From: Vicinamibacterales bacterium
Lineage (GTDB): Bacteria; Acidobacteriota; Vicinamibacteria; Vicinamibacterales; JAMQPK01
Direction: 5' to 3'
Length of the DNA stretch: 64,000 nt
Assembly (NCBI GenBank): GCA_963762055.1
Contig: CAVXJF010000017.1
Location: 528,149 to 592,148, forward strand
A program made the position numbers and the translations under genes. This document shows positions 1 through 64,000 of the stretch, in pieces. Positions within the stretch are counted from its first letter, which is position 1, and each line of letters starts with the position of its first letter. The notes under the pieces were generated by a model. It was not told where the DNA came from and did no database searches. It worked only from the letters and a program-made list of their open reading frames with translations.

Positions 1-1
1 G

Positions 2-316
2 GCGACCATCATCACGTCAATGCCGCCACGGGTCATGACCGAAAAAGAAGTGCAGGCGACCACATCGACCGCAGCCGCTGCTGCAAAGGCACCTGCGGGA
101 GCCTCGTCGGCCTCGTCGCAGGCCGCGTCGAAGAGCATGTCGGCATCTGGTTCTGGTTCGTCATCGGCGGCACCCCAGGCACAGAGCGGGACGGCCACGA
201 CTCTGCCGAAGACCGCGACGTCATGGCCGCTCTTCGCACTCGTCAGTGTGTTGTCGCTCGCGCTCGGGCTCGCGCTGACTATCGCGCGCCGCCGTTCGTA
301 TGGCGAGGGCCACTAA
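2..316 (+). CDS. 3-prime end of a surface protein entering from upstream of the window; Ala/Ser/Gly-rich stalk then an LPKTAT + hydrophobic helix + RRR sorting-signal-like tail
   Basis: The frame is open back to position 2. The C-terminus ...TTLPKTATSWPLFALVSVLSLALGLALTIARRRSYGEGH has the tripartite layout of sortase substrates. Confidence 0.5.
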   Translation, partial: ATIITSMPPRVMTEKEVQATTSTAAAAAKAPAGASSASSQAASKSMSASGSGSSSAAPQAQSGTATTLPKTATSWPLFALVSVLSLALGLALTIARRRSYGEGH

Positions 317-917
317 TGCGATAGCTGCCTTAGGCATCAGCTTCGTCGCGTTCGCTGCGCCCCTCCGCGCACAGGGCGTCGAGCTGATGCCGTTTGGCGG
401 ATATCGTTTCGGTGGGGATTTTTTCGAGCTCGTCGCCGAGCACCCTGTCGATCTCGACGGCTCGCCCGCGCTGGGCTTCGTACTCAACGTGCCACTGTAC
501 GATGGACTTCAGGTGGAAGCGCTGGTCACCCGCCAAAGCGCTCACGTATCGATTCCGGCGGGGCCCCTGGATCGCGCGACGCTCAGGCACATCACCGTCG
601 ATCACGTGCAGGGCGGTGGGCTGCGCGAGTTTTTAAGCGGGCGGGTGCGGCCGTTTCTGACCGGTGTGCTCGGCCTCACGCGCTACGCCGCAGAAGGCGA
701 CAGCGAGATCCGATTCACGACGGGCGCCGGTGGCGGCGTCAAACTCTTCCCGACTTCACATTTCGGAGTGCGCCTCGATAGCCGCCTGTATGCGACCTTC
801 GTGGATGCCGATATGAGGTTCCTTGCCTGCACGCCAGGCACGTGCATCTCCAGCGTCAACGTTGACGTCGTGTGGCAGGCCGAGTTCTCGGCGGGGCTCA
901 TCGTCCGGCTACGGTGA
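300..917 (+). CDS. small outer-membrane beta-barrel protein
   Basis: Signal peptide MARATNAIAALGISFVAFAAPLRAQG. Alternating amphipathic beta-strand pattern with Gly/aromatic-rich strands. Confidence 0.6.
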   Translation: MARATNAIAALGISFVAFAAPLRAQGVELMPFGGYRFGGDFFELVAEHPVDLDGSPALGFVLNVPLYDGLQVEALVTRQSAHVSIPAGPLDRATLRHITVDHVQGGGLREFLSGRVRPFLTGVLGLTRYAAEGDSEIRFTTGAGGGVKLFPTSHFGVRLDSRLYATFVDADMRFLACTPGTCISSVNVDVVWQAEFSAGLIVRLR

Positions 918-921
918 ACAC

Positions 922-1941
922 ATGCTCTCGATGATCAAACGAGTCACGGCGTTCGGCGTTCTTCTGTTGCTTGCGACCTCCTCCGCCGCGTTGGCGCAAA
1001 CCGACACCGTCACCACGACGACCGGCGAGACGATTACGGGCGAGATCATTAGTGTGGAGAAAGACGTCCTGACCATCTCCACCGCGTATTCGGACTCCGA
1101 TTTCAAGATCGAGTGGGACCAGGTCGCATCGATCAACAGCCCTCGTCAATTCCTGATCGAGACGTTCGACGGGCGGCGTGTGCCTGGCTCGTTGACGGCC
1201 GATGTGGGAAATAAGGCTGTCCAGGTCGGAGGAGTCGCCGTCGTTCTCGCCGACATCTCGGTGATCCAGCCGTTCGAGCGATCGTTCTGGTCGAGGTTCG
1301 AGACGGCGTTCGACTTCGGCTACAGCATGACGCAAGCGAACGAGGCCAAGCAGCTCACCATTGGCGGCAACCTTCTGTACAGGGACGAACACGTGGTCGA
1401 TACCGTCGTCGGTAACGTGTTCAAGAGCTCGCAGTCGAACGCGCCCGAAACACAGCGTTGGAATCTGGGGAATGACTTCCGGTATCTCCTGGGCGATCGC
1501 TGGTACGCCAATACCATGCAGGACTTCCTGAACAGCGACGAACAGAGCCTTGACCTTCGCACGACGATCGGCGGTGGCGGCGGGCGGTATTTGCTTCGTT
1601 CGGCGTCGCAGTACCTCGCCCTGGGGGGCGGCGTGGCATGGACCAGAGAGGACTATACGGACCCGGAAATCGCGACGAAGGACTCTGGCGAGGCATACAT
1701 CGGAACGGAGTTCATGACCGAGAAGCTGAAAATCTTCGACCTGGTCACGCGATTCAACTTTTACCCCAGCCTGACAATCGACGACCGCTACCGAATCAAC
1801 TACACGTTCGACATTGACTTCAATCTCCCCGGTGACTGGTATATCAGAGTGAGTCTCTTCGAGAACTTCGACAGCGAGCCGCCACCCGACCTGTCGAAGA
1901 ACGACTGGGGATGGTCGAACGCCTTCGGCTTCAAGTTCTGA
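922..1941 (+). CDS. DUF481-like outer-membrane beta-barrel protein
   Basis: The internal ATG at 922 gives signal peptide MLSMIKRVTAFGVLLLLATSSAALAQ. The body has repeated beta-strands and ends ...GWSNAFGFKF (terminal aromatic), as in the YdiY/DUF481 family. Confidence 0.65.
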   Translation: MLSMIKRVTAFGVLLLLATSSAALAQTDTVTTTTGETITGEIISVEKDVLTISTAYSDSDFKIEWDQVASINSPRQFLIETFDGRRVPGSLTADVGNKAVQVGGVAVVLADISVIQPFERSFWSRFETAFDFGYSMTQANEAKQLTIGGNLLYRDEHVVDTVVGNVFKSSQSNAPETQRWNLGNDFRYLLGDRWYANTMQDFLNSDEQSLDLRTTIGGGGGRYLLRSASQYLALGGGVAWTREDYTDPEIATKDSGEAYIGTEFMTEKLKIFDLVTRFNFYPSLTIDDRYRINYTFDIDFNLPGDWYIRVSLFENFDSEPPPDLSKNDWGWSNAFGFKF

Positions 1942-2635
1942 CGCTGCGACTTCCTTTCCGGCTGTCGGCCTCGAGCCCTGTCGCAGACGCAAGCCGCGAG
2001 AGATAGATGGAGCGTGAGACATCGATCACGCCAAGCGATGCCAGATGCTCGCTGTTCCACTGCACGTCGAGCAGCGTCATGCCGCTCGACCGCATCAGAT
2101 CGACCAGTGCCATCAGCGCAACCTTGGACGCGTCGCGTTCGAGGTGAAACATCGATTCCCCGGCGAACATGCCCCCGATCCGCACGCCGTACAAACCTCC
2201 GGCGAGCTGGCCGCTGCGATTGAACACCTCCACGCTGTGCGCCCAGCCGAGCTCATGCAGGCGCGTGTAGACATCGATGAACTCCCCGGTGATCCAGCTG
2301 TCCCCACGCGACGGATCGCCGCAACTGCTCATCACGCGCGCAAAGCAGGTATCGACGCGAACGTCGAACTTCTTCGCGCTCTGCCGCATCGAACGCGTCA
2401 CGCGAAGCCCGTCGAGCGGCAGAATGCCGCGGGGATTCGGCGACCACCAGGCGAGGAGGCCAGACAACTCCGGGAGCCCCATGGGGAACACTCCGCGCCG
2501 GTAGGCATCAATGACGGTGGCGGGCGTGAGATCGGCGCCGAGATCGACGAGATCCGTCTCGGGCCACGCTGAAGGGGGTGGAAACCGCCAGGGGCTCTTC
2601 CCCACGGGGCGCGGCGGCGCATCCCAACTCGTCAT
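1931..2635 (-). CDS. aat: leucyl/phenylalanyl-tRNA--protein transferase
   Basis: Family-typical blocks YRRGVFPM, WWSPNPRGILP, GGLYGVRIGGMFAGESMF and LLDVQW over a 234-aa length. Confidence 0.9.
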   Translation of the reverse strand: MTSWDAPPRPVGKSPWRFPPPSAWPETDLVDLGADLTPATVIDAYRRGVFPMGLPELSGLLAWWSPNPRGILPLDGLRVTRSMRQSAKKFDVRVDTCFARVMSSCGDPSRGDSWITGEFIDVYTRLHELGWAHSVEVFNRSGQLAGGLYGVRIGGMFAGESMFHLERDASKVALMALVDLMRSSGMTLLDVQWNSEHLASLGVIDVSRSIYLSRLASATGLEADSRKGSRSVRT

Positions 2636-2658
2636 GAGCCGATCTTATCCTCGCCTGA

Positions 2659-5151
2659 ATGAACTTTAGGGCCCTCAGCTCCGTCTCTTGGGGCACCGTG
2701 CGCGAGAAGGTGCGGATTCAACTGGACAGCGCCGCCCGAGACATCCGATACACCTGGCGGCTGTTCCTCCGGGCGCCCCTCGTGGCCCTGACCATCGTGA
2801 CGACCGTCGGGCTCGGCCTGGGCCTGGTCGCTTGCGTCTTCACCATCCTCAACGCGCAGATCTTTCAGGTGGATGAGGTGCGCGCGCCGCACGAACTGTT
2901 CGCGGTCGAACGTCAAAAATCCGCCAACGCGCTGCAGGAAACCTACACGCGCCCGCAGTATGAAGCGCTCCTCCGCGAGACGAGCGTGTTCTCCGATGCA
3001 TTTGCAAGCGAGGACGGCGAGGCCTTGATCGAAGGCCGCAGGATGGAGGGCCCGCTCGTCACGGGGAACTTCTTCCACGTCCTCGGCGTCAGCGCTGCGC
3101 TCGGGCGCACGCTCACACCGTCGGACGACCAGCCAGGGCGTCCTCCGGTCATCGTCCTCAGCCACCGGACCTGGTCCCGGCATTTCGCTGCCGATCCGGG
3201 CGTGATCAATCGCACAATCCGGATAAACGCAGCGACATTTCACGTCGTCGGGGTGATGCCGGAGGACTTTCGTGGACTCATGTGGATCGCCCCGGAGTTC
3301 TGGGCGCCGCTTTCCGTCGCCGACGACTTCCGCGCCGGCGCGAGAAGTGAAGGCTCCAGCGGCCTGCGAATCGTGGGGCGGCTCAGGCCCGGTATCTCGC
3401 GCGAGCAGGCGGTCGCGGAGCTCCGCGCGTGGGATGCGCGGCGCGCTGCTGAACGTTCTGCCGAGCGGCTCCCTGCGAGCATCGTGCTCGAACCGAGCAC
3501 GGGCACGATCCCGCTCACACCAGAAGCATTGCTGCCGTTCACACCGCTCTTTTTCGCGTTCGGCCTCATCCTGATCATCGGCTGCGCGAATGTCGCCAAC
3601 CTGCTGCTCGCACGTGGCGTTGCGCGTCAGCGAGAGATTGGGATCCGCATGGCGATTGGCGCATCGCGGCGCCGGGTCATCGCGCAACTGCTCATCGAAA
3701 GCCTCGTGCTCGCCCTGACATCTGCTCTGCTCGGCTTCGGTGTATCGCGGTTCGTGCTCGCCGCCGTTGTCTACACGGTGACGAGCACCTTCCCGACGGA
3801 TATCGGCCACATCAATATCGCCGCACCGCCGGCAGACTGGCGCGTCGCGCTGTTCCTGGTGGCCGGCGCGATGATGTCGACGATCTTCTTCGCGCTCGCA
3901 CCGGCGCTTCACGCCACGCGCGTGGAGCTGGTGCGGGCGATTCGCGGCGAGGTCGTGCGGGATGCCCGTCCGGGCCGGGCCCGGGATGCGCTCGTCGTGC
4001 TGCAGGTGACGGGATCGGTGCTGCTTCTCATCTGCGCGGCTATTTTCCTCCGCAGCTCCTGGGCCGCAGCGACGGTCGATCCCGGCTTCCGCATTGCCGG
4101 CATCGTCAATGTCAACATTCTGAACGAGCAGCGGCGCGGCACAATTCTCGAAATGGTGAAGAGTGATCCCGCGGTCGCCTCTGTTGCGGCGTCATGGCCG
4201 ACCTTTCTGGGCGTCCTGGGTTCTCGCCCCGCATTTGCCGAAGGCGCGAGCGGCAAATCGACTGTCACCTATCAGTTCGTCTCGCCGGAATACTTTGACG
4301 TCCTCGACATCGATCTCGTGCGCGGCCGCGGCTTCACCCAGGCGGAGCGTAACGTAAGCTCTGCCGTGGCGGTCGTATCCGAAAGTGTGGCGCGTGAGCT
4401 GTGGCCGGGCGCCGACGCCGTCGGGCAAGTCCTTCGGCTCGAATCGGACGCCGAACGGGATACGCGGGGGCCGGAAGACCCGCCGCCGATCTCCCGCAAC
4501 CTCGTCGTCATCGGCATCGCACGAGATGTGCCGGGCTTTCGAATGGGGGGCTACAGGATGCCGGGCGCAGGTGCGTACGTGCCGATTAGCCCAGAGGCTG
4601 GCAAGACGTCGCTCACGATGCGCGTTCATGGCGAAGCGGAGCGCACGCGCCGCGCGCTCGTCGATCGGCTGACAGCGATCGATCCGAACATGGGGCAGGT
4701 CTCCACGCTGCAGACCATCGCAAGCGGAGAGGCGTATCTTCTGGCGGTTCCGTTCTGGTTGACGCTGGTACTCGGAGCGCTGGCGCTGCTGCTGACGTTG
4801 TCGGGGCTGTTCAGCGTGCTCTCATACCTCGTCGAGCGGCGTACCAGGGAGATCGGTGTGCGCATGGCGCTTGGCGCGACCCCCCGCAGCGTTGCCTCTC
4901 TCGTGCTGTTACAGTCGGCTCGTCCCGTCGGCTTCGGGCTGCTCCTCGGCGGCAGCTTCACCGCCGCGCTCGGCGGCGTGCTCCTCGCGACGCCCGCAGC
5001 CGAGCAGATTGGATCGACCGTGCGTCTCTTCGATCCAGTCGCCTACGCCGCGGGCGTGTTCTGGATTGTCGCAACGTGCACGTGTGCAGCGCTCGTTCCG
5101 GCGCTGCGCGCAGCGCGGATCAATCCGGTCGCCGCGCTCAGGCAGGATTGA
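2659..5151 (+). CDS. ADOP-family duplicated MacB/FtsX-type ABC transporter permease
   Basis: 830 aa. N-terminal DIRYTWRLFLRAP + TM, a large periplasmic domain, then two FtsX-like 4-TM modules (GIRMAIGASRRRV..., GVRMALGATPRSV...). Confidence 0.85.
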   Translation: MNFRALSSVSWGTVREKVRIQLDSAARDIRYTWRLFLRAPLVALTIVTTVGLGLGLVACVFTILNAQIFQVDEVRAPHELFAVERQKSANALQETYTRPQYEALLRETSVFSDAFASEDGEALIEGRRMEGPLVTGNFFHVLGVSAALGRTLTPSDDQPGRPPVIVLSHRTWSRHFAADPGVINRTIRINAATFHVVGVMPEDFRGLMWIAPEFWAPLSVADDFRAGARSEGSSGLRIVGRLRPGISREQAVAELRAWDARRAAERSAERLPASIVLEPSTGTIPLTPEALLPFTPLFFAFGLILIIGCANVANLLLARGVARQREIGIRMAIGASRRRVIAQLLIESLVLALTSALLGFGVSRFVLAAVVYTVTSTFPTDIGHINIAAPPADWRVALFLVAGAMMSTIFFALAPALHATRVELVRAIRGEVVRDARPGRARDALVVLQVTGSVLLLICAAIFLRSSWAAATVDPGFRIAGIVNVNILNEQRRGTILEMVKSDPAVASVAASWPTFLGVLGSRPAFAEGASGKSTVTYQFVSPEYFDVLDIDLVRGRGFTQAERNVSSAVAVVSESVARELWPGADAVGQVLRLESDAERDTRGPEDPPPISRNLVVIGIARDVPGFRMGGYRMPGAGAYVPISPEAGKTSLTMRVHGEAERTRRALVDRLTAIDPNMGQVSTLQTIASGEAYLLAVPFWLTLVLGALALLLTLSGLFSVLSYLVERRTREIGVRMALGATPRSVASLVLLQSARPVGFGLLLGGSFTAALGGVLLATPAAEQIGSTVRLFDPVAYAAGVFWIVATCTCAALVPALRAARINPVAALRQD

Positions 5152-5159
5152 TCTGAGCC

Positions 5160-6393
5160 CTACTTCGGGGTAACGCGGAACAGCCCGCCTGGATTGGCGT
5201 CCTCGACCATCCATAACGCGCCGTCCGGAGCAACCTCTACGTCGCGAATGCGGTGCCCCACCTCCCAGCGTTCGGCAGGCGTCGCTCCGCCCTTGCCGTC
5301 GAACGTGATGCGGTTGAGCGTCTGGCGTTTCCATTCCGCCGACGAGAGCCGAGCCTTTCCACTGCGGAAACATCGCACCGTTGTAGAACATGAGATTGCC
5401 GGGCCCGATGATCGGCGTCCAATAGATCACCGGCTTGGTGAGATCCGGCCTGGTATCCGGATGTGGAATGGGCACGCGGTTGTAGTTGGTGGCGTAAGAC
5501 ACGAGCGGCCAGCCGTAGTTCTTTCCGGGCTCGATCAGGTTCAGCTCGTCGCCGCCTCTCGGGCCGTGCTCAATCTCCCATAGCCGGCCGTCGGGCGCGA
5601 ACGCCAGACCGTAAGGTGTCCGGTGACCCGTCGTCCAGGTCTCGCTCGGCGTCAGGTTTGGTTCCGGGTACGTATACGTGCTGATCACGGGCGCGGTCTT
5701 GGCCAGTTCCGTGTCGCGTGGAGGGTTGATCAGCGACATAGTCGCCGCCCCGGTCTTTCCGGCCATTGGATTGCCCGGCGCGGGCTTGCCGTCGAGCGTC
5801 AGGCGCAGGATCTTGCCAAGTGGCTGGTCCGGATCCTGTGCGGGTGTCATGCGCTGCCGGTCGCCTACGGTCAGATAAAGGTACTGCCCGTCCGGAGAAA
5901 ATGCGATCGCGGCGCCGAACTGTCCGCCTCGGCCCTTGGGCATATTTCGCCACAGCACCTGCAATCCTTCGAGGCTCGCCGTGTTCGTGCCGATGGCCAG
6001 CCGCGCCCGTGCGAGCGCCAGGCTCGATCCACCGTCGCCCGGTTCCGCATAGGTGAGGTACACGCTGTGGTCTTTTGCGTAGTGCGGCGATACGAACACG
6101 CCCAGCATGCCGCCCTGCCCTTGATGCAGGGCCGCCGGCACGTTGTCGATCGGCGTCTTCTCTCCCTGCTGAGTCACCAGCCAGACCGGCCCGACTTTTT
6201 CGGTGACGAGCATGCGGCCATCGGGCAGGAAGGCAATGCGCCAGGGCAGATTGAACGTCGCCACTTGGGTCATCGCGAAGGGCAGGCTTGGTTCCGGCTT
6301 CAGATCGCCGGCATTTATCTGTGCCTGCGCCTTGGCCGACACCAGAGTTAACAGCAGCGCCGCTCTCAGAATCGTCTTCATGCATCTCCTCAT
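5160..6393 (-). pseudogene. PQQ-dependent sugar (glucose/sorbosone) dehydrogenase, frameshifted as assembled
   Basis: Signal peptide plus the beta-propeller family blocks PWRIAFLPDGRMLVTEK, GGMLGV, HRTPYGLAF and NYGWP. The conserved C-terminus (ORF 5160..5378: ...RIRDVEVAPDGALWMVEDANPGGLFRVTPK) lies in another frame. The junction is at about 5328-5330. Confidence 0.8.
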
Positions 6394-6401
6394 ACCAGAA
6401 G

Positions 6402-7067
6402 TTAGTGTACCGCCTCGCTCTTGAGCCCAACTCGTTTCGCGATCAGTGGTCGCGCGATGTCCCAGTGCATTTCGCCGTAATACTGCTCGAAACGCGCAGC
6501 TGAGTCGTACTCGTAGCTGCGTACGTCTTTCGTGTCATGGATCGACGTTGATCCCAAAAGCTGATGCGCGAACTCATGCACGGCAGCGCGGCCGATGCCT
6601 CGGCCGATAGCCGCAACCATGGCGTCACGATCGGCGCCGGCCGGCGCAAATGTAATGGCGCTGTGCGCGATCAGGCGAAAGTTCACGGCTCCCTGCCCTC
6701 CCAGGCCCGGTATCGATCGTGACTCAGCCGAAGGACCCGGCACACGCGGAGCGCTCGGAATCCGGAGACTATCCACCACCCGAATTCGGTAAGTCGCCGT
6801 GGATGGACTCGTGAGCGTGATCTGGAATTCCCGAAATCCGTGGGCAATTTCCGCGGCCGCGATCGATTCTATCTTCCTCAGTTCTGCTGCATCAATTGGC
6901 CCGCCGAATGTCTCCGGCAGTGTCTCGAGCGTGTCATCGCTGATTGGATCGAACCAGAATGCGATCCTCGCCCCGGAGGGTTTCGACCGGAGAACCATCA
7001 GTGTTCCAGCAGCGACCGACAGCGATACCGCGAGAAGAACAGTCGCCTGGCGGGATGGTGCATGCAT
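6402..7067 (-). CDS. signal-anchored hypothetical protein with an HExxH metallopeptidase-like motif
   Basis: N-terminal hydrophobic anchor VLLAVSLSVAAGTLMVL. Motif AAVHEFAHQLLG near the C-terminus. Confidence 0.5.
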   Translation of the reverse strand: MHAPSRQATVLLAVSLSVAAGTLMVLRSKPSGARIAFWFDPISDDTLETLPETFGGPIDAAELRKIESIAAAEIAHGFREFQITLTSPSTATYRIRVVDSLRIPSAPRVPGPSAESRSIPGLGGQGAVNFRLIAHSAITFAPAGADRDAMVAAIGRGIGRAAVHEFAHQLLGSTSIHDTKDVRSYEYDSAARFEQYYGEMHWDIARPLIAKRVGLKSEAVH

Positions 7068-7099
7068 GTTGCCTCAACGCAACTACAAGTCTAGATGAG

Positions 7100-7128
7100 T
7101 TGACATACATAGAACTGCAATGTATAAC
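7100..7128 (+). promoter_or_regulatory. sigma-70-like promoter candidate for the PadR operon
   Basis: TTGACA (7100-7105), a 17-nt spacer, then TATAAC (7123-7128), ending 10 nt before the padR ATG at 7139. This sits in an AT-richer patch. Confidence 0.4.
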
Positions 7129-7138
7129 TCTTCTACGT

Positions 7139-7477
7139 ATGGACATGAACAAGGATCTGGTCGCGGCTTCGGCCACACCGCTCGTTCTCGCGATCCTTGC
7201 CGAAGGCGACAGCTACGGTTACGCGATCATCAAGCGAGTGGCCGAGCTGTCAGGCGGGCACTTGCAGTGGACCGATGGCATGCTTTATCCAGTGCTCCAC
7301 CGGCTCGAGCGCCTGGGTTATGTCGCGGCCAAGTGGTCCGCTTCCGAGAATGGCCGCAAGCGCAAGTACTACCGGATCACGAAAGAAGGCCGGGCGCAAC
7401 TCGCCGCCCAGCGGGAACAGTGGAAAGCCGTGGACGGCACCCTCAGGGGAATCTGGATGAAAGCGTGCACAGTATGA
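7139..7477 (+). CDS. PadR family transcriptional regulator
   Basis: LVLAILAEGDSYGYAIIKRV...GMLYPVLHRLERLGYV...RKYYRITKEGR is the canonical PadR winged helix. Confidence 0.9.
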   Translation: MDMNKDLVAASATPLVLAILAEGDSYGYAIIKRVAELSGGHLQWTDGMLYPVLHRLERLGYVAAKWSASENGRKRKYYRITKEGRAQLAAQREQWKAVDGTLRGIWMKACTV

Positions 7478-8877
7478 CGACGATCGCCGATCGACCGCTC
7501 GAAGAGCAAATCGCGCAGTGGCGGACGTACTTGCGCCGCCGTCAGGCTGTTCACAGTCCCGACGTGGAGGAACTGGAAGGACATCTTCGCGATCAGCTCG
7601 CGGCCCTCACCGAAGCTGGCCTCGACGGGGATGAAGCGTTCCTGGTGGCGGTCAAGCGGATGGGCAACCTCGATGCGCTGTCCCGCGAGTTCGCGCGCGA
7701 GCACTCCGAGCGGCTGTGGAAGCAGTTGGTGGTGGCGCCCGATACTGAGGTGCCGGCGAACACCTCACGCACGGAGATATTCGTCGTCCTGGGCCTTGCC
7801 ATCGCTGCGGCGTTGGCCGTCAAGCTGCCGGCGCTCTTCGGTGTTCCGCTCAGCCCTGACCAGGAAGTGCCGCCGTTGTACTTCCGGAACGCCAGTCTCT
7901 TCGTCTTTCCGCTGTTGACGATTTACCTCTTGTGGAAGCGTGGGTCGGGCGCTGCCACGGGCCTGTGGCTCGCGTTGCCGTTCGCGGCCGCCGCGGTGTT
8001 CGCCAATCTCTACCCCTTCCACAATCGAGAACAGCTCGATAACTTTCCGCAGGGCAGCGACACTCACATTCTGACCGTTTTGCACCTGCCGATCGCGTTG
8101 TGGCTGATGGCCGTCGGTGTCGCGTACGTCGGAGGCCGCTGGTTCTCCTCCGGCCGGCGCATGGACTTCGTACGGTTCTCGGGCGAACTGGCCATCTATT
8201 ACGTACTCATCGCACTCGGCGGAGGAGTCGTCACCGGCTTCACCGCCATGTTGTTCTCGGCAATCAATATGAATCCCGGGTGGTTCATCGGGGGCTGGCT
8301 GATCCCGTGCGGGGCGGCCGGCGCCCTTATCATCGGGTCCTGGCTGGTCGAGGCGAAGCAAAGCGTCATCGAGAACATGGCACCGGTGCTGACGAGGCTG
8401 TTCACACCGCTGTTCACGATTCTGCTCCTCGCGTTTTTGGCGACGATGGCGTGGACAGGCAATCCGATCGACGTGAGGCGGGATATCCTGATCGGCTTCG
8501 ATCTGCTGCTGGCCGTCGTCGTCGGCCTCGTGCTCTACGCCGCGTCCGCGCGCGACCCGCAGGCCCCGCCCGACTTCTTCGACGGCCTGCAACTGCTGCT
8601 CGTCGTCAGCGCGCTCGTGGTCGATGTGGTGGCGCTCACCGCGATCGCATCGCGGATCTCCGAGTTTGGCTTCACTCCGAATCGAGTGGCGGCTCTCGGC
8701 GAAAATCTCATCCTGCTCGTCAACCTGGCGTGGACGGCCTGGCTCTATGCGTCCTTCCTGCGTCACCGCGGCGCGTTCGCTGCCCTCGAGCGATGGCAGA
8801 TCGCTTACCTCCCCGTCTACGCCACATGGGCGGCTGTGGTGGTCGTCGTATTCCCGCTCGTGTTCGGCTATCGTTGA
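7474..8877 (+). CDS. PadR-coupled polytopic membrane protein (cytoplasmic helical N-domain + about 10 TM)
   Basis: ATGA start/stop overlap with padR. The N-terminus EEQIAQWRTYLRRRQAVHSPDVEELEGHLRDQL resembles the sensor prefix domains usually encoded after PadR. The rest is multi-TM. Confidence 0.6.
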   Translation: MTTIADRPLEEQIAQWRTYLRRRQAVHSPDVEELEGHLRDQLAALTEAGLDGDEAFLVAVKRMGNLDALSREFAREHSERLWKQLVVAPDTEVPANTSRTEIFVVLGLAIAAALAVKLPALFGVPLSPDQEVPPLYFRNASLFVFPLLTIYLLWKRGSGAATGLWLALPFAAAAVFANLYPFHNREQLDNFPQGSDTHILTVLHLPIALWLMAVGVAYVGGRWFSSGRRMDFVRFSGELAIYYVLIALGGGVVTGFTAMLFSAINMNPGWFIGGWLIPCGAAGALIIGSWLVEAKQSVIENMAPVLTRLFTPLFTILLLAFLATMAWTGNPIDVRRDILIGFDLLLAVVVGLVLYAASARDPQAPPDFFDGLQLLLVVSALVVDVVALTAIASRISEFGFTPNRVAALGENLILLVNLAWTAWLYASFLRHRGAFAALERWQIAYLPVYATWAAVVVVVFPLVFGYR

Positions 8878-8984
8878 TAGCATCCACACGCCGTCTGTTG
8901 CGGCCGACGCACTACGCAGTCGCCTCGCCTGGTCTTCTCTCCATCCGCTTTAAACGCGATAATCCCTCAACACCTGAGTGAGTT

Positions 8985-10542
8985 ATGGGAGAACTGGAGC
9001 AGCTTCTCGTCTTGTTCGTGGCAGCGGTGGCACTCGCGGCTGCGGCACGCCGCGTAGGGGCGCCGTATCCGGTATTTCTCGCCATCGGCGGGGCGCTGCT
9101 CGCGTTCCTTCCCGACGCGCCGTCGCCGACGTTCCCGCCCGAGCTCATGCTGGCGCTGTTCGTCGCGCCAATGCTTCTCGACGCCGCCTACGACGCATCC
9201 TTGCGCGATCTTCGTGACAACTGGGCGCCGGTGACCAGCCTGGTCGTGTTCGCCGTCGGACTGACGACCGCTGCGGTTGCATTCGTCGCTCACTCGCTGA
9301 TTCCGGCGATGCCGTGGGCAGCCGCGATCGCGCTTGGCGCCATCGTCGCCCCGCCAGATGCGGTCGCCGCGACGGCCGTGCTCCGGCCTCTGCGGCCGCC
9401 GCATCGGATCCTGACGATCCTGGAAGGCGAAAGCCTTCTCAACGACGCGACTTCGCTCCTGATCTACCGTCTGGCGGTGGGCACTGTTGCGGCAAACGCA
9501 TTCTCTGCCGGAGAGGTCGTCCCGACCTTCCTGCTGGCGGTCGCAGGCAGCCTTGTCGTCGGTCCAACGCTCGGCTGGCTCGCGCTGCAGATCTTCGATC
9601 GCGCGCAGCACGTCCCGACGGCGATCATTCTGCAGTTCGTGACCACGTTCGGCGTGTGGATCCTCGCGGAACACATCGGCCTGTCCGGTGTGTTGACGAT
9701 GGTTTGTTATGCGGTCACGGTGGCGCGCAAAGCGCCAGAGAAGATACCTGCTCAAACGCGCATCCCCGCGTATGCGGTCTGGGAAACGGTGGTCTTCGCG
9801 TTGAACGTCCTCGCCTTCATCTTCATCGGCCTGCAGATCCGGCCGATCCTCGACGGTCTGGAGCCAGGCGAAGCGAGAGCGCTATTTCCTCGTTGCCATC
9901 GCTGTCCTGATAACGGTCATCGCCGTCCGGTTTGCCTGGCATATGTCATTCAATGCCGTGATCAGATGGCGAGACCGCCGCTTCGGATTTCATCCGCCGC
10001 GGCCGATGCTACGGCCCACCGTCGGGAGCGGGCTGGTCATTTCCTGGGCCGGCATGCGCGGTATCGTTTCGTTGGCGGCCGCGATGGCATTGCCGCTGAG
10101 CTTTCCATTCCGCGAACTCATCCTCCTGACGGCGTTCTCGGTCGTGCTCGGCACGCTCGTCCTCCAGGGTCTGACTCTCAAGGTGCTCTTGCGCGCGCTC
10201 GATCTCCGCGACGACGACCCTGTGGGCCACGAGGTGCGCACGGCGCGAGAGCGTGCGCTGCACGCGGGGCTGGCGAGCTTTGCCGGCGACGAATCCGCGC
10301 TTGCGCGAGCGGTCAGAGAAGAGTTCACCGCGCACCTGGCGGTGGAGGAAGCCGAAGCCGACGCCGCTGTTTCGGCCCGGTCGGCTCACAACGATCTCCA
10401 TCACGCCGCGCTCCGCGCGGCGCGGCGAGAAGTCCTCGCGATGCGCGCGAACGACGAAATCGGCGACGACGCGTTTCACGAAATAGAAGAAGAGCTCGAC
10501 TGGCTGGAGATGGCGGATGGAAGAAAGGACGATGCCCCGTAA
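8985..10542 (+). pseudogene. Na+/H+ antiporter, CPA1/NhaP type, frameshifted as assembled
   Basis: N-part (frame of 8985) contains LEGESLLNDATSLLIYR. C-part (ORF 9943..10542) contains ISWAGMRGIVSLAAAMALP plus a cytoplasmic tail. The frames join at about 9866-9885. Confidence 0.8.
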
Positions 10543-10609
10543 CGAACGTTCTCACCCCGCGTCAGCATCGAACCCTTTCGTCTTACAATTCCAGCGAAAG
10601 GAGGATCTC

Positions 10610-11451
10610 ATGCGACGTGCGGCCGCGCCACTGCTCCTGGCGCTCGCGATCGTCAGTTCGCTGTTGGCGCAATCGGTTCCGACGCCTGGACCGACAACGC
10701 GGTATTCGCGGCTGTACGTGTTTGGCGACAGTTATTCGGACATCGGCGCCGGGTACATTGACGGCAACGGTCCAACGGCGGTTGCGTATCTCGGCTGGCT
10801 GATGGGCCTGCAGGTTGCATCGAGCAAGACGGCCAGCGCGGCTGGAAAGAGCCTGGTGTTCGCCGTGAGCGGCGCGGGTACCGGTGAAGGTACGGGACGC
10901 CAGGTGAAAGACGCGCTGCTCGGCTACGGGATGATGAATCAGGTGCGCGACTTCGCGGCGCGCGTGAAGGCCGGCGAGATGACGTTCGACCCGCAGACGA
11001 CGCTCTTTTTCTTGCCGGCGGACTCAACGATGGACGGCGGGACACCGCGTTCACGCTCGCCAATCTCCGGCAGGAGCTCCAGATGCTTCGTGAGCTCGGC
11101 GGGCGGCACTTCACGATTGCGCTACTGCCGACGAAGATCCCGCAGTTCGCGGCCGTGGGGCTTCGACTGAATCCCGCCTACGAACAATTCGTCCGTGAAG
11201 AGGCCAGCGCCACCGGCGTCGATCTGTGGCTGAACCGCTGGGGACCCGCGTTCGACGAAGTGATGGAGCATCCTGCGGCGCACGGCATCGTCAACACGAC
11301 GAGCGCATGCGCTGGGCGGACGATCTTCGATCAGGATCCAACACCGGTTGGCGATCCCTCGACGTACTTCTTCTATCACGAGGGTCATCCCTCGACGGTG
11401 GTGCATCGAATCGTCGGCAAGAAGCTGTTCGAAGAAATTGCCGCTCGCTAA
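10610..11451 (+). pseudogene. secreted SGNH/GDSL hydrolase, frameshifted as assembled
   Basis: AAGGAGG RBS before the ATG at 10610, a signal peptide, and block I YVFGDSYSDIG. The downstream frame reads LAGGLNDG...FFYHEGHPS. The switch is at the T5 run 11006-11010. Confidence 0.75.
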
Positions 11452-11459
11452 GACCTTCC

Positions 11460-12104
11460 TCACATCGGCAATGTGGAGCTGTCGGGCGACAGTACTCGAA
11501 AGACGATCGAGACCGGGCCAAGGCCCAATTCGTCGCCATCCCTGAGCGTAGTACGGCTGCTGATTCGCTCGCCGCGCACGTAGGTTCCATTCTGACTGTT
11601 CAAGTCTTCGAGAGTAACACCCGCGCCGTCGACGATGATGCGCGCGTGACGCCGGGACACTCCGGGCACATCAAAGCGGACATGCGCGTCTGCTGCCCTG
11701 CCCAATAGCGTCTCCCCTTCTGCGAGCCCGATGCTCTTGTCTCCCCAGATCAACCATCCGCTGCTGAGCGGCGCTTCAGAAGGCTTCGCGTTTTCTCCTG
11801 TGACGACAGCCGCGCAGAACGCGTAGCCAAACCGGCGGACCGTTCTCACATATTCCGGCTGCTCCGCATTGTCGGCGAGGACTTCACGAATCTCCGCGAC
11901 GAGGATCGTCAGGCTGCCGTCAGAGACAAACGTGTTCGGCCAGAGATGCTGGTGCAGCTCCGCCTTCGAGAAAGCCTTCTCGTGATGCTCGGCGAGCAAC
12001 CTCAATAGCTCGAAGGCTTTCGGCGACAGCGACACCGGATTGCCGCGTCGCGTCAGCAAGCGGCGATCGGCGTCGAGCGTCCAGGGTCCGAATGTCATCC
12101 GCAT
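11460..12104 (-). CDS. OmpR/PhoB-type winged-helix DNA-binding domain fused to a C-terminal FHA domain
   Basis: N-terminus: LSPKAFELLRLLAEHHEKAFSKAEL...VRTVRRFGYAF (trans_reg_C-like). C-terminus: LLGRAADAHVRFDVPGVSRRHARI...LEDLNSQNGTYV (FHA). Confidence 0.75.
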   Translation of the reverse strand: MRMTFGPWTLDADRRLLTRRGNPVSLSPKAFELLRLLAEHHEKAFSKAELHQHLWPNTFVSDGSLTILVAEIREVLADNAEQPEYVRTVRRFGYAFCAAVVTGENAKPSEAPLSSGWLIWGDKSIGLAEGETLLGRAADAHVRFDVPGVSRRHARIIVDGAGVTLEDLNSQNGTYVRGERISSRTTLRDGDELGLGPVSIVFRVLSPDSSTLPM

Positions 12105-12168
12105 ATTGCTGAAAATTGAGCGAATCCTAATCGCTCCCTAACGACAGCACGACCGGCGCCATCTTTCA

Positions 12169-12750
12169 ATGGATCCACCAATGAAGTGGTGGATGGTCGC
12201 AGCCGTTGTGGCGATGAGCGTCAGCGTAGCGGATGCTGGTGAATCCGGGCAACCCCTGCCGATCGACCTGCAGATGGTGAATCACGCGCGCGTTCCACCC
12301 GATGTCATGGAGAGAGCGCTTCATGAAGTGACACGCATCTACGCCGATGCGGGTCTGACGGTGCGGTGGATCGATACAGCTTGCCTCCCCGAGGCCGCGG
12401 AGCAGCGAAGGCCGGCCCCGCGATTCACAGTGCACATCGTGATGCACGCCCTCGGATACGGGCGGGCAGGTTCACAGGTGATGGGCGTCGCATTACGCAG
12501 GCCTGGCGGTTCCATGGCCCAGGTGTTCTTGAAACAAGTCCAGGACTTTGCACGTATATTTCGTGTCGATGTCAGCACCCTGCTCGCGCATGTGATCGCG
12601 CACGAAGTGGGCCACCTTCTTCTCGGGACCCCGCATTCGCCAACGGGTCTGATGCAGGCAGGATGGGACAAGGCGCTGTTACATGATGCAACCACGGGCG
12701 CGCTGACTTTCACCGCCGCACAAGCGGAGAGGATTCGAGCTTCCCGCTGA
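12169..12750 (+). CDS. secreted hypothetical protein with an HExxH motif
   Basis: Signal peptide WWMVAAVVAMSVSVADA. Motif LLAHVIAHEVGHLLLGTPHSPTGLM. Confidence 0.5.
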   Translation: MDPPMKWWMVAAVVAMSVSVADAGESGQPLPIDLQMVNHARVPPDVMERALHEVTRIYADAGLTVRWIDTACLPEAAEQRRPAPRFTVHIVMHALGYGRAGSQVMGVALRRPGGSMAQVFLKQVQDFARIFRVDVSTLLAHVIAHEVGHLLLGTPHSPTGLMQAGWDKALLHDATTGALTFTAAQAERIRASR

Positions 12751-12759
12751 TTCGGGTGC

Positions 12760-12794
12760 AACCTCCGTCCTCCCGTATCCGTCTAACCTCCGTC
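12760..12794 (+). promoter_or_regulatory. pair of 10-bp direct repeats AACCTCCGTC just upstream of the kinase start
   Basis: Exact copies at 12760-12769 and 12785-12794, 25 bp apart start to start. The second ends 4 nt before the ATG at 12799. Confidence 0.2.
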
Positions 12795-12798
12795 ACCA

Positions 12799-14688
12799 AT
12801 GTCCCTAATGACGGCGCTACGGACCGGCGACAGGGTCAGCGCGTATGAAATCGTCGGCCTGCTTGGCCACGGCGCGATGGGCGAGGTCTATCGGGCGCGC
12901 GACACTCGCCTGGGACGGGAGGTCGCCGTCAAGGTGCTCCCGGTCGCGTTCGCCACCGATCCGGATCGTCTCGCCCGCCTCGAACGGGAAGCGCGGCTCA
13001 TCTCGCAGGTCAATCATCCGAACATCTGCACACTTTATGACATCGTCGAAAGCGAAAACGCGCCGTTCCTGATTTTCGAGCTCGTCGAAGGCGAGACGCT
13101 CCAGCAACGGCTTCTCAGGGGCCCGATGCCGGTGAGCGACGCGTTGCGCTATGCCTCGGGCATTGCGGCGGCGCTCCAGGCCGCTCACAGCAAAGGGATC
13201 GTTCATCGTGATTTGAAGCCATCGAACATCAAGACGACCGCCGGCGGCGACATAAAGGTGCTCGACTTCGGCGTGGCAAGGCTGGCACGCGGGTCCGACT
13301 TCGAGCCCGACGGTTCAGATCTCACGATTACCCTTGGCGGCACAAAAGAGGGGGCACTGGTCGGCACAGTTGCCTATGTGAGCCCTGAGCAGGCGATGGG
13401 CGACCACGTTGATGCAAGAAGCGACATCTGGGCGTTTGGCTGTCTGTTGTACGAAATGTTGACGGCCAAGCGTGCGTTTCCCGGTGTGGCGGTGGCAGAT
13501 ACGCTCGCCGCCGTCATGCGCGGAGAACCAGACTGGGCGGCGTTGCCCGGCGCAACGCCATCCGCGGTTCGGACGCTGCTGCGCCGATGCCTCGAAAAAG
13601 ATCGCGGGCGGCGGCTGGCGAACATCGCCGACGCACGTCTCGAAATCGATGACGTGCTGGCCGGACGCGCAAACATTGCCGGTCCATCGAAGCCTCGCTG
13701 GGGTCGTTTGATTGTCGCGCTGGCATTCCTTGGCGGCATCGTGTTCGCGAGCCTGATGGCGCGTATCGCGACCGATCGGCAGGGCGAGGCGGACCGCCCT
13801 GTTGTCGATGCGGCCACTCGTGCCATCGATATCGCTCCACCTGTGTCTCGCGTGCCGGCGTTCATCAGTCTGCCGCCGGGTGTGAGATGGGCTCAAGCCG
13901 TCGACGATGGCGTGCCGAACACCATCCTCGCGATCTCGCCAGACGGCCGCCGCGTCGTCTTCAGCGGGCGCACGGAAGACGGAACGGCGCTCTGGCTTCG
14001 CTCGCTCGCGGTCGATGACGCCAGGCAATTGCCCGGCACTGAGGATGGTGTCTCACCGTTCTGGTCGCCAGATGGTGCTTCGATTGGATTTTTTGCCGAT
14101 CGAAAATTGAAACGGCTCGACGTCGATCGATCCGGCGTGCCGACGGCATTATGCGAGGTTCGGAGCCAGCGCGGCGGCACGTGGGGGCCCGACAACACGA
14201 TCGTGTTTTCGCCGTTCTCCGGCCCGCTCCGGCGTATTTCCGCGAACGGCGGTCCGGTCATGGCCCTCCCCGATCCGGAGGAGGACGAAGCTGCCCAGGT
14301 GCGGCCATATTTCCTTGCCGGCACCAGACAGATCATCTATCGCGTCACCTCTCGAAACGGCCGGAACAACTCGTATTACGTCACCTCGCTGGATTCGACC
14401 GACAGAACACTCATCGGGACGTTTGATTCCGGCAGCGTCACCTATTCTCACGGTCATCTGCTCTTCATGCAGAACCACACCTTGATGGCGCAACCATTCG
14501 ATCACAACAGGCTGACGATCACTGGAGCTCCACGCCCACTCGCAAATGGCGTCCTCCTGTCGCCCGGGTCTATGCCTGTATTCGGTGTGTTCTCGGTGTC
14601 GCAGGCTGGCAGGCTGGTGTACTTGTCCGAGGGAGGCAATTACAACGACGCGATGACGGTCATGGCCGATTGGTCACGCGCCCGCTAG
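12799..14688 (+). CDS. Ser/Thr protein kinase with one TM and a periplasmic TolB-like beta-propeller
   Basis: GHGAMGEVYRA, VAVKVL, HRDLKPSNIK, DFG and SPEQ kinase subdomains. TM is LIVALAFLGGIVFASLMARI. WSPDG-type repeats follow. Confidence 0.9.
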   Translation: MSLMTALRTGDRVSAYEIVGLLGHGAMGEVYRARDTRLGREVAVKVLPVAFATDPDRLARLEREARLISQVNHPNICTLYDIVESENAPFLIFELVEGETLQQRLLRGPMPVSDALRYASGIAAALQAAHSKGIVHRDLKPSNIKTTAGGDIKVLDFGVARLARGSDFEPDGSDLTITLGGTKEGALVGTVAYVSPEQAMGDHVDARSDIWAFGCLLYEMLTAKRAFPGVAVADTLAAVMRGEPDWAALPGATPSAVRTLLRRCLEKDRGRRLANIADARLEIDDVLAGRANIAGPSKPRWGRLIVALAFLGGIVFASLMARIATDRQGEADRPVVDAATRAIDIAPPVSRVPAFISLPPGVRWAQAVDDGVPNTILAISPDGRRVVFSGRTEDGTALWLRSLAVDDARQLPGTEDGVSPFWSPDGASIGFFADRKLKRLDVDRSGVPTALCEVRSQRGGTWGPDNTIVFSPFSGPLRRISANGGPVMALPDPEEDEAAQVRPYFLAGTRQIIYRVTSRNGRNNSYYVTSLDSTDRTLIGTFDSGSVTYSHGHLLFMQNHTLMAQPFDHNRLTITGAPRPLANGVLLSPGSMPVFGVFSVSQAGRLVYLSEGGNYNDAMTVMADWSRAR

Positions 14689-15119
14689 CCGATCCAGTAA
14701 CGCGGCCCCGCGCCCCGGCGTGCTGCGCGGTCTCCCGGATTCGCGAACTGACAACGATCGAGCGAAAGGCAGCCGCATCCGATACATTCGCTGAGACTCG
14801 ACTTCATCCGTTGCAGCTCTGCGATGCGTTGATCGATCCGCGACGTCCAGCTTCTGGACAGCTTCGCCCAGTCTGCGCGCTCCGGCGCACGATTGCGGGG
14901 CAGCCGGGCAAGTTCCGCGCGGATCTCCTCGAGCGATAACCCCACCTTCTGGGCGAACACGATGAACGCCACACAGCGAAGGACACTCCTGGGAAATCTG
15001 CGGTGTCCGGAATCGTTCCGCAAAGCCACGATCAGCCCCTGCTCTTCATAGAACCGCAGCGCCGACGTCGCGACCCCGCTGCGCGCCGCCACTTGGCCGA
15101 TGGTCAATGGTTCATCCAT
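14685..15119 (-). CDS. soxR: redox-sensitive MerR-family activator SoxR
   Basis: MerR HTH (LTIGQVAARSGVATSALRFYE) plus the SoxR [2Fe-2S] motif CIGCGCLSLDRC. Confidence 0.85.
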   Translation of the reverse strand: MDEPLTIGQVAARSGVATSALRFYEEQGLIVALRNDSGHRRFPRSVLRCVAFIVFAQKVGLSLEEIRAELARLPRNRAPERADWAKLSRSWTSRIDQRIAELQRMKSSLSECIGCGCLSLDRCQFANPGDRAARRGAGPRYWIG

Positions 15120-15147
15120 GACCTGAGTGTGCGTGAACTTCCCCTTG

Positions 15148-15167
15148 ACTTCAAGTGCACTTGAAGT
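15148..15167. promoter_or_regulatory. SoxR-box operator inside the divergent soxR/SDR promoter
   Basis: Perfect 20-bp palindrome ACTTCAAGTGCACTTGAAGT. It overlaps a TTGACT -35 hexamer (15145-15150) and lies between soxR (-) and the SDR gene (+). Confidence 0.7.
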
Positions 15168-15181
15168 TCGACGCTTGAGTC

Positions 15182-15919
15182 ATGACGCAAATGACAAACC
15201 CGACTCGAATCGCTCTCGTAACAGGCGCCAGCCGCGGGCTGGGGCTGGTGATCTCCCGTGTTCTCGCCGGGCTGGGCTACGGGCTGGTGATCGGAGGCCG
15301 CGATCGCAAAGCCCTCGCTGACGCCGAGGCGCAGTTGTCGCATGACGCGCCTGCCGTCGTCACGGTTGCAGGTGACATCACCGATGCGGCGGTGCGCGCG
15401 GACATGATCGACGCAGCTCGTCGCATGGGTGGCTTGAACGTGCTGATCAACAACGCGTCGGAACTCGGAAGCATCGGCCCGCTCCTGACGTTCGATGTCC
15501 CGCGCTTCGGTCGCTTGTTCCCGGTGAATGTCGGAGCGCCACTGGTGCTGATCCAGCTGGCAACGCCACTACTGGCCGACCGCGGAGGCCTGATCGTCAA
15601 CATCACGAGCGACGCCGCGACAGGAGCATATCCAGGGTGGGGCCCGTATGGCGCGACGAAGGCCGCATTGGAGCTGCTGACTCGCACACTCGATGCCGAA
15701 CTGCACGACAAGGGAGTGTCGGCAGTTCTCGTCGATCCCGGAGACATGCAGACCCGCATGCATCAGGAGGCCTATCCGGATCAGGACATCTCGGATCGGC
15801 CGTTGCCAGATGTCACCATGCCGTTCTGGACCTGGTTGTTCCGGCAGGACTTCAAGGATATCCACGGACAACGATTCACTGCCCAACAGGAGGACGCGCG
15901 ATGGCTGCAGCGGGTGTGA
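15182..15919 (+). CDS. short-chain dehydrogenase/reductase (SDR), probable SoxR target
   Basis: TGASRGLG cofactor motif, NNAS, and a Y...K catalytic pair (YGATKAAL). Confidence 0.85.
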   Translation: MTQMTNPTRIALVTGASRGLGLVISRVLAGLGYGLVIGGRDRKALADAEAQLSHDAPAVVTVAGDITDAAVRADMIDAARRMGGLNVLINNASELGSIGPLLTFDVPRFGRLFPVNVGAPLVLIQLATPLLADRGGLIVNITSDAATGAYPGWGPYGATKAALELLTRTLDAELHDKGVSAVLVDPGDMQTRMHQEAYPDQDISDRPLPDVTMPFWTWLFRQDFKDIHGQRFTAQQEDARWLQRV

Positions 15920-16990
15920 TCGACGCGTTCACACTGCCGGCTCATCTCGAGGCGGCCGAGCCGCCGGAGGCGCGCGGCCTCGAGCGGGACGATGTGCGGC
16001 TGCTGGTGTCGAGTATTGCCACCGACGCCATTCATCACTCGCGCTTCAGCAAATTGCCGCGATGGCTTTCGCCCGGCGACCTCCTGGTCGTCAACACCAG
16101 CGGAACATTGAAGGCGGCTCTCGACGCGCGGACTGAATCCGGGGACGCAATCGAGGTTCACCTTTCGACGCACATGCCGGGAAATTTCTGGGTGGTTGAG
16201 GTACGCCGCCACGGACCCACGGGCACGTCCGCTGATCACGATGTGCGCGCAGGAAGCAGGTTGGAGCTGGATCACGGAGGCGGCATCAACCTGCTTGCGC
16301 CTTACCCGTTTGCCTCGCTGGCCAGGCAGATCGCGCTTATGGCTGGCGGTGCTGCAGCTACCCGAGCCGGTGCTGGCATATCTCGAGCGGTTTGGAAAAC
16401 CGATTCGCTACAAATACGTTCCGGCATCGTGGCCGTCTTCCATGTACCAGACCGTTTTCGCCACCGAGCCTGGCAGCGCCGAGATGCCCTCCGCCGGACG
16501 ACCGTTTACCCACATGCTCGTAACGCGACTCATCGCTCACGGAGTGCAGATCGCACCGTTGCTGCTCCATACAGGCGTGGCGAGCCTGGAGCAGCATGAG
16601 CCGCCCTACGAGGAGTACTTTCGCGTGACGCCCGAGACGGCGGAGCGTGTCAATGCAGCCAGGCGCGGCGGACATCGCATCGTCGCCGTCGGCACGACAG
16701 TCGTACGTGCGCTCGAGACTGTGACCGACGATCGCGGGACGACGTCACCAGGCGAGGGTTGGACAAATCTCGTGATCACTCGTGAGCGTCCGCTGCGAGC
16801 GGTGACCGGCATGATCACGGGGCTGCACGAACCGCGCGCCACGCATCTGGAGATGGTGAAGCAGGTGATCGTCGCGGCCGGCGGCGATGCGCCTTCTGCT
16901 CACCTCGATCGCGCGTATCGTGAAGCCATCGAGGCGCGATACCTGTGGCACGAGTTCGGTGATTCACATCTCATTGTTGGTGGCAGGTGA
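15901..16990 (+). pseudogene. queA: S-adenosylmethionine:tRNA ribosyltransferase-isomerase, frameshifted as assembled
   Basis: N-part: HHSRFSKLPRWLSPGDLLVVNTSG. C-part (frame of 16196): YQTVFA...GSAEMPSAGRPFT...VAVGTTVVRALE...GLHEPRATHL. Junction at about 16320-16335. Confidence 0.8.
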
Positions 16991-17153
16991 TGGTTCCTGA
17001 CTGGAGCGGGCGAATGTCGTGGCTCCGCCGATGCTGTTTGCCATTGGCGCTCATGCTATGACAGCGCGCCGAACGCAGCAAGGTTTCGCCGCATCGGTGC
17101 AGCAAGCGCTGTATGCTGGCGGTTGCGAACGCGAGCGTCAGACGAGCCACGAC

Positions 17154-19474
17154 ATGCGCGACACGTCTCTCGACGGTATTCCATCCGGCGGTCCCGTAAA
17201 AGGTGCGGTCGCGTCCCCGACGCGCGCGTTGATCCTTGCGACGATCTCGTTCGCGCTGTCGTTCGCCGCGTGGGGCCTTGTGGGCGGGCTCGCATCGATC
17301 TTCACAGCCCTCTACGGTCTGACCGCGTCTCAAACCGCGCTGTTGGTGGCGGTGCCGGTGCTGCTCGGTTCGTTGGCACGATTGCCGATGGGCATGCTGA
17401 CGGATCGCTACGGCGGACGGGTCGTGTTCACCGCACTCCTCGCCTTTTCCTCGCTGGCTGCCTTTGTCGTTCCGATGACCGGCAGCTACGGCTCGCTCCT
17501 CGTCGCGGCATTTCTCGTCGGCATGGCCGGCTCATCGTTCGCAGTGGGTGCGGCCTTCGTGTCCCGCTGGACCCCGGCGGCCCGGCAGGGCACGGCGCTC
17601 GGCGTCTACGGCCTGGGAACGATGGGTCAGTCGCTGGCTGTCTTCGTCGGCCCGGTAGTGGCGGCCCGCTTTGGCTGGGAAGTCGTGTTTCGCGGCACAA
17701 GCGTGCTGCTCCTGGCTTGGGCGGTAGCGTACTTTCTGTTAGCGCGGAATCCACCAGCACGCCGGCCGTCCCGCCACGGTCGCCGCGATGATGGCGTTGC
17801 TGCGCCGTGCGCCGACGGCCTGGCTGCTCGGCGCCTTCTACTTCCTGACCTTCGGCGGCTTCGTTGCGTTCTCGATTTATCTGCCGACGCTGCTGCGCGC
17901 GCAATTCGGCCTCGCTCCAGCCGACGCAGGATTCCGTGCAGCTGGTTTTGTCGTCCTCGCGACATTGATGCGGCCTGTGGGCGGATGGCTGGCAGATCGG
18001 ATCGGCGGAGCCCAGGTGCTGTCGTGGGTCTTCGGTGGCGTTGCCCTCTTTTCTCTGCTCCTGACGTGGCCGTCCATGGTGCCGTTCACTGTCGGCGCCC
18101 TGGGATGCGCGATGCTGATGGGACTCGGCAACGGCGCCGTCTTCAAGCTGGTGCCGGAGCACTTCCCGAAAGACACCGGCACGGTGACCGGCCTCGTCGG
18201 CGCCCTCGGCGGGCTGGGCGGGTTCTTCCCGCCGCTGCTCCTCGGTGTCTTTCGCGATCGACTCGGCGCCATATGGCCCGGGTTCCTTCTCCTGTCTGCG
18301 ACTGCTTTGCTCCTGCGCGCAGCCAATCAGCGCGTATTTCACCCAGGCGACGTGGAATGGACGCGGTCTCTCCCGGTGGCCGCGCGACAGGCGCTCGAGC
18401 GCGTCAGAGCAGGCGCGTGGGCCGCTCTCGTCACGGCCACGCTTGGCGGCGGCAATCGTTGTCGGGTCGCGAAACCTTCAGCACTTCGATGCGGCGCTCG
18501 TCGGCTACACCTTCGCGACGCTTTTTGCGGCGTTCGGGATCAGCTATCGCTACGCGATGTGGCTACATCGTCCACCGACGCGGATGTATTGGCGTCGCGG
18601 ATGGCAAGCCTTCTTCTCACGGCGCGCAGTGGCCAGCAACACCGTCAGCCTCGGCCGTCGCGCGCTGATCGAGTTCGCCGCCAACGCGTACATCTTCCGC
18701 CGCGGCCGGCTCCGCGGGCTCGCGCACTGGCTGATCATGTGGGGGTGCCTGCTCGCGGCGGCGATTACGTTTCCGCTGGTCTGGGGCTGGATCCACTTCG
18801 AGACCGTCCCCGGCGACCTGCACATGTACCGGACGTTCGTGTTCGGCATTCCGATGCAGGACTTCCCCGTCGAGTCCGCCTTCGCCTTTGTCATCTTTCA
18901 CGGGCTCGTGTGGTCGTCGTTCCTGGTCATCGCCGGCGTGATGATCGCGTTCCGGCGCCGCATGATCGATCACGGCGCGGTCGCGGTGCAGCAGTTCGGG
19001 CAGGACATCCTGCCGCTGCTCCTGCTCTTCGCGATCAGCGTCACGGGCTTGATGCTGACGGCCAGCTACACGTGGATGCGGGGATATGCGTACGAGTTCC
19101 TCGCGATTCTCCATGCCGTAACGGTGATCGTCACGCTGCTCTGGCTGCCGTTCGGCAAGCTGTTCCACATCTTCCAGCGGCCGGCGCAACTCGGTGTCGG
19201 CTTCTATAAGGACGCGGGCGCACGCGGTGAACAGGCGGCGTGCCGGCGCTGCGGGCAGCCCTTTGCCTCGCAGCTGATGGTGCGCGACCTCGCCGTCGTC
19301 GAGCGGGAACTCGGCTTTCGCTACGAGCTGCCGGGCGGCGGGCATTACCAGGACGTCTGCCCTAGATGCCGGCGCGCGCTCTTCGGTCTGGCGCAGGGGG
19401 CATTGTGGCAGCAGCATTTGAACGCAGGGCCGGCTTCGCCCGGGGACTTCGGCGGAACCGAGAAGCAGAGGTAG
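17154..19474 (+). pseudogene. nitrate/nitrite-porter-like MFS transporter fused to a NarI/DsrM-like membrane domain and a C-terminal 4-Cys ribbon; two frameshifts as assembled
   Basis: MFS halves sit in frames 0 and 1 (LTDRYGGR, MLMGLGNGAVFKLVPEHFP). The third segment (frame 2) has 5-6 TM with conserved His, ends [15 protein letters not shown], and is followed by CRRCGQ...CPRCRR. Junctions at about 17765-17775 and 18442-18448. Confidence 0.7.
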
Positions 19475-19480
19475 CAAAGC

Positions 19481-21754
<2,274 letters not shown>

Positions 21755-21771
21755 ACGGGCAGGACGATCAC

Positions 21772-22449
21772 ATGGCCAAACCGGACTACCTCCACTTCTT
21801 CATCGATCCGAACCGCTGCATCGGCTGCCAGGCGTGTCTGCAGGCGTGCTCCGAGTGCGACACGCATCGCGGCGAGTCGATGATTCACCTCGAATACGTG
21901 AACCGGTCCGAGAGCGTCCAAACGGTGCCGGTCGTGTGCATGCACTGCGAGCAGCCGACGTGCGCGGAGGTCTGTCCGGCCGATGCGATCAAGCGCACCG
22001 GCGACGGCGTCGTGCAGTCGGCACGAAAGCCGCGCTGCATCGCCTGCGGAAATTGCGTGGTCGCCTGCCCGTTCGGCGTGCCCGAGCTCTACGAAGACCG
22101 CAAGATCATGATGAAGTGCGACATGTGCTACGACCGCACGAGCGTCGGCAAGAAGCCGATGTGCGCGACCGTGTGCCCGAGCCAGGCGCTCTTCTTCGGC
22201 ACGCGCGAACAGATCGAACAGTTGCGCCCGCTCTCGGCGCCGGTCAACACCTTCCAGTTCGGCGAGCAGACGATCACCACGCAGGTCTACGTGATGGTGC
22301 CGCGCAAGCTGACGAGCGCGGCGCCACACGTCGATGTCACCGCGGCAATGGACGAGCAGCCGCGGAACCGCGCCGTGTCGTTGAAGGTGGTGAGCGCGCC
22401 TGCCGCGGCGGCGGTCGAGAGCGATCCGTTTGCCGAGGTCGAGGTGTAG
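21772..22449 (+). CDS. 4Fe-4S dicluster electron-transfer subunit (DmsB/HybA-like)
   Basis: Four Cys clusters: [37 protein letters not shown] and CDMC...CATVCP. Confidence 0.85.
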
Positions 22450-22451
22450 CA

Positions 22452-23098
22452 ATGGCCGACGTCCGTTCCGATCCACGTCGCCCAATCGATCCGGCGATCA
22501 ACTCGCCAGGGCGTGAAGGTCTGACCGGTACGGCACCCGCCAACCTCTATGCACCCGGGTTCGAGCGCGAGCAGATCACGATCGCACCGGACTTCGCGCC
22601 CGCTGACGCCCAACCAGCCTGGCGGCAGGACTTCCCGATCGACTGGCCGCAGGATCTCTACGTCGAGCGCCGGGACTTCATGAAGTTCCTCGTCTTGACC
22701 AGCGCCGCGTTCACGCTGGGACAGGTGTGGATTGGCGTACAGAACTGGTACCGGAAGCGCGCCGGCCAACCGGCATGCAGCGGATCGCGTCCGTCGACGA
22801 TTTGGCCGTCGGCGCCGCGGTCGTCTTCACCTACCCGAACGAGCACGAACCCTGTCTGCTGGTGCGGCTGACGACGAGCGAGTTCGTCGCCTTCAGCCAG
22901 AAGTGCACGCACTTGTCGTGTGCCGTGATTCCCCGGCCGGCCGAAGGCAGCTTCTACTGTCCCTGTCACGAGGGACGGTTCGACCTGCGGACGGGTGCGC
23001 CCACCGCCGGGCCGCCTCGCCGGCCGCTGACCCGAATCGTGCTCGACATCAGGGGACGAGACATCTACGCCGTCGGCGTCGAGGAGCGGACGATATGA
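22452..23098 (+). pseudogene. membrane-anchored Rieske [2Fe-2S] protein, frameshifted as assembled
   Basis: N-part: ERRDFMKFLVLTSAAFTLGQVW (TAT-like anchor). C-part (ORF 22727..23098): CTHLSC...CPCHEGRFD. Junction at about 22770-22776. Confidence 0.75.
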
Positions 23099-23403
23099 AC
23101 GCCTCGGCGAAGCGGCCGTTCAGCCGCGACCAGCGGACGACCATCGTCTACGGGATGCTGGTCTTCGTGCTGATGATCGTGATCCTGCAGCTCTGGCTGC
23201 TGACCGCGACGATGAACGCGTGGCTCGGCGGGGACGATTCCGTCGTGTGGCCGGCGGCGGCAGTCAGCGCCGGCGGCCTGGCGTTGAACGTCGGACTGCT
23301 GACGTTCCTGGGCAGGATCGAACATACACGCAGAACGGAGAGTAGGACACGATGGCGAGCACGCTTCCGCCCGGCGAACTCTTCGCGCTGGAAACCTTGG
23401 TGA
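23095..23403 (+). CDS. small two-TM membrane protein coupled to the Rieske gene
   Basis: ATGA overlap with the Rieske stop. Two hydrophobic helices (IVYGMLVFVLMIVILQLWLL, AAVSAGGLALNVGLLTFL). The 3-prime end overlaps the cupin gene, so the stop is uncertain. Confidence 0.4.
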   Translation: MNASAKRPFSRDQRTTIVYGMLVFVLMIVILQLWLLTATMNAWLGGDDSVVWPAAAVSAGGLALNVGLLTFLGRIEHTRRTESRTRWRARFRPANSSRWKPW

Positions 23404-23693
23404 CGGCAACGGCCCAGGGCATTGCCAGCCGTGTGCTGGCGCGCACCGCGGCAGGCAACATCACTCTCTTCGCCTTTGATGGCGGCGAAGAGTTATCGGA
23501 GCACACCGCGCCGTTCGATGCGCTCGCGATCACGCTGTCGGGGGCTCTTGTCCTGACGATCGGCGGGCGTGACGTGCAGACGACACCGCAATCGGTCGTG
23601 CTGATGCCAGCGAACGTGCCGCATGCTGTTCGGGCGATCGAGCCGGCGCGAATGCTGCTGATCATGTTGCGCGAACACGAGCAGGAACACTGA
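23352..23693 (+). CDS. cupin domain protein
   Basis: 113 aa, GGAGAG RBS. EHTAPFDALAITLSG...MPANVPHAVRA fits the two cupin motifs. Confidence 0.65.
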   Translation: MASTLPPGELFALETLVTATAQGIASRVLARTAAGNITLFAFDGGEELSEHTAPFDALAITLSGALVLTIGGRDVQTTPQSVVLMPANVPHAVRAIEPARMLLIMLREHEQEH

Positions 23694-23717
23694 AACCAGC
23701 ACAAGGAGCACACGACC

Positions 23718-24194
23718 ATGAAGCCAAAGAATACGATCTGCCTCTGGTTCGACAAGGACGCGCATGAGGCGGCGAGCTTTTACGCTGCGACTTTTCCGGA
23801 TAGTAAAGTGACCGCTGTTCTCAAAGCGCCCGGTGATTACCCGAGCGGCAAAAAGGGCGATGTCCTGACGGTGGAGTTCACCGTTCTGGGCGTTCCCTGC
23901 CTTGGTCTCAATGGCGGCCCGGATTTCAAGCACAGCGAGGCCTTTTCCTTCCAGGTCGCGACGGACAATCAGGAAGAGACGGACCGCTACTGGAATGCGA
24001 TCGTCGGCAATGGCGGCAAGGAAAGCCAATGCGGCTGGTGCAAGGACCGCTGGGGCCTCTCCTGGCAGATCACTCCGCGCGCGCTGAGCGACGCGCTTGC
24101 CGCCGGCGGCGCCGAGGCACAGCGTGCCTTCGCGGCGATGATGCCGATGACGAAGATCGACATCGCCACCATCGAGGCAGCGCGGCGGGGCTGA
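23718..24194 (+). CDS. VOC-superfamily protein (PhnB / 3-demethylubiquinone-9 methyltransferase-domain-like)
   Basis: ICLWFDKDAHEAASFYAATFPDS...VEFTVLG...SFQV...YWNAI...CGWCKDRWGLSWQI is the typical family pattern. Confidence 0.75.
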   Translation: MKPKNTICLWFDKDAHEAASFYAATFPDSKVTAVLKAPGDYPSGKKGDVLTVEFTVLGVPCLGLNGGPDFKHSEAFSFQVATDNQEETDRYWNAIVGNGGKESQCGWCKDRWGLSWQITPRALSDALAAGGAEAQRAFAAMMPMTKIDIATIEAARRG

Positions 24195-24224
24195 CTTCGC
24201 ATCGGCCGTAGTAGACTGATCGCT

Positions 24225-24647
24225 GTGCGGCGTCTCGTTGGACTTTTGCTCGCGCACTCCCTGGTCGTGTCATCGGCCATGGCTTCGTCGATGCACGTCC
24301 ACGAGTACGCGGAGCACGATCACCCGGATCATCATCACGGACCGGCTGCTCACGAGCACAAGCATTCAGAAATAGCCGACGAGGATCACGACTCGACGAC
24401 AGACGATGACCAGCCAGCGTTGCAGGCCGAATCGTGCGACCCTGGCCGCCATGCGATCTCGGCTGCCTTAGGGTGCGCCCAGGTTCCGCAGGGACACGCC
24501 GCCCTGGCCGACCTCCCAGGTCCGACGATCATCGCCCCGATTGCATTGGACCGATCCGCCACACCCATAGTTGACGTTCGCGTTCACGGTCCGCCGTTTG
24601 ACGTTCGAATTCCCGCGCGCGCCCCGCCTGTAACACCCCACGCCTGA
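24225..24647 (+). CDS. His-rich small secreted protein preceding the metal-efflux genes
   Basis: GTG start and signal-like N-terminus, then HVHEYAEHDHPDHHHGPAAHEHKH and an acidic stretch. Sits directly upstream of the czcCBA-like genes. Confidence 0.45.
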   Translation: MRRLVGLLLAHSLVVSSAMASSMHVHEYAEHDHPDHHHGPAAHEHKHSEIADEDHDSTTDDDQPALQAESCDPGRHAISAALGCAQVPQGHAALADLPGPTIIAPIALDRSATPIVDVRVHGPPFDVRIPARAPPVTPHA

Positions 24648-24742
24648 TCACCTGACCGGCGCTTCGGCCTCCTACGCCCAATTTGGGCTTCGGCGAGGCA
24701 GGCCTGGTCGTCTGTAGTTCGAATAACCCGAGGACTGTTTGT

Positions 24743-25954
24743 ATGCCGATCCGTGCCCAGGTCTGTACCTGGATCGCCGCGGTCAGCCTGCTGGCGCCAT
24801 CTGTTGCCGCCAGTCAGGACCGGACCGAGCGCGAACTCGTGGAGCTGATCGTGCGTGATGGGCCGCAAGCCAGGGCGATCCGCGCCGAATCGGAAGTGAC
24901 GCATCGTGAGCAGCTCGCGCGGCTCTCGTATCCGAATCCTTCCGTCACGTACAGCCGAGAAGGGGCGGGCTTCACCGAATTTTTCCAGGCGGAACAGTCG
25001 ATATCGTTATTTGGCGCACGTGACGCGCTGTCGCGAGCCGGCGTGGCGGCGACCGCCGCCGCAGAGGCCGAGCGCGATCTGCGGTTATGGCTGCTCCGCT
25101 CCGATGCCGCCGCGGCGGTCGCTCGGGTTGTCGCCGGACAGGAACGGCTCGAGTCCGTTCGAGCCCACATGCGCGAGGTGGAACGGCTCATCGAGATCCT
25201 TCGCACCCGCGAGCGAGAAGGCGAAGGCTCGCGTTTCGATCGGATGCGAGCGGAACAGGAGCTCCGCGACACCAACCAGGCTATGACGTCCGCAGCAGTC
25301 GCGCTCGCCGAAGCGCGTGCGACGGTCTCGGGCATGCTGCCACAAACCGTTTCGCTGACCACGGTTGCAAGCACGCAGATCACGCAGCAGCCGCCGATCC
25401 CCTTCGAGACTTTGTTCACACGAGCGACGTCCACTCGGGCAGAGCTTCGTGCTCTCGAGCAGCTCGGTCAACGCGCGACGTTCGAAGCCGACGCGGCTCG
25501 ACGAACACGGCTCCCAGCCCCGAATCTGTTCGGGGGCGTGAAGCGAGCGGACGAGCTGTCGGGCCGCAAGACCGGCGGCGTGTTCGGGGTGAACGTGGCG
25601 CTGCCCCTGTTCGATGACGGCGGCCGCGAAGCCGCGCGGTGGGAGGCCGAGCGGGCACGCGTCGCGGCGGAGCGGATGTTCATCGAATATCGCATCCGCA
25701 GTGAGATCACCGGCGCGTCAGAGGTGCTGACGCTCCGTCAAGCCGCGCTGTCCCAAGAACAGCCGGGGGCCGCGGAGGAGCTGGTGCAGATCGCGGTGGT
25801 CGCGTATCGCGAGGGTGAGGTCGGCATTCTCGAGCTGCTCGATGCGGCGCGTACCGCCTCACGGGCAAGGATTCGCAGCATCGATCTACGGCTGGACGCG
25901 CGGCTGGCGCAGATTGCTCTGGAACGCGCAGTGGGAGAGACATTGTGGCCCTGA
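24743..25954 (+). CDS. TolC-family outer-membrane efflux protein (CzcC-like)
   Basis: Signal peptide MPIRAQVCTWIAAVSLLAPSVAASQ. Two coiled-coil/beta repeats typical of OEP family proteins. Confidence 0.8.
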   Translation: MPIRAQVCTWIAAVSLLAPSVAASQDRTERELVELIVRDGPQARAIRAESEVTHREQLARLSYPNPSVTYSREGAGFTEFFQAEQSISLFGARDALSRAGVAATAAAEAERDLRLWLLRSDAAAAVARVVAGQERLESVRAHMREVERLIEILRTREREGEGSRFDRMRAEQELRDTNQAMTSAAVALAEARATVSGMLPQTVSLTTVASTQITQQPPIPFETLFTRATSTRAELRALEQLGQRATFEADAARRTRLPAPNLFGGVKRADELSGRKTGGVFGVNVALPLFDDGGREAARWEAERARVAAERMFIEYRIRSEITGASEVLTLRQAALSQEQPGAAEELVQIAVVAYREGEVGILELLDAARTASRARIRSIDLRLDARLAQIALERAVGETLWP

Positions 25955-27480
25955 GATTTCCGTTCTCAACGTTTCTCATCGCCGTGCTCGCGGCCGGGTG
26001 CGGTCGTTCAGCCGCGCCCGACGCCACGCCGGAAGAACCCGAAGTACTGAGCGTGACGCGGTGGACGGAGAAGACGGAGCTGTTCGCCGAATATCCGCCG
26101 CTCGCAGTCGGCTCCACGTCACGTTTCGCCATTCATCTCACGCGTCTGAATGACTTCAAAGCACTCACTGAAGGAAACGTGGAGGTTCGGCTCGAGGGCG
26201 GTTCGGCCCCACCGGAAGTGTTTCGTGTGGAGGCACCGTCTCGTCCAGGCATCTTCGGAGTTGACGTGAAACCCACCCGCGCGGGCAACCGCCAGCTCGT
26301 GATCGCGCTCAAGGCGAATGGATTGAATGATGAACATCGGGTCGGCGAGGTCCACGTGCATTCGAACGCCGCCGCCGCCCGTGCCCAGACGCCGCCAGCA
26401 CGCGGGGATGCGCCGGGCATCAGCTTCCTGAAGGAACAGCAATGGAGCCTGGACTTCGGGACCGCACTCGTGAAGGAGGAGGCGGTCAGTGAATCCATTC
26501 GCGTTCCAGCGCGCCTCGAAGCCCGACCGGGCGGCGCCGCCGATGTGGTCGCACCCATTGACGGTCGGTTGGCGGGCGTCGTCGAAGTGGCGCTAGGGGC
26601 GAGCGTCTCTCGCGGGCAGGAGCTCGCCCGCCTGCAGCCGCCGCCTTCGGCGCCGGCGGATCTTCCACAGCTTCAACGGGCACACAACGAGGCACAGACA
26701 GCGCTCGCTCTGGCGACGCGCGACCGCGAACGCGCAGAGCGGCTGACGAGCGCCGGAGCGGCGCCTGGCAAGCGCCTGGACGAAGCACGGTCGACCGAGG
26801 AGCAGGCGAAAGCTCGTCTCACCGCGGCTGAGGCAAGTCTGGCGCAGTACAACGCCGCACGCACTGGAAGCGCCACTGACGCTGAGGGGTTGTTCGTCGT
26901 TCGCGCCCCCGTGAGCGGCGTGATCGCTCAGCGCAATGCCGCAACTGGGGCGAACGTCACCGCCGGAAGCGTACTGTTCCGCGTCGTGGATGCCGCACAG
27001 GTACACGTCGTCGGTCAGATTCCGGAAGCACAGGCGGCGCGTGCACGCCTGGCGCAGGCGGCGGAAATCGAAATGGCGGGACAACCGGATCGCGTGCCGG
27101 CGGGCCGGCTCGTGAGTGTCGGGAAAGTGCTCGATTCAGAGTCCAGGACATTGCCCATCACATTCGCCTTCGACAACCGGACGCTCGGATTACCTGTCGG
27201 GCAGGCCGCGTTCCTCCATCTGCAAATGGAGACCACGCAGCCCCGCCCCGTCGTTCCCACAGCAGCCATCGTGGACGATGCGGGGCGGCCGATTGTGTTT
27301 GTGCAGCGCGAGGGCGAGACGTTCGAGCGTCGGGCGGTGACGCTCGGCGCGAGATCGGGCGACGTTGTGCAGATCACCGAGGGCCTCAAGCCCGGAGAAC
27401 GCGTGGTGACGAAGGGCGCCTACCTCGTGCGCCTGGCGTCGTTGTCCACGTCGGTTCCGGCGCACGGACACGTGCACTGA
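25945..27480 (+). CDS. efflux RND periplasmic adaptor (CzcB/CusB-like) lipoprotein
   Basis: Lipobox LAAGC. An N-terminal extra beta domain, a coiled-coil hairpin and a beta-barrel (VVPTAAIVDDAGRPIVFV). Confidence 0.85.
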   Translation: MALRFPFSTFLIAVLAAGCGRSAAPDATPEEPEVLSVTRWTEKTELFAEYPPLAVGSTSRFAIHLTRLNDFKALTEGNVEVRLEGGSAPPEVFRVEAPSRPGIFGVDVKPTRAGNRQLVIALKANGLNDEHRVGEVHVHSNAAAARAQTPPARGDAPGISFLKEQQWSLDFGTALVKEEAVSESIRVPARLEARPGGAADVVAPIDGRLAGVVEVALGASVSRGQELARLQPPPSAPADLPQLQRAHNEAQTALALATRDRERAERLTSAGAAPGKRLDEARSTEEQAKARLTAAEASLAQYNAARTGSATDAEGLFVVRAPVSGVIAQRNAATGANVTAGSVLFRVVDAAQVHVVGQIPEAQAARARLAQAAEIEMAGQPDRVPAGRLVSVGKVLDSESRTLPITFAFDNRTLGLPVGQAAFLHLQMETTQPRPVVPTAAIVDDAGRPIVFVQREGETFERRAVTLGARSGDVVQITEGLKPGERVVTKGAYLVRLASLSTSVPAHGHVH

Positions 27481-27530
27481 CGGACGCTGACGGCTGCTGA
27501 GAGCTGAAAGCCAAGAGCTGAGAGCAAAAC

Positions 27531-30500
27531 ATGATTGACGGACTCATTCGCTGGTCGCTCAGGCATCGCCCGATTGTCATCGCGCTCGCCGCCGCGTTCC
27601 TCATCTGGGGCGGGTGGACGGCCACGCGCATTCCTCTGGATGTGCTGCCCGATCTCACCGCGCCGACCGTGACGATCCTGGCCGAAGCGCCGGGTATGGA
27701 TCCGCTCGAGATCGAGTCGCTGGTCACCTTCCCCATCGAATCCGCGCTGAATGGCGCGGCGGGCGTTCGCCGGGTGCGTTCCGCGACGGCAGTAGGCGTC
27801 GCCGTAGTGTGGGTCGAGTTCGACTGGGGACAAGACATCAACCGCGCCCGTCAGACGGTCGCGGAGAAGCTCACGTTGGTGTCGGGATCGCTGCCGCCGA
27901 ACGTCGAGCCACCGTTCATGGCACCGATCTCTTCGATCATGGGCGAGGTGTTGTTCATCGACCTGGAGTCGGACCGCCACTCGCCGCTTGAACTCCGGAC
28001 CGTCGCGGAAACCGTCGTCAGACGTCGGCTTCTGGCCGTTCCTGGCGTCTCCCAGGTAATCGCAACGGGAGGCGAACAGAAGCAGTACGAAGTAGTCCTC
28101 GATCCTGTACGCCTTGCAGCACACCAGGTGACGCTTCAGGAAGTTGAAAATGCGCTCGTCGCCGCGAATCAGAACGCGACCGCAGGATTTCAGGTCGCAC
28201 AAGGGCAGGAGTACCTGGTACGCGGCGTCGGCCGTCTCGGTGACGCCGACGCTATCGCCGCGGTAAGGGTCAAGTCCGCGGGCGCGGCCCCAGTGCTCAT
28301 ACAAGACGTGGGTATCGTTCGCGAAGGTGCGGCGATCAAGCGAGGCGAAGGCTCGCACGATGCCAAACCTGCCGTCATCGTTGGCATTCAGAAACAGCCG
28401 GCGGTCAACACACTGGAACTGACCGAGCGCATCGACGCCACCCTTGATGATATCCAACGGGCCTTGCCTCAGGGCATGCAGATCCATCGCGATCTGTTCC
28501 GGCAGGCCGACTTCATCGAGCAGTCGCTCGACAACCTCTTCACCGCGTTCATCGAAGGCGCGATCCTCGTCATCCTCGTGGTTGTGGTGTTCCTGATGAA
28601 CATCCGGGCGGCAATCATTACGCTGCTCGCGTTACCGTTGTCGCTGGTGGCCGCCGTCATTGCGATGGATCGATTCGGTCTCACCATCAACAGCATGAGC
28701 CTGGGCGGGCTCGCCATTGCCATCGGTGAGCTCGTCGACGACGCCATCATCGACGTGGAGAACGTCGTCCGGCGTCTGCGGGAGAACGCAACACGGCCAG
28801 ATGCCGAGCGCTTGCCCGTGCTCGAGGTCGTCTACCGCGCAAGCACGGAAATCCGGCACTCGGTCGTGTTCGCGACCGTCATCGTCGCGCTCGTCTTCCT
28901 GCCGCTGTTCATGTTGAGCAGTGTCGAGGGCCGCCTGCTGCGGCCTTTGGGCTTCAGCTATGTCGTAGCACTGACCGCTTCGCTTGTCGTCGCACTCACG
29001 GTCACACCAGTGCTGTGCTCCTTGCTCCTGCCGACATCACGCCTGACTGCGTCGGGTACCGAGCCCAAATGGACCCTACGCCTCAAGGCCGCGTACGAGC
29101 GATGGCTCGGCCATGCGTTCACGTACTGGCGGACAGTTCTGACCGCTGCCGTCGCTCTGCTGGTTGCCGCGCTCCTGGGCATCGTTGCAGCGGGCCGATC
29201 GTTTCTTCCTGAGTTCAACGAAGGTGCCTTGACCGTGAGCGCCGTGACGGTTCCGGGGACGAGCCTCGCGGATTCAAACGCGCTCGGCAATGCTCTGGAG
29301 CGGCTGATGCTCAGTGTGCCGGAAGTCACTTCCACGGCGCGACGAACCGGGAGGGCTGAACTGGACGAGCACGTACAAGGAGTCGAATCCGCGGAGATCG
29401 ACGTCCGGCTCGAGATGAAGGACCGGCCGCGCGAAACGGTGCTCGAAGAACTGCGACAGAAGGTCTCACTGCTCCCGGGCACCAACGTCACGATCGGCCA
29501 GCCGATCTCGCACCGCATCGACCACATGCTCTCCGGCACGCGCGCAAACATCGCCGTCAAGATCTTCGGCGACGATCTGCTCACCCTCCGCCAGCTGGCG
29601 AGCCAGGTGCAAGGTCAGATGTCGCAGGTCGAGGGGGTGGCCGACCTCGCGACAGAGGCGCAGACCGACATTCCGACGCTCAAGGTGCGCGTCGATCCGG
29701 CAGCAGCCGCGCGTCAAGGACTCGAATCGGGGACAGTCGCCGAAGCCCTGCAGACGGCGCGTGTCGGCCATGCGGTAGGTCAGATTCTTCAGGGGCAGAT
29801 CGCCTTTCCGTTGGTCGTCCGCTATGCGCTGGACGAATCGAGGGAGCTCGACGCGATCGCCATGACGCCGATCCAAACGCCAGACCGTCGTCAGATTCCA
29901 CTGTCTGCTGTGGCTACGATTCAGGAAGATCGTGGCCCGAACTTCGTCATGCGGGAGAACGTCCAACGGCGCATCGTCGTCCAGAGCAACGTTTCCGGGC
30001 GCGACCTGCGCGGCGTGGTGAACGACATTCAGGATCGCGTCACCCGGAACGTCAAACTGCCACAGGGCTACCACATCGAGTACGGCGGTCAGTTTGAAAG
30101 TGAAGCACAGGCGTCCAGGCAGCTCCTCTGGCTCTCGCTGGGCGTTATCGTCGCGATCTTCTTCATCCTCTCGGCGGCGTTCGGCTCGTCGCGAGACGGC
30201 CTGTTGATCATGATCAATCTGCCGCTGGCCCTGATTGGCGGGGTCATCGGTGTGTACCTGGCGGGCGGGGTTCTGTCGGTGGCATCGATCGTCGGTTTCA
30301 TTACCCTGTTCGGCATTGCCACCCGCAACGGGATCATGCTCGTCTCACACATCCGTCATTTGCAGGAACACGAAGGTGTGAGCGACTTCAGGACGGCCGT
30401 CGTTCGAGGCGCGACTGAACGGCTGGTGCCGATCCTGATGACGGCGCTCGCCGCAGGACTGGCACTCGTACCGATCGCATTGTCTGCCGGCGAACCTGGC

Positions 30501-30626
30501 AGCGAGATTCAAGCGCCGATGGCGATGGTGATCATGTTCGGGCTTCTGAGCTCGACAGCCCTCAATATGATCGTCGTGCCGATTCTTTACGTTCGGTTCG
30601 GTCGTCCCACAGCCACGGTCTCGTAA
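27531..30626 (+). CDS. CusA/CzcA-family heavy-metal efflux RND pump
   Basis: 1031 aa, 12-TM RND layout. N-terminus IDGLIRWSLRHRPIVIALA...LDVLPDLTAPTV is typical of HME-RND. Confidence 0.95.
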   Translation: MIDGLIRWSLRHRPIVIALAAAFLIWGGWTATRIPLDVLPDLTAPTVTILAEAPGMDPLEIESLVTFPIESALNGAAGVRRVRSATAVGVAVVWVEFDWGQDINRARQTVAEKLTLVSGSLPPNVEPPFMAPISSIMGEVLFIDLESDRHSPLELRTVAETVVRRRLLAVPGVSQVIATGGEQKQYEVVLDPVRLAAHQVTLQEVENALVAANQNATAGFQVAQGQEYLVRGVGRLGDADAIAAVRVKSAGAAPVLIQDVGIVREGAAIKRGEGSHDAKPAVIVGIQKQPAVNTLELTERIDATLDDIQRALPQGMQIHRDLFRQADFIEQSLDNLFTAFIEGAILVILVVVVFLMNIRAAIITLLALPLSLVAAVIAMDRFGLTINSMSLGGLAIAIGELVDDAIIDVENVVRRLRENATRPDAERLPVLEVVYRASTEIRHSVVFATVIVALVFLPLFMLSSVEGRLLRPLGFSYVVALTASLVVALTVTPVLCSLLLPTSRLTASGTEPKWTLRLKAAYERWLGHAFTYWRTVLTAAVALLVAALLGIVAAGRSFLPEFNEGALTVSAVTVPGTSLADSNALGNALERLMLSVPEVTSTARRTGRAELDEHVQGVESAEIDVRLEMKDRPRETVLEELRQKVSLLPGTNVTIGQPISHRIDHMLSGTRANIAVKIFGDDLLTLRQLASQVQGQMSQVEGVADLATEAQTDIPTLKVRVDPAAAARQGLESGTVAEALQTARVGHAVGQILQGQIAFPLVVRYALDESRELDAIAMTPIQTPDRRQIPLSAVATIQEDRGPNFVMRENVQRRIVVQSNVSGRDLRGVVNDIQDRVTRNVKLPQGYHIEYGGQFESEAQASRQLLWLSLGVIVAIFFILSAAFGSSRDGLLIMINLPLALIGGVIGVYLAGGVLSVASIVGFITLFGIATRNGIMLVSHIRHLQEHEGVSDFRTAVVRGATERLVPILMTALAAGLALVPIALSAGEPGSEIQAPMAMVIMFGLLSSTALNMIVVPILYVRFGRPTATVS

Positions 30627-31745
30627 TCACATGGCGTCGGCGAGCAGTTCGGACGGCGAGAGCACGTCACCGGGAGTTCCGGTTGCGTTGGTGGCGAAGG
30701 CGATCGACAGCTGCTGATCCGGATAGACGACGAGGCTCGACCGCGCACCTTCCTGCCCGCCTGCGTGGTGCCAGCGCAGCCGTCCCTTGCCGTCGCGGTT
30801 GATTCGCCAGCCCAGCCCGAGCGGCGGAGAGCTGTCCGGCACTTGCACCGTGAACAGTGTGTCCAGCACTCGGCGTGACAGTACGCCGGGTGCGAGATGC
30901 GCGGCGCCGAAGCGCGCGAAATCCGACGGCGTCATCATGAGTCCGCCGCCAGCCCACTTGTACGCCGGGTTGTTTGTGGGCGCGTTCGCCCAGACGCCCT
31001 GCACCGGCGGCACTTCCCTCACCTGCGATGCCTGGCCATAGCCGCTTACCCGCCCGGCGATCACCCGCCTTGGCGCATCGACGGTAAGCGACGCGAGTCC
31101 GAGCGGAGCCGCAATCTTTTGCTGCAGCAATTCGACGAACGGCGTACGCGCCGCCTCTTCAAGGACGATCGACGCCAGCGTGTAGCCGAAGGTCGAATAC
31201 GTCATCTTCGTGCCCGGAACCGCGACCAGCGGATCGTCAATGAAGACGGCGAGAATGTCGGCATTGCTGAAATAGGTGCGTCTGTCGATCGCTCCGCCCG
31301 CGGCCGCACGATCCGAGTCGCGGTCAATGTAGTGCCGGATCCCGCCGCGATGCGTGAGCAGCTGGCGCAACGTCGTCGCATGGTGCGCTTGCGGGAGCGC
31401 AGGCATATATCGGCCGATGCCCGCATCGAGGTCCACGATACTTTCCTCGGCCATGATCGCCGCGAGCGTGGCGGTGACCGGCTTGGCGCCGCTGCCTGCT
31501 CTGAACCGATGGCTAGTGGTAGCGGCAACACCGAGCTCGAGATCGACGTCGCCATAGGCTTCGGCAAACGCGAGGACGCCTCCCCGGTACACAGCCACTG
31601 AAAGTGCAGGCATGGGTTCCTGGCGAAAGATCGCCTCGGCGGTCCGGGCAACGGCGCTGTCTTTCTGCGTCCGGGCTGACTGCGACATCGCGGCGGCCAG
31701 CGGCACGGCCTCGAAGAGCAGGGTCCGGCGGGTCAATATCGGCAC
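30627..31745 (-). CDS. beta-lactamase-related serine hydrolase (TAT-like signal)
   Basis: TRRTLL signal and an SxxK candidate (GSGAKPVT). Family blocks HLLTHRGGI and YSTFGY. Confidence 0.75.
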   Translation of the reverse strand: MPILTRRTLLFEAVPLAAAMSQSARTQKDSAVARTAEAIFRQEPMPALSVAVYRGGVLAFAEAYGDVDLELGVAATTSHRFRAGSGAKPVTATLAAIMAEESIVDLDAGIGRYMPALPQAHHATTLRQLLTHRGGIRHYIDRDSDRAAAGGAIDRRTYFSNADILAVFIDDPLVAVPGTKMTYSTFGYTLASIVLEEAARTPFVELLQQKIAAPLGLASLTVDAPRRVIAGRVSGYGQASQVREVPPVQGVWANAPTNNPAYKWAGGGLMMTPSDFARFGAAHLAPGVLSRRVLDTLFTVQVPDSSPPLGLGWRINRDGKGRLRWHHAGGQEGARSSLVVYPDQQLSIAFATNATGTPGDVLSPSELLADAM

Positions 31746-31809
31746 GAGGAGTTGGACGATTCACGGTCGTCCAGCGTTGCCAAACCGAAGGTCACTCTTG
31801 ATTCAGTCA

Positions 31810-32685
31810 TCAGAACGGGAACATCAGGTACATTCGGACGCCTGAGATGCTGCCGAACTGGTAGCCCACGGCCAGCCACCGCAGCGGGATTTTCCAGATG
31901 CGCAGATCGGGCGCGGTCGAGAAGCTCAGTCCAGTTTCGAATTGCCCGAGAAGCACGAGCGGTGGCCGGTCTTCCCTTTCCAGCTCAAGCCCGTCAAAGG
32001 CCCGGCCGATCACGTAGAGGCCTCCGCGTGCCTGCCCGCCCCGCACGGAGAAACCCAGAGGAACCTGCACGTCGGTCCCGCCTTCAAATCTCACGTATCG
32101 AACGGCCGTGCCTTCGAATGCCGGGGTCTTCCGTCCGGAAATCATGCCGCCATAAGTGACGTGCAATTTTCCTGGATCCGCGGTGCTGTGCGCGCGCATG
32201 CCCACCCCGTAGAACACCTCGGCTGAAGAATCACTGCTCTTCCCGATTCCGACTTCCCCGAACGGCCGCACCAGCGTACGGCTGCCCACGGGAATTTCGA
32301 CCTCGAGGCCAGGAATGATTGCCGCGATGCCCAGTTTCCCGACGAAGCCGGTTACATCCGACAGTCCCTTGATGCTGAGTGAACTCAGCGACACGGGGAA
32401 TGTCACCCGCAGCCCCCACGAATGTTTGTCCATGCTGAGCACACGAATGGACAACGGCACGCGATAGAGCTGGAAGCCTCTGGCCTCGACGTCCGTCGCG
32501 GACGCCGTCTCGTCGCGATTGGCGAGAAAAAGGGGATCCAGGCCCTCGTCCTGCGCCACGGCCGGCACTGCCGCGAAGAAGAAGAGCAACAGCGCGCCAG
32601 CGACGCCACGCCGCCACAATCGCTGGACCTCCGCCCATTGGGCGCCAGGAATCACACGCAAGGATAGCTTGGCCGGGACGCGCAC
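31810..32685 (-). CDS. outer-membrane beta-barrel hypothetical protein
   Basis: Signal peptide ending AVAQD, alternating beta pattern, C-terminal ...MYLMFPF. Confidence 0.5.
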   Translation of the reverse strand: MRVPAKLSLRVIPGAQWAEVQRLWRRGVAGALLLFFFAAVPAVAQDEGLDPLFLANRDETASATDVEARGFQLYRVPLSIRVLSMDKHSWGLRVTFPVSLSSLSIKGLSDVTGFVGKLGIAAIIPGLEVEIPVGSRTLVRPFGEVGIGKSSDSSAEVFYGVGMRAHSTADPGKLHVTYGGMISGRKTPAFEGTAVRYVRFEGGTDVQVPLGFSVRGGQARGGLYVIGRAFDGLELEREDRPPLVLLGQFETGLSFSTAPDLRIWKIPLRWLAVGYQFGSISGVRMYLMFPF

Positions 32686-32767
32686 GATGATGTGCCGTTC
32701 CCGAATCGCTTAGGGCAGCGGCGGCACTCCGGCAGAGGCCGGACCCTGTGCGATCACCGGGCTCCAG

Positions 32768-33701
32768 TCAGACGGCAGGTTGCCGCCGTTCACCGCTCGC
32801 ACGCGCCAGCGAATTTTCAGGGTACTGAGTCGCCATCGCCTGGATCGCGGCCGCCCGTCCCGGCGACGAGATCGGCATGCCGATCGCCAGTCCGAACGTT
32901 GCGCGATGCAGCTCGGCGAGTAACAGATCCTCTCCCTCGCGGAACACCACGTTGACGTGTTTTGTCGGCGGTAGCGCGGTGTTCGCCGGGTCGAAGAACT
33001 CGAAGTGGATCTCGTAGAACAGCTCGCACCCTTCGGGCATGCCGCCGACCTTGGCGACGGCGACGTTGAACCCGACCGTCCCCTGCGCGGGTTGCTGGCC
33101 TCGACCCCACTCGAGCGGCTGCGGCGTCATCGGCGTCGGCGCGTCGACGCAGTCCGGGTTGTACAACTGCCGTCCATTGTTCAGGAGCCGGCGCCAGTTA
33201 TCTTCCTGCGTGCGGTCGCCGGGCGGTACGGTGAAGGGACATCCCTTGCCATCGGTGGGCGTGCCCGGCGTGGTGCCCGGACACCCGTCCCGGGTGTTCG
33301 GCACGAAGTCGCCATCGCTGTCGCCGTTGAGCAACTCCTGCTGCACACTGGGGTTGGCCCGCCACGCGTCGAACTTGGCTTTGCGCTCGTTGAGCAGCGC
33401 CTGATAAACCACAAGCGTCAGACTACCCGCGACGACGTCGCGTCCGAAGATGGCGCGATCGTAGTGGTACCTGCCGTAGAGATTGATCAGCTTCGCGTCC
33501 GCGCTGGGAAGTACGCACGGAATGATCGCCTGCTCCAGTGCGAGACGGGCGGCTTCGCGCGTGCCACCTCCGTCGAGAATGGTTTTCGCCCGCTCCCGTG
33601 CCTCGGCGAAACACACGTCGGTCTGGGCGCCGGCAGGCAGGGAGCCCGCGATAAGTGCGGCGGCGGTGAAGACAAATGAGGCGTGTCAGTACGGCGCTCA
33701 T
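32768..33701 (-). pseudogene. secreted hypothetical protein with a thrombospondin-type-3-like Asp/Cys repeat; frameshift inside the signal peptide as assembled
   Basis: The ATG at 33701 gives MSAVLTRLI. The next frame gives FVFTAAALIAGSLPAGAQ|TDVCFAEAR. The switch is at the A3 run 33674-33676. Motif DSDGDFVPNTRDGCPG...DGKGCP. Confidence 0.55.
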
Positions 33702-35335
33702 GGCAGTGAATCCGTGGCCGCCATCATGACGGCGAGACTGGCAGCGATGCCGTCGATAACCAGATCCGCCTGCAGCGTCTGGATCGCGGCCGTTTCGAAC
33801 GCGGCCTCCGCCTGACCCTTTTCTCCGATCTGCCATTTGACTGACTCGATCGATTTGAACACCGTCGGCACCGCGGCGGCCTTGGTGAGCGCCTGCGCCG
33901 ACAATCCCGTGACCAGATCGCGAATGGGAATGTCGGTACCGGTTCCATTCTGCATGCGCCAGATCTGGATGATCACGCGCCAGTACAACGCACGCGTGAT
34001 CACCTGGGTGATCGTCGCGAGCGACTGACCGCGATTCCCAGATCCGACGAGCACGTCCCAGTTGTTCTCGATCGATTGCTCGTAGGGCCGCTTGCCGAGG
34101 CCGCTCGCGCCGAGCGACATCATCGGCACCGTCGCATCGCCCAGGGCGTGCAGCGGCCAGCCGAGCCGAATGGTGCCGAGCGGGTTCCCGGCCTCCGCAC
34201 GGAACTCCTCGAGACCGAAACGCGCGAGGTTGTCGCCTGGCGTGTATTCGAGCGCGCTCGCGAGCGGCGTCTCCCAGTCGGACGGCTTGCGTTCCAGCGA
34301 GTTGCGATGCAAATCGGTGCCGGTGGCGCCTGCCGTCCCGAGCACGATTTCATAACGCGTCGGCCCGGTGCTGGCCTCGTGATTTACGTGCAGCCCCATG
34401 GCGTCATAGGTGGCGATCAACAGCTTGTCGAGCGCGTCGGGTTGACCGACACCCGATGCGGGTGCCAGCTTGCCTTTCACGTCGTCGAAGCTCGCCGCCG
34501 GGGTTGGCTTGAGATCCATGAAGTGGCCGAGCACGCAGAAGTCGGGCGATTCGATCTGCGACGCATTGATGCTCGAGAGCTCATCGGCCACGAACCCGGC
34601 GGCGCCACCAGCGAGAATCGGGCACGCCAGGCACGCCAGCGGCATCAACGCGCATGCCAGCCCGCATAGCAGCGAGATCTGCACCGTCGTCTTGGCCACC
34701 GCGCCCGCGACATTCGCCGGATCCTTGAGTTCCTCGAGCACGGTGGAGCGCATGCGCCAGTCACCCGACTCGCGGTCTGGCTGTCCGGCCCAGTAGCCGA
34801 GCGTCACGCCGGTGTGATCCCGCTGCGTGAAGGTGCCGGGGTTGACGTCGGCCAGCGCGCCGCTCGGCGCCCACTGCTCGTCGATGCCGCACACGACGTT
34901 CTTGTTCGAGTAGAGGGTGGAAACCGGCAAGCGGACGCCGGACAGCGGTGTGTCGGCCAGAGTGGTGCCCGGAGGCAGGTTGAAGTCGGGAAAGAGACCG
35001 CCGAACAGGTTGATGAGGAACGGGGTCGCACACGGTTTGCCATCGGGCGGGAGCCCGGACGGCATCGCGCGCAGCTTCGGAACCGCCTGCGCCGCGCCGA
35101 GGTAGATCAGACCCATCACCGGAATCTCATCCTGAAGGCGCTTGAACAGCGACTCCAGATCCGGCGGCAACGGCTCGCCGTTGGCAAACTTCGATGCCGC
35201 GAGCATGACCTCGTACGCGTAGTCGGTCATGTCGCGATGGACTTTTTCGTTGTGCGCGAATGCCGGCTGCGCGTATGCGCCGACCATGGTGATGATCAGT
35301 GCGATGACAAGGGGCTTGGACCGGCAACGACGCAT
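33698..35335 (-). CDS. secreted hypothetical protein (545 aa), mature N-terminus HNEKVHRDMTDYAYE
   Basis: Signal peptide MRRCRSKPLVIALIITMVGAYAQPAFA. An internal Cys-rich hydrophobic segment ISLLCGLACALMPLACLACPILAGG. ATGA overlap with the downstream gene. Confidence 0.6.
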   Translation of the reverse strand: MRRCRSKPLVIALIITMVGAYAQPAFAHNEKVHRDMTDYAYEVMLAASKFANGEPLPPDLESLFKRLQDEIPVMGLIYLGAAQAVPKLRAMPSGLPPDGKPCATPFLINLFGGLFPDFNLPPGTTLADTPLSGVRLPVSTLYSNKNVVCGIDEQWAPSGALADVNPGTFTQRDHTGVTLGYWAGQPDRESGDWRMRSTVLEELKDPANVAGAVAKTTVQISLLCGLACALMPLACLACPILAGGAAGFVADELSSINASQIESPDFCVLGHFMDLKPTPAASFDDVKGKLAPASGVGQPDALDKLLIATYDAMGLHVNHEASTGPTRYEIVLGTAGATGTDLHRNSLERKPSDWETPLASALEYTPGDNLARFGLEEFRAEAGNPLGTIRLGWPLHALGDATVPMMSLGASGLGKRPYEQSIENNWDVLVGSGNRGQSLATITQVITRALYWRVIIQIWRMQNGTGTDIPIRDLVTGLSAQALTKAAAVPTVFKSIESVKWQIGEKGQAEAAFETAAIQTLQADLVIDGIAASLAVMMAATDSLP

Positions 35336-35498
35336 TCGGACCCTCCTCGGAGACGTTGGCGCAAGACTATCGCACAGGTATGACGCAGTTCGCTGAAAAT
35401 TCGATGTGCTGGAAGGGATCAACGCTCAGTCAGAGGAAACCGAACAACAAGGGCGACGAGGAGAGAACAGCGAAGGTCTTTCGCGGCAGGCGCCGGCG

Positions 35499-38060
<2,562 letters not shown>

Positions 38061-38117
38061 GCCGGCGTTAGACGAGGCGCGGGCTGAGTTCGTTCGTTGT
38101 GTGTTCGAGTTTTCTGC

Positions 38118-39275
38118 TCAAGAAGGTTGAGCCGCTGGATGCCCGAACCAGCGCTGAAGCCGGCTGGAGCCGAAAAGCACCTTCTCGGCGACCAGCTCTG
38201 CCGAAGCCGGCTGGAACGTGCCCCTCGGTTTGGGGCCGGTCAGGAAGTCCACGTCCACACGCCCGACCTGGCCATGACCGAACTCCACGTAGCAGGACCC
38301 TTGTCCCTTGTACGCTTCCGGCGATGGGCCGCCGCGTAGTTTCGCGATGATGTTCGCCGCCACTACCTGCGCCGAGCCTTCGGCGAACACGCCCGCCTTG
38401 GGAGTGCCTACGCCATTCACATCGCCCACGGCGTAGACGCCCGGAAATTTCGTTTCGAGCGTCTGCTTGTTCACCGCTACCCAGTCATAAGGATGCGCGG
38501 ACAGCCCCGATTCGATGACGACCTGGGGCACACGATGCACCGGAACGCCGAGAAAAAGTGCGTACGGCATTTCGGTCCCGTCGCTGAGCACGGCGACCTT
38601 GCGTGCCGGGTCGAGGGCCTTCACGAGCTGCTCTTTCACGAATTTGATGCCGCGCTCCGCGAAGGCGGCGAGGATCGCCTGCGACGTATCGGGCGACGGA
38701 GGAATCGGTGTGCCGAAAGGCATCACGAGAGAGATGTCGGTCGCTTCACGGCGGCCGCGCTCCGTGAGGTAGTCGTGCAGCAGTAATGCTGTCTCACTAG
38801 GCGCAGGCGGACACTTGAATGACTTGCCGCAGACACCGACGATCGCCGGCCCACGCTCGAAGCGAGGGAGCTCGTCGCGGAGCGCGAAGGCTCCTTCGAC
38901 CGTGTAGAACTCGCGGCCGCCCTCACCCAGTCCAGGTGTGGCGGCGAGATCGTAGTCGGCGCCCAGCGCGACGACGAGCACGTCGGCGTCGAACGTTCCC
39001 GCGTCGGTCACCGTCCGCCGGGCCGTCGGATCAATCGACCGCACAACCGTCTGGAAAAATCGAACGCCTGGTTTGACGATGTCCCGGTATGGATGACGGA
39101 CGGCAGTCGGCAGCTGCCGTCCGAACATTACGTCGAGTTTCGAGAAGCCGAAGACGAACGCGTCTCCCTTGTCAACGAGCACGACGTCGATGGCGTCGCC
39201 GAACGCATTCGAAAGAATCGTCGTCAGCTCGAGGCCGCCGAACCCCGCGCCGAGCACCACCACTCGTGTCTTCAT
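38118..39275 (-). CDS. NAD(P)/FAD-dependent oxidoreductase (NDH-2 / sulfide:quinone reductase-like)
   Basis: MKTRVVVLGAGFGGLE Rossmann start and a second dinucleotide motif near the C-terminus (GVYAVGDV). Confidence 0.8.
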   Translation of the reverse strand: MKTRVVVLGAGFGGLELTTILSNAFGDAIDVVLVDKGDAFVFGFSKLDVMFGRQLPTAVRHPYRDIVKPGVRFFQTVVRSIDPTARRTVTDAGTFDADVLVVALGADYDLAATPGLGEGGREFYTVEGAFALRDELPRFERGPAIVGVCGKSFKCPPAPSETALLLHDYLTERGRREATDISLVMPFGTPIPPSPDTSQAILAAFAERGIKFVKEQLVKALDPARKVAVLSDGTEMPYALFLGVPVHRVPQVVIESGLSAHPYDWVAVNKQTLETKFPGVYAVGDVNGVGTPKAGVFAEGSAQVVAANIIAKLRGGPSPEAYKGQGSCYVEFGHGQVGRVDVDFLTGPKPRGTFQPASAELVAEKVLFGSSRLQRWFGHPAAQPS

Positions 39276-39285
39276 TGTTTGTCCT

Positions 39286-39957
39286 TTACGACTTCGGCGC
39301 GACGGGCTGCGGCACAATCCGAATGTACGGCCGCGGTGCTTTCCAACCGCCCGGGTACTGCTTCTTCGCGTCCTCGTCGGACACCGACCCGGCGATGATC
39401 ACATCCTCGCCCGACTTCCAGTTGACCGGCGTCGCTACCTTGTGGCCCGCCGTGAGCTGGAGAGAGTCGAGCACGCGCAGGACCTCGTCGAAATTCCGGC
39501 CGGTGGTCATCGGGTACACGAAGATGAGCTTGATCTTTTTGTCGGGTCCGACGATGAAGACGTTGCGCACCGTGTAGTTGTCGGCTGCGGTCCGTCCTTC
39601 GGACGTTCCTTCGGTCGATGCCGACAGCATGCCCCATGCCTTGGAGATCGCCAGATCGGTGTCGCCAATCATCGGATAGTTCGGCGCGAACCCCTGCGTT
39701 TCCTGAATGTCGTTCGACCAACGTTTGTGGTTTTCCACGGGATCGACGCTGAGGCCGATGATCTTCGTCTTTCGCTTGTCGAACTCAGGCTTGAGCCGTG
39801 CCATGTAGCCCAGTTCCGTGGTGCACACCGGCGTAAAGTCCTTCGGGTGCGAGAACAGCACGCCCCATGAATCCCCCAACCACTCGTGGAAGCGAATCGG
39901 CCCCTCGGTAGTCTCAGCCTGAAAGTCGGGAGCCGTCTGGCCAATCTGCAAACTCAT
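39286..39957 (-). CDS. 1-Cys peroxiredoxin (Prx6 type)
   Basis: MSLQIGQTAPDFQAETTEG...WGVLFSHPKDFTPVCTTE. There is no resolving Cys. Tail ...GGWKAPRPYIRIV. Confidence 0.9.
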   Translation of the reverse strand: MSLQIGQTAPDFQAETTEGPIRFHEWLGDSWGVLFSHPKDFTPVCTTELGYMARLKPEFDKRKTKIIGLSVDPVENHKRWSNDIQETQGFAPNYPMIGDTDLAISKAWGMLSASTEGTSEGRTAADNYTVRNVFIVGPDKKIKLIFVYPMTTGRNFDEVLRVLDSLQLTAGHKVATPVNWKSGEDVIIAGSVSDEDAKKQYPGGWKAPRPYIRIVPQPVAPKS

Positions 39958-40253
39958 CACTCGCCTCCTTAGAATTCCATTCATACCGCTGCGGCCCGAC
40001 GTCATCGTCACGGGCACGCTTCTTCACGCCGGTGATGATATCCGAGTCAGCAGCCAGCGGCGCATGCGTCAAGGCGAGCGTCGCCACGAGCATCAATTCG
40101 TAGCTCTTAACCCCTCCTAAACGCTTGCTGTCGTTGCGCTAGCGCAAATAGCCCCCCACGCACTCCGGAGCTGGCCGGTGAGCCGTTTTTGCGACGAACC
40201 GCACATCTGTAGGTGTGGATACAGAGTTCATACGCTGAAAACAGGATTTTTAT

Positions 40254-40544
40254 ATGCCACTAGTCAAACCGATTACTAAACACGGGAACTCGGCCGGCAT
40301 CATCCTCGATCAGACAATCTTGAAAATGGTTGGCTGGGAAGTGGGAACCGAAGTCGAGGTTCGCGTATCCGGCGACTCAGTTGTCTTGGTGCGCCACGTC
40401 AGCGCACTCCACAACCGGCGCTCGACCGACAGAGTCCCAGAGAGCGCTGAACAAAGCGAAATGAAACCGTCAGCTCAGCGCGGCGCCCACCGACTGCTCA
40501 AGGGGCGTTTCGAAAATGCGCGACTGAAGCCTGACTTCAAATAG
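40254..40544 (+). CDS. AbrB/MazE/SpoVT-type DNA-binding (antitoxin-like) protein, no adjacent toxin
   Basis: PLVKPITKHGNSAGIILDQTILKMVGWEVGTEVEVRVSGDSVVLV is a swapped-hairpin barrel signature. Lies in a locally AT-richer patch. Confidence 0.55.
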   Translation: MPLVKPITKHGNSAGIILDQTILKMVGWEVGTEVEVRVSGDSVVLVRHVSALHNRRSTDRVPESAEQSEMKPSAQRGAHRLLKGRFENARLKPDFK

Positions 40545-40549
40545 GTTCG

Positions 40550-40589
40550 AGGGTGCCCACGTCGCCCTGCTTAACGAAGCGGGCACCCT
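40550..40589. terminator. hairpin between convergent genes
   Basis: AGGGTGCCC (40550-40558) pairs with GGGCACCCT (40581-40589). The loop is long (22 nt) and the T-tract weak. Confidence 0.3.
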
Positions 40590-40603
40590 TCTGAGTGCTT
40601 GGG

Positions 40604-41584
40604 TCAGATCAGATCGATCTTGAAGATCTGGCAGCCAGTCGGACTGTTGAGCGGCGGGTATCCTTTGTGCTGGTACTCGGGAATGTCGATTGACCAGCCC
40701 GGATGCTCGCCGGCATCGACGCCGTAGAGCTGCCCCTTGTTGATCGTGACATCGTGAATGTCGGCCGAGCCCGGGACGAAGTCCACCTGCTCGACAACCC
40801 GTCCAGTCTTGATGTCGTACTTGACCAGGCCAGGGGTATAACCCGCGTAGTCACTGGTGCCGGGTTTCTGGGTCCCGCACACCTGCCAGATGAACCCGTT
40901 GTCGTACGCGATGCCGTGCAGACGCGGGACGATGCGGGTCATCGGGAACATCCAGTCGACCTCCCAGGTCTTGGGATCGATGCGCATGATCGTCCCGACC
41001 CGGTTGGAGTCGATCCAGATCTTGTGGACGTCCTCCTGCCAGGACATGCCGTGCGTCGCACCGCCGTCTTCCTTCGGACCGAACGGAATCTGCCGATGGC
41101 TGATCTGCTTGCTGTTCATGTCAGTCTGGAACACGCCGTTGATCGGCGGGGTCGGATGGTTGACCACAGACCCGCCGTTCGCGCCGCTCCACAGAAAGCC
41201 GTCGCCGAAACACATGCCGCTCGTGTCCTTGCAGTTGGTCATGACGGTGTGCAGCAGCTTGCCGTTCCAGTCGAGCAGCCAATGCGCTTCGGGCTTGTTG
41301 TCGTGCCGCTGCTCGGCAACCCAGAACCCTCGCTGCAGATCGTGATCGATGTCGATCGCGTTGGGCCAGCCAGGAGGCGAGAGGAATAGTTTGGTGGTCT
41401 TGGCCTGACGCTTCGGGATTTGAGGACCGGCTCCTCTGCCTGTACCCACCCGGCGGCCGAGCGCGTCAGTACCCGTTTCGCGCGTCGTCTGACCGGCCTG
41501 GGCGTGGGCTTTGCTGCCGGTCAAACCGGCGTACAGACCGATACCCGCGGCAAGCAAATCTCTCCGTCCGATGAGGTTCGTCAT
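40604..41584 (-). CDS. TAT-exported beta-propeller hypothetical protein
   Basis: MTNLIGRRDLLAAGIGLYAGLTGSKAHA twin-arginine signal. The body is W/G-rich with repeated strands. Confidence 0.6.
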   Translation of the reverse strand: MTNLIGRRDLLAAGIGLYAGLTGSKAHAQAGQTTRETGTDALGRRVGTGRGAGPQIPKRQAKTTKLFLSPPGWPNAIDIDHDLQRGFWVAEQRHDNKPEAHWLLDWNGKLLHTVMTNCKDTSGMCFGDGFLWSGANGGSVVNHPTPPINGVFQTDMNSKQISHRQIPFGPKEDGGATHGMSWQEDVHKIWIDSNRVGTIMRIDPKTWEVDWMFPMTRIVPRLHGIAYDNGFIWQVCGTQKPGTSDYAGYTPGLVKYDIKTGRVVEQVDFVPGSADIHDVTINKGQLYGVDAGEHPGWSIDIPEYQHKGYPPLNSPTGCQIFKIDLI

Positions 41585-41923
41585 GGGCCCTCTCTTTCTC
41601 ACGAGGTTTGACGGCCAAATGTAGGATGCGAAGTTGACCCCGACGATACACCCAATCGGGCAGATTTGCTCCACGTCTCATCTCTTAATACAAACCGGCA
41701 GAGTCTGTCGATCCGATGGAAATGCTGCGCAGCGATTGATCGCCAGGGGGCGTCAAAGTTGACTAATGTCGCCTTGAGCAAGCGAAATCTTGCTGCCCAA
41801 TTTTAATGAAGCCCCGCGAGGCCGTCGGATCCTTCCGGAACGCAAATTGCTGAGCGTGCCGGCGCTATCGGTTCGTTCACGCGATCGGCTGGCAAGTGAA
41901 GATCAAAGAGAGAGGATCAAAGA

Positions 41924-42577
41924 ATGAGGCGATTACTGGCTCTGGCAGCACTGCTTGTTGTGGGGAGCATCGGCAACGCTCAGGCAGCGACCATCACTTT
42001 CGAGGATCTGGCCATAGACGACGGCCCCGTAGTCGGAGGCGACCGGACTTCAGGTGGATTTTTCTTCGACACAGCGACCGAACACCTTCATATTGTCCAG
42101 GCGGCGGCATCATGGGGCACCGGTAACGGCACCAACTTCATGCTGGTCGATGACGTCGGCGGTACGCACCCACCCGCTACCAACCCAATCACGTTCTCAC
42201 CGACCCTCGGCGGGCCGTTCGCGCTGCTCTCGATCGATATCTCTGAGGCCAGCCAGGTGATCAGCTACTCCCGGCAAATCGAAGTCACGGGCAACGTGTT
42301 CGGCGGCGGTACGGTCTTCACGGTGCTCGACTTGGACGATAACTTCGTGGACAGCACACCTGCGAATTACTTCCAGACGTTCACCTTTGATCCGACATGG
42401 GGAAATTTGTCGAGCGTGATTCTCCAGGGGATTAATTCGCAGCCCTTGAACGGTAACTACTACGCAATCGACAACATCGTCGTTGATACTACCGCCGTAC
42501 CAGAGCCTGGAACGCTGAGCCTCCTGGGTCTGGGCTCCGCGTATCTGATCCGTCGCCGTCGGCGTAACTGTCGCTAA
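41924..42577 (+). CDS. PEP-CTERM sorting-domain protein
   Basis: Signal peptide, and C-terminus VPEPGTLSLLGLGSAYLIRRRRR (PEP motif + TM + Arg cluster). Confidence 0.85.
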   Translation: MRRLLALAALLVVGSIGNAQAATITFEDLAIDDGPVVGGDRTSGGFFFDTATEHLHIVQAAASWGTGNGTNFMLVDDVGGTHPPATNPITFSPTLGGPFALLSIDISEASQVISYSRQIEVTGNVFGGGTVFTVLDLDDNFVDSTPANYFQTFTFDPTWGNLSSVILQGINSQPLNGNYYAIDNIVVDTTAVPEPGTLSLLGLGSAYLIRRRRRNCR

Positions 42578-42593
42578 CGCGAACGACACACGG

Positions 42594-42629
42594 ACAGGGG
42601 GCTACCGCAAACTGGCCCTCTGTTCGTTT
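42594..42629. terminator. hairpin terminator candidate between convergent genes
   Basis: 9-bp stem ACAGGGGGC/GCCCTCTGT (one G-U pair), a 12-nt loop, then TCGTTTC. Confidence 0.35.
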
Positions 42630-42636
42630 CAGCAAT

Positions 42637-43224
42637 TCAGGAGCCTACCGACACGCCGCGGGCCATCGCTCCCGCGCCCACACCCCACTTGGAGATGACC
42701 TTCACGGCTTGCACGAACGGCACGTCAACGGGATGCACGCGCTCTCGCGGCAGGATAAACAGCGCGCCGGCCGCCGGTGTCGGCACCGACGGAACGAGGA
42801 CCGTGTAGCGACCGTCCTCCAACTCCTCAATAATGAAGGCGGGTGAGAGCGCGTCTTCCAACTCCACCAACGCTGGCCGAAACGTGCCCTCGCTCTGGTC
42901 ACCGGAGAGACGTTTGGCGAGGCCCCGCACCAGCGTAAAACCGGGGATCTTCTCGAGCACCGAGCGCTCGAACGCCTCCTTGGCTCGCAACCCGAGTGTG
43001 GTGCGGACCAGCAGCCCGACCACCAGGCAGACGACGAGCACGATCATGATGGCGGCGACCTGCCGGAACCGCGCGTCGGGCGAGATGACCGCCGTAACCG
43101 GCGACAGCAATGCGAGTAATCCGCCCAGCGTCTTCGCCAGCAGCAGAACGGACAAGTAGATCGGCAGAACGACGAGCAGTCCGCCGATGAGCGTCGTTTT
43201 GATTAGATCGGCCAGGCTCTTCAT
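42637..43224 (-). CDS. DUF502-family membrane protein
   Basis: Start MKSLADLIKTTLIGGLLVVLPIYLS, a second TM, then the conserved VPSVPTPAAGALFILPRERV block. Confidence 0.7.
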   Translation of the reverse strand: MKSLADLIKTTLIGGLLVVLPIYLSVLLLAKTLGGLLALLSPVTAVISPDARFRQVAAIMIVLVVCLVVGLLVRTTLGLRAKEAFERSVLEKIPGFTLVRGLAKRLSGDQSEGTFRPALVELEDALSPAFIIEELEDGRYTVLVPSVPTPAAGALFILPRERVHPVDVPFVQAVKVISKWGVGAGAMARGVSVGS

Positions 43225-43317
43225 GTGCAGTCCTCCACTTGAGCGATCGAGGCAGCGTAACACTCTGCGTGCCGCTTAGCTCCCGGAAACCTTTGCAAAC
43301 ATCAGTACTAGGCGGTA

Positions 43318-45630
43318 ATGTATGGTCCGGGTCTTCACATGGCGCGCGAAGGGAGGCGTAAGACAACGGACGAACCATCTCAGCAGCGAGCCGGGACCCG
43401 TTCCTCAGAGTCTCGTGTCGGCGGAGATGCGCGCGTGCGGTTTCCTGCTCCGGCCTACACCACCCACCTCCTCGATCGTCTGAGCATCGTCCACAGGTAT
43501 CGGTACGTCGCGGCCAGCGTCCTCCTGCTCATCGTGCTGGGCACGATGCTGCGGACGTTCACGACGACTCCGCTGTATCGGGCGCAGGCACGTCTGATGA
43601 TTGAGATGGAGGACGAGAACGCCACGGCGCTCGCCGGTGCCATCAGCAGGCCGAGCACGTACTACTGGGAAGATCCCCAGGTCTACTACCAAACGCAGTA
43701 CCGCATTCTCACCGGTCGTGAATTGGCTCTCCGCGTCGTGCGGAGCCTCGATCTCGCCCGGGTGCCCGAGTTCAACGCCGATGGTCCTACGCTTTCGAGG
43801 ATGAGCCGGATCATCTCGACGCTGACGTCGAAGGTGCCTCCGCTCGTTGGTCCTGGCGGCCCGTCGAGGACGAATGCCGAGACATCTGCTCTCTCCGAAT
43901 CGTCGTTGGCCAGTCAGTTCCTCTCGCGAGTGTCGGTCGAGCCGGTGCCGAACAGCCGCCTGGTGGATGTGGCGTTCGTCTCGGCGGACCCGGTGTTCGC
44001 TGCTCGCGCCGTCAACACGCTGGCCCAGGAATACGTGGAGCAGAACCTGGCGTTGCGCCGTAAGAACGCGGGCACGAGCCTCGAGTGGCTGTCGCAGGAG
44101 TTGCTGAAGCAGCAGCAGAAGGTCGAGACGAGCGAGCGCGCCATGGCGCAGTATCGCGAGGATCAGAATGCGCTCTCCCTCGAGGAACGCCAGAATATCG
44201 TCGTCGCGCGGCTCAACCAGTTGAACGACGCCGTCACAAAGGCGAAGACGAACCTGGTGCAGAAGAAGACCCTTCACGATCAGATCAACGCTCTGGGCGC
44301 CGACGTTACCGCCGACACGATTCCGGCGATCCTGCAAAACCCCTACATCCAGGCGATCAAGACCCGGGTCGCGGAGCTCCAGCGCGAGCGGGCAATACTG
44401 CTGGAGCGCTACGGAGAGAAGTATCCGGAGGTCGTCAAGGTGAACGTCACCCTTCAGGATGCCGAGCGGCAGCTCCAGACGGAGTTCACAAAGGCGATCG
44501 AAGCCATCAGGAACGACTATCAGTCGGCGCTGACGGAGGAGCGAACGCTCGCCGCCGCGCTCGAGGAACAGAAGGCCGCGGCGATGGACCTCGACCGCAA
44601 GAGCGTCAGCTATACCGTGCTCCAGCGCGAGGCCGACAGCAACCGCAAGGTGTACGAAACGCTGCTGCAGCGCGAGAAGGAGCTGCAGGTGATGGCCAAC
44701 AGCCGTGGGAACAATGTCAGGATGACTGACCGCGCAGAGAAACCAGGCGGACCGTTCATGCCCACGCCGCGTCGGGATCTGCTGCTGGCGCTGGTGGCTG
44801 GCCTGACACTCTCGCTGGGCCTGGTCTTCCTCCTCGATTATCTCGATGACACGGTCAAGAATCCCGATGACGTCACTGCCAAGCTGAAGATTCCGCTCCT
44901 GGGACTGACGCCGAAGGTCACTGGCGGCGGAGAACTGATCCTCTCGCAGAAGGTCTCCCACGAGTTCGGTGAGGCCTTCCGCTCGCTTCGTACATCGTTG
45001 AACTTCAGCAGCGGGCGGGAGCCGACGCGCTGCGTGATGGTGACGAGCGCGCAGCCGCTCGACGGCAAGACGACGACCGCGTGCAATCTCGCGCTCGCGA
45101 TCGCGATTGGTGGAGCCCGGGTGCTGGTGATCGATGCCGACATGCGGCGCTCGGGCCTGCACCGCATACTGAACATCGAGAACCGCACCGGGCTTTCGCA
45201 CGTGCTGACCGGGCAGGCATCGATGGAAGATGCCCTGGTGGCTCTCGACAACCCGCGAATCTGGGTGATGACCGCCGGAATGTCACCGCCGAATCCGTCG
45301 GAGCTGCTGGGTTCGGACCAGATGCGGACGCTGCTCGACGAAGCGAAGAACGGCCGGTTCGATTGGGTCATCATCGACTCGCCTCCTGTGCTTCCCGTAA
45401 CCGACGCGGTCGTGCTCTCTCCGCTCGTCGGCGGAATTGTGTTCGTCGTTGCATCCGAGATGACCCCGCGGCCGCAGGCGGCGCGCGCGCTCGATATCCT
45501 CACGGCAAGCGGCTCTCGGCTGCTCGGCGCCGTCCTCAACCGCGTGGACCTCAAGCGCAACAAGTACTATTACTCCCGCTATTACGGTTACAAGAACCGG
45601 GACTACTACTTCACATCGCCCGCTGCCTGA
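43318..45630 (+). CDS. polysaccharide co-polymerase / tyrosine autokinase (Wzc/GumC-like)
   Basis: Wzz-like N-domain with a long coiled coil and a second TM. Walker A in SAQPLDGKTTTACNLA; DSPPVLPVTDA; Tyr-rich tail YYYSRYYGYKNRDYY. Confidence 0.9.
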   Translation: MYGPGLHMAREGRRKTTDEPSQQRAGTRSSESRVGGDARVRFPAPAYTTHLLDRLSIVHRYRYVAASVLLLIVLGTMLRTFTTTPLYRAQARLMIEMEDENATALAGAISRPSTYYWEDPQVYYQTQYRILTGRELALRVVRSLDLARVPEFNADGPTLSRMSRIISTLTSKVPPLVGPGGPSRTNAETSALSESSLASQFLSRVSVEPVPNSRLVDVAFVSADPVFAARAVNTLAQEYVEQNLALRRKNAGTSLEWLSQELLKQQQKVETSERAMAQYREDQNALSLEERQNIVVARLNQLNDAVTKAKTNLVQKKTLHDQINALGADVTADTIPAILQNPYIQAIKTRVAELQRERAILLERYGEKYPEVVKVNVTLQDAERQLQTEFTKAIEAIRNDYQSALTEERTLAAALEEQKAAAMDLDRKSVSYTVLQREADSNRKVYETLLQREKELQVMANSRGNNVRMTDRAEKPGGPFMPTPRRDLLLALVAGLTLSLGLVFLLDYLDDTVKNPDDVTAKLKIPLLGLTPKVTGGGELILSQKVSHEFGEAFRSLRTSLNFSSGREPTRCVMVTSAQPLDGKTTTACNLALAIAIGGARVLVIDADMRRSGLHRILNIENRTGLSHVLTGQASMEDALVALDNPRIWVMTAGMSPPNPSELLGSDQMRTLLDEAKNGRFDWVIIDSPPVLPVTDAVVLSPLVGGIVFVVASEMTPRPQAARALDILTASGSRLLGAVLNRVDLKRNKYYYSRYYGYKNRDYYFTSPAA

Positions 45631-45652
45631 CACGCGGCCGGAATCGCACGTC

Positions 45653-46999
45653 GTGTGGCTTCTCGACGCGATGATCGTCTGGTCGCTCTTCGCAGTCGGA
45701 GGAGTGTACGTGTGGGCGGGTGCGCCGCTCATCGTCGCGGCCGCGTTGCTCGCCATCATGGCGCGTCCGAAGCCGGGAACGTCGCGCCAAACGCGCGCGC
45801 TCGATTTCCTGTTGCTTGCCTCGGTGGTCGCGGCGGCAGCGCAGCTCGTTCCGTTGCCGTCTGCAGTACGGGCGGCAATCTCCCCTCATGTCGATGGATT
45901 GCGCGAGGCTCTGTACCTGGGGCCCACCGACTCGGCTGGCTGGTGGCCACTCTCGGTATCTCCGGGATGGACCGCGTATTCGCTGGGGCTCGTGATGACC
46001 GCAGTGGTGGTGTTCTGGACGGCGAGACGGGCCTGCGCGTTCGGCATGCCGCTGCGGATCGTGCGGCACATCGCATTCGCAGGCCTGGTTGCGGCACTCG
46101 TGGCTCTCGCGGAGCAGGCGGCCGGCGACGCGACGCTGATCTACGGCCGATGGCAGCCTCGCGACGCCGGCGCGCGGCCATTCGGCCCGTTCGTGAATCG
46201 CAATCACTTCGCGACATGGGTGCTGATGGCGTGCCCGCTGGCGGCAGGGTACGTGGCCGCCGTGCTCGCTGCCCGAAGGCCATCGCCGGCCCTGCGCGCG
46301 AAGCTTGTCGCGCTGCTCGAGTGGCTGGGCACGAGCGCGCTGTGGGTCGGGGTTGCCGGCGTCGTGATGACCCTCGCGCTGGTCGTCTCGACGTCGCGCT
46401 CGGGTCTCGTCGCCTTCTGCGTGTCGCTGGTGGGCATCGCGTGGCTCGCCCGCGGCCGGCTCACGCGAAGAGCTGGAGGCCTCGGCCTTCTCGCCATCAT
46501 CGCGCTGGCCGCTCTCCTGTTCGCGTATGTCAATGTGCAGCCGCTGCTCTCTCGTGTGGACGAAACACTCGCGGTGGGTGCTGGCGGACGTCCGCGAGTC
46601 TGGCAGGAGACCTTTCGGCTGATTCGCGATTTCTGGCTCACGGGCGCTGGTCTGGGGAGCTACCAGACAGCGATGCTCGTGTACCAGCAAACCGACAGGA
46701 CCGTCTTCATCAACCAGGCCCACAACCAATACCTCCACTTCCTCGCCGAAGGCGGCGTTCTGCTGACCGTCCCTGCGGTGATGGCCGTGGCGGCATTCAT
46801 TCGGCTGTTCAGGACGAGGCTGGCGCAGGATACGTCCTCGTTGGTCTGGCTGCGGATAGGCGGCGGCGCCGCGATCCTTGCCGTGGCCGTGCAAGGCATC
46901 TGGGAAACCGGGTTGCGCATGCCGGCCAATGGTTTGCTCTTCGCGATAGCGGCCGCTGTGGCCGTGTACCGGCCGAGCGAGCGCTCAGCAGACGAGTGA
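45653..46999 (+). CDS. O-antigen ligase / Wzy-like polymerase family membrane protein
   Basis: About 11 TM. Loop with FINQAHNQYLHFLAEGG is typical of Wzy_C. Confidence 0.8.
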   Translation: MWLLDAMIVWSLFAVGGVYVWAGAPLIVAAALLAIMARPKPGTSRQTRALDFLLLASVVAAAAQLVPLPSAVRAAISPHVDGLREALYLGPTDSAGWWPLSVSPGWTAYSLGLVMTAVVVFWTARRACAFGMPLRIVRHIAFAGLVAALVALAEQAAGDATLIYGRWQPRDAGARPFGPFVNRNHFATWVLMACPLAAGYVAAVLAARRPSPALRAKLVALLEWLGTSALWVGVAGVVMTLALVVSTSRSGLVAFCVSLVGIAWLARGRLTRRAGGLGLLAIIALAALLFAYVNVQPLLSRVDETLAVGAGGRPRVWQETFRLIRDFWLTGAGLGSYQTAMLVYQQTDRTVFINQAHNQYLHFLAEGGVLLTVPAVMAVAAFIRLFRTRLAQDTSSLVWLRIGGGAAILAVAVQGIWETGLRMPANGLLFAIAAAVAVYRPSERSADE

Positions 47000-48145
47000 G
47001 CGGAACAGGATCTGCCGTGCGGGCGGATGTTTGAAGAGTGCGAGGATCAGCTGTCGATGCCGGTTGAACGTCGCGGTCCGCCGCACGATGGGCATCACGC
47101 CGTCGGTCAACGCAAGCTCGAAAAGACTTTCGATGTCTTCGTCCCTCATCCGCTGCGCCAGCACGCGAAGCGACAGCTGCGTGCTCAGCTCGGCGTCGAG
47201 ATGCTGGCGCCAGCGACGCTCGTATTCGGCAAGCGAGCGAGCCCCGAGATCTCCGCGCGCCAGCGCGTCGCTCAGCACATCCGCCGCCAGCGTCGCACTC
47301 AGCAGGCTGTAGTAGATGCCACCGCCGGTGGTTGGTTTCACCAGTCCCGCCGCATCACCGACCACGAGCATCCGGTCTCCGTAGGTGCGCGCAATGGCAG
47401 AGAGTGGCAGGACCTTCTGCCGCGGTTCAGGCGTTGCCTCGACAGAGATGCCCCAGCGCGCCGAGATGCGACCGACCATGCGCTTGAAGTAGCGCGGCGC
47501 AGCCTTGGCGCACATGACACCAACCCGCGCGTACGTCTGATCGCCGCGCGAGACCGGCACCACCCACGCGAAGCCTTCCGGCGCGATCTCGGCGCCGAAG
47601 TGGACCTCTACGTCGCCAGGGCGTGTGGCCGCCAGTTCCGCCTGCGCGGTGTGAAGGAGCATCGCGGGGGGATGGAGAGCCAGTTGTCGATGGAGTGCAT
47701 ATCGTCCGCCGCACGCCAGCACGCATGCTCGAGCACGCAACGCAAGACCGAGGGAGGTGTCGACCGACACGAAATCGACGTCGCATTTGAGCGTGCGCAC
47801 CCGCGCGCCACAAAGGATTCGGGCCCCTGCGCCGACGGCGCGCTCCGCCAGTCGCGCGTCGAACATCACGCGGTCGACCACAACGGCTTCGACGTTTCCT
47901 GGGCGATAAATGAAATCGCGCCCACGTGGCGAAACGAATCTGGCGGCCGTGAGCGGGTTGAGGATGGTGTCTCGAGCAAGCCCGAACTCGTCGAATGCCT
48001 CCCGCGCCAGGATGCCGGTGCAGTGAACGGGACGGCCCACGGCTTCGTGCTCCTCGAGGACGATGACGTCGAGGCCGCGCTCGCTGAGCAGGCGGGCGGC
48101 GTGCAGGCCGGCCGGGCCGGCGCCGATGACGATGACGTCGTGCAT
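46985..48145 (-). CDS. geranylgeranyl-reductase-family FAD-dependent oxidoreductase
   Basis: MHDVIVIGAGPAGLHAA...VLEE. RMLVVGDAAGLVKPTTGGGIYYS is the GGR family signature. Confidence 0.8.
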   Translation of the reverse strand: MHDVIVIGAGPAGLHAARLLSERGLDVIVLEEHEAVGRPVHCTGILAREAFDEFGLARDTILNPLTAARFVSPRGRDFIYRPGNVEAVVVDRVMFDARLAERAVGAGARILCGARVRTLKCDVDFVSVDTSLGLALRARACVLACGGRYALHRQLALHPPAMLLHTAQAELAATRPGDVEVHFGAEIAPEGFAWVVPVSRGDQTYARVGVMCAKAAPRYFKRMVGRISARWGISVEATPEPRQKVLPLSAIARTYGDRMLVVGDAAGLVKPTTGGGIYYSLLSATLAADVLSDALARGDLGARSLAEYERRWRQHLDAELSTQLSLRVLAQRMRDEDIESLFELALTDGVMPIVRRTATFNRHRQLILALFKHPPARQILFRSLVC

Positions 48146-48194
48146 CCGGCATGAAGTGTGGCTTGGCGTCAGAGTGGCTGTCAATCAATCGGGC

Positions 48195-48798
48195 TTAGAA
48201 CTTGCGCCCATCCGCTTCCCACGTGCCACGCAGCGTTATCCAGAACGACAGCAGCACGAGCCGAAGGTCCAGCCAGAAGGACTGTCGGCGCACGTAGAGG
48301 AGGTCGTATCGGAATTTCATCCGGCGGGGAATGTCGCGCGGCGCGTAGATCTGGGCGATGCCCGTCAGCCCTGGACGAACCCGGGAGCGCTCGGCAAAGC
48401 CGGGCACGTCCTCGAGCCGTTCGAGATCTCCGTTTCCGAGCGTTTCAATCTCGCCGGGCCGCAACGCGCGCGGGACCGACAAAGCTCATGTCGCCGCGCA
48501 GGATGTTCCAGAGCTGTGGGAGCTCGTCCATGGCTGTCGCGCGCAGGAAGCGGCCCACAGCCGTGACGCGCGGATCGGATCGACTCGCCTGCACTGCCCC
48601 GACGCCGGCTTCGGCATCGGGGACCATCGATCGAAACTTGAGCACGTCGAAGGGGCGGCCGTGCAGACCCGAGCGCGCCTGCCGATAGAAGACCGGTCCG
48701 CCGTCGTGCAGCTTGATGGCCGCTGCGAAGAGGACCCACAGCGGAGTCGAAGCAATCAGACCGGCGCCGGACAGCGCGACGTCGAAGGCGCGCTTCAC
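48195..48798 (-). pseudogene. undecaprenyl-phosphate sugar-phosphotransferase (Bac_transf, small PglC/EpsL type), frameshifted as assembled
   Basis: N-part: KRAFDVALSGAGLIASTPLW...VLKFRSM...DELPQLWNILRGDMSFVGP. C-part: RPGLTGIAQI...DLLYVRRQSFWLDLRL. Switch at G3 48481-48483. Confidence 0.8.
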
Positions 48799-49591
48799 GG
48801 CGGCGGCCGGGCGATCAGCGTACTGCTCGCGCCATCGATGAAGACGTGGCCATGCTCGCCAAGCGGATCGGCCTGCCCGGTAAGAGGAACTGCCTCGAGT
48901 CCGAGATCATGAAGGAGCGCTTCGAGATCGGCGCGTGAATGGCCGGACCACGGCCATGCCGACGGATGCAGCTCGATGACGAAACGACAGTGCCCAAGCA
49001 GACGCCGTGCGGACTTAGCGCCGCAATCTCCCAGCCTTCGATGTCCATGATGACCCAGGACGGCCGCCGTTGGCGCCGCTCCGCCACCTCGTCGAGCGTC
49101 GTGACCGGCACTCTGACGCACTCGGTCGCGGCGAGCACGGGGTTCGGGCGGCCGAGGCGACTCATTGCGGTCCGCTGCACGCGCGTGGAGATCCGCCTCG
49201 CCCGAGGACTCTCCGATCGCCAGCCGCAGGATTTCGATGCGATCGTGAAGGCCGTTCAGACGCACGTTCTCGGTCAGGAGTCTGGCGGCGAACGGGTTTG
49301 GCTCGAACGCGAGCACGAGGCCGTCGGGCCCCACCCATGCGCCAAGCTGCAGAGCATAGACGCCGATATTCGCGCCGACGTTCCAGACCTCCGAGCCAGC
49401 CACGATGTGATGACCAGGAACGCCGCGACCGGCCGTTCATATTCACCAGAAAACCAGTGGCGCGTTCCGGCATCGACTCGCACGGCCAAGCCGTTGACCG
49501 TCCGCGGAACCCCACGGCCCTGCGTGGCGATGCGAAGGGCCAGCTCGCGGATCGTCCGGGCAGCACGTCGAGGCCACTGAGAAGATTTCAT
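48795..49591 (-). pseudogene. FkbM-family methyltransferase, about 3 frame changes as assembled
   Basis: Segments in three frames: YERPVAAFLV / VWNVGANIGVYAL...AFEPNP / VTTLDEV...VIMDIEGWEIAAL / FVIELHP. Junctions at about 49413, 49185 and 49017. ATGA overlap with the upstream GT. Confidence 0.7.
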
Positions 49592-50775
49592 CAGGGAGAT
49601 TCGCCAGCCGTACCACTCGCCATCTCACTTCTGTCCCCTGCCGGCTGCGCCGAGCGCACAGGTGCAACCACGTCTTGATAGAGCGCCAGCGTAGCAGAGC
49701 ACATCCTGTCAGCCGTGAACATATTCAAAACTCGCGTGCGAGCGGCTGCGCCGAGCGCGTGTCTCAACTCGGCGTCGGCCACCAGACGGTCGAGCGCGGC
49801 GCGCAGCGAAGCAACATCGCCAGCAGGAACCACGAAGCCAGTCTCGCCGTGCACGTTCACCCACGGCACTCCGGTCGGCACGTCGGTGCTGACGACAGGC
49901 CGGCCGCACAGCATGGCTTCCAGTTGCACCATCCCAAACGCTTCCTGACGAGTGGTCGAAGGAAGCACGAGCGCGGCGCACGCGTGAAGCCACGCCAGGC
50001 GCTCCTCGTCGGTCACTTCACCCGCCAGTTGCACGCGATCGCCCAGGCCCAGATCGCGCACCATCGTTTCCAGCGCGCCACGAAGCGGTCCACCACCCAC
50101 GATCACCGTCTGCGCTGCCAGCCCCGGCAACGCGCGGAGCAGGATGTCGAGACCCTTGTACGGCACCAACCGGCCGACGAACAGCAGGATGGGTCCTCGT
50201 GCGCTTTCGCGCAGCGCGTCCGCTCTCGCGAGCACGGCAGCCGTCGGCCGGTAGCGATCGGCGTCCAGCCCGTATGGGATCACGACACACTTCGCGCGAC
50301 AGGCCGCAAGCGCCGGCACGTCCTTCATCGGCGGGGATGCCACCACGACGCGCGCGGCGCGGTGAAGAGCGAACTCGAGGAACGGACGATAGAAGAGCCG
50401 GTAACGCCAGCCGGGCCGCACGACCTCGCTGTGGTACCAGATGATCAGCGGCGCTCTCGGTCGCGCGACGAAGTACGCCAGAAGCGCCATCGGGTTGGGT
50501 TCGTGGAGCACGAGAAGGTCGGCCTCGGCGCGCGCGAGCCAGAGCGGCAACGTTGGAGCCACGGCCACGGCGCCGACCGTCAAAAGGACCGAGACTCGCG
50601 TGACGGGCACGCCGTCCACGACGTCGTGACTCGTCTTGCGTGAGCGGTTCATCACGAGGGCGCGCGTCTGGACGGCCCGCAACTCTCCGCGACAAAGGGT
50701 CTGCAGGACTGTCTCCATGCCGCCCCGGACCGGCGGATAGAACTTTCCGAGGTGCAGGATCCGCAGACGCCTCAT
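49591..50775 (-). CDS. glycosyltransferase family 4 (intact)
   Basis: MRRLRILHLGKFYPPVRGGME...; C-domain LLFVGRLVPYKGLD...VLPSTTRQEAFGMVQLEAMLCGRPVVSTDV. Confidence 0.85.
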   Translation of the reverse strand: MRRLRILHLGKFYPPVRGGMETVLQTLCRGELRAVQTRALVMNRSRKTSHDVVDGVPVTRVSVLLTVGAVAVAPTLPLWLARAEADLLVLHEPNPMALLAYFVARPRAPLIIWYHSEVVRPGWRYRLFYRPFLEFALHRAARVVVASPPMKDVPALAACRAKCVVIPYGLDADRYRPTAAVLARADALRESARGPILLFVGRLVPYKGLDILLRALPGLAAQTVIVGGGPLRGALETMVRDLGLGDRVQLAGEVTDEERLAWLHACAALVLPSTTRQEAFGMVQLEAMLCGRPVVSTDVPTGVPWVNVHGETGFVVPAGDVASLRAALDRLVADAELRHALGAAARTRVLNMFTADRMCSATLALYQDVVAPVRSAQPAGDRSEMASGTAGESP

Positions 50776-50778
50776 CGA

Positions 50779-51982
50779 TCACATCTGCGCGACGCGGCGG
50801 CCGTTGTCCGAAGCCAGCGCGGCGAGCGCCTCTCGATAGACATCCATCGTCGCCCTGGCGTGCGCTTGCCAGTCGAAGCGCCGCGCCCAGTCGATTCCCT
50901 CGGCTTGTCGTGCACGCCAACGTCCGGCGTCGTTCGCGCGCTCCTCGAGCAGCGCGGCCACGGCGGCGACCCATCGTTCCACGTCCCCGACCGGACAATA
51001 GGTGGCCGCCGGGCCGCCGACCTCGCGAAGCGCGGGCAGGTCGCTGGCCACGACAGGTGTTCCACACGTCATCGCTTCCGCCACCGGCAGTCCGAACCCT
51101 TCGCGATCCGAGGGCTGCAGAACCAGAGCGGCGCGCCGATAGATGGAAGCCAACACCGGCCGTTGCACGAACGGGAGCACCATGACGGAATCGTCCAGAC
51201 CCAAATGGCCGACGAGACGACGTTGATCCGAGGTAAAGGGACCGCCCACCCTGATCAGCCGAACGGCCGGATGCAGCCTGCGCAGTTCGGCGACGATGTT
51301 CAGCAGCACGTCGATGCGCTTACGCGGAATCGTGCTGCCGACGTGCAGCAGCTCAACATGGCTGCCACCGGCATGACCGAGAAGCGAGTCGGCCTGGTCG
51401 TCTGCGTCGGGCTCCGGTCTCGGAGTGAACGAGGGATGCACGCCGTTTGGCACAACGACGATACGGTTCGCCGGAACGATCGCTGCCGAGATCAACTCGT
51501 TGCGCGTGGCTGTGCTTCCGCACAGGATCTTCCGCGCGACCTTCATCCCGTCGAGGAGTTGCCGGCCGAGTGCCCGTTGGACGATCGAACCGCCGATGAG
51601 ATCCCGGAAGCACGCCGCGAAACGCGTCCAGATCGTGGCAGCTGATGAGCGACCGGCCCGCCGGGAGTTGCGAGGCCAGATGCGCATAGCTGTGGTCGAT
51701 GATGTGGAAGAGATCGAATTCTCCGGCCGCGAGAGCGAAGCCATCGCGGATAGTCCCAGACGCGGTTGAGAATCCGATCCGCGATGTCCGCGGTCGCGGT
51801 TTTTCCGATCGAGCGGCAATCGGGTGAAACGTCGCGCCATGGTGGGCCGCAGCTCGGTCGCCTCGACAAATCTGGCCGTCGGCTCCTGTGACGTTGAGCA
51901 GCAACATCTCTGCGACGAGATCCATGCTGTGCCACCGCTCTTCGCGAAGATCCGTAACCACCGCCACGCGAGGCAATTTCAA
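50779..51982 (-). pseudogene. glycosyltransferase family 4, at least 4 frame changes as assembled
   Basis: Stitched N-terminus: KLPRVAVVTDLREERWHSMDLVAEML / VEATELRPTMARRFTRLP / IGKTATADIADRILNRVWDYPRWLR / EFDLFHIIDHSYAHL...CHDLDAF. The C-part is ORF 50779..51840 (PSDREGFGLPVAEAMTCGTPVVASD). Junctions at about 51869, 51810, 51725 and 51610. The start (TTG 51982) is uncertain. Confidence 0.65.
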
Positions 51983-52061
51983 TGCTCGAACACTCCCATC
52001 CTGAAAGGACGTTGCACGATCTGAAGTCGTCGACGCAATCAAACGTGAGCGATCGCGATTC

Positions 52062-53242
52062 TCAACCGTGCTGATTCGCCACTGTCTGCAGCACCAACGC
52101 CAGATCGGCGAACGCCTTGTCGCGGCTCCATTCGCGGCAGACGTACGCGCGACCCGCACGCGCCTGTGCCCGCGCCGCGCCGGCTGCGCGGCCAACGCCA
52201 GTAGGGCGTCGGCCATGGCGTGTGGGTCACGGCGCGGCGTCAGTGAGGCGTAACCGCGAAGCTGCACCGCCATCCCGCCCACCGCCGTGGCGACGACGGG
52301 CGTCTCGCAGGCCAGCGCCTCGAGCGTCGAGTAGGCCGCGCCTTCCGCGAGCGACGCCAGCGCCACAGCGTCGGCGGCACGAAAGTAGTCAGCCAGGTCC
52401 TTCATCGGATGGACCGCGGGCCGCGCGAGCAGCCATGACGACGCGTCGTCGATGCCAATGCGACCGGGGATGGCGAGGAATTCACGATAGCCACCGCCGA
52501 GGTTCAGAAGGGCCGCGTCGAGCCCTCGCCGACGGGCGACGGCGACTGCGCGCACAACCGTTTCCGGATCCTTCTCGTGACTGATGCGGCTCGAGAGCAC
52601 GATGAGGAATTTGTCGCGGGCAATTGCAGGCGCCAGTCGCAGGCGCGCACGCTCTTCCGCGTCCGCCGGACGAAAGTGTTCAACGTCGACGCCGTAATAG
52701 AGGCCGATCTCACTCCGCGCGCACCACTTGGACGCGACGTCGCGGAGGTACGGCCCCATGGCGAGGCAGCGAGTTGCCAGGCGGCCGTTGATGGTCGCCA
52801 GCGTGCGAATGAGCATGCTCCCCAGCCACGACGTGACCGGCCCGATCTGACGACGCTCGCGCCGGCAGCGAAAATACTCGAGCGGCGAGATACCCATGTA
52901 AGTAACGACGGGAATCCTCCGAAGCAGACCGATGATGTTGGCGTTGAGCGAGCCGCGCATCACCTCCTGCGACAGAATCAGATCGGATCTGCCCGCGTGC
53001 TGCCAGAGTTCGCGCATCGACTGAATCTGAAACCGCAGCCTGCCACCTGGGATTTCGATCACGCGAAGCTTCGCGCCGCTTTCCGCTACCCGCTCGGCCA
53101 GGCCGCTTTCCCTGAACGGCCGGCTGGGCACGATCATCGTGAGATCGCAGATCTGGCTGAGTCCGACCACGAATCGAATGTCCGTGAAGCCTTCGACGAG
53201 AAAGAGCACGCGCAGACGCGGCGCGCTCATGGGCAGGCTCAT
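52062..53242 (-). pseudogene. glycosyltransferase (GT-B), one frame change near the 3-prime end as assembled
   Basis: N-terminus: RLRVLFLVEGFTDIRFV. C-domain: ASLAEGAAYSTLEALACETPVVATAVGG. The true tail ...RAYVCREWSRDKAFADLALVLQTVANQHG is in another frame (junction at about 52185). ATGA overlap with the upstream methyltransferase. Confidence 0.7.
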
Positions 53243-53821
53243 ACGCAATCCCGGCGCGTCAGGACGGTAAGGCTGTCAACGACCTCTCTCGCTTCAAATC
53301 GGTCGTCCCGCAGGATCACCTCATTCGTCACTTTCACGCTGCCTGCGTCGTCGATTGCGCGAGTGGGTGTTGACCGACTGTCGTGGATGGCCACGATTCC
53401 GCCTGGCTGCACGAGGTCCTTCCAGGCAAGCCAGTCTTGAAGCGTTCCCTGCTCGCTGTGGTCGCCATCAATGAAGATGAAATCCACCGGTTCGTGACCG
53501 ATCGCAGCCTCGGCACTATGCGTCTCGAGCCATCGAACCGCGCCGTTCCGAATCCTGTCCACCTCGTAATGCGCAATCTGTTTTTGCGCGCTAAACCCGA
53601 GCCGGCCGGGCGGAAACGGATCGACCAGCCGAGAGGAAGCCATCAGAAGCCATGACCGATCGCAATCGGGACGTTGTCACACCGTGCCAGACGCCGATCT
53701 CAACGAGTCGCCGCCGACCCGACGCGTGGCGGGCGAGGCACTCGCGCTCGGCCTCTGTTGTCTGGGTTTCAGGACCGGCGAGCCCGATCACCCAACCAAG
53801 ATAATGGACCAGAACTCTCAC
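53239..53821 (-). pseudogene. class I SAM-dependent methyltransferase (FIDGDHS type), frameshifted as assembled
   Basis: N-part: RRLVEIGVWHGVTT (ORF 53591..53821). C-part: VDFIFIDGDHS...LVQPGGIVAIHD. Junction at about 53628. The 5-prime end may extend to ATG 53902 via a further shift. Confidence 0.6.
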
Positions 53822-53896
53822 GGCTTCTGGGCTGTCACCAGCGAGTGCAGCGCGAACCAGCGTAACGGGCGCCAGTCAAGATGCGCGCAGGCTATT

Positions 53897-55049
53897 TCAC
53901 GCATCGCGTCTTGTCGATCGACCCTCATAGAGCTGCTGGTACACCTTTAATACCGGCATCGCGACCCGTTCCCATGTGTAAAGGACTGAGGCGTCCCGTT
54001 GCGCAGTCCTGCCAAGTCGGGCTCTCAAGTTGTGTTCACCCATGAGCCGCGTGACTGCCGACACGATCGCATTGGGCGAGCGGATGGGAACCAGACAGCC
54101 CGTTCACGCCGTCCGCGATGACGTCCTTCATCCCGCACGTGTTTGTCGTCACGATTGGCAGACCGCTCATCATCGCCTGGACAAGTGTAAGCGGCGTCCC
54201 CTCAAAGAGACTAGGAAGCAGAAAAACATCTGCGTCGGCAAACGCTTGTGCCATCGACCACTCATCGGTGGGCGAAAGGCAGGCAATTCGCCCCTGTAGC
54301 GAATCTGGAAAATGTGATCGCACCACCGACTCGGGCACGCCTGCACCAACCACAACGAGGCGCAGCGTCGCGTGGCTTCGCGCAAGTTCCAGAAAAGCCG
54401 GGACGAGATCTTCCACGCCCTTGTTCTTGCGCCACGTGGCCGCGAACAGCAGTCGCTCACAGCGCGTATAATCGCGTCCTTCGGCAGCGGCGGCGTACAC
54501 AGGATCGGCTCCGGGATAGATCCGTGTGACGCTGGCAGCGGGCCTCTCTCCGGTCTGAATCAGGTAATCGCGGTCATCGGAGTTCAAACAAAAAATATGG
54601 TCCGCGCGGCGGAGTCCGAGTTGGGCAGGCCATAAACCGATAACGGGATAGGTTAAGCGCGTCCTCAGCGTGGGGCCTTCCCGGCCAAGGCGTGACTCCT
54701 CCTTGGCGAGCTCCCAGGCTCGGCGCTCGAGTCCATGGCTGGTGATAACGATGACCGGCGATCCAGCCGCGTGGTTGCTCGTCGCCACGAACGCGGCGCT
54801 CGGTTCATGGACATTGATGATGTCGTAGGGCCGACCCGACCGGGCGGCGAGTACTGCACGATGCCGAACTTTCAAAGGAAATATGAGACGCTGTGAGAGC
54901 GCGTGATGCCACCCTGCCGACACGTCATCCGCGCTGAGGAAATCGACTGCGTGGCCTGCCTCGGCGATCTGATCGTGGATAAAACCCATGAGGCGGCTCA
55001 TGCCGCCGGTACGAGCACGAGGAACCTGATGCGCCACGAGGATCCGCAT
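53897..55049 (-). pseudogene. glycosyltransferase family 4, frameshifted near the 3-prime end as assembled
   Basis: MRILVAHQVPRARTGGMSR...; LPSLFEGTPLTLVQAMMSGLPIVTTNTCGMKDVIADGVNGL. The typical tail LVPIRSPNAIVSAVTRLMGEHNLRARLGRTAQRDASVLYTWERVAMPVLKVYQQLY is in the +1 frame (junction at about 54088), with the stop at 53897. Confidence 0.75.
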
Positions 55050-55152
55050 GTCAGGCTAATCGTTACCCGAAAACGCACGTGTTGGGCAAGGCGATCAGCA
55101 CAATCCGCATATCGGTGCAGTTCGTGTTGACCGCAAAGGACGGCGGTAGAGA

Positions 55153-55963
55153 GTGAACCGCCTCGTGTGGACCGCGTCGGTGTGGCTGTCCCGGTGCAGA
55201 AACACCTTCACGTACGCAATCGCACTTCCGTTCACGTACCGCAACTGGTGGGCCGTGCCGCTGCCCAAGTTCGGGAAGAGTGTCGTGCTCGAGCTGCGCA
55301 ACGGCACGAAGTATCTGGTGCGAGCGCGGCACCACCGATCTGGCGGCGGTGAACGAAGCGGCGATTCTGAACCCGTATCTGCGCTCTCCGTACATCGTGC
55401 TGCCCGAAGACGCCACGGTCATCGACATCGGGGCGAACATTGGTGCCTTCACCATGCAGGTCGCACGAAAGTGCCCGAGGGGCAGAATCCTCGCCGTCGA
55501 GCCAGTCGGCGCGCACGTCCAGATGATCGAAGCGCAGATCGCGCTGAATCATCTGTCGCATGTGCAGACCGTGCGCGCGGCGGTTGGGGCGACCTGCCAG
55601 ATGACAACGGTGACGGCGGCAGGCACGACTTCGAGAGTGAACGAGCGCGGGGATTCTGCGGAAGTCGTCGAGATGATCACGCTCGAACGCCTGATGGAGG
55701 ACTATTCGATCGACACTCTCGATCTCCTGAAGCTCGATTGCGAAGGCTCAGAGTGGGACATCCTGCCCGCCGCCGAGCGCGTGCTGCCGCGGATCAAGCA
55801 AATCTGCATGGAGTTCCATTGCGAACGAGGCTGGACTGCCGCGAAGCTGGCGTTCTGGCTTCGAGCGCAAGGCTTCATCGTGTCCCATACGGCGGGCCCC
55901 TGGAACGGGCTGCTTTGGGCGACGCGATCGGCTGGCCCGCGCTCACCCATTGGTTTTGGATAG
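55153..55963 (+). pseudogene. FkbM-family methyltransferase, frameshifted as assembled
   Basis: N-part ORF 55153 (...LELRNGTKYLVRA) joins ORF 55280 (GTTDLAAVNEA...VIDIGANIGAFTM...LLKLDCEGSEWDIL...CMEFH) at about 55328. Confidence 0.7.
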
Positions 55964-55973
55964 CTTCGCAACG

Positions 55974-57216
55974 TCAGTTCTCACCAGCTCCTCGGCCGTG
56001 ATCGTTAGGTGTGCCCGCAGCGTCATGCAGCACCCGCATCAGCGCGTCGACGTGACGGTCGAGGCTGAACTCGGCTGCGACAGAACCCGCGCCGTCGCGC
56101 AGGCGAGCGTGCGTTTCTGGATCCTCGAGACACGCGATGATGGCGTCGGCAAGCCCGCCAGGTGTCGGCGGGTCGCCTGGGGCAAGGTAGCCGTTGACCC
56201 CTGGACGAAGCCAGTCTGGTATGCCGCCGACGGCGAACGCCGCCGACAGGAAGCCGATGCCGCGCGGCTTCGAGGCCGACGAGCCCGAACGGCTCCGGCC
56301 AGAGGCTGGGCAGCGACGAGCAGGTCGGCGGCCGCGAAGAGCGCATCGACCCCGGACGTTGTCGAGCCAGCCCGTGAAGACGATGCGAAGCGCTCGGCTC
56401 GCGTGACGCCATCGTCGCGGCGGCCGCCTGCCACGAGGCGTTCGCGCGGGTCCGTCTCCGGCAAACGTGACGTTGAGCGTCGATTGAGACGCCCTCACGA
56501 CACGCGGCAGCGCGTCGAGCAGATAGCTCCCTCCCTTGAGATGATCCATTCGTCCGACGAACAAGAGGCGATATTCGTCGTGTGGTCTCCGATCAGGGAC
56601 GTCGGTGCCGGAGGACACGCCGGGATTCCACCTGCGCCCCTGACCACGTTGCTCCGAGACCATGACGCGCGTACTCTCGCTGCATGTGACTCGACAGCGT
56701 CACGATCGCCTTGTACCGAGATAGCAGCTCGAAACGCGCTGACTGCCGGCGGAACTCTCGCACCATCGTGATCGGACTCCACCCACCGCAGCGCCGCGGA
56801 TAGTAGTGGGCCAGACACGGCCAGCCGAACGTGCGTGTGCATGGCATGTTCGTCGGACTCTTGAACATCTTCGCGCCGCTGATGCACGTGCCGTAGTAGG
56901 CGTGCGCGAGAAAAACTGCCGGCGCGATCTGCAGCGTTCTAGCCTCGACCTCCGGATCGAGCAACCCGTGCGAGAAAATTACCTGTGGACGCCAGTCACT
57001 CAGGCCGGCGAGCGCGGGCTCCAGCCCGATCTGGCCGACGGACCACGAAGGGCTCCCCGGAGGCAGTGCGAACGGATCGCCGTCGGGGGGCTCTCCGAGC
57101 TCGTGCCAGAAGGCGATTTCGTGGCCGCGTCCAGCCAACGCCGGGATGACGGCGCGCAGATAGCTGCCAGATCCCCCAGCGGGCCGGCTCGCCCAGTTCA
57201 GAATGGCGATGCGCAC
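55974..57216 (-). pseudogene. glycosyltransferase (GT-B/GT4-like), at least 6 frame changes as assembled
   Basis: N-part is ORF 56593..57216 (MRIAILNWASRPAGGSGSY). The C-domain is scattered over three frames: LLFVGRMDHLKGG / RIVFTGWLDNV / VDALFAAADLLV / LPSLWPEPFGLVGLEAARH / AAFAVGGIPDWL. Confidence 0.6.
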
Positions 57217-57275
57217 GGCCTCGGATGGTAGCCCACCCTGTGATACCCTGCCACAGGGTGCAATCGCCGTCGGTC

Positions 57276-57584
57276 ATGCTTACCGAAAGTCCTGATAATC
57301 CTGTTCCGCTTGTTCGAACGACGAGCTGCGTGACGCGCGCGATCGCCGGCGAAACGCTGATTATCCCCATCGCCCGCGCCACGGCCGATCTGGAATCGAT
57401 TTTTACGCTCAACGCCGTCGGCTCGCGCATCTGGGAGTTGCTGGAAGGCCCGGCCGCGCCATCTCAGCTCGCGACGACGATTGCGCAGGAATTCGACGTG
57501 TCGCCCGCCGATGCCGCACGAGACGTGGCCGAATTCCTCGATTCATTGCGCGCGGCCGGCCTGATCGCGCCCGTGGAAGGTTGA
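57276..57584 (+). CDS. PqqD-family protein (RiPP recognition element-like peptide chaperone)
   Basis: IAGETLIIP...IFTLNAVGSRIWELLEGPAAPSQLATTIAQEFDVSPADAARDVAEFLDSLRAAGLI matches the PqqD fold pattern. ORF 57225 is trimmed to the internal ATG. Confidence 0.8.
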   Translation: MLTESPDNPVPLVRTTSCVTRAIAGETLIIPIARATADLESIFTLNAVGSRIWELLEGPAAPSQLATTIAQEFDVSPADAARDVAEFLDSLRAAGLIAPVEG

Positions 57585-57590
57585 GCTTCC

Positions 57591-58868
57591 GTGGAAACCA
57601 TCGACTACGGGAAATTCTCGCAGGCGATGCATCGGAAGATGATCGCCGCGGGTCTCCCGCTCAGCGGCACCATCGAAGTGACGCGCCGCTGTCCGCTCAC
57701 CTGCGCACACTGCTACAACAACCTTCCGATGGGCGACCGCGGGGCGGCGCAGCGTGAGCTCTCCTTCGACGAGCATTGCCGGCTGTTAGACGAACTCGCT
57801 GAGGCCGGCTGTCTGTGGCTGCTGTATACGGGCGGTGAGATCTTCGCGCGGCGCGACTTCATCGACATCTATTCGTACGCGCGCCGCCGGGGATTGCTGA
57901 TCACGCTCTTCACCAACGGCACGCTCATCACGCCGGCACTCGCCGACCGGCTCGTCGAGGAACGGCCATTCGCGATCGAGATCACGCTCTACGGCAGGAC
58001 GCGTGAGACCTACGAGCGGCTCACCGGCATCCCGGGCTCCTACGATCGATGCATGCGCGGCATTCGGCTGCTGCACGAGCGCGGTCTTCCGCTCAGCCTC
58101 AAGACCGTGGCCGTCACCATCAACAAGCACGAAGTCTTCGCGATGCAGCAGTTCGCCGAGGACGAGCTCGGAGTCGCATTCAAGTTCGACGCAATGATGA
58201 ACCCGCGCCTCGACTGCTCCCAAGCGCCGCTCGGCGTGCGACTGACGCCCGAAGAGTGCGTGTCGTTTGACGTGGCCGACCCGAAGCGCATGGACGAGTG
58301 GACGACGTTCGGGAAACGGGCGTCGACGGCCGCGGCGAAGGTCGGGCCAACGGAGGACCTCTACGGGTGCGGCGGTGGCATCAGCTCCTTCGCCATCAAC
58401 CCCTACGGAGAGTTGAGCATCTGCACGCTGTCTCAGAAGGATTTGTACGACCTGAGGTCCGGCAGTTTTGCGGACGGCTGGAGCTCGTTCCTGCGCAAGG
58501 TGCGGTCGAGAAAAGTCACGCGTCCGACCAAGTGCACCACCTGCCGGCTGAAGGAGATGTGCGGCATGTGCCCGGCGAACGGCGAGCTCGAGAGCGGTGA
58601 TGCCGAAGTACCGGTCGACTTCCTGTGCCGGACCGCTCACCTGCGCGCGTACACGTTCGGCTTCCCGGTCGCCCCCCACGGCGAGTGCGAGTACTGCGCG
58701 GGCGGAAGCGGGTATGACGAGCTGATGGCTGCCTCCGCGGCGCTGCACGCGCCGGGTCCACCTCCTGACGCCGGTGCGCCAAGACCGCGACAGCTGCCGA
58801 TGTTGTCGGCTGATCCGTCCGCGTCTTCATGTGGATCGGGAGGGTGCAGCAGTTGCGGCGTGCACTGA
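57591..58868 (+). CDS. radical SAM enzyme with a SPASM auxiliary-cluster domain and a Cys-rich C-terminal tail
   Basis: CPLTCAHCYN (CxxxCxxC) and the GGEIF SAM motif. SPASM: CGGGISSFAINPYGELSIC...CTTCRLKEMCGMCPA. Extra CEYCAGG and SSCGSGGCSSCGVH. Intact, 425 aa. Starts 6 nt after the pqqD stop. Confidence 0.9.
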   Translation: METIDYGKFSQAMHRKMIAAGLPLSGTIEVTRRCPLTCAHCYNNLPMGDRGAAQRELSFDEHCRLLDELAEAGCLWLLYTGGEIFARRDFIDIYSYARRRGLLITLFTNGTLITPALADRLVEERPFAIEITLYGRTRETYERLTGIPGSYDRCMRGIRLLHERGLPLSLKTVAVTINKHEVFAMQQFAEDELGVAFKFDAMMNPRLDCSQAPLGVRLTPEECVSFDVADPKRMDEWTTFGKRASTAAAKVGPTEDLYGCGGGISSFAINPYGELSICTLSQKDLYDLRSGSFADGWSSFLRKVRSRKVTRPTKCTTCRLKEMCGMCPANGELESGDAEVPVDFLCRTAHLRAYTFGFPVAPHGECEYCAGGSGYDELMAASAALHAPGPPPDAGAPRPRQLPMLSADPSASSCGSGGCSSCGVH

Positions 58869-58889
58869 GTTACCTGGGATGGGGGATGG

Positions 58890-59060
58890 ATGAAGCCTGA
58901 CGAAACAGGACCGCGCAAGCCATACGCCAAGCCGCAACTGACGCGCGTGACGCTGCGGCCGGAAGAGGCGGTGCTCGCGGCGTGCAAGACCGTAGGCGTC
59001 GGGGGTCCCGGCCAGCCCACATGCAACGTTCCGGCGGCCTGCTTCGACCCGGCGTCGTGA
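58890..59060 (+). CDS. candidate RiPP precursor peptide (56 aa; not in the supplied ORF track)
   Basis: Hand translation: MKPDETGPRKPYAKPQLTRVTLRPEEAVLAACKTVGVGGPGQPTCNVPAACFDPAS, followed by a stop. The ATG is 21 nt after the rSAM stop and is preceded by GGGGGA. The leader-like half contains YxxPxL. The core-like half has 3 Cys, is Gly/Pro-rich, and ends in Ser. Confidence 0.6.
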   Translation: MKPDETGPRKPYAKPQLTRVTLRPEEAVLAACKTVGVGGPGQPTCNVPAACFDPAS

Positions 59061-59270
59061 CGCGACAAGCGCCCGGACGTAGGCATGCAGGAGCGATGAC
59101 ATCGAGGAGACCGCCCCTCGAGCGACTCGCCTTGCCACCCTGTCCATCGGTGATGTGCGAGTGCAGCTCACCTCTTCGGACCGCGATGTCGCGCTGGATA
59201 TTCCGCCGGTCATGACTGCCCTTCGTCTGCGACAGCGATCATGCCGATGCCAGAGTAGACGCGCGCGTCG

Positions 59271-59993
59271 ATGTCATCGAACCGGACGGCATCGCCCCTG
59301 GCGTTCGACTCTGGCGGCGTGTGGACGTTGCGACGCTCCGCCGACGAGCTCGTGTTCGAGTTCCGCTCGCCGCGATTCGGCTCGGCTCCGTACAAGATCG
59401 CCCGCTTTCAATCCGATTTTTCAACCGGAGAGGTCGTCCTTCAGCGCCAGTATTTTCCGGCGGCACGTGGCTTCTATCCGTTGGAGTACCCGCTCGACGA
59501 GCTGATCTTCACGAATCTTCTGTCGCGGCGGAACGGCGTGGAACTGCATGGCTGCGGCGTGGTCGACCACGATGAAGGGCTGCTGTTCCTCGGCTTTTCA
59601 GGCGCTGGCAAGAGCACCCTGGCACGACTGTGGCGCCGCCACCCCGATGCGACCATCCTCAGCGACGACCGCATCATCCTGCGAGTTGGCGGCGGACGCG
59701 TGATGATGCACGGCACGCCGTGGCACGGAGATGAGGCGCTCGTCGCGAAGGGGCCGGTCCCGTTGAGCCGTCTCTTCTTCCTGCATCAGGGACCGGAATG
59801 CGCAATGCGCCCTTGCGCCGGCTCTGAGGCCGCGGCCGCAATGTTTGCCCGCTGTTTCGCCCCATTCCACTGCGCGGACGCGATTGCCGGCACGCTTGCG
59901 ACCCTCGAGCAAACCGTCGGGCTCGTGCCATGCGCGGATCTTTGGTTCACTCCCAATGACGCGGCCATCGATTTCATTCGTGCCTGCCGCTGA
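59271..59993 (+). CDS. HPr-kinase/phosphorylase-related P-loop kinase
   Basis: VELHGCGVVDHDEGLLFLGFSGAGKSTLARL...ILSDDRIIL...MHGTPWHG parallels the HprK C-domain (Walker A plus a following DD motif). The N-terminus is uncertain. Confidence 0.75.
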   Translation: MSSNRTASPLAFDSGGVWTLRRSADELVFEFRSPRFGSAPYKIARFQSDFSTGEVVLQRQYFPAARGFYPLEYPLDELIFTNLLSRRNGVELHGCGVVDHDEGLLFLGFSGAGKSTLARLWRRHPDATILSDDRIILRVGGGRVMMHGTPWHGDEALVAKGPVPLSRLFFLHQGPECAMRPCAGSEAAAAMFARCFAPFHCADAIAGTLATLEQTVGLVPCADLWFTPNDAAIDFIRACR

Positions 59994-61128
59994 TCGCCAG
60001 TTGCCGGCCAGCGATGCCGCGATGGAGGTCCTGCTCGCCGCGCTCGTCCGCGGCGACCAGCCACAGTGGCCGTTCACGGTGACAGCCGCGGAGCAGCAGT
60101 TTCTGGAGGCCGCACAGCGGCACGGCGTCGTACCGCTCGTCGCCTGGCAGCATCGTCGCTGCGGATCCCTGAACGATTGGCCGGCGGCGCTAAAGAGCGC
60201 CATCGTGGAGCGCGCGCGACAGCACGCGATCGTCGAGCAGCTCCAGCGTTCCGAGCTGGCGGCCGTCGTCGGCGAGCTGACGACGCGTGAGGTGCGCTCG
60301 ATCGTTCTCAAGGGCGCAGCGCTCGCCTATACGCACTACCCGCATCCGTGTCTACGGCCGCGTGAGGACTTCGACCTCCTCGTGCATGAGTCGCGGAAAA
60401 ATGACGCGGTCGATGTCTTGCGGGCGCGTGGGTACACGCCGCTCGACATGATCACCGGCGAGCTCGTTACTGCTCAGCAGACGTTCGGCCGGCATGCCGG
60501 ACGTGGTGTGCGTTACACCTGCGATCTTCACTGGCGTGTGTCGAATCGGGTGGCGTTTTCACGGCTTCTTCCGTGGGAGCGCCTGGCGGCGGACACTCGA
60601 CCGATTCCTGCGCTCGACGCCTGCGCCGAGGGACTTGCCCCGCCGCACGCGCTCCTGATGGCCTGCGTCCATCGTGTGGCGCACCACTTCGATCCGCCGA
60701 CCCTCATCTGGCTGTACGACATTCATCTGCTCGCCGGCTCGATGAGCGAAGAGGACGCCGCCCGATTCGTTGCGCTTGCGATGGACAGCGGCCTTGCCAC
60801 CATCTGCGCTCGCGGCATCTTGGGAGCGAAGCACCGTTTCTTGACATCGCTGCCGGCGGCGCTCGAAAAACTCGCCCCCGCAGGTCAGGAGCCGTTGGCG
60901 GCCTTTCTGCATCGTCGGCTCCGGCCCTTCGACGTGTTGATGTCGGACCTGCGTGCGTTGCCAGGATATCGCGCGCGCAGCCGGCTGCTGCGGGAACACC
61001 TGTTTCCATCACCCGTATACGTGCGCGCGCTGCAGCCGCGCCTGGGGTCGGGGCCGCTGCCATGGTTGTACGCGCGCCGGATCGTTCGGGGTGTCTCACG
61101 CTGGTTTCAGACGGCGAGAGAGTCATAG
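59956..61128 (+). CDS. uncharacterised nucleotidyltransferase family protein (NTP_transf_5-like)
   Basis: IVLKGAALAYTHYPHPCLRPREDFDLLV...DLHWRV... pattern of the family often paired with PqqD and HprK-like genes. Alternative start at ATG 60022. Confidence 0.65.
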   Translation: MTRPSISFVPAADRQLPASDAAMEVLLAALVRGDQPQWPFTVTAAEQQFLEAAQRHGVVPLVAWQHRRCGSLNDWPAALKSAIVERARQHAIVEQLQRSELAAVVGELTTREVRSIVLKGAALAYTHYPHPCLRPREDFDLLVHESRKNDAVDVLRARGYTPLDMITGELVTAQQTFGRHAGRGVRYTCDLHWRVSNRVAFSRLLPWERLAADTRPIPALDACAEGLAPPHALLMACVHRVAHHFDPPTLIWLYDIHLLAGSMSEEDAARFVALAMDSGLATICARGILGAKHRFLTSLPAALEKLAPAGQEPLAAFLHRRLRPFDVLMSDLRALPGYRARSRLLREHLFPSPVYVRALQPRLGSGPLPWLYARRIVRGVSRWFQTARES

Positions 61129-61150
61129 ACCAGGAAGAGAGACCAACGTC

Positions 61151-61560
61151 ATGCCGCTCACAGCCAGCTCGAATCACGGCGCGTCCCGCGCAGACTCAGA
61201 CCTCTTCGTGGGGTTGACGCGAGAGCTTCTTCAGCGCGGCTGCAACGTTCGATTTCGCGCGACCGGCACGAGCATGCACCCGACGATTCGGGACGGCGAG
61301 GTCGTGACCGTCGCCCCCTCGTCCGGAGATGCGTTCGCCGTGGGCGATGTTCTGCTGTGCCGCTTCGGCCGGCGTCCAACGGCTCACCGCGTGGTGGCGG
61401 TGCAGCCGTCCGATCGTGGGCGGCCGGTGCTCCATCTGCAGGGGGACAATCTTTGCTCGCCTGATGGCCCGGTTCGAGCCGAGGACGTCATCGGCCGGGT
61501 GCTGAGCGTGAGTCGAGACGGGAGTGATCAGCCGCTGGATGGTCCGGACCGGCTAGTTCG
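61151..61560 (+). CDS. S24/S26-type serine peptidase with a SipW-like Ser/His box pattern; 3-prime end undefined
   Basis: ATGTSMHPTIRDGEVV (Ser box), TAHRVVAV (His box) and LQGDNLCSPD (GDN box). There is no in-frame stop before the next gene's signal peptide, so the end coordinate is a guess. Confidence 0.55.
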
Positions 61561-64000
61561 CCTGCGACGGATTGCCCGGTGGTTGTTCGCGGCAGCGGTC
61601 GTCTGGGCGACGGTAATGGGTGCGAGCGAGGCTTTTGCGCAGGCAGGGACGCGGACCTGGGTGGGCGGCAACGGCCCCAACTGGTCGACCATCCAAAACT
61701 GGCTCCACGGGGAGCGTCCCTGCACGCGGCGACGACCTGATTTTTCCAGCTTCCGCGAATCTCGTCACCATCAATGATCTTGTCGATCTGTCGGTCAACT
61801 CCATCACTATCCGCGACAACTACGTCATCAGCGGCGTTCCGCTGGAGGTCACGGGCGATATCCTGCTGGTGAGCCTGCAAAATGTGACGGCTAGCTTGAC
61901 GCTGGACGTCGCTCTCAGGAAGGTGCCGATACGCGTCGGCACCGAGGACGGGACGCTCATCCTGTCGGGCGTCGTCACTGCCGCTTCCCTCCTGAAGGCA
62001 GGTCTCGGCACGCTGGTCCTCTCCAACGCGAACAACATCGACGCTGTGGCCGGCGTGGCCAACTGCGGCGTGATACGGGCAACCCACGCGGAGGCGCTGG
62101 GCGCGGGCCTGAGCCGCGCGGCCGGACAGATTGAGCTCGGCGAGGGCTGCACGCTTCGCCTTGAAGCCCTTACGACGTTGGAGAAGCCAATCATTCTCAA
62201 CGGAAATGGGGCACTGGGTAACACAGGGGTGCTTGTCATCGCTGCCGGCGTGACGCTCAGCAAGGACGTCGCCGTGCCGGCGGGCCCTGCAGCCACAATC
62301 AGCGTGCTCAGTGGAGCGGCACTGTTCCTCCCGGACGGGCCGAACGTTGACCTTGACCTCGATTCGCCGCTGACCATGAACGTAGCCGTTGGCGCAGCGG
62401 CGTTAATCAGCCGAACGATTGTTGGCACCGGCGATCTCATCAAGGAGGGCGCGGGGTCGCTCGTTTTGGAAAAAATCAGCACGTACAGCGGCCAGACCAT
62501 CATTCGCGAAGGCACGTTGGATGTCAACAACGCCATTCAACCAGACAGTCCGGTGGTCCTGGATGGGGGGACGCTGCTGGGCGTCGGCACGGTCGGGACG
62601 ATCAGCGCGACCGCGACAGGCGGCACGATCAGCGTAGGGCAGTCATGGCGGCGACCGATTGTTCAGCGGCAGCGTGACCATGAACCCCACCACCACGTTC
62701 GCCGTCGAGGTGAACGGCACGCAGCATGACCAGCTCAATGTCAGTGGGACCGTCACCCTCAATAACGCCATCCTGAGCGTCACCGGTCGATGTTCCGCTG
62801 ACGCCGTTCGTCATCATCGACAACGACTTGAACGATGCCGTGGTCGGGACGTTCGCGGGCTTGCCGCAGGGCGCCACGCTGCTGATCGGCGGCGTGTCCA
62901 GTGACGATCTCCTATAACGGAGGCGACGGAAACGATGTTGCCCTGAGTGCAGGTGGACAAACAGAAGTCCTCACTGGCGTCTACATTGGCAACGGCGCCG
63001 ACAACCGCCAGATCACCGGGCTGGGCTTCCATCCTGATCTCGTCATCATCAAGTCGATTCAGACCCAACAGGCAGTCGGGCGGACGTCCACGATGACCGG
63101 TGACGTGTCGAAAAACATGGCCACCGGTGAGAACGTCACCAATGCCATTCAGTCGCTGGATCCGAACGGCTTCACCGTCGGCACCACCCCGCAAGTCAAT
63201 GCCGTCCCTGGACTGTACCAATGGGTCGCATGGAAAACGGCGCCCACGGAGATGGTGGAGGGTACGTACACCGGAAACGGCCAAAGTTCGCAATCGATCA
63301 CCGGCCTCGGGTTCAATCCGGATATCGTGTTTGTCCTCTCCGCGGGCGCCGACCCACCCGTGCACAGAGTGCGCCCCGGGCCAGCCTCGAACGCGTTCAC
63401 GTTCGCAGGTGCGCTGTCCACCAACTTAATCCCCACGCTTGGAGCGGACGGCTTCACCGTCGGTAGTGACGTGCGCGTCAACCGGAGCGGCACCACGTAT
63501 TACTACGTTGCCTGGGCTGAGATTGCCGGAAAGGTGGACGTGGGCACCTACACCGGTACTAACCCTGACAACCGGAACATCGCGGGCGTGGGGTTCCAGC
63601 CGGACTTCGTGATGGTGCAGACGAACGGCGGCCTGCGGACGGTGGCGCACTCGACGGCGATGGGGCCCTCGTTCGACAACTCGCACTTCTTCAACGCGAC
63701 CGCCAACCAGACTAACCGGATTCAAGCGCTCCTGCCCGACGGGTTTCAGGTCGGCACGGCTGGGGAGACGAACCTAACCGGCCAGACTTTCACATACGCC
63801 GCCTGGGGGCGTCCGGCGCCAACCGCGATCCGCATGGCCGCCATGAGCGCCCGCCGAACGGGGACCGGCGTCGTCCTCGAGTGGCGCACTGGGTACGAAG
63901 TCGACAACCTGGGCTTCCATGTTTATCGCGGGCCCGAAAACGGCCGCGTCCGCCTCACCACCAGCCTGCTCGCCGGGTCCGGCTTGCAGCAGTCGTCCGG
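61508..64000 (+). pseudogene. large secreted beta-helix protein with autotransporter-associated beta-strand repeats and a triple-module C-region; 4 frame changes; 3-prime partial
   Basis: Signal peptide RRIARWLFAAAVVWATVMGASEAFAQA, then TRTWVGGNGPNWSTIQNW. Motifs: LVLSNANN, KEGAGSLVLEKISTYSGQTIIREGTL, FAVEVNGTQHDQLNVSGTVTLNNAILSV, IIDNDLNDAVVGTFAGLPQGA and ISYNGGDGNDVAL. Junctions at about 61710, 62640, 62790 and 62895. Frame 0 is open from 62898 to the window end. Confidence 0.6.
62967..63815 (+). repeat. three tandem, diverged modules of about 94 aa (about 282 nt) within the beta-helix protein
   Basis: Each module contains G(V/T)Y(I/T)G(N/T)...I(T/A)G(L/V)GF(H/N/Q)PD(L/I/F)V...DGF(T/Q)VG...(Y/F)x(W/Y)(V/A)AW. 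Module starts are at about 62967, 63252 and 63531. Confidence 0.6.

Follow-up and report, generated by a model that had tools for sequence, protein, structure and literature searches.

The window analysed here, a 64,000-nucleotide stretch of DNA from a Vicinamibacterales bacterium, carries at positions 17154-19474 three successive plus-strand coding segments, each of which lies in a different frame when read as open reading frames (Table 1). These segments make up one gene, split in the window by two single-base insertions, which codes for an MFS porter fused to a NarI-like membrane anchor with a C-terminal four-cysteine ribbon. The gene is the first of a tightly packed, conserved five-gene operon, in which it is followed by genes for a NasC-like molybdenum (Mo) subunit, a four-cluster Fe-S protein, a Rieske protein and the small protein DUF6755. 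The gaps separating the first four genes are 6, 17 and 2 nt, respectively, and the start of the DUF6755 gene overlaps the Rieske stop codon. The start codon of the fusion gene is uncertain, with further in-frame starts at 17019-17097.

Table 1. Features of the fusion gene and the downstream operon (window coordinates)
Feature	Position	Strand	Basis or remark
MFS N-half segment	17154-17755	+	frame 0
MFS C-half segment	17757-18442	+	frame 1
Segment of 6-TM domain and CxxC...CxxC tail	18444-19474	+	frame 2
Extra A, frame shift 1 (+1)	17756	+	without counterpart in 10/10 aligned orthologous loci; CCACC[A]GCAC vs CCGCC-GCA
Extra T within TT run, frame shift 2 (+1)	18443	+	without counterpart in 10/10 orthologous loci; CGCT[T]GGCG vs CGC-TGGCG
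NarK-like MFS N-half, TM1-6	17154..17755	+	Pfam MFS_1 1.7e-24
NarK-like MFS C-half, TM7-12	17757..18330	+	Pfam MFS_1 9.4e-15; NarK/NarU alignment
GLGNGAVFK signature (MFS C-half)	18121-18147		
Cytoplasmic linker helix and one extra TM helix	18331..18493	+	AF2 secondary structure, alignment
NarI/QmoC-superfamily 5-TM core	18494..19183	+	AF2, Foldseek, HMM, hhalign
His of HWLIMWG, C-domain 94 / joined 524	18725..18727	+	nearly invariant; cytoplasmic start of core helix 2
His of LHAVTV, C-domain 223	19112..19114	+	invariant; aligned to NarI H187, distal-haem ligand
His of KLFHIFQRP, C-domain 241	19166..19168	+	nearly invariant; aligned to NarI H205, proximal-haem ligand
Cytoplasmic CxxC-x35-CxxC ribbon	19241..19369	+	Cys codons 19241, 19250, 19358, 19367
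NasC-like Mo-bisPGD catalytic subunit, 757 aa	19481..21754	+	Pfam; NCBIfam NasC
Four-cluster Fe-S protein (DmsB/FdhB/NrfC-like), four Cys groups	21772..22449	+	NCBIfam DmsB 1.8e-27 and others; Cys motifs from sequence
Rieske [2Fe-2S] protein	22452..23098	+	Pfam Rieske
DUF6755, small two-TM protein	23095..23403	+	Pfam DUF6755 5.8e-35

Alignment of the DNA with ten orthologous loci identified exactly two single-base insertions unique to the window within the fusion gene, which places at 17756 and 18443 the one-nucleotide frame corrections that the original prediction had put at about 17770 and about 18445. Deletion of the two bases yields a 772-codon open reading frame (772-aa protein) with no internal stops, which shows dN/dS values of 0.03-0.25 across all three segments in comparison with six orthologues. 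Homologues, among them P0005, P0028 and P0059, cross the frame-shift junctions in a single frame (e.g. '..ARNPPHAARPASVAAM..'), and a search for full-length proteins returned at least 120 listed single-frame fusions (738-793 aa, 84-92% identical), while the whole fusion lies in one frame at ~47 genome loci, Illumina assemblies among them. The joining of the three frames into one gene is thus borne out by the single-frame homologues and the stop-free corrected sequence, and the concern that the MFS and NarI-like parts might always be separate in homologues is contradicted by the fused proteins. A reading of the locus as two or three genes, with the MFS half or halves followed by a NarI-like protein with its own start, would accord with the standalone NarI-like proteins of ~360-390 aa in Myxococcota, Planctomycetota and many (dozens of) cultured Bacillaceae, as well as with the fragments of 349-553 aa that gene callers yield on error-bearing contigs. 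Every clean assembly of the lineage, however, encodes one protein of 740-790 aa, both junctions fall within conserved sequence (the second within a TM helix) and the orthologues show no stop and restart. This reading is highly improbable and was rejected on the single-frame homologues. Programmed +1 ribosomal frameshifting at both sites would explain why the two shifts have the same direction, but it is scarcely credible, as the extra base occurs at either site in none of the ten aligned orthologues, the shifts of other loci are located elsewhere and no slippery or stall context is conserved at either site; it was rejected because the ten orthologues lack both extra bases.

The two insertions are most likely assembly or sequencing errors and are taken as such, rather than as decay, because the neighbouring queA gene and the Rieske gene are also broken by single-base indels (the latter by a 1-nt deletion after about 22774) and because the shifts are confined to one series of metagenome-assembled genomes (MAGs). 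Frame shifts in the fusion gene affect six of the 26 'MFD...contig_' MAG loci and none of the 27 other fused loci. Alternatively, both insertions and the Rieske deletion may be real mutations in a recent pseudogene whose operon has just been lost, in line with the location of three of the four indels seen across 15.9-23.1 kb inside the operon and with that of the 17756 insertion outside any homopolymer. Recent decay is nevertheless unlikely, given that queA is an unrelated, housekeeping-type neighbour, that the shifts are scattered, and that the corrected gene carries no stop or other lesion and retains dN/dS values of 0.03-0.11 past the frame shifts.

The N-terminal part of the corrected protein is a 12-TM NarK-type nitrate/nitrite porter, in line with the original prediction of a 12-TM MFS protein resembling nitrate porters. 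Twelve helices precede the linker in the AF2 model of the homologue P0121 (92% identical), and the best Foldseek match of the full-length model is NarK (4U4W, 23-25% identity); this model, built on a shallow alignment with a pLDDT of 70 (50-70 in the C-domain), was used for the MFS part alone. Sequence matches of the MFS part in the PDB are confined to NarU and NarK, and the TIGR00886 (NarK) model matches at 5e-63 with 213 bits, below its cut-off of 311.7. Both substrate arginines, R89 (TM2) and R305 (TM8) in E. coli NarK, are retained (slaRlPmgmltdryGGR vs alLRvPYsfmvpifGGR; tlmRpvGGwlaDriGG vs alaRsaGGalsDrlGG). The TM2 arginine lies in LGSLARLPMGMLTDRYGGR in the MFS N-half and is placed on the LLRVPYSFMVPIFGGR motif by the NarK/NarU alignment, and the second is found in ATLMRPVGGWLADRIGG in the C-half. 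Of the glycine-rich nitrate signatures, which NarK-type porters have in TM5 and TM11, the second, GLGNGAVFK, aligns with GLGSGSTFQ, while the first reads GLGTMGQS against GLGNMGVS in NarK, with the Asn replaced by Thr. All of the motifs quoted in the original prediction were located in the sequence.

Beyond the porter, the extra TM helix is predicted to join the cytoplasmic end of the MFS part to the periplasmic N-terminus of the NarI-like core, and it also occurs in the standalone homologues of the anchor domain. The C-terminal part is a 5-TM anchor of the NarI/QmoC/TcuB/DsrM haem-b superfamily, and the designation NarI-like was therefore correct at the superfamily level, on profile, hhalign and Foldseek comparisons and on the model matches of 37 diverse members. 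When the C-domain was re-predicted with AF2 from a diverse alignment, a model with a pLDDT of 93.8 was obtained, with a three-strand periplasmic hairpin between core helices 2 and 3. Foldseek matches of this domain are led by EtfD and NarI (probability 0.99-1.0), with NarI chains at ranks 2-7 and 9 (probability 0.98-1.00, TM-score ~0.5 on target), and the next unrelated match has a probability of 0.47. A family-profile search of PDB sequences likewise returned E. coli NarI as the best match (E 5.5e-4), and hhalign aligned the C-domain with NarI at 94% probability over NarI residues 95-220. Among the 37 diverse members, QmoC was matched by 36 (best 2.1e-11), TcuB by 27, TmcC by 19, DsrM by 14 and HmcE by seven, with all scores far under the equivalog cut-offs. 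The Pfam model PF02665 (Nitrate_red_gam) was matched at E <= 0.01 by 21 of the 37 (best 1.1e-5); the window domain scores 19.2 bits, under the gathering threshold of 22.9, and the relative P0360 falls exactly at the threshold. Domain searches found no HdrD-like CCG domain in the fusion protein or the operon. There is likewise no match to Pfam cytochrome b in the operon, in which the b-type partner has the NarI fold.

Only three histidines are conserved across the 37 diverse members, those of H(WLIMWG), (L)H(A) and (F)H(IFQRP). The alignment with NarI pairs the latter two with H187 and H205, and they are conserved down to 30% identity. H94 (joined 524) is a candidate equivalent of NarI H56 on the basis of topology. 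No histidine occurs ten residues after H94, so that an equivalent of NarI H66 is absent. Zero-confidence columns in the global hhalign of helices 1-2 against NarI were discarded. Residues 11-50, 96-159 and 181-220 of the NarI reference used agree with the search output, and the positions of H56, H66 and K86 are consistent with the known numbering of mutants. The anchor residue H117 is a His in ~20 of the 37 members, and H151 is either His or Asn. Hence, of the three motifs for which conserved His residues had been proposed, HWLIMWG and LHAVTV hold across the family, while that of FHGLVW varies between His and Asn. As to the His pairs proposed for bis-haem ligation, two residues align with NarI H187 and H205, but two haems are not supported, since only three histidines are conserved and none corresponds to H66. 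The missing fourth NarI histidine, together with the loss of the four-Cys site in a few members, might suggest that the domain does not conduct electrons and instead senses redox state or nitrate, or serves as a scaffold without haem. This is very improbable, however, because the two ligand-aligned histidines persist, no signalling output domain was found in the operon, and its strict association with a Mo enzyme and a four-cluster protein reproduces the classic catalytic/Fe-S/anchor arrangement. The earlier suggestion that the fusion might sense its substrate finds no support.

The C-terminal CxxC...CxxC ribbon is present as predicted and is modelled confidently by AF2. It is followed by a C-terminal helix, and the stop codon of the fusion gene ends at 19474. 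The ribbon shows weak HycF/HyfH-like matches. Most members keep all four cysteines; three of the four are lost in P0250 and P0261, which makes it unlikely that the four-Cys tail is an obligatory redox centre.

The Mo subunit carries a 4Fe-4S motif at its N-terminus and RLCMVSA as its Mo-ligand motif; it lacks a twin-arginine signal, and neither it nor the Fe-S subunit has a signal peptide. Its best model is NCBIfam NasC (NF047855), with 768 bits for the window protein and 923 for the Evansella orthologue against a cut-off of 1100, and the narG model matches at 2.2e-13 only. In Nap and Nas enzymes, the Cys that ligates Mo is followed by Met. In an alignment with five solved formate dehydrogenases, RLCMVSA falls opposite RLxH, RLCH, RICH and RVCH, so that Cys-Met stands in place of Cys/Sec-His. 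The Rieske protein has a conserved N-terminal extension of ~75 aa with the twin-arginine motif ERRDFMKF and a TM helix. RRxF[LM]K precedes the TM helix in all Rieske orthologues (RRAFLK in Bacillaceae), and the closest match of the Rieske domain is the small subunit of arsenite oxidase. It is not obvious where a Tat-exported Rieske domain would fit in a simple path from quinol to the cytoplasm. DUF6755 follows the Rieske gene at every locus that reaches that far. No NasB/NirB gene for an NAD(P)H or ferredoxin donor was found in the operon or the examined flanks.

The order of the operon is conserved in 80 loci of Acidobacteriota, Planctomycetota and Myxococcota, as far downstream as each extends, and is also kept in relatives at 33-42% identity, including Bacillaceae. 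In all of the 80 loci that reach far enough downstream, as well as in distant relatives, the genes for the anchor, Mo and Fe-S subunits are consecutive. The anchor domain itself has thousands of homologues (1217 cluster representatives at 50% identity), and the carriers in Vicinamibacteria, Myxococcota and Planctomycetota are all metagenome-assembled genomes. Since the domain also occurs in dozens of cultured Bacillaceae, it is directly testable. Wherever the flanks permitted checking, a NarK-like or SLAC1/TehA anion transporter was fused to the anchor or encoded nearby. In 40 loci the MFS part is fused and no SLAC1 gene is present, while in 17 to 21 loci without the fusion the operon ends with a SLAC1/TehA gene. 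The Evansella operon contains a separate NarK gene (323 bits, above the TIGR00886 cut-off).

The best NCBIfam model and the Cys-Met pair suggest that the enzyme acts on nitrate rather than formate; nitrate remains a putative substrate because the MFS part and the Mo subunit both fall under the curated cut-offs. Members of the TDT family transport tellurite, sulfite or dicarboxylates, and the Mo enzyme could conceivably act on another oxyanion or on formate, with an MFS or TDT partner moving, for example, tellurite, selenate, sulfite or formate. The curated NarK, NasC and NarI cut-offs are all missed, formate dehydrogenases are the best PDB sequence matches of the Mo subunit, and the Evansella orthologue exceeds the Fdh-alpha cut-off (689 vs 666). 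Such a substrate is nonetheless improbable: NasC ranks first among the models in both of the tested lineages, the His that follows the Mo ligand in formate dehydrogenases is replaced by Met, both nitrate-binding arginines are retained and the Evansella operon includes an above-cut-off NarK.

The lack of signal peptides on the Mo and Fe-S subunits and the placement of the His pair at the cytoplasmic helix ends point to a cytoplasmic enzyme. In the arsenite oxidase AioAB, co-export of the subunits is known. By analogy, the Mo and Fe-S subunits could be co-exported on the twin-arginine signal of the Rieske protein, with the anchor feeding a periplasm-facing complex and the transporter serving the product or some other purpose; the invariable Tat-type motif and the arsenite oxidase affinity of the Rieske domain would fit. 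This arrangement is unlikely, however, since the conserved His pair and the four-Cys domain are on the cytoplasmic side, the nearest relatives of the Mo subunit are cytoplasmic enzymes and a nitrate importer in or beside the operon points to a cytoplasmic active site.

The fusion protein most likely forms the membrane module of a quinol-linked, as yet uncharacterised nitrate reductase of the NasC type, as judged from sequence and gene order. The anchor would oxidise membrane quinol and pass the electrons via at least one bis-His haem b close to the cytoplasmic face (H524 and H671 in the joined numbering) to the four-cluster protein, which would be docked at the cytoplasmic face, and onward to the Mo site, where nitrate would be reduced to nitrite. 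The fused porter would import nitrate, and probably export nitrite, beside the enzyme. The probable role of the four-Cys ribbon is that of a structural Zn site for docking, and the outward-facing Rieske domain and DUF6755 are probably part of a quinol-oxidising or electron-entry site. The coupling of transport to electron delivery, which the original prediction had put forward, is suggested by the gene fusion and the synteny. Overall, it is reasonably probable that a single indel-broken gene, in which a porter is welded to an anchor, here heads a NarGHI-plus-NarK-like system with a Nas-type catalytic subunit. A more tentative possibility is that the enzyme represents a new, so far unrecognised class among bacterial nitrate reductases, in addition to Nar, Nap and Nas. 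In such a class, the NasC-type enzyme would be combined with a Rieske/NarI quinol-oxidising module (NarI-fold haem-b subunit, Tat-anchored Rieske protein and DUF6755) in place of Rieske/cytochrome b, and the complex would include the porter, which in Vicinamibacteria is fused to the anchor.

NarK and NarGHI have long been suspected of forming a functional unit, and the covalent link between a porter and a reductase anchor argues that transporter and enzyme act as one unit. The operon brings together parts that normally belong to different enzymes: the catalytic subunit is of the Nas type, the Fe-S protein of the DmsB type and the Rieske protein of the bc1/Aio type, and the anchor has the NarI fold. 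Standalone anchors without an MFS domain are often misnamed "MFS transporter". The Mo subunit, judging from its best model match, would probably be counted as assimilatory NasC, which would affect nitrogen-cycle gene inventories; if the new class is real, many 'assimilatory nasA/nasC' counts in soil metagenomes would represent a membrane-bound, possibly energy-conserving enzyme. In a literature search, neither the fusion nor DUF6755 nor the complex was found to have been described, and the sole related passage was a 2012 remark on Bacillus bataviensis (PMC3475470).

The operon shares features with several known systems. In haloarchaeal pNar, a module of NarB (Rieske) and NarC (cytochrome b) feeds the nitrate reductase. 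As in pNar and in AioAB, the genes for a Mo-bisPGD enzyme are accompanied by one for a Tat-type Rieske subunit; those enzymes face outward, whereas the Mo subunit of the window lacks an export signal. Furthermore, pNar has a bc1-type cytochrome b as its b subunit, where here the NarI fold is found, and, in contrast to bc1/b6f complexes, the Tat-anchored Rieske protein is present without a bc-type cytochrome b. In the Paracoccus denitrificans NasC-NasG-NasB system (NasA/NasH transporters), NasG is a small soluble NirD-like ferredoxin and NADH electrons pass through NasB. The Rieske protein here is instead bc1/AioB-like with a Tat anchor, and a membrane haem-b anchor and a four-cluster protein replace NasB/NirB. 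A nasC/Fe-S/Rieske cluster of Bacillus bataviensis, which Heylen and Keltjens (2012, PMC3475470) proposed to be an alternative assimilatory system, probably represents the same type of operon, judging from the published description; the operon of the window is common in Bacillaceae. The paper makes no mention of a NarI-like gene, DUF6755 or a quinol link in connection with the cluster and reports no experiment on it.

The best family-level sequence matches of the anchor are the QmoC, TcuB, TmcC, DsrM and HmcE anchors, and its top structural match is mycobacterial EtfD (PDB 9OJN), in which the fold works with only one haem b, located on the cytoplasmic side and adjacent to a menaquinone site (PMC13083937). 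The QmoC-type anchors and EtfD have HdrD-like CCG partners and none is fused to a transporter, whereas the window anchor is paired with a four-cluster protein and a Mo enzyme and carries a porter. Like E. coli NarGHI, the operon combines a NarI-fold anchor with a Mo-bisPGD subunit and a four-cluster Fe-S protein. The final helix of the anchor has two histidines 18 residues apart, aligned with NarI H187/H205, and shares the ...PF(G/S)(K/R)L(F/I)HI... ending, and a NarK-type porter with both substrate arginines is associated with the reductase, as in E. coli. The catalytic subunit, however, is NasC/Fdh-like (757 aa, Cys ligand) rather than NarG-like, the Fe-S subunit is of the short DmsB type, unlike NarH, and the anchor differs from NarI in the extra N-terminal TM helix, the periplasmic hairpin, the C-terminal four-Cys ribbon and the lack of an H66 equivalent. 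Unlike NarGHI, the operon has no narJ gene and adds Rieske and DUF6755 subunits, and its NarK-type porter is covalently fused to the anchor.

The original prediction took this gene to encode a nitrate-porter-like protein fused to a NarI-like membrane domain and a cysteine-rich tail, and its description of three pieces in three frames, with the quoted motifs, is accurate by ORF listing, translation and Pfam comparison. Pfam MFS_1 is matched in both the N-terminal (1.7e-24) and C-terminal (9.4e-15) halves of the porter, and the third piece gives only a weak Nitrate_red_gam match; used alone as a query, this C-terminal piece retrieved thousands of proteins. Full-length single-frame homologues were sought and found. 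The joined 772-aa query retrieved at least 120 proteins of 738-793 aa, with 84-92% identity among the matches listed, and the database names of these are 'MFS transporter' or 'NarK' only. Homologues that reach far enough upstream, P0005, P0028 and P0059 among them, cross both junctions in a single frame (for example '...ARNPPHAARPASVAAMAAVLRR...'), and residues 1 to ~757 are encoded in one frame in ~47 of the 80 loci from species-representative genomes, comprising Vicinamibacteria and other Acidobacteriota and including Illumina-type assemblies. DNA alignment with ten orthologous loci revealed exactly two bases in the gene that are unique to the window, A 17756 and T 18443 (the latter within a TT run), which correspond to the two predicted 1-nt frame corrections. 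Deletion of both bases yields a clean 772-codon ORF without internal stop. The fusion is therefore real, the window copy carrying two single-base insertions, and it is near-certain that this is one gene and not two or three; the earlier interpretation was essentially correct.

Further single-base changes occur nearby. The Rieske gene contains a window-only 1-nt deletion after ~22774, relative to ten orthologues, which parts the N-terminal extension and transmembrane (TM) helix from the cluster-binding domain, while the queA-like gene upstream of the fusion gene is split between two frames at ~16330, so that positions 6-104 and 124-322 of Pfam Queuosine_synth are matched in different frames. 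Frame shifts in the fusion gene are found in six of the 26 records of the 'MFD...contig_' MAG series, a long-read data set, as opposed to none of the 27 other fused loci, and frame-shifted protein calls (P0006, P0089) derive from several long ENA contigs. The indels in the window are thus most likely assembly errors. Against six orthologues the first segment gives a dN/dS of 0.11-0.25, and the two segments that follow the shifts give 0.03-0.11. It is improbable that the indels are real mutations in a very recent pseudogene. Programmed frameshifting was excluded, as the shifts are common to no orthologue.

Features of the window and of related loci (L063, unfused locus; L083 and L085, Bacillaceae loci; L084, Evansella cellulosilytica CP002394)
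Feature	Position	Strand	Details
MerR-family regulator	14685-15119	-	C-terminal motif CIGCGCLSLDRC
SDR-like ORF	15182-15919		adjoins MerR-family gene
queA-like gene	15895-16990	+	Queuosine_synth
Fusion gene	17154-19474	+	porter, NarI-like domain, Cys tail
Porter, N-half	ends ...AYFLLARNPP near 17755	+	frame 0 (ORF listing, three-frame translation)
Porter, C-half	GLGNGAVFK at 18121-18147; ends near 18442	+	frame 1
Membrane domain and tail	stop at 19474	+	frame 2; HWLIMWG, FHGLVW, LHAVTV, then CRRCGQPF...CPRCRR
Mo-bisPGD protein	6 nt after fusion gene	+	757 aa; best model NasC, 768 bits (cut-off 1100)
Four-cluster Fe-S protein	17-nt gap	+	DmsB/FdhB type
Rieske protein	22452-23098; 2-nt gap	+	conserved N-terminal extension, ERRDFMKF, TM helix
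DUF6755 protein	4-nt overlap with Rieske gene	+	small membrane protein
His-rich small protein	24225-24647		upstream of efflux genes
Putative efflux gene set	24683-30626	+	outer-membrane factor, periplasmic adaptor, RND pump (1031 aa)
SLAC1/TehA gene (example)	L063:11737-12852		Pfam SLAC1 3.6e-48
Mrp/NUBPL-type ATPase gene	L083:5497-6228; L085:14077-14814		PF10609, 1.8e-79
Evansella operon with flanking molybdenum-cofactor, NarK and regulator genes	L084:4054-17039
Evansella Mo subunit	L084:11144-13264

Among the other genes in the window, the motif of the MerR-family regulator resembles the SoxR [2Fe-2S] motif; the identity of the adjoining SDR-like ORF comes from reading of the sequence. Downstream of the operon, the ORF translations read in succession as an efflux set with a heavy-metal-efflux-like arrangement.

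The porter part matched only NarU (2e-18) and NarK (1.5e-16) among PDB sequences. Both nitrate-binding arginines of NarK are aligned and conserved, and in the NarK/NarU alignment the second signature motif is kept and the first has Thr replacing Asn. A full-length model of P0121, a homologue with 92% identity, places 12 helices ahead of the linker, and NarK comes out as the structure closest to it. The score on the curated NarK model, 213 bits, falls short of the 311.7 required; this part is an NNP-type porter, but a divergent one that does not qualify as a NarK equivalog.

The C-terminal membrane anchor belongs to a large family, comprising 1217 representatives at 50% clustering with E <= 1e-3 (801 at E <= 1e-10), most of which are standalone proteins of 340-390 aa; the few further MFS fusions share only 42-54% identity. 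An AF2 model built from a diverse alignment (pLDDT 93.8, pTM 0.85) comprises six TM helices, in keeping with the 5-6 anticipated; the second of the outside loops carries a three-strand hairpin, and the tail is compact, with a pair of Cys knuckles ahead of a helix. The best PDB sequence for the family profile is E. coli NarI (E 5.5e-4), hhalign gives 94% probability across NarI 95-220, and mycobacterial EtfD and NarI chains occupy the top Foldseek ranks (probability 0.98-1.0; all others <0.5). The 'NarI-like' label is thus right at the superfamily level. Among 37 diverse members, family models for QmoC matched 36 (best 2e-11), TcuB 27, TmcC 19 and DsrM 14, with Pfam Nitrate_red_gam matching 21; the closest subfamilies are those of the QmoC/TcuB type, and NarI itself is less close. 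The MFS part would end in the cytoplasm, an extra helix crossing outward ahead of five NarI-like core helices and a cytoplasmic tail.

Dozens of cultured Bacillaceae, including Mesobacillus, Metabacillus, Halalkalibacter, Evansella and Anaerobacillus, encode the NarI-like domain as a standalone protein of 380-400 aa that has no MFS domain (P0396-P0514, loci L082-L085). Some are named 'MFS transporter' by NCBI and others 'respiratory nitrate reductase subunit gamma'; the former name looks to have been propagated from fused relatives. In P0329 (830 aa) and P0360 (627 aa) the NarI-like domain is joined to the start of a Mo subunit (Molybdop_Fe4S4), reflecting either frame-error read-through or genuine further fusions. 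On one 189-kb JGI contig, that of P0076, the gene immediately preceding the standalone anchor encodes a hemerythrin-domain protein of 196 aa.

Only three histidines are conserved across the anchor family, H94 (HWLIMWG), H223 (LHA) and H241 (FHIFQRP), as numbered in the C-domain. Of the three motifs originally taken as conserved, HWLIMWG and LHAVTV therefore stand, but the histidine of FHGLVW, like that of WIHFE, varies. H223 and H241 align exactly with H187 and H205 of NarI, while H94 is assigned as the counterpart of NarI H56 by topology, as helices 1-2 did not align; none of the conserved histidines corresponds to NarI H66. The cytoplasm-side candidate haem site (H94 and H241) would have a full bis-His set and the outer one a single conserved histidine; the domain may bind either one or two haems b. 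A one-haem version of the fold has precedent in the top structural match EtfD, a protein of five TM helices with only one haem b, which lies 4-5 Å from a menaquinone site (PMC13083937). The four tail cysteines are kept in most members, but P0250 and P0261 have lost three of them, which makes a structural Zn ribbon more likely than an obligatory redox centre.

The gene order of the operon is kept in 80 loci of Acidobacteriota, Planctomycetota and Myxococcota, as far downstream as each reaches, and around relatives with 33-42% identity, complete Bacillaceae genomes among them. The Mo ligand motif is RLCMVSA, Cys-Met being the Nap/Nas pattern, with Cys/Sec-His in the same place in five solved formate dehydrogenases. 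The Evansella Mo subunit passes the Fdh-alpha model (689 bits, cut-off 666) yet scores higher on NasC (923 bits, below the cut-off of 1100), which is likely to make automatic naming of this subunit inconsistent. The Fe-S and Rieske genes of some Bacillaceae are separated by a gene for an Mrp/NUBPL-type Fe-S cluster carrier ATPase.

Wherever flanks permitted checking, the operon goes with an anion transporter, either fused or encoded by a neighbouring gene. Forty loci encode the fused MFS without a SLAC1/TehA gene, whereas 17 unfused loci with adequate flanks have a SLAC1/TehA (TDT family) gene directly after DUF6755, as do four more with short upstream flanks (together L050, L055, L056, L059, L061-L064, L066-L069 and L071-L079). 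The single apparent exception, L001, is a frame-shifted fused locus. In Evansella a separate MFS gene (NarK 323 bits, cut-off 311.7) follows DUF6755, with a Crp/Fnr-type regulator next, a layout reminiscent of narK-fnr in Bacillus subtilis, and molybdenum-cofactor genes (MoeA, MobB, MoaE, MoaD-like) upstream. No transporter is encoded within the operon of Mesobacillus maritimus; one formate/nitrite-family gene and one MFS gene are located a few kb further downstream, on the opposite strand. Nothing argues more strongly than this complementary pattern for an enzyme that depends on anion transport through the membrane, and hence for a cytoplasmic active site; the pattern also argues that the fusion represents functional coupling rather than accident.

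Alongside the observed architecture, conservation and synteny, a mechanism can be proposed in which the NarI-fold domain would take up quinol electrons and pass them via the cytoplasm-side haem b and the four-cluster protein to the Mo site, where nitrate would be reduced. The fused porter would supply nitrate and probably remove nitrite, and the Zn ribbon and C-terminal helix may help the soluble subunits to dock. A simple Nar-like scheme has no place for DUF6755 and the Rieske domain, which faces outward; possibly the two make up the rest of an outer-face site for quinol oxidation, or admit electrons from periplasmic carriers. In a less likely rival reading, modelled on arsenite oxidase, the Mo and Fe-S subunits would be exported with them by the Tat pathway. 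A twin-arginine motif is present in the Rieske proteins of all lineages checked (RRAFLK in Bacillaceae); the Mo and Fe-S proteins have no signal peptide. A cytoplasmic, quinol-linked nitrate reductase is somewhat favoured overall, and the case for the proposed electron path is evenly balanced.

Beyond a remark by Heylen and Keltjens, the literature searches yielded nothing further on the fusion or the operon. The kinds of component are known; what is new is an uncharacterised transporter-anchor fusion heading an uncharacterised but widespread Mo-enzyme operon which, being found in cultured bacteria, can be tested. The way of working proposed is that of NarGHI with NarK, but the catalytic and Fe-S subunits come from other families, the anchor lacks one NarI histidine and curated cut-offs are not reached, and the system is not a member of the NarGHI/NarK family. 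The Paracoccus Nas system likewise combines a NasC-type enzyme, a Rieske protein and a NarK-type transporter, but the system described here has no NasB, and its Rieske protein, anchored in the membrane, is of another kind. The nasC / Fe-S / Rieske cluster of Bacillus bataviensis, proposed as an alternative assimilatory system and described without an anchor, DUF6755 or quinol link (Heylen and Keltjens, PMC3475470), is probably of the same operon type as that in the window.
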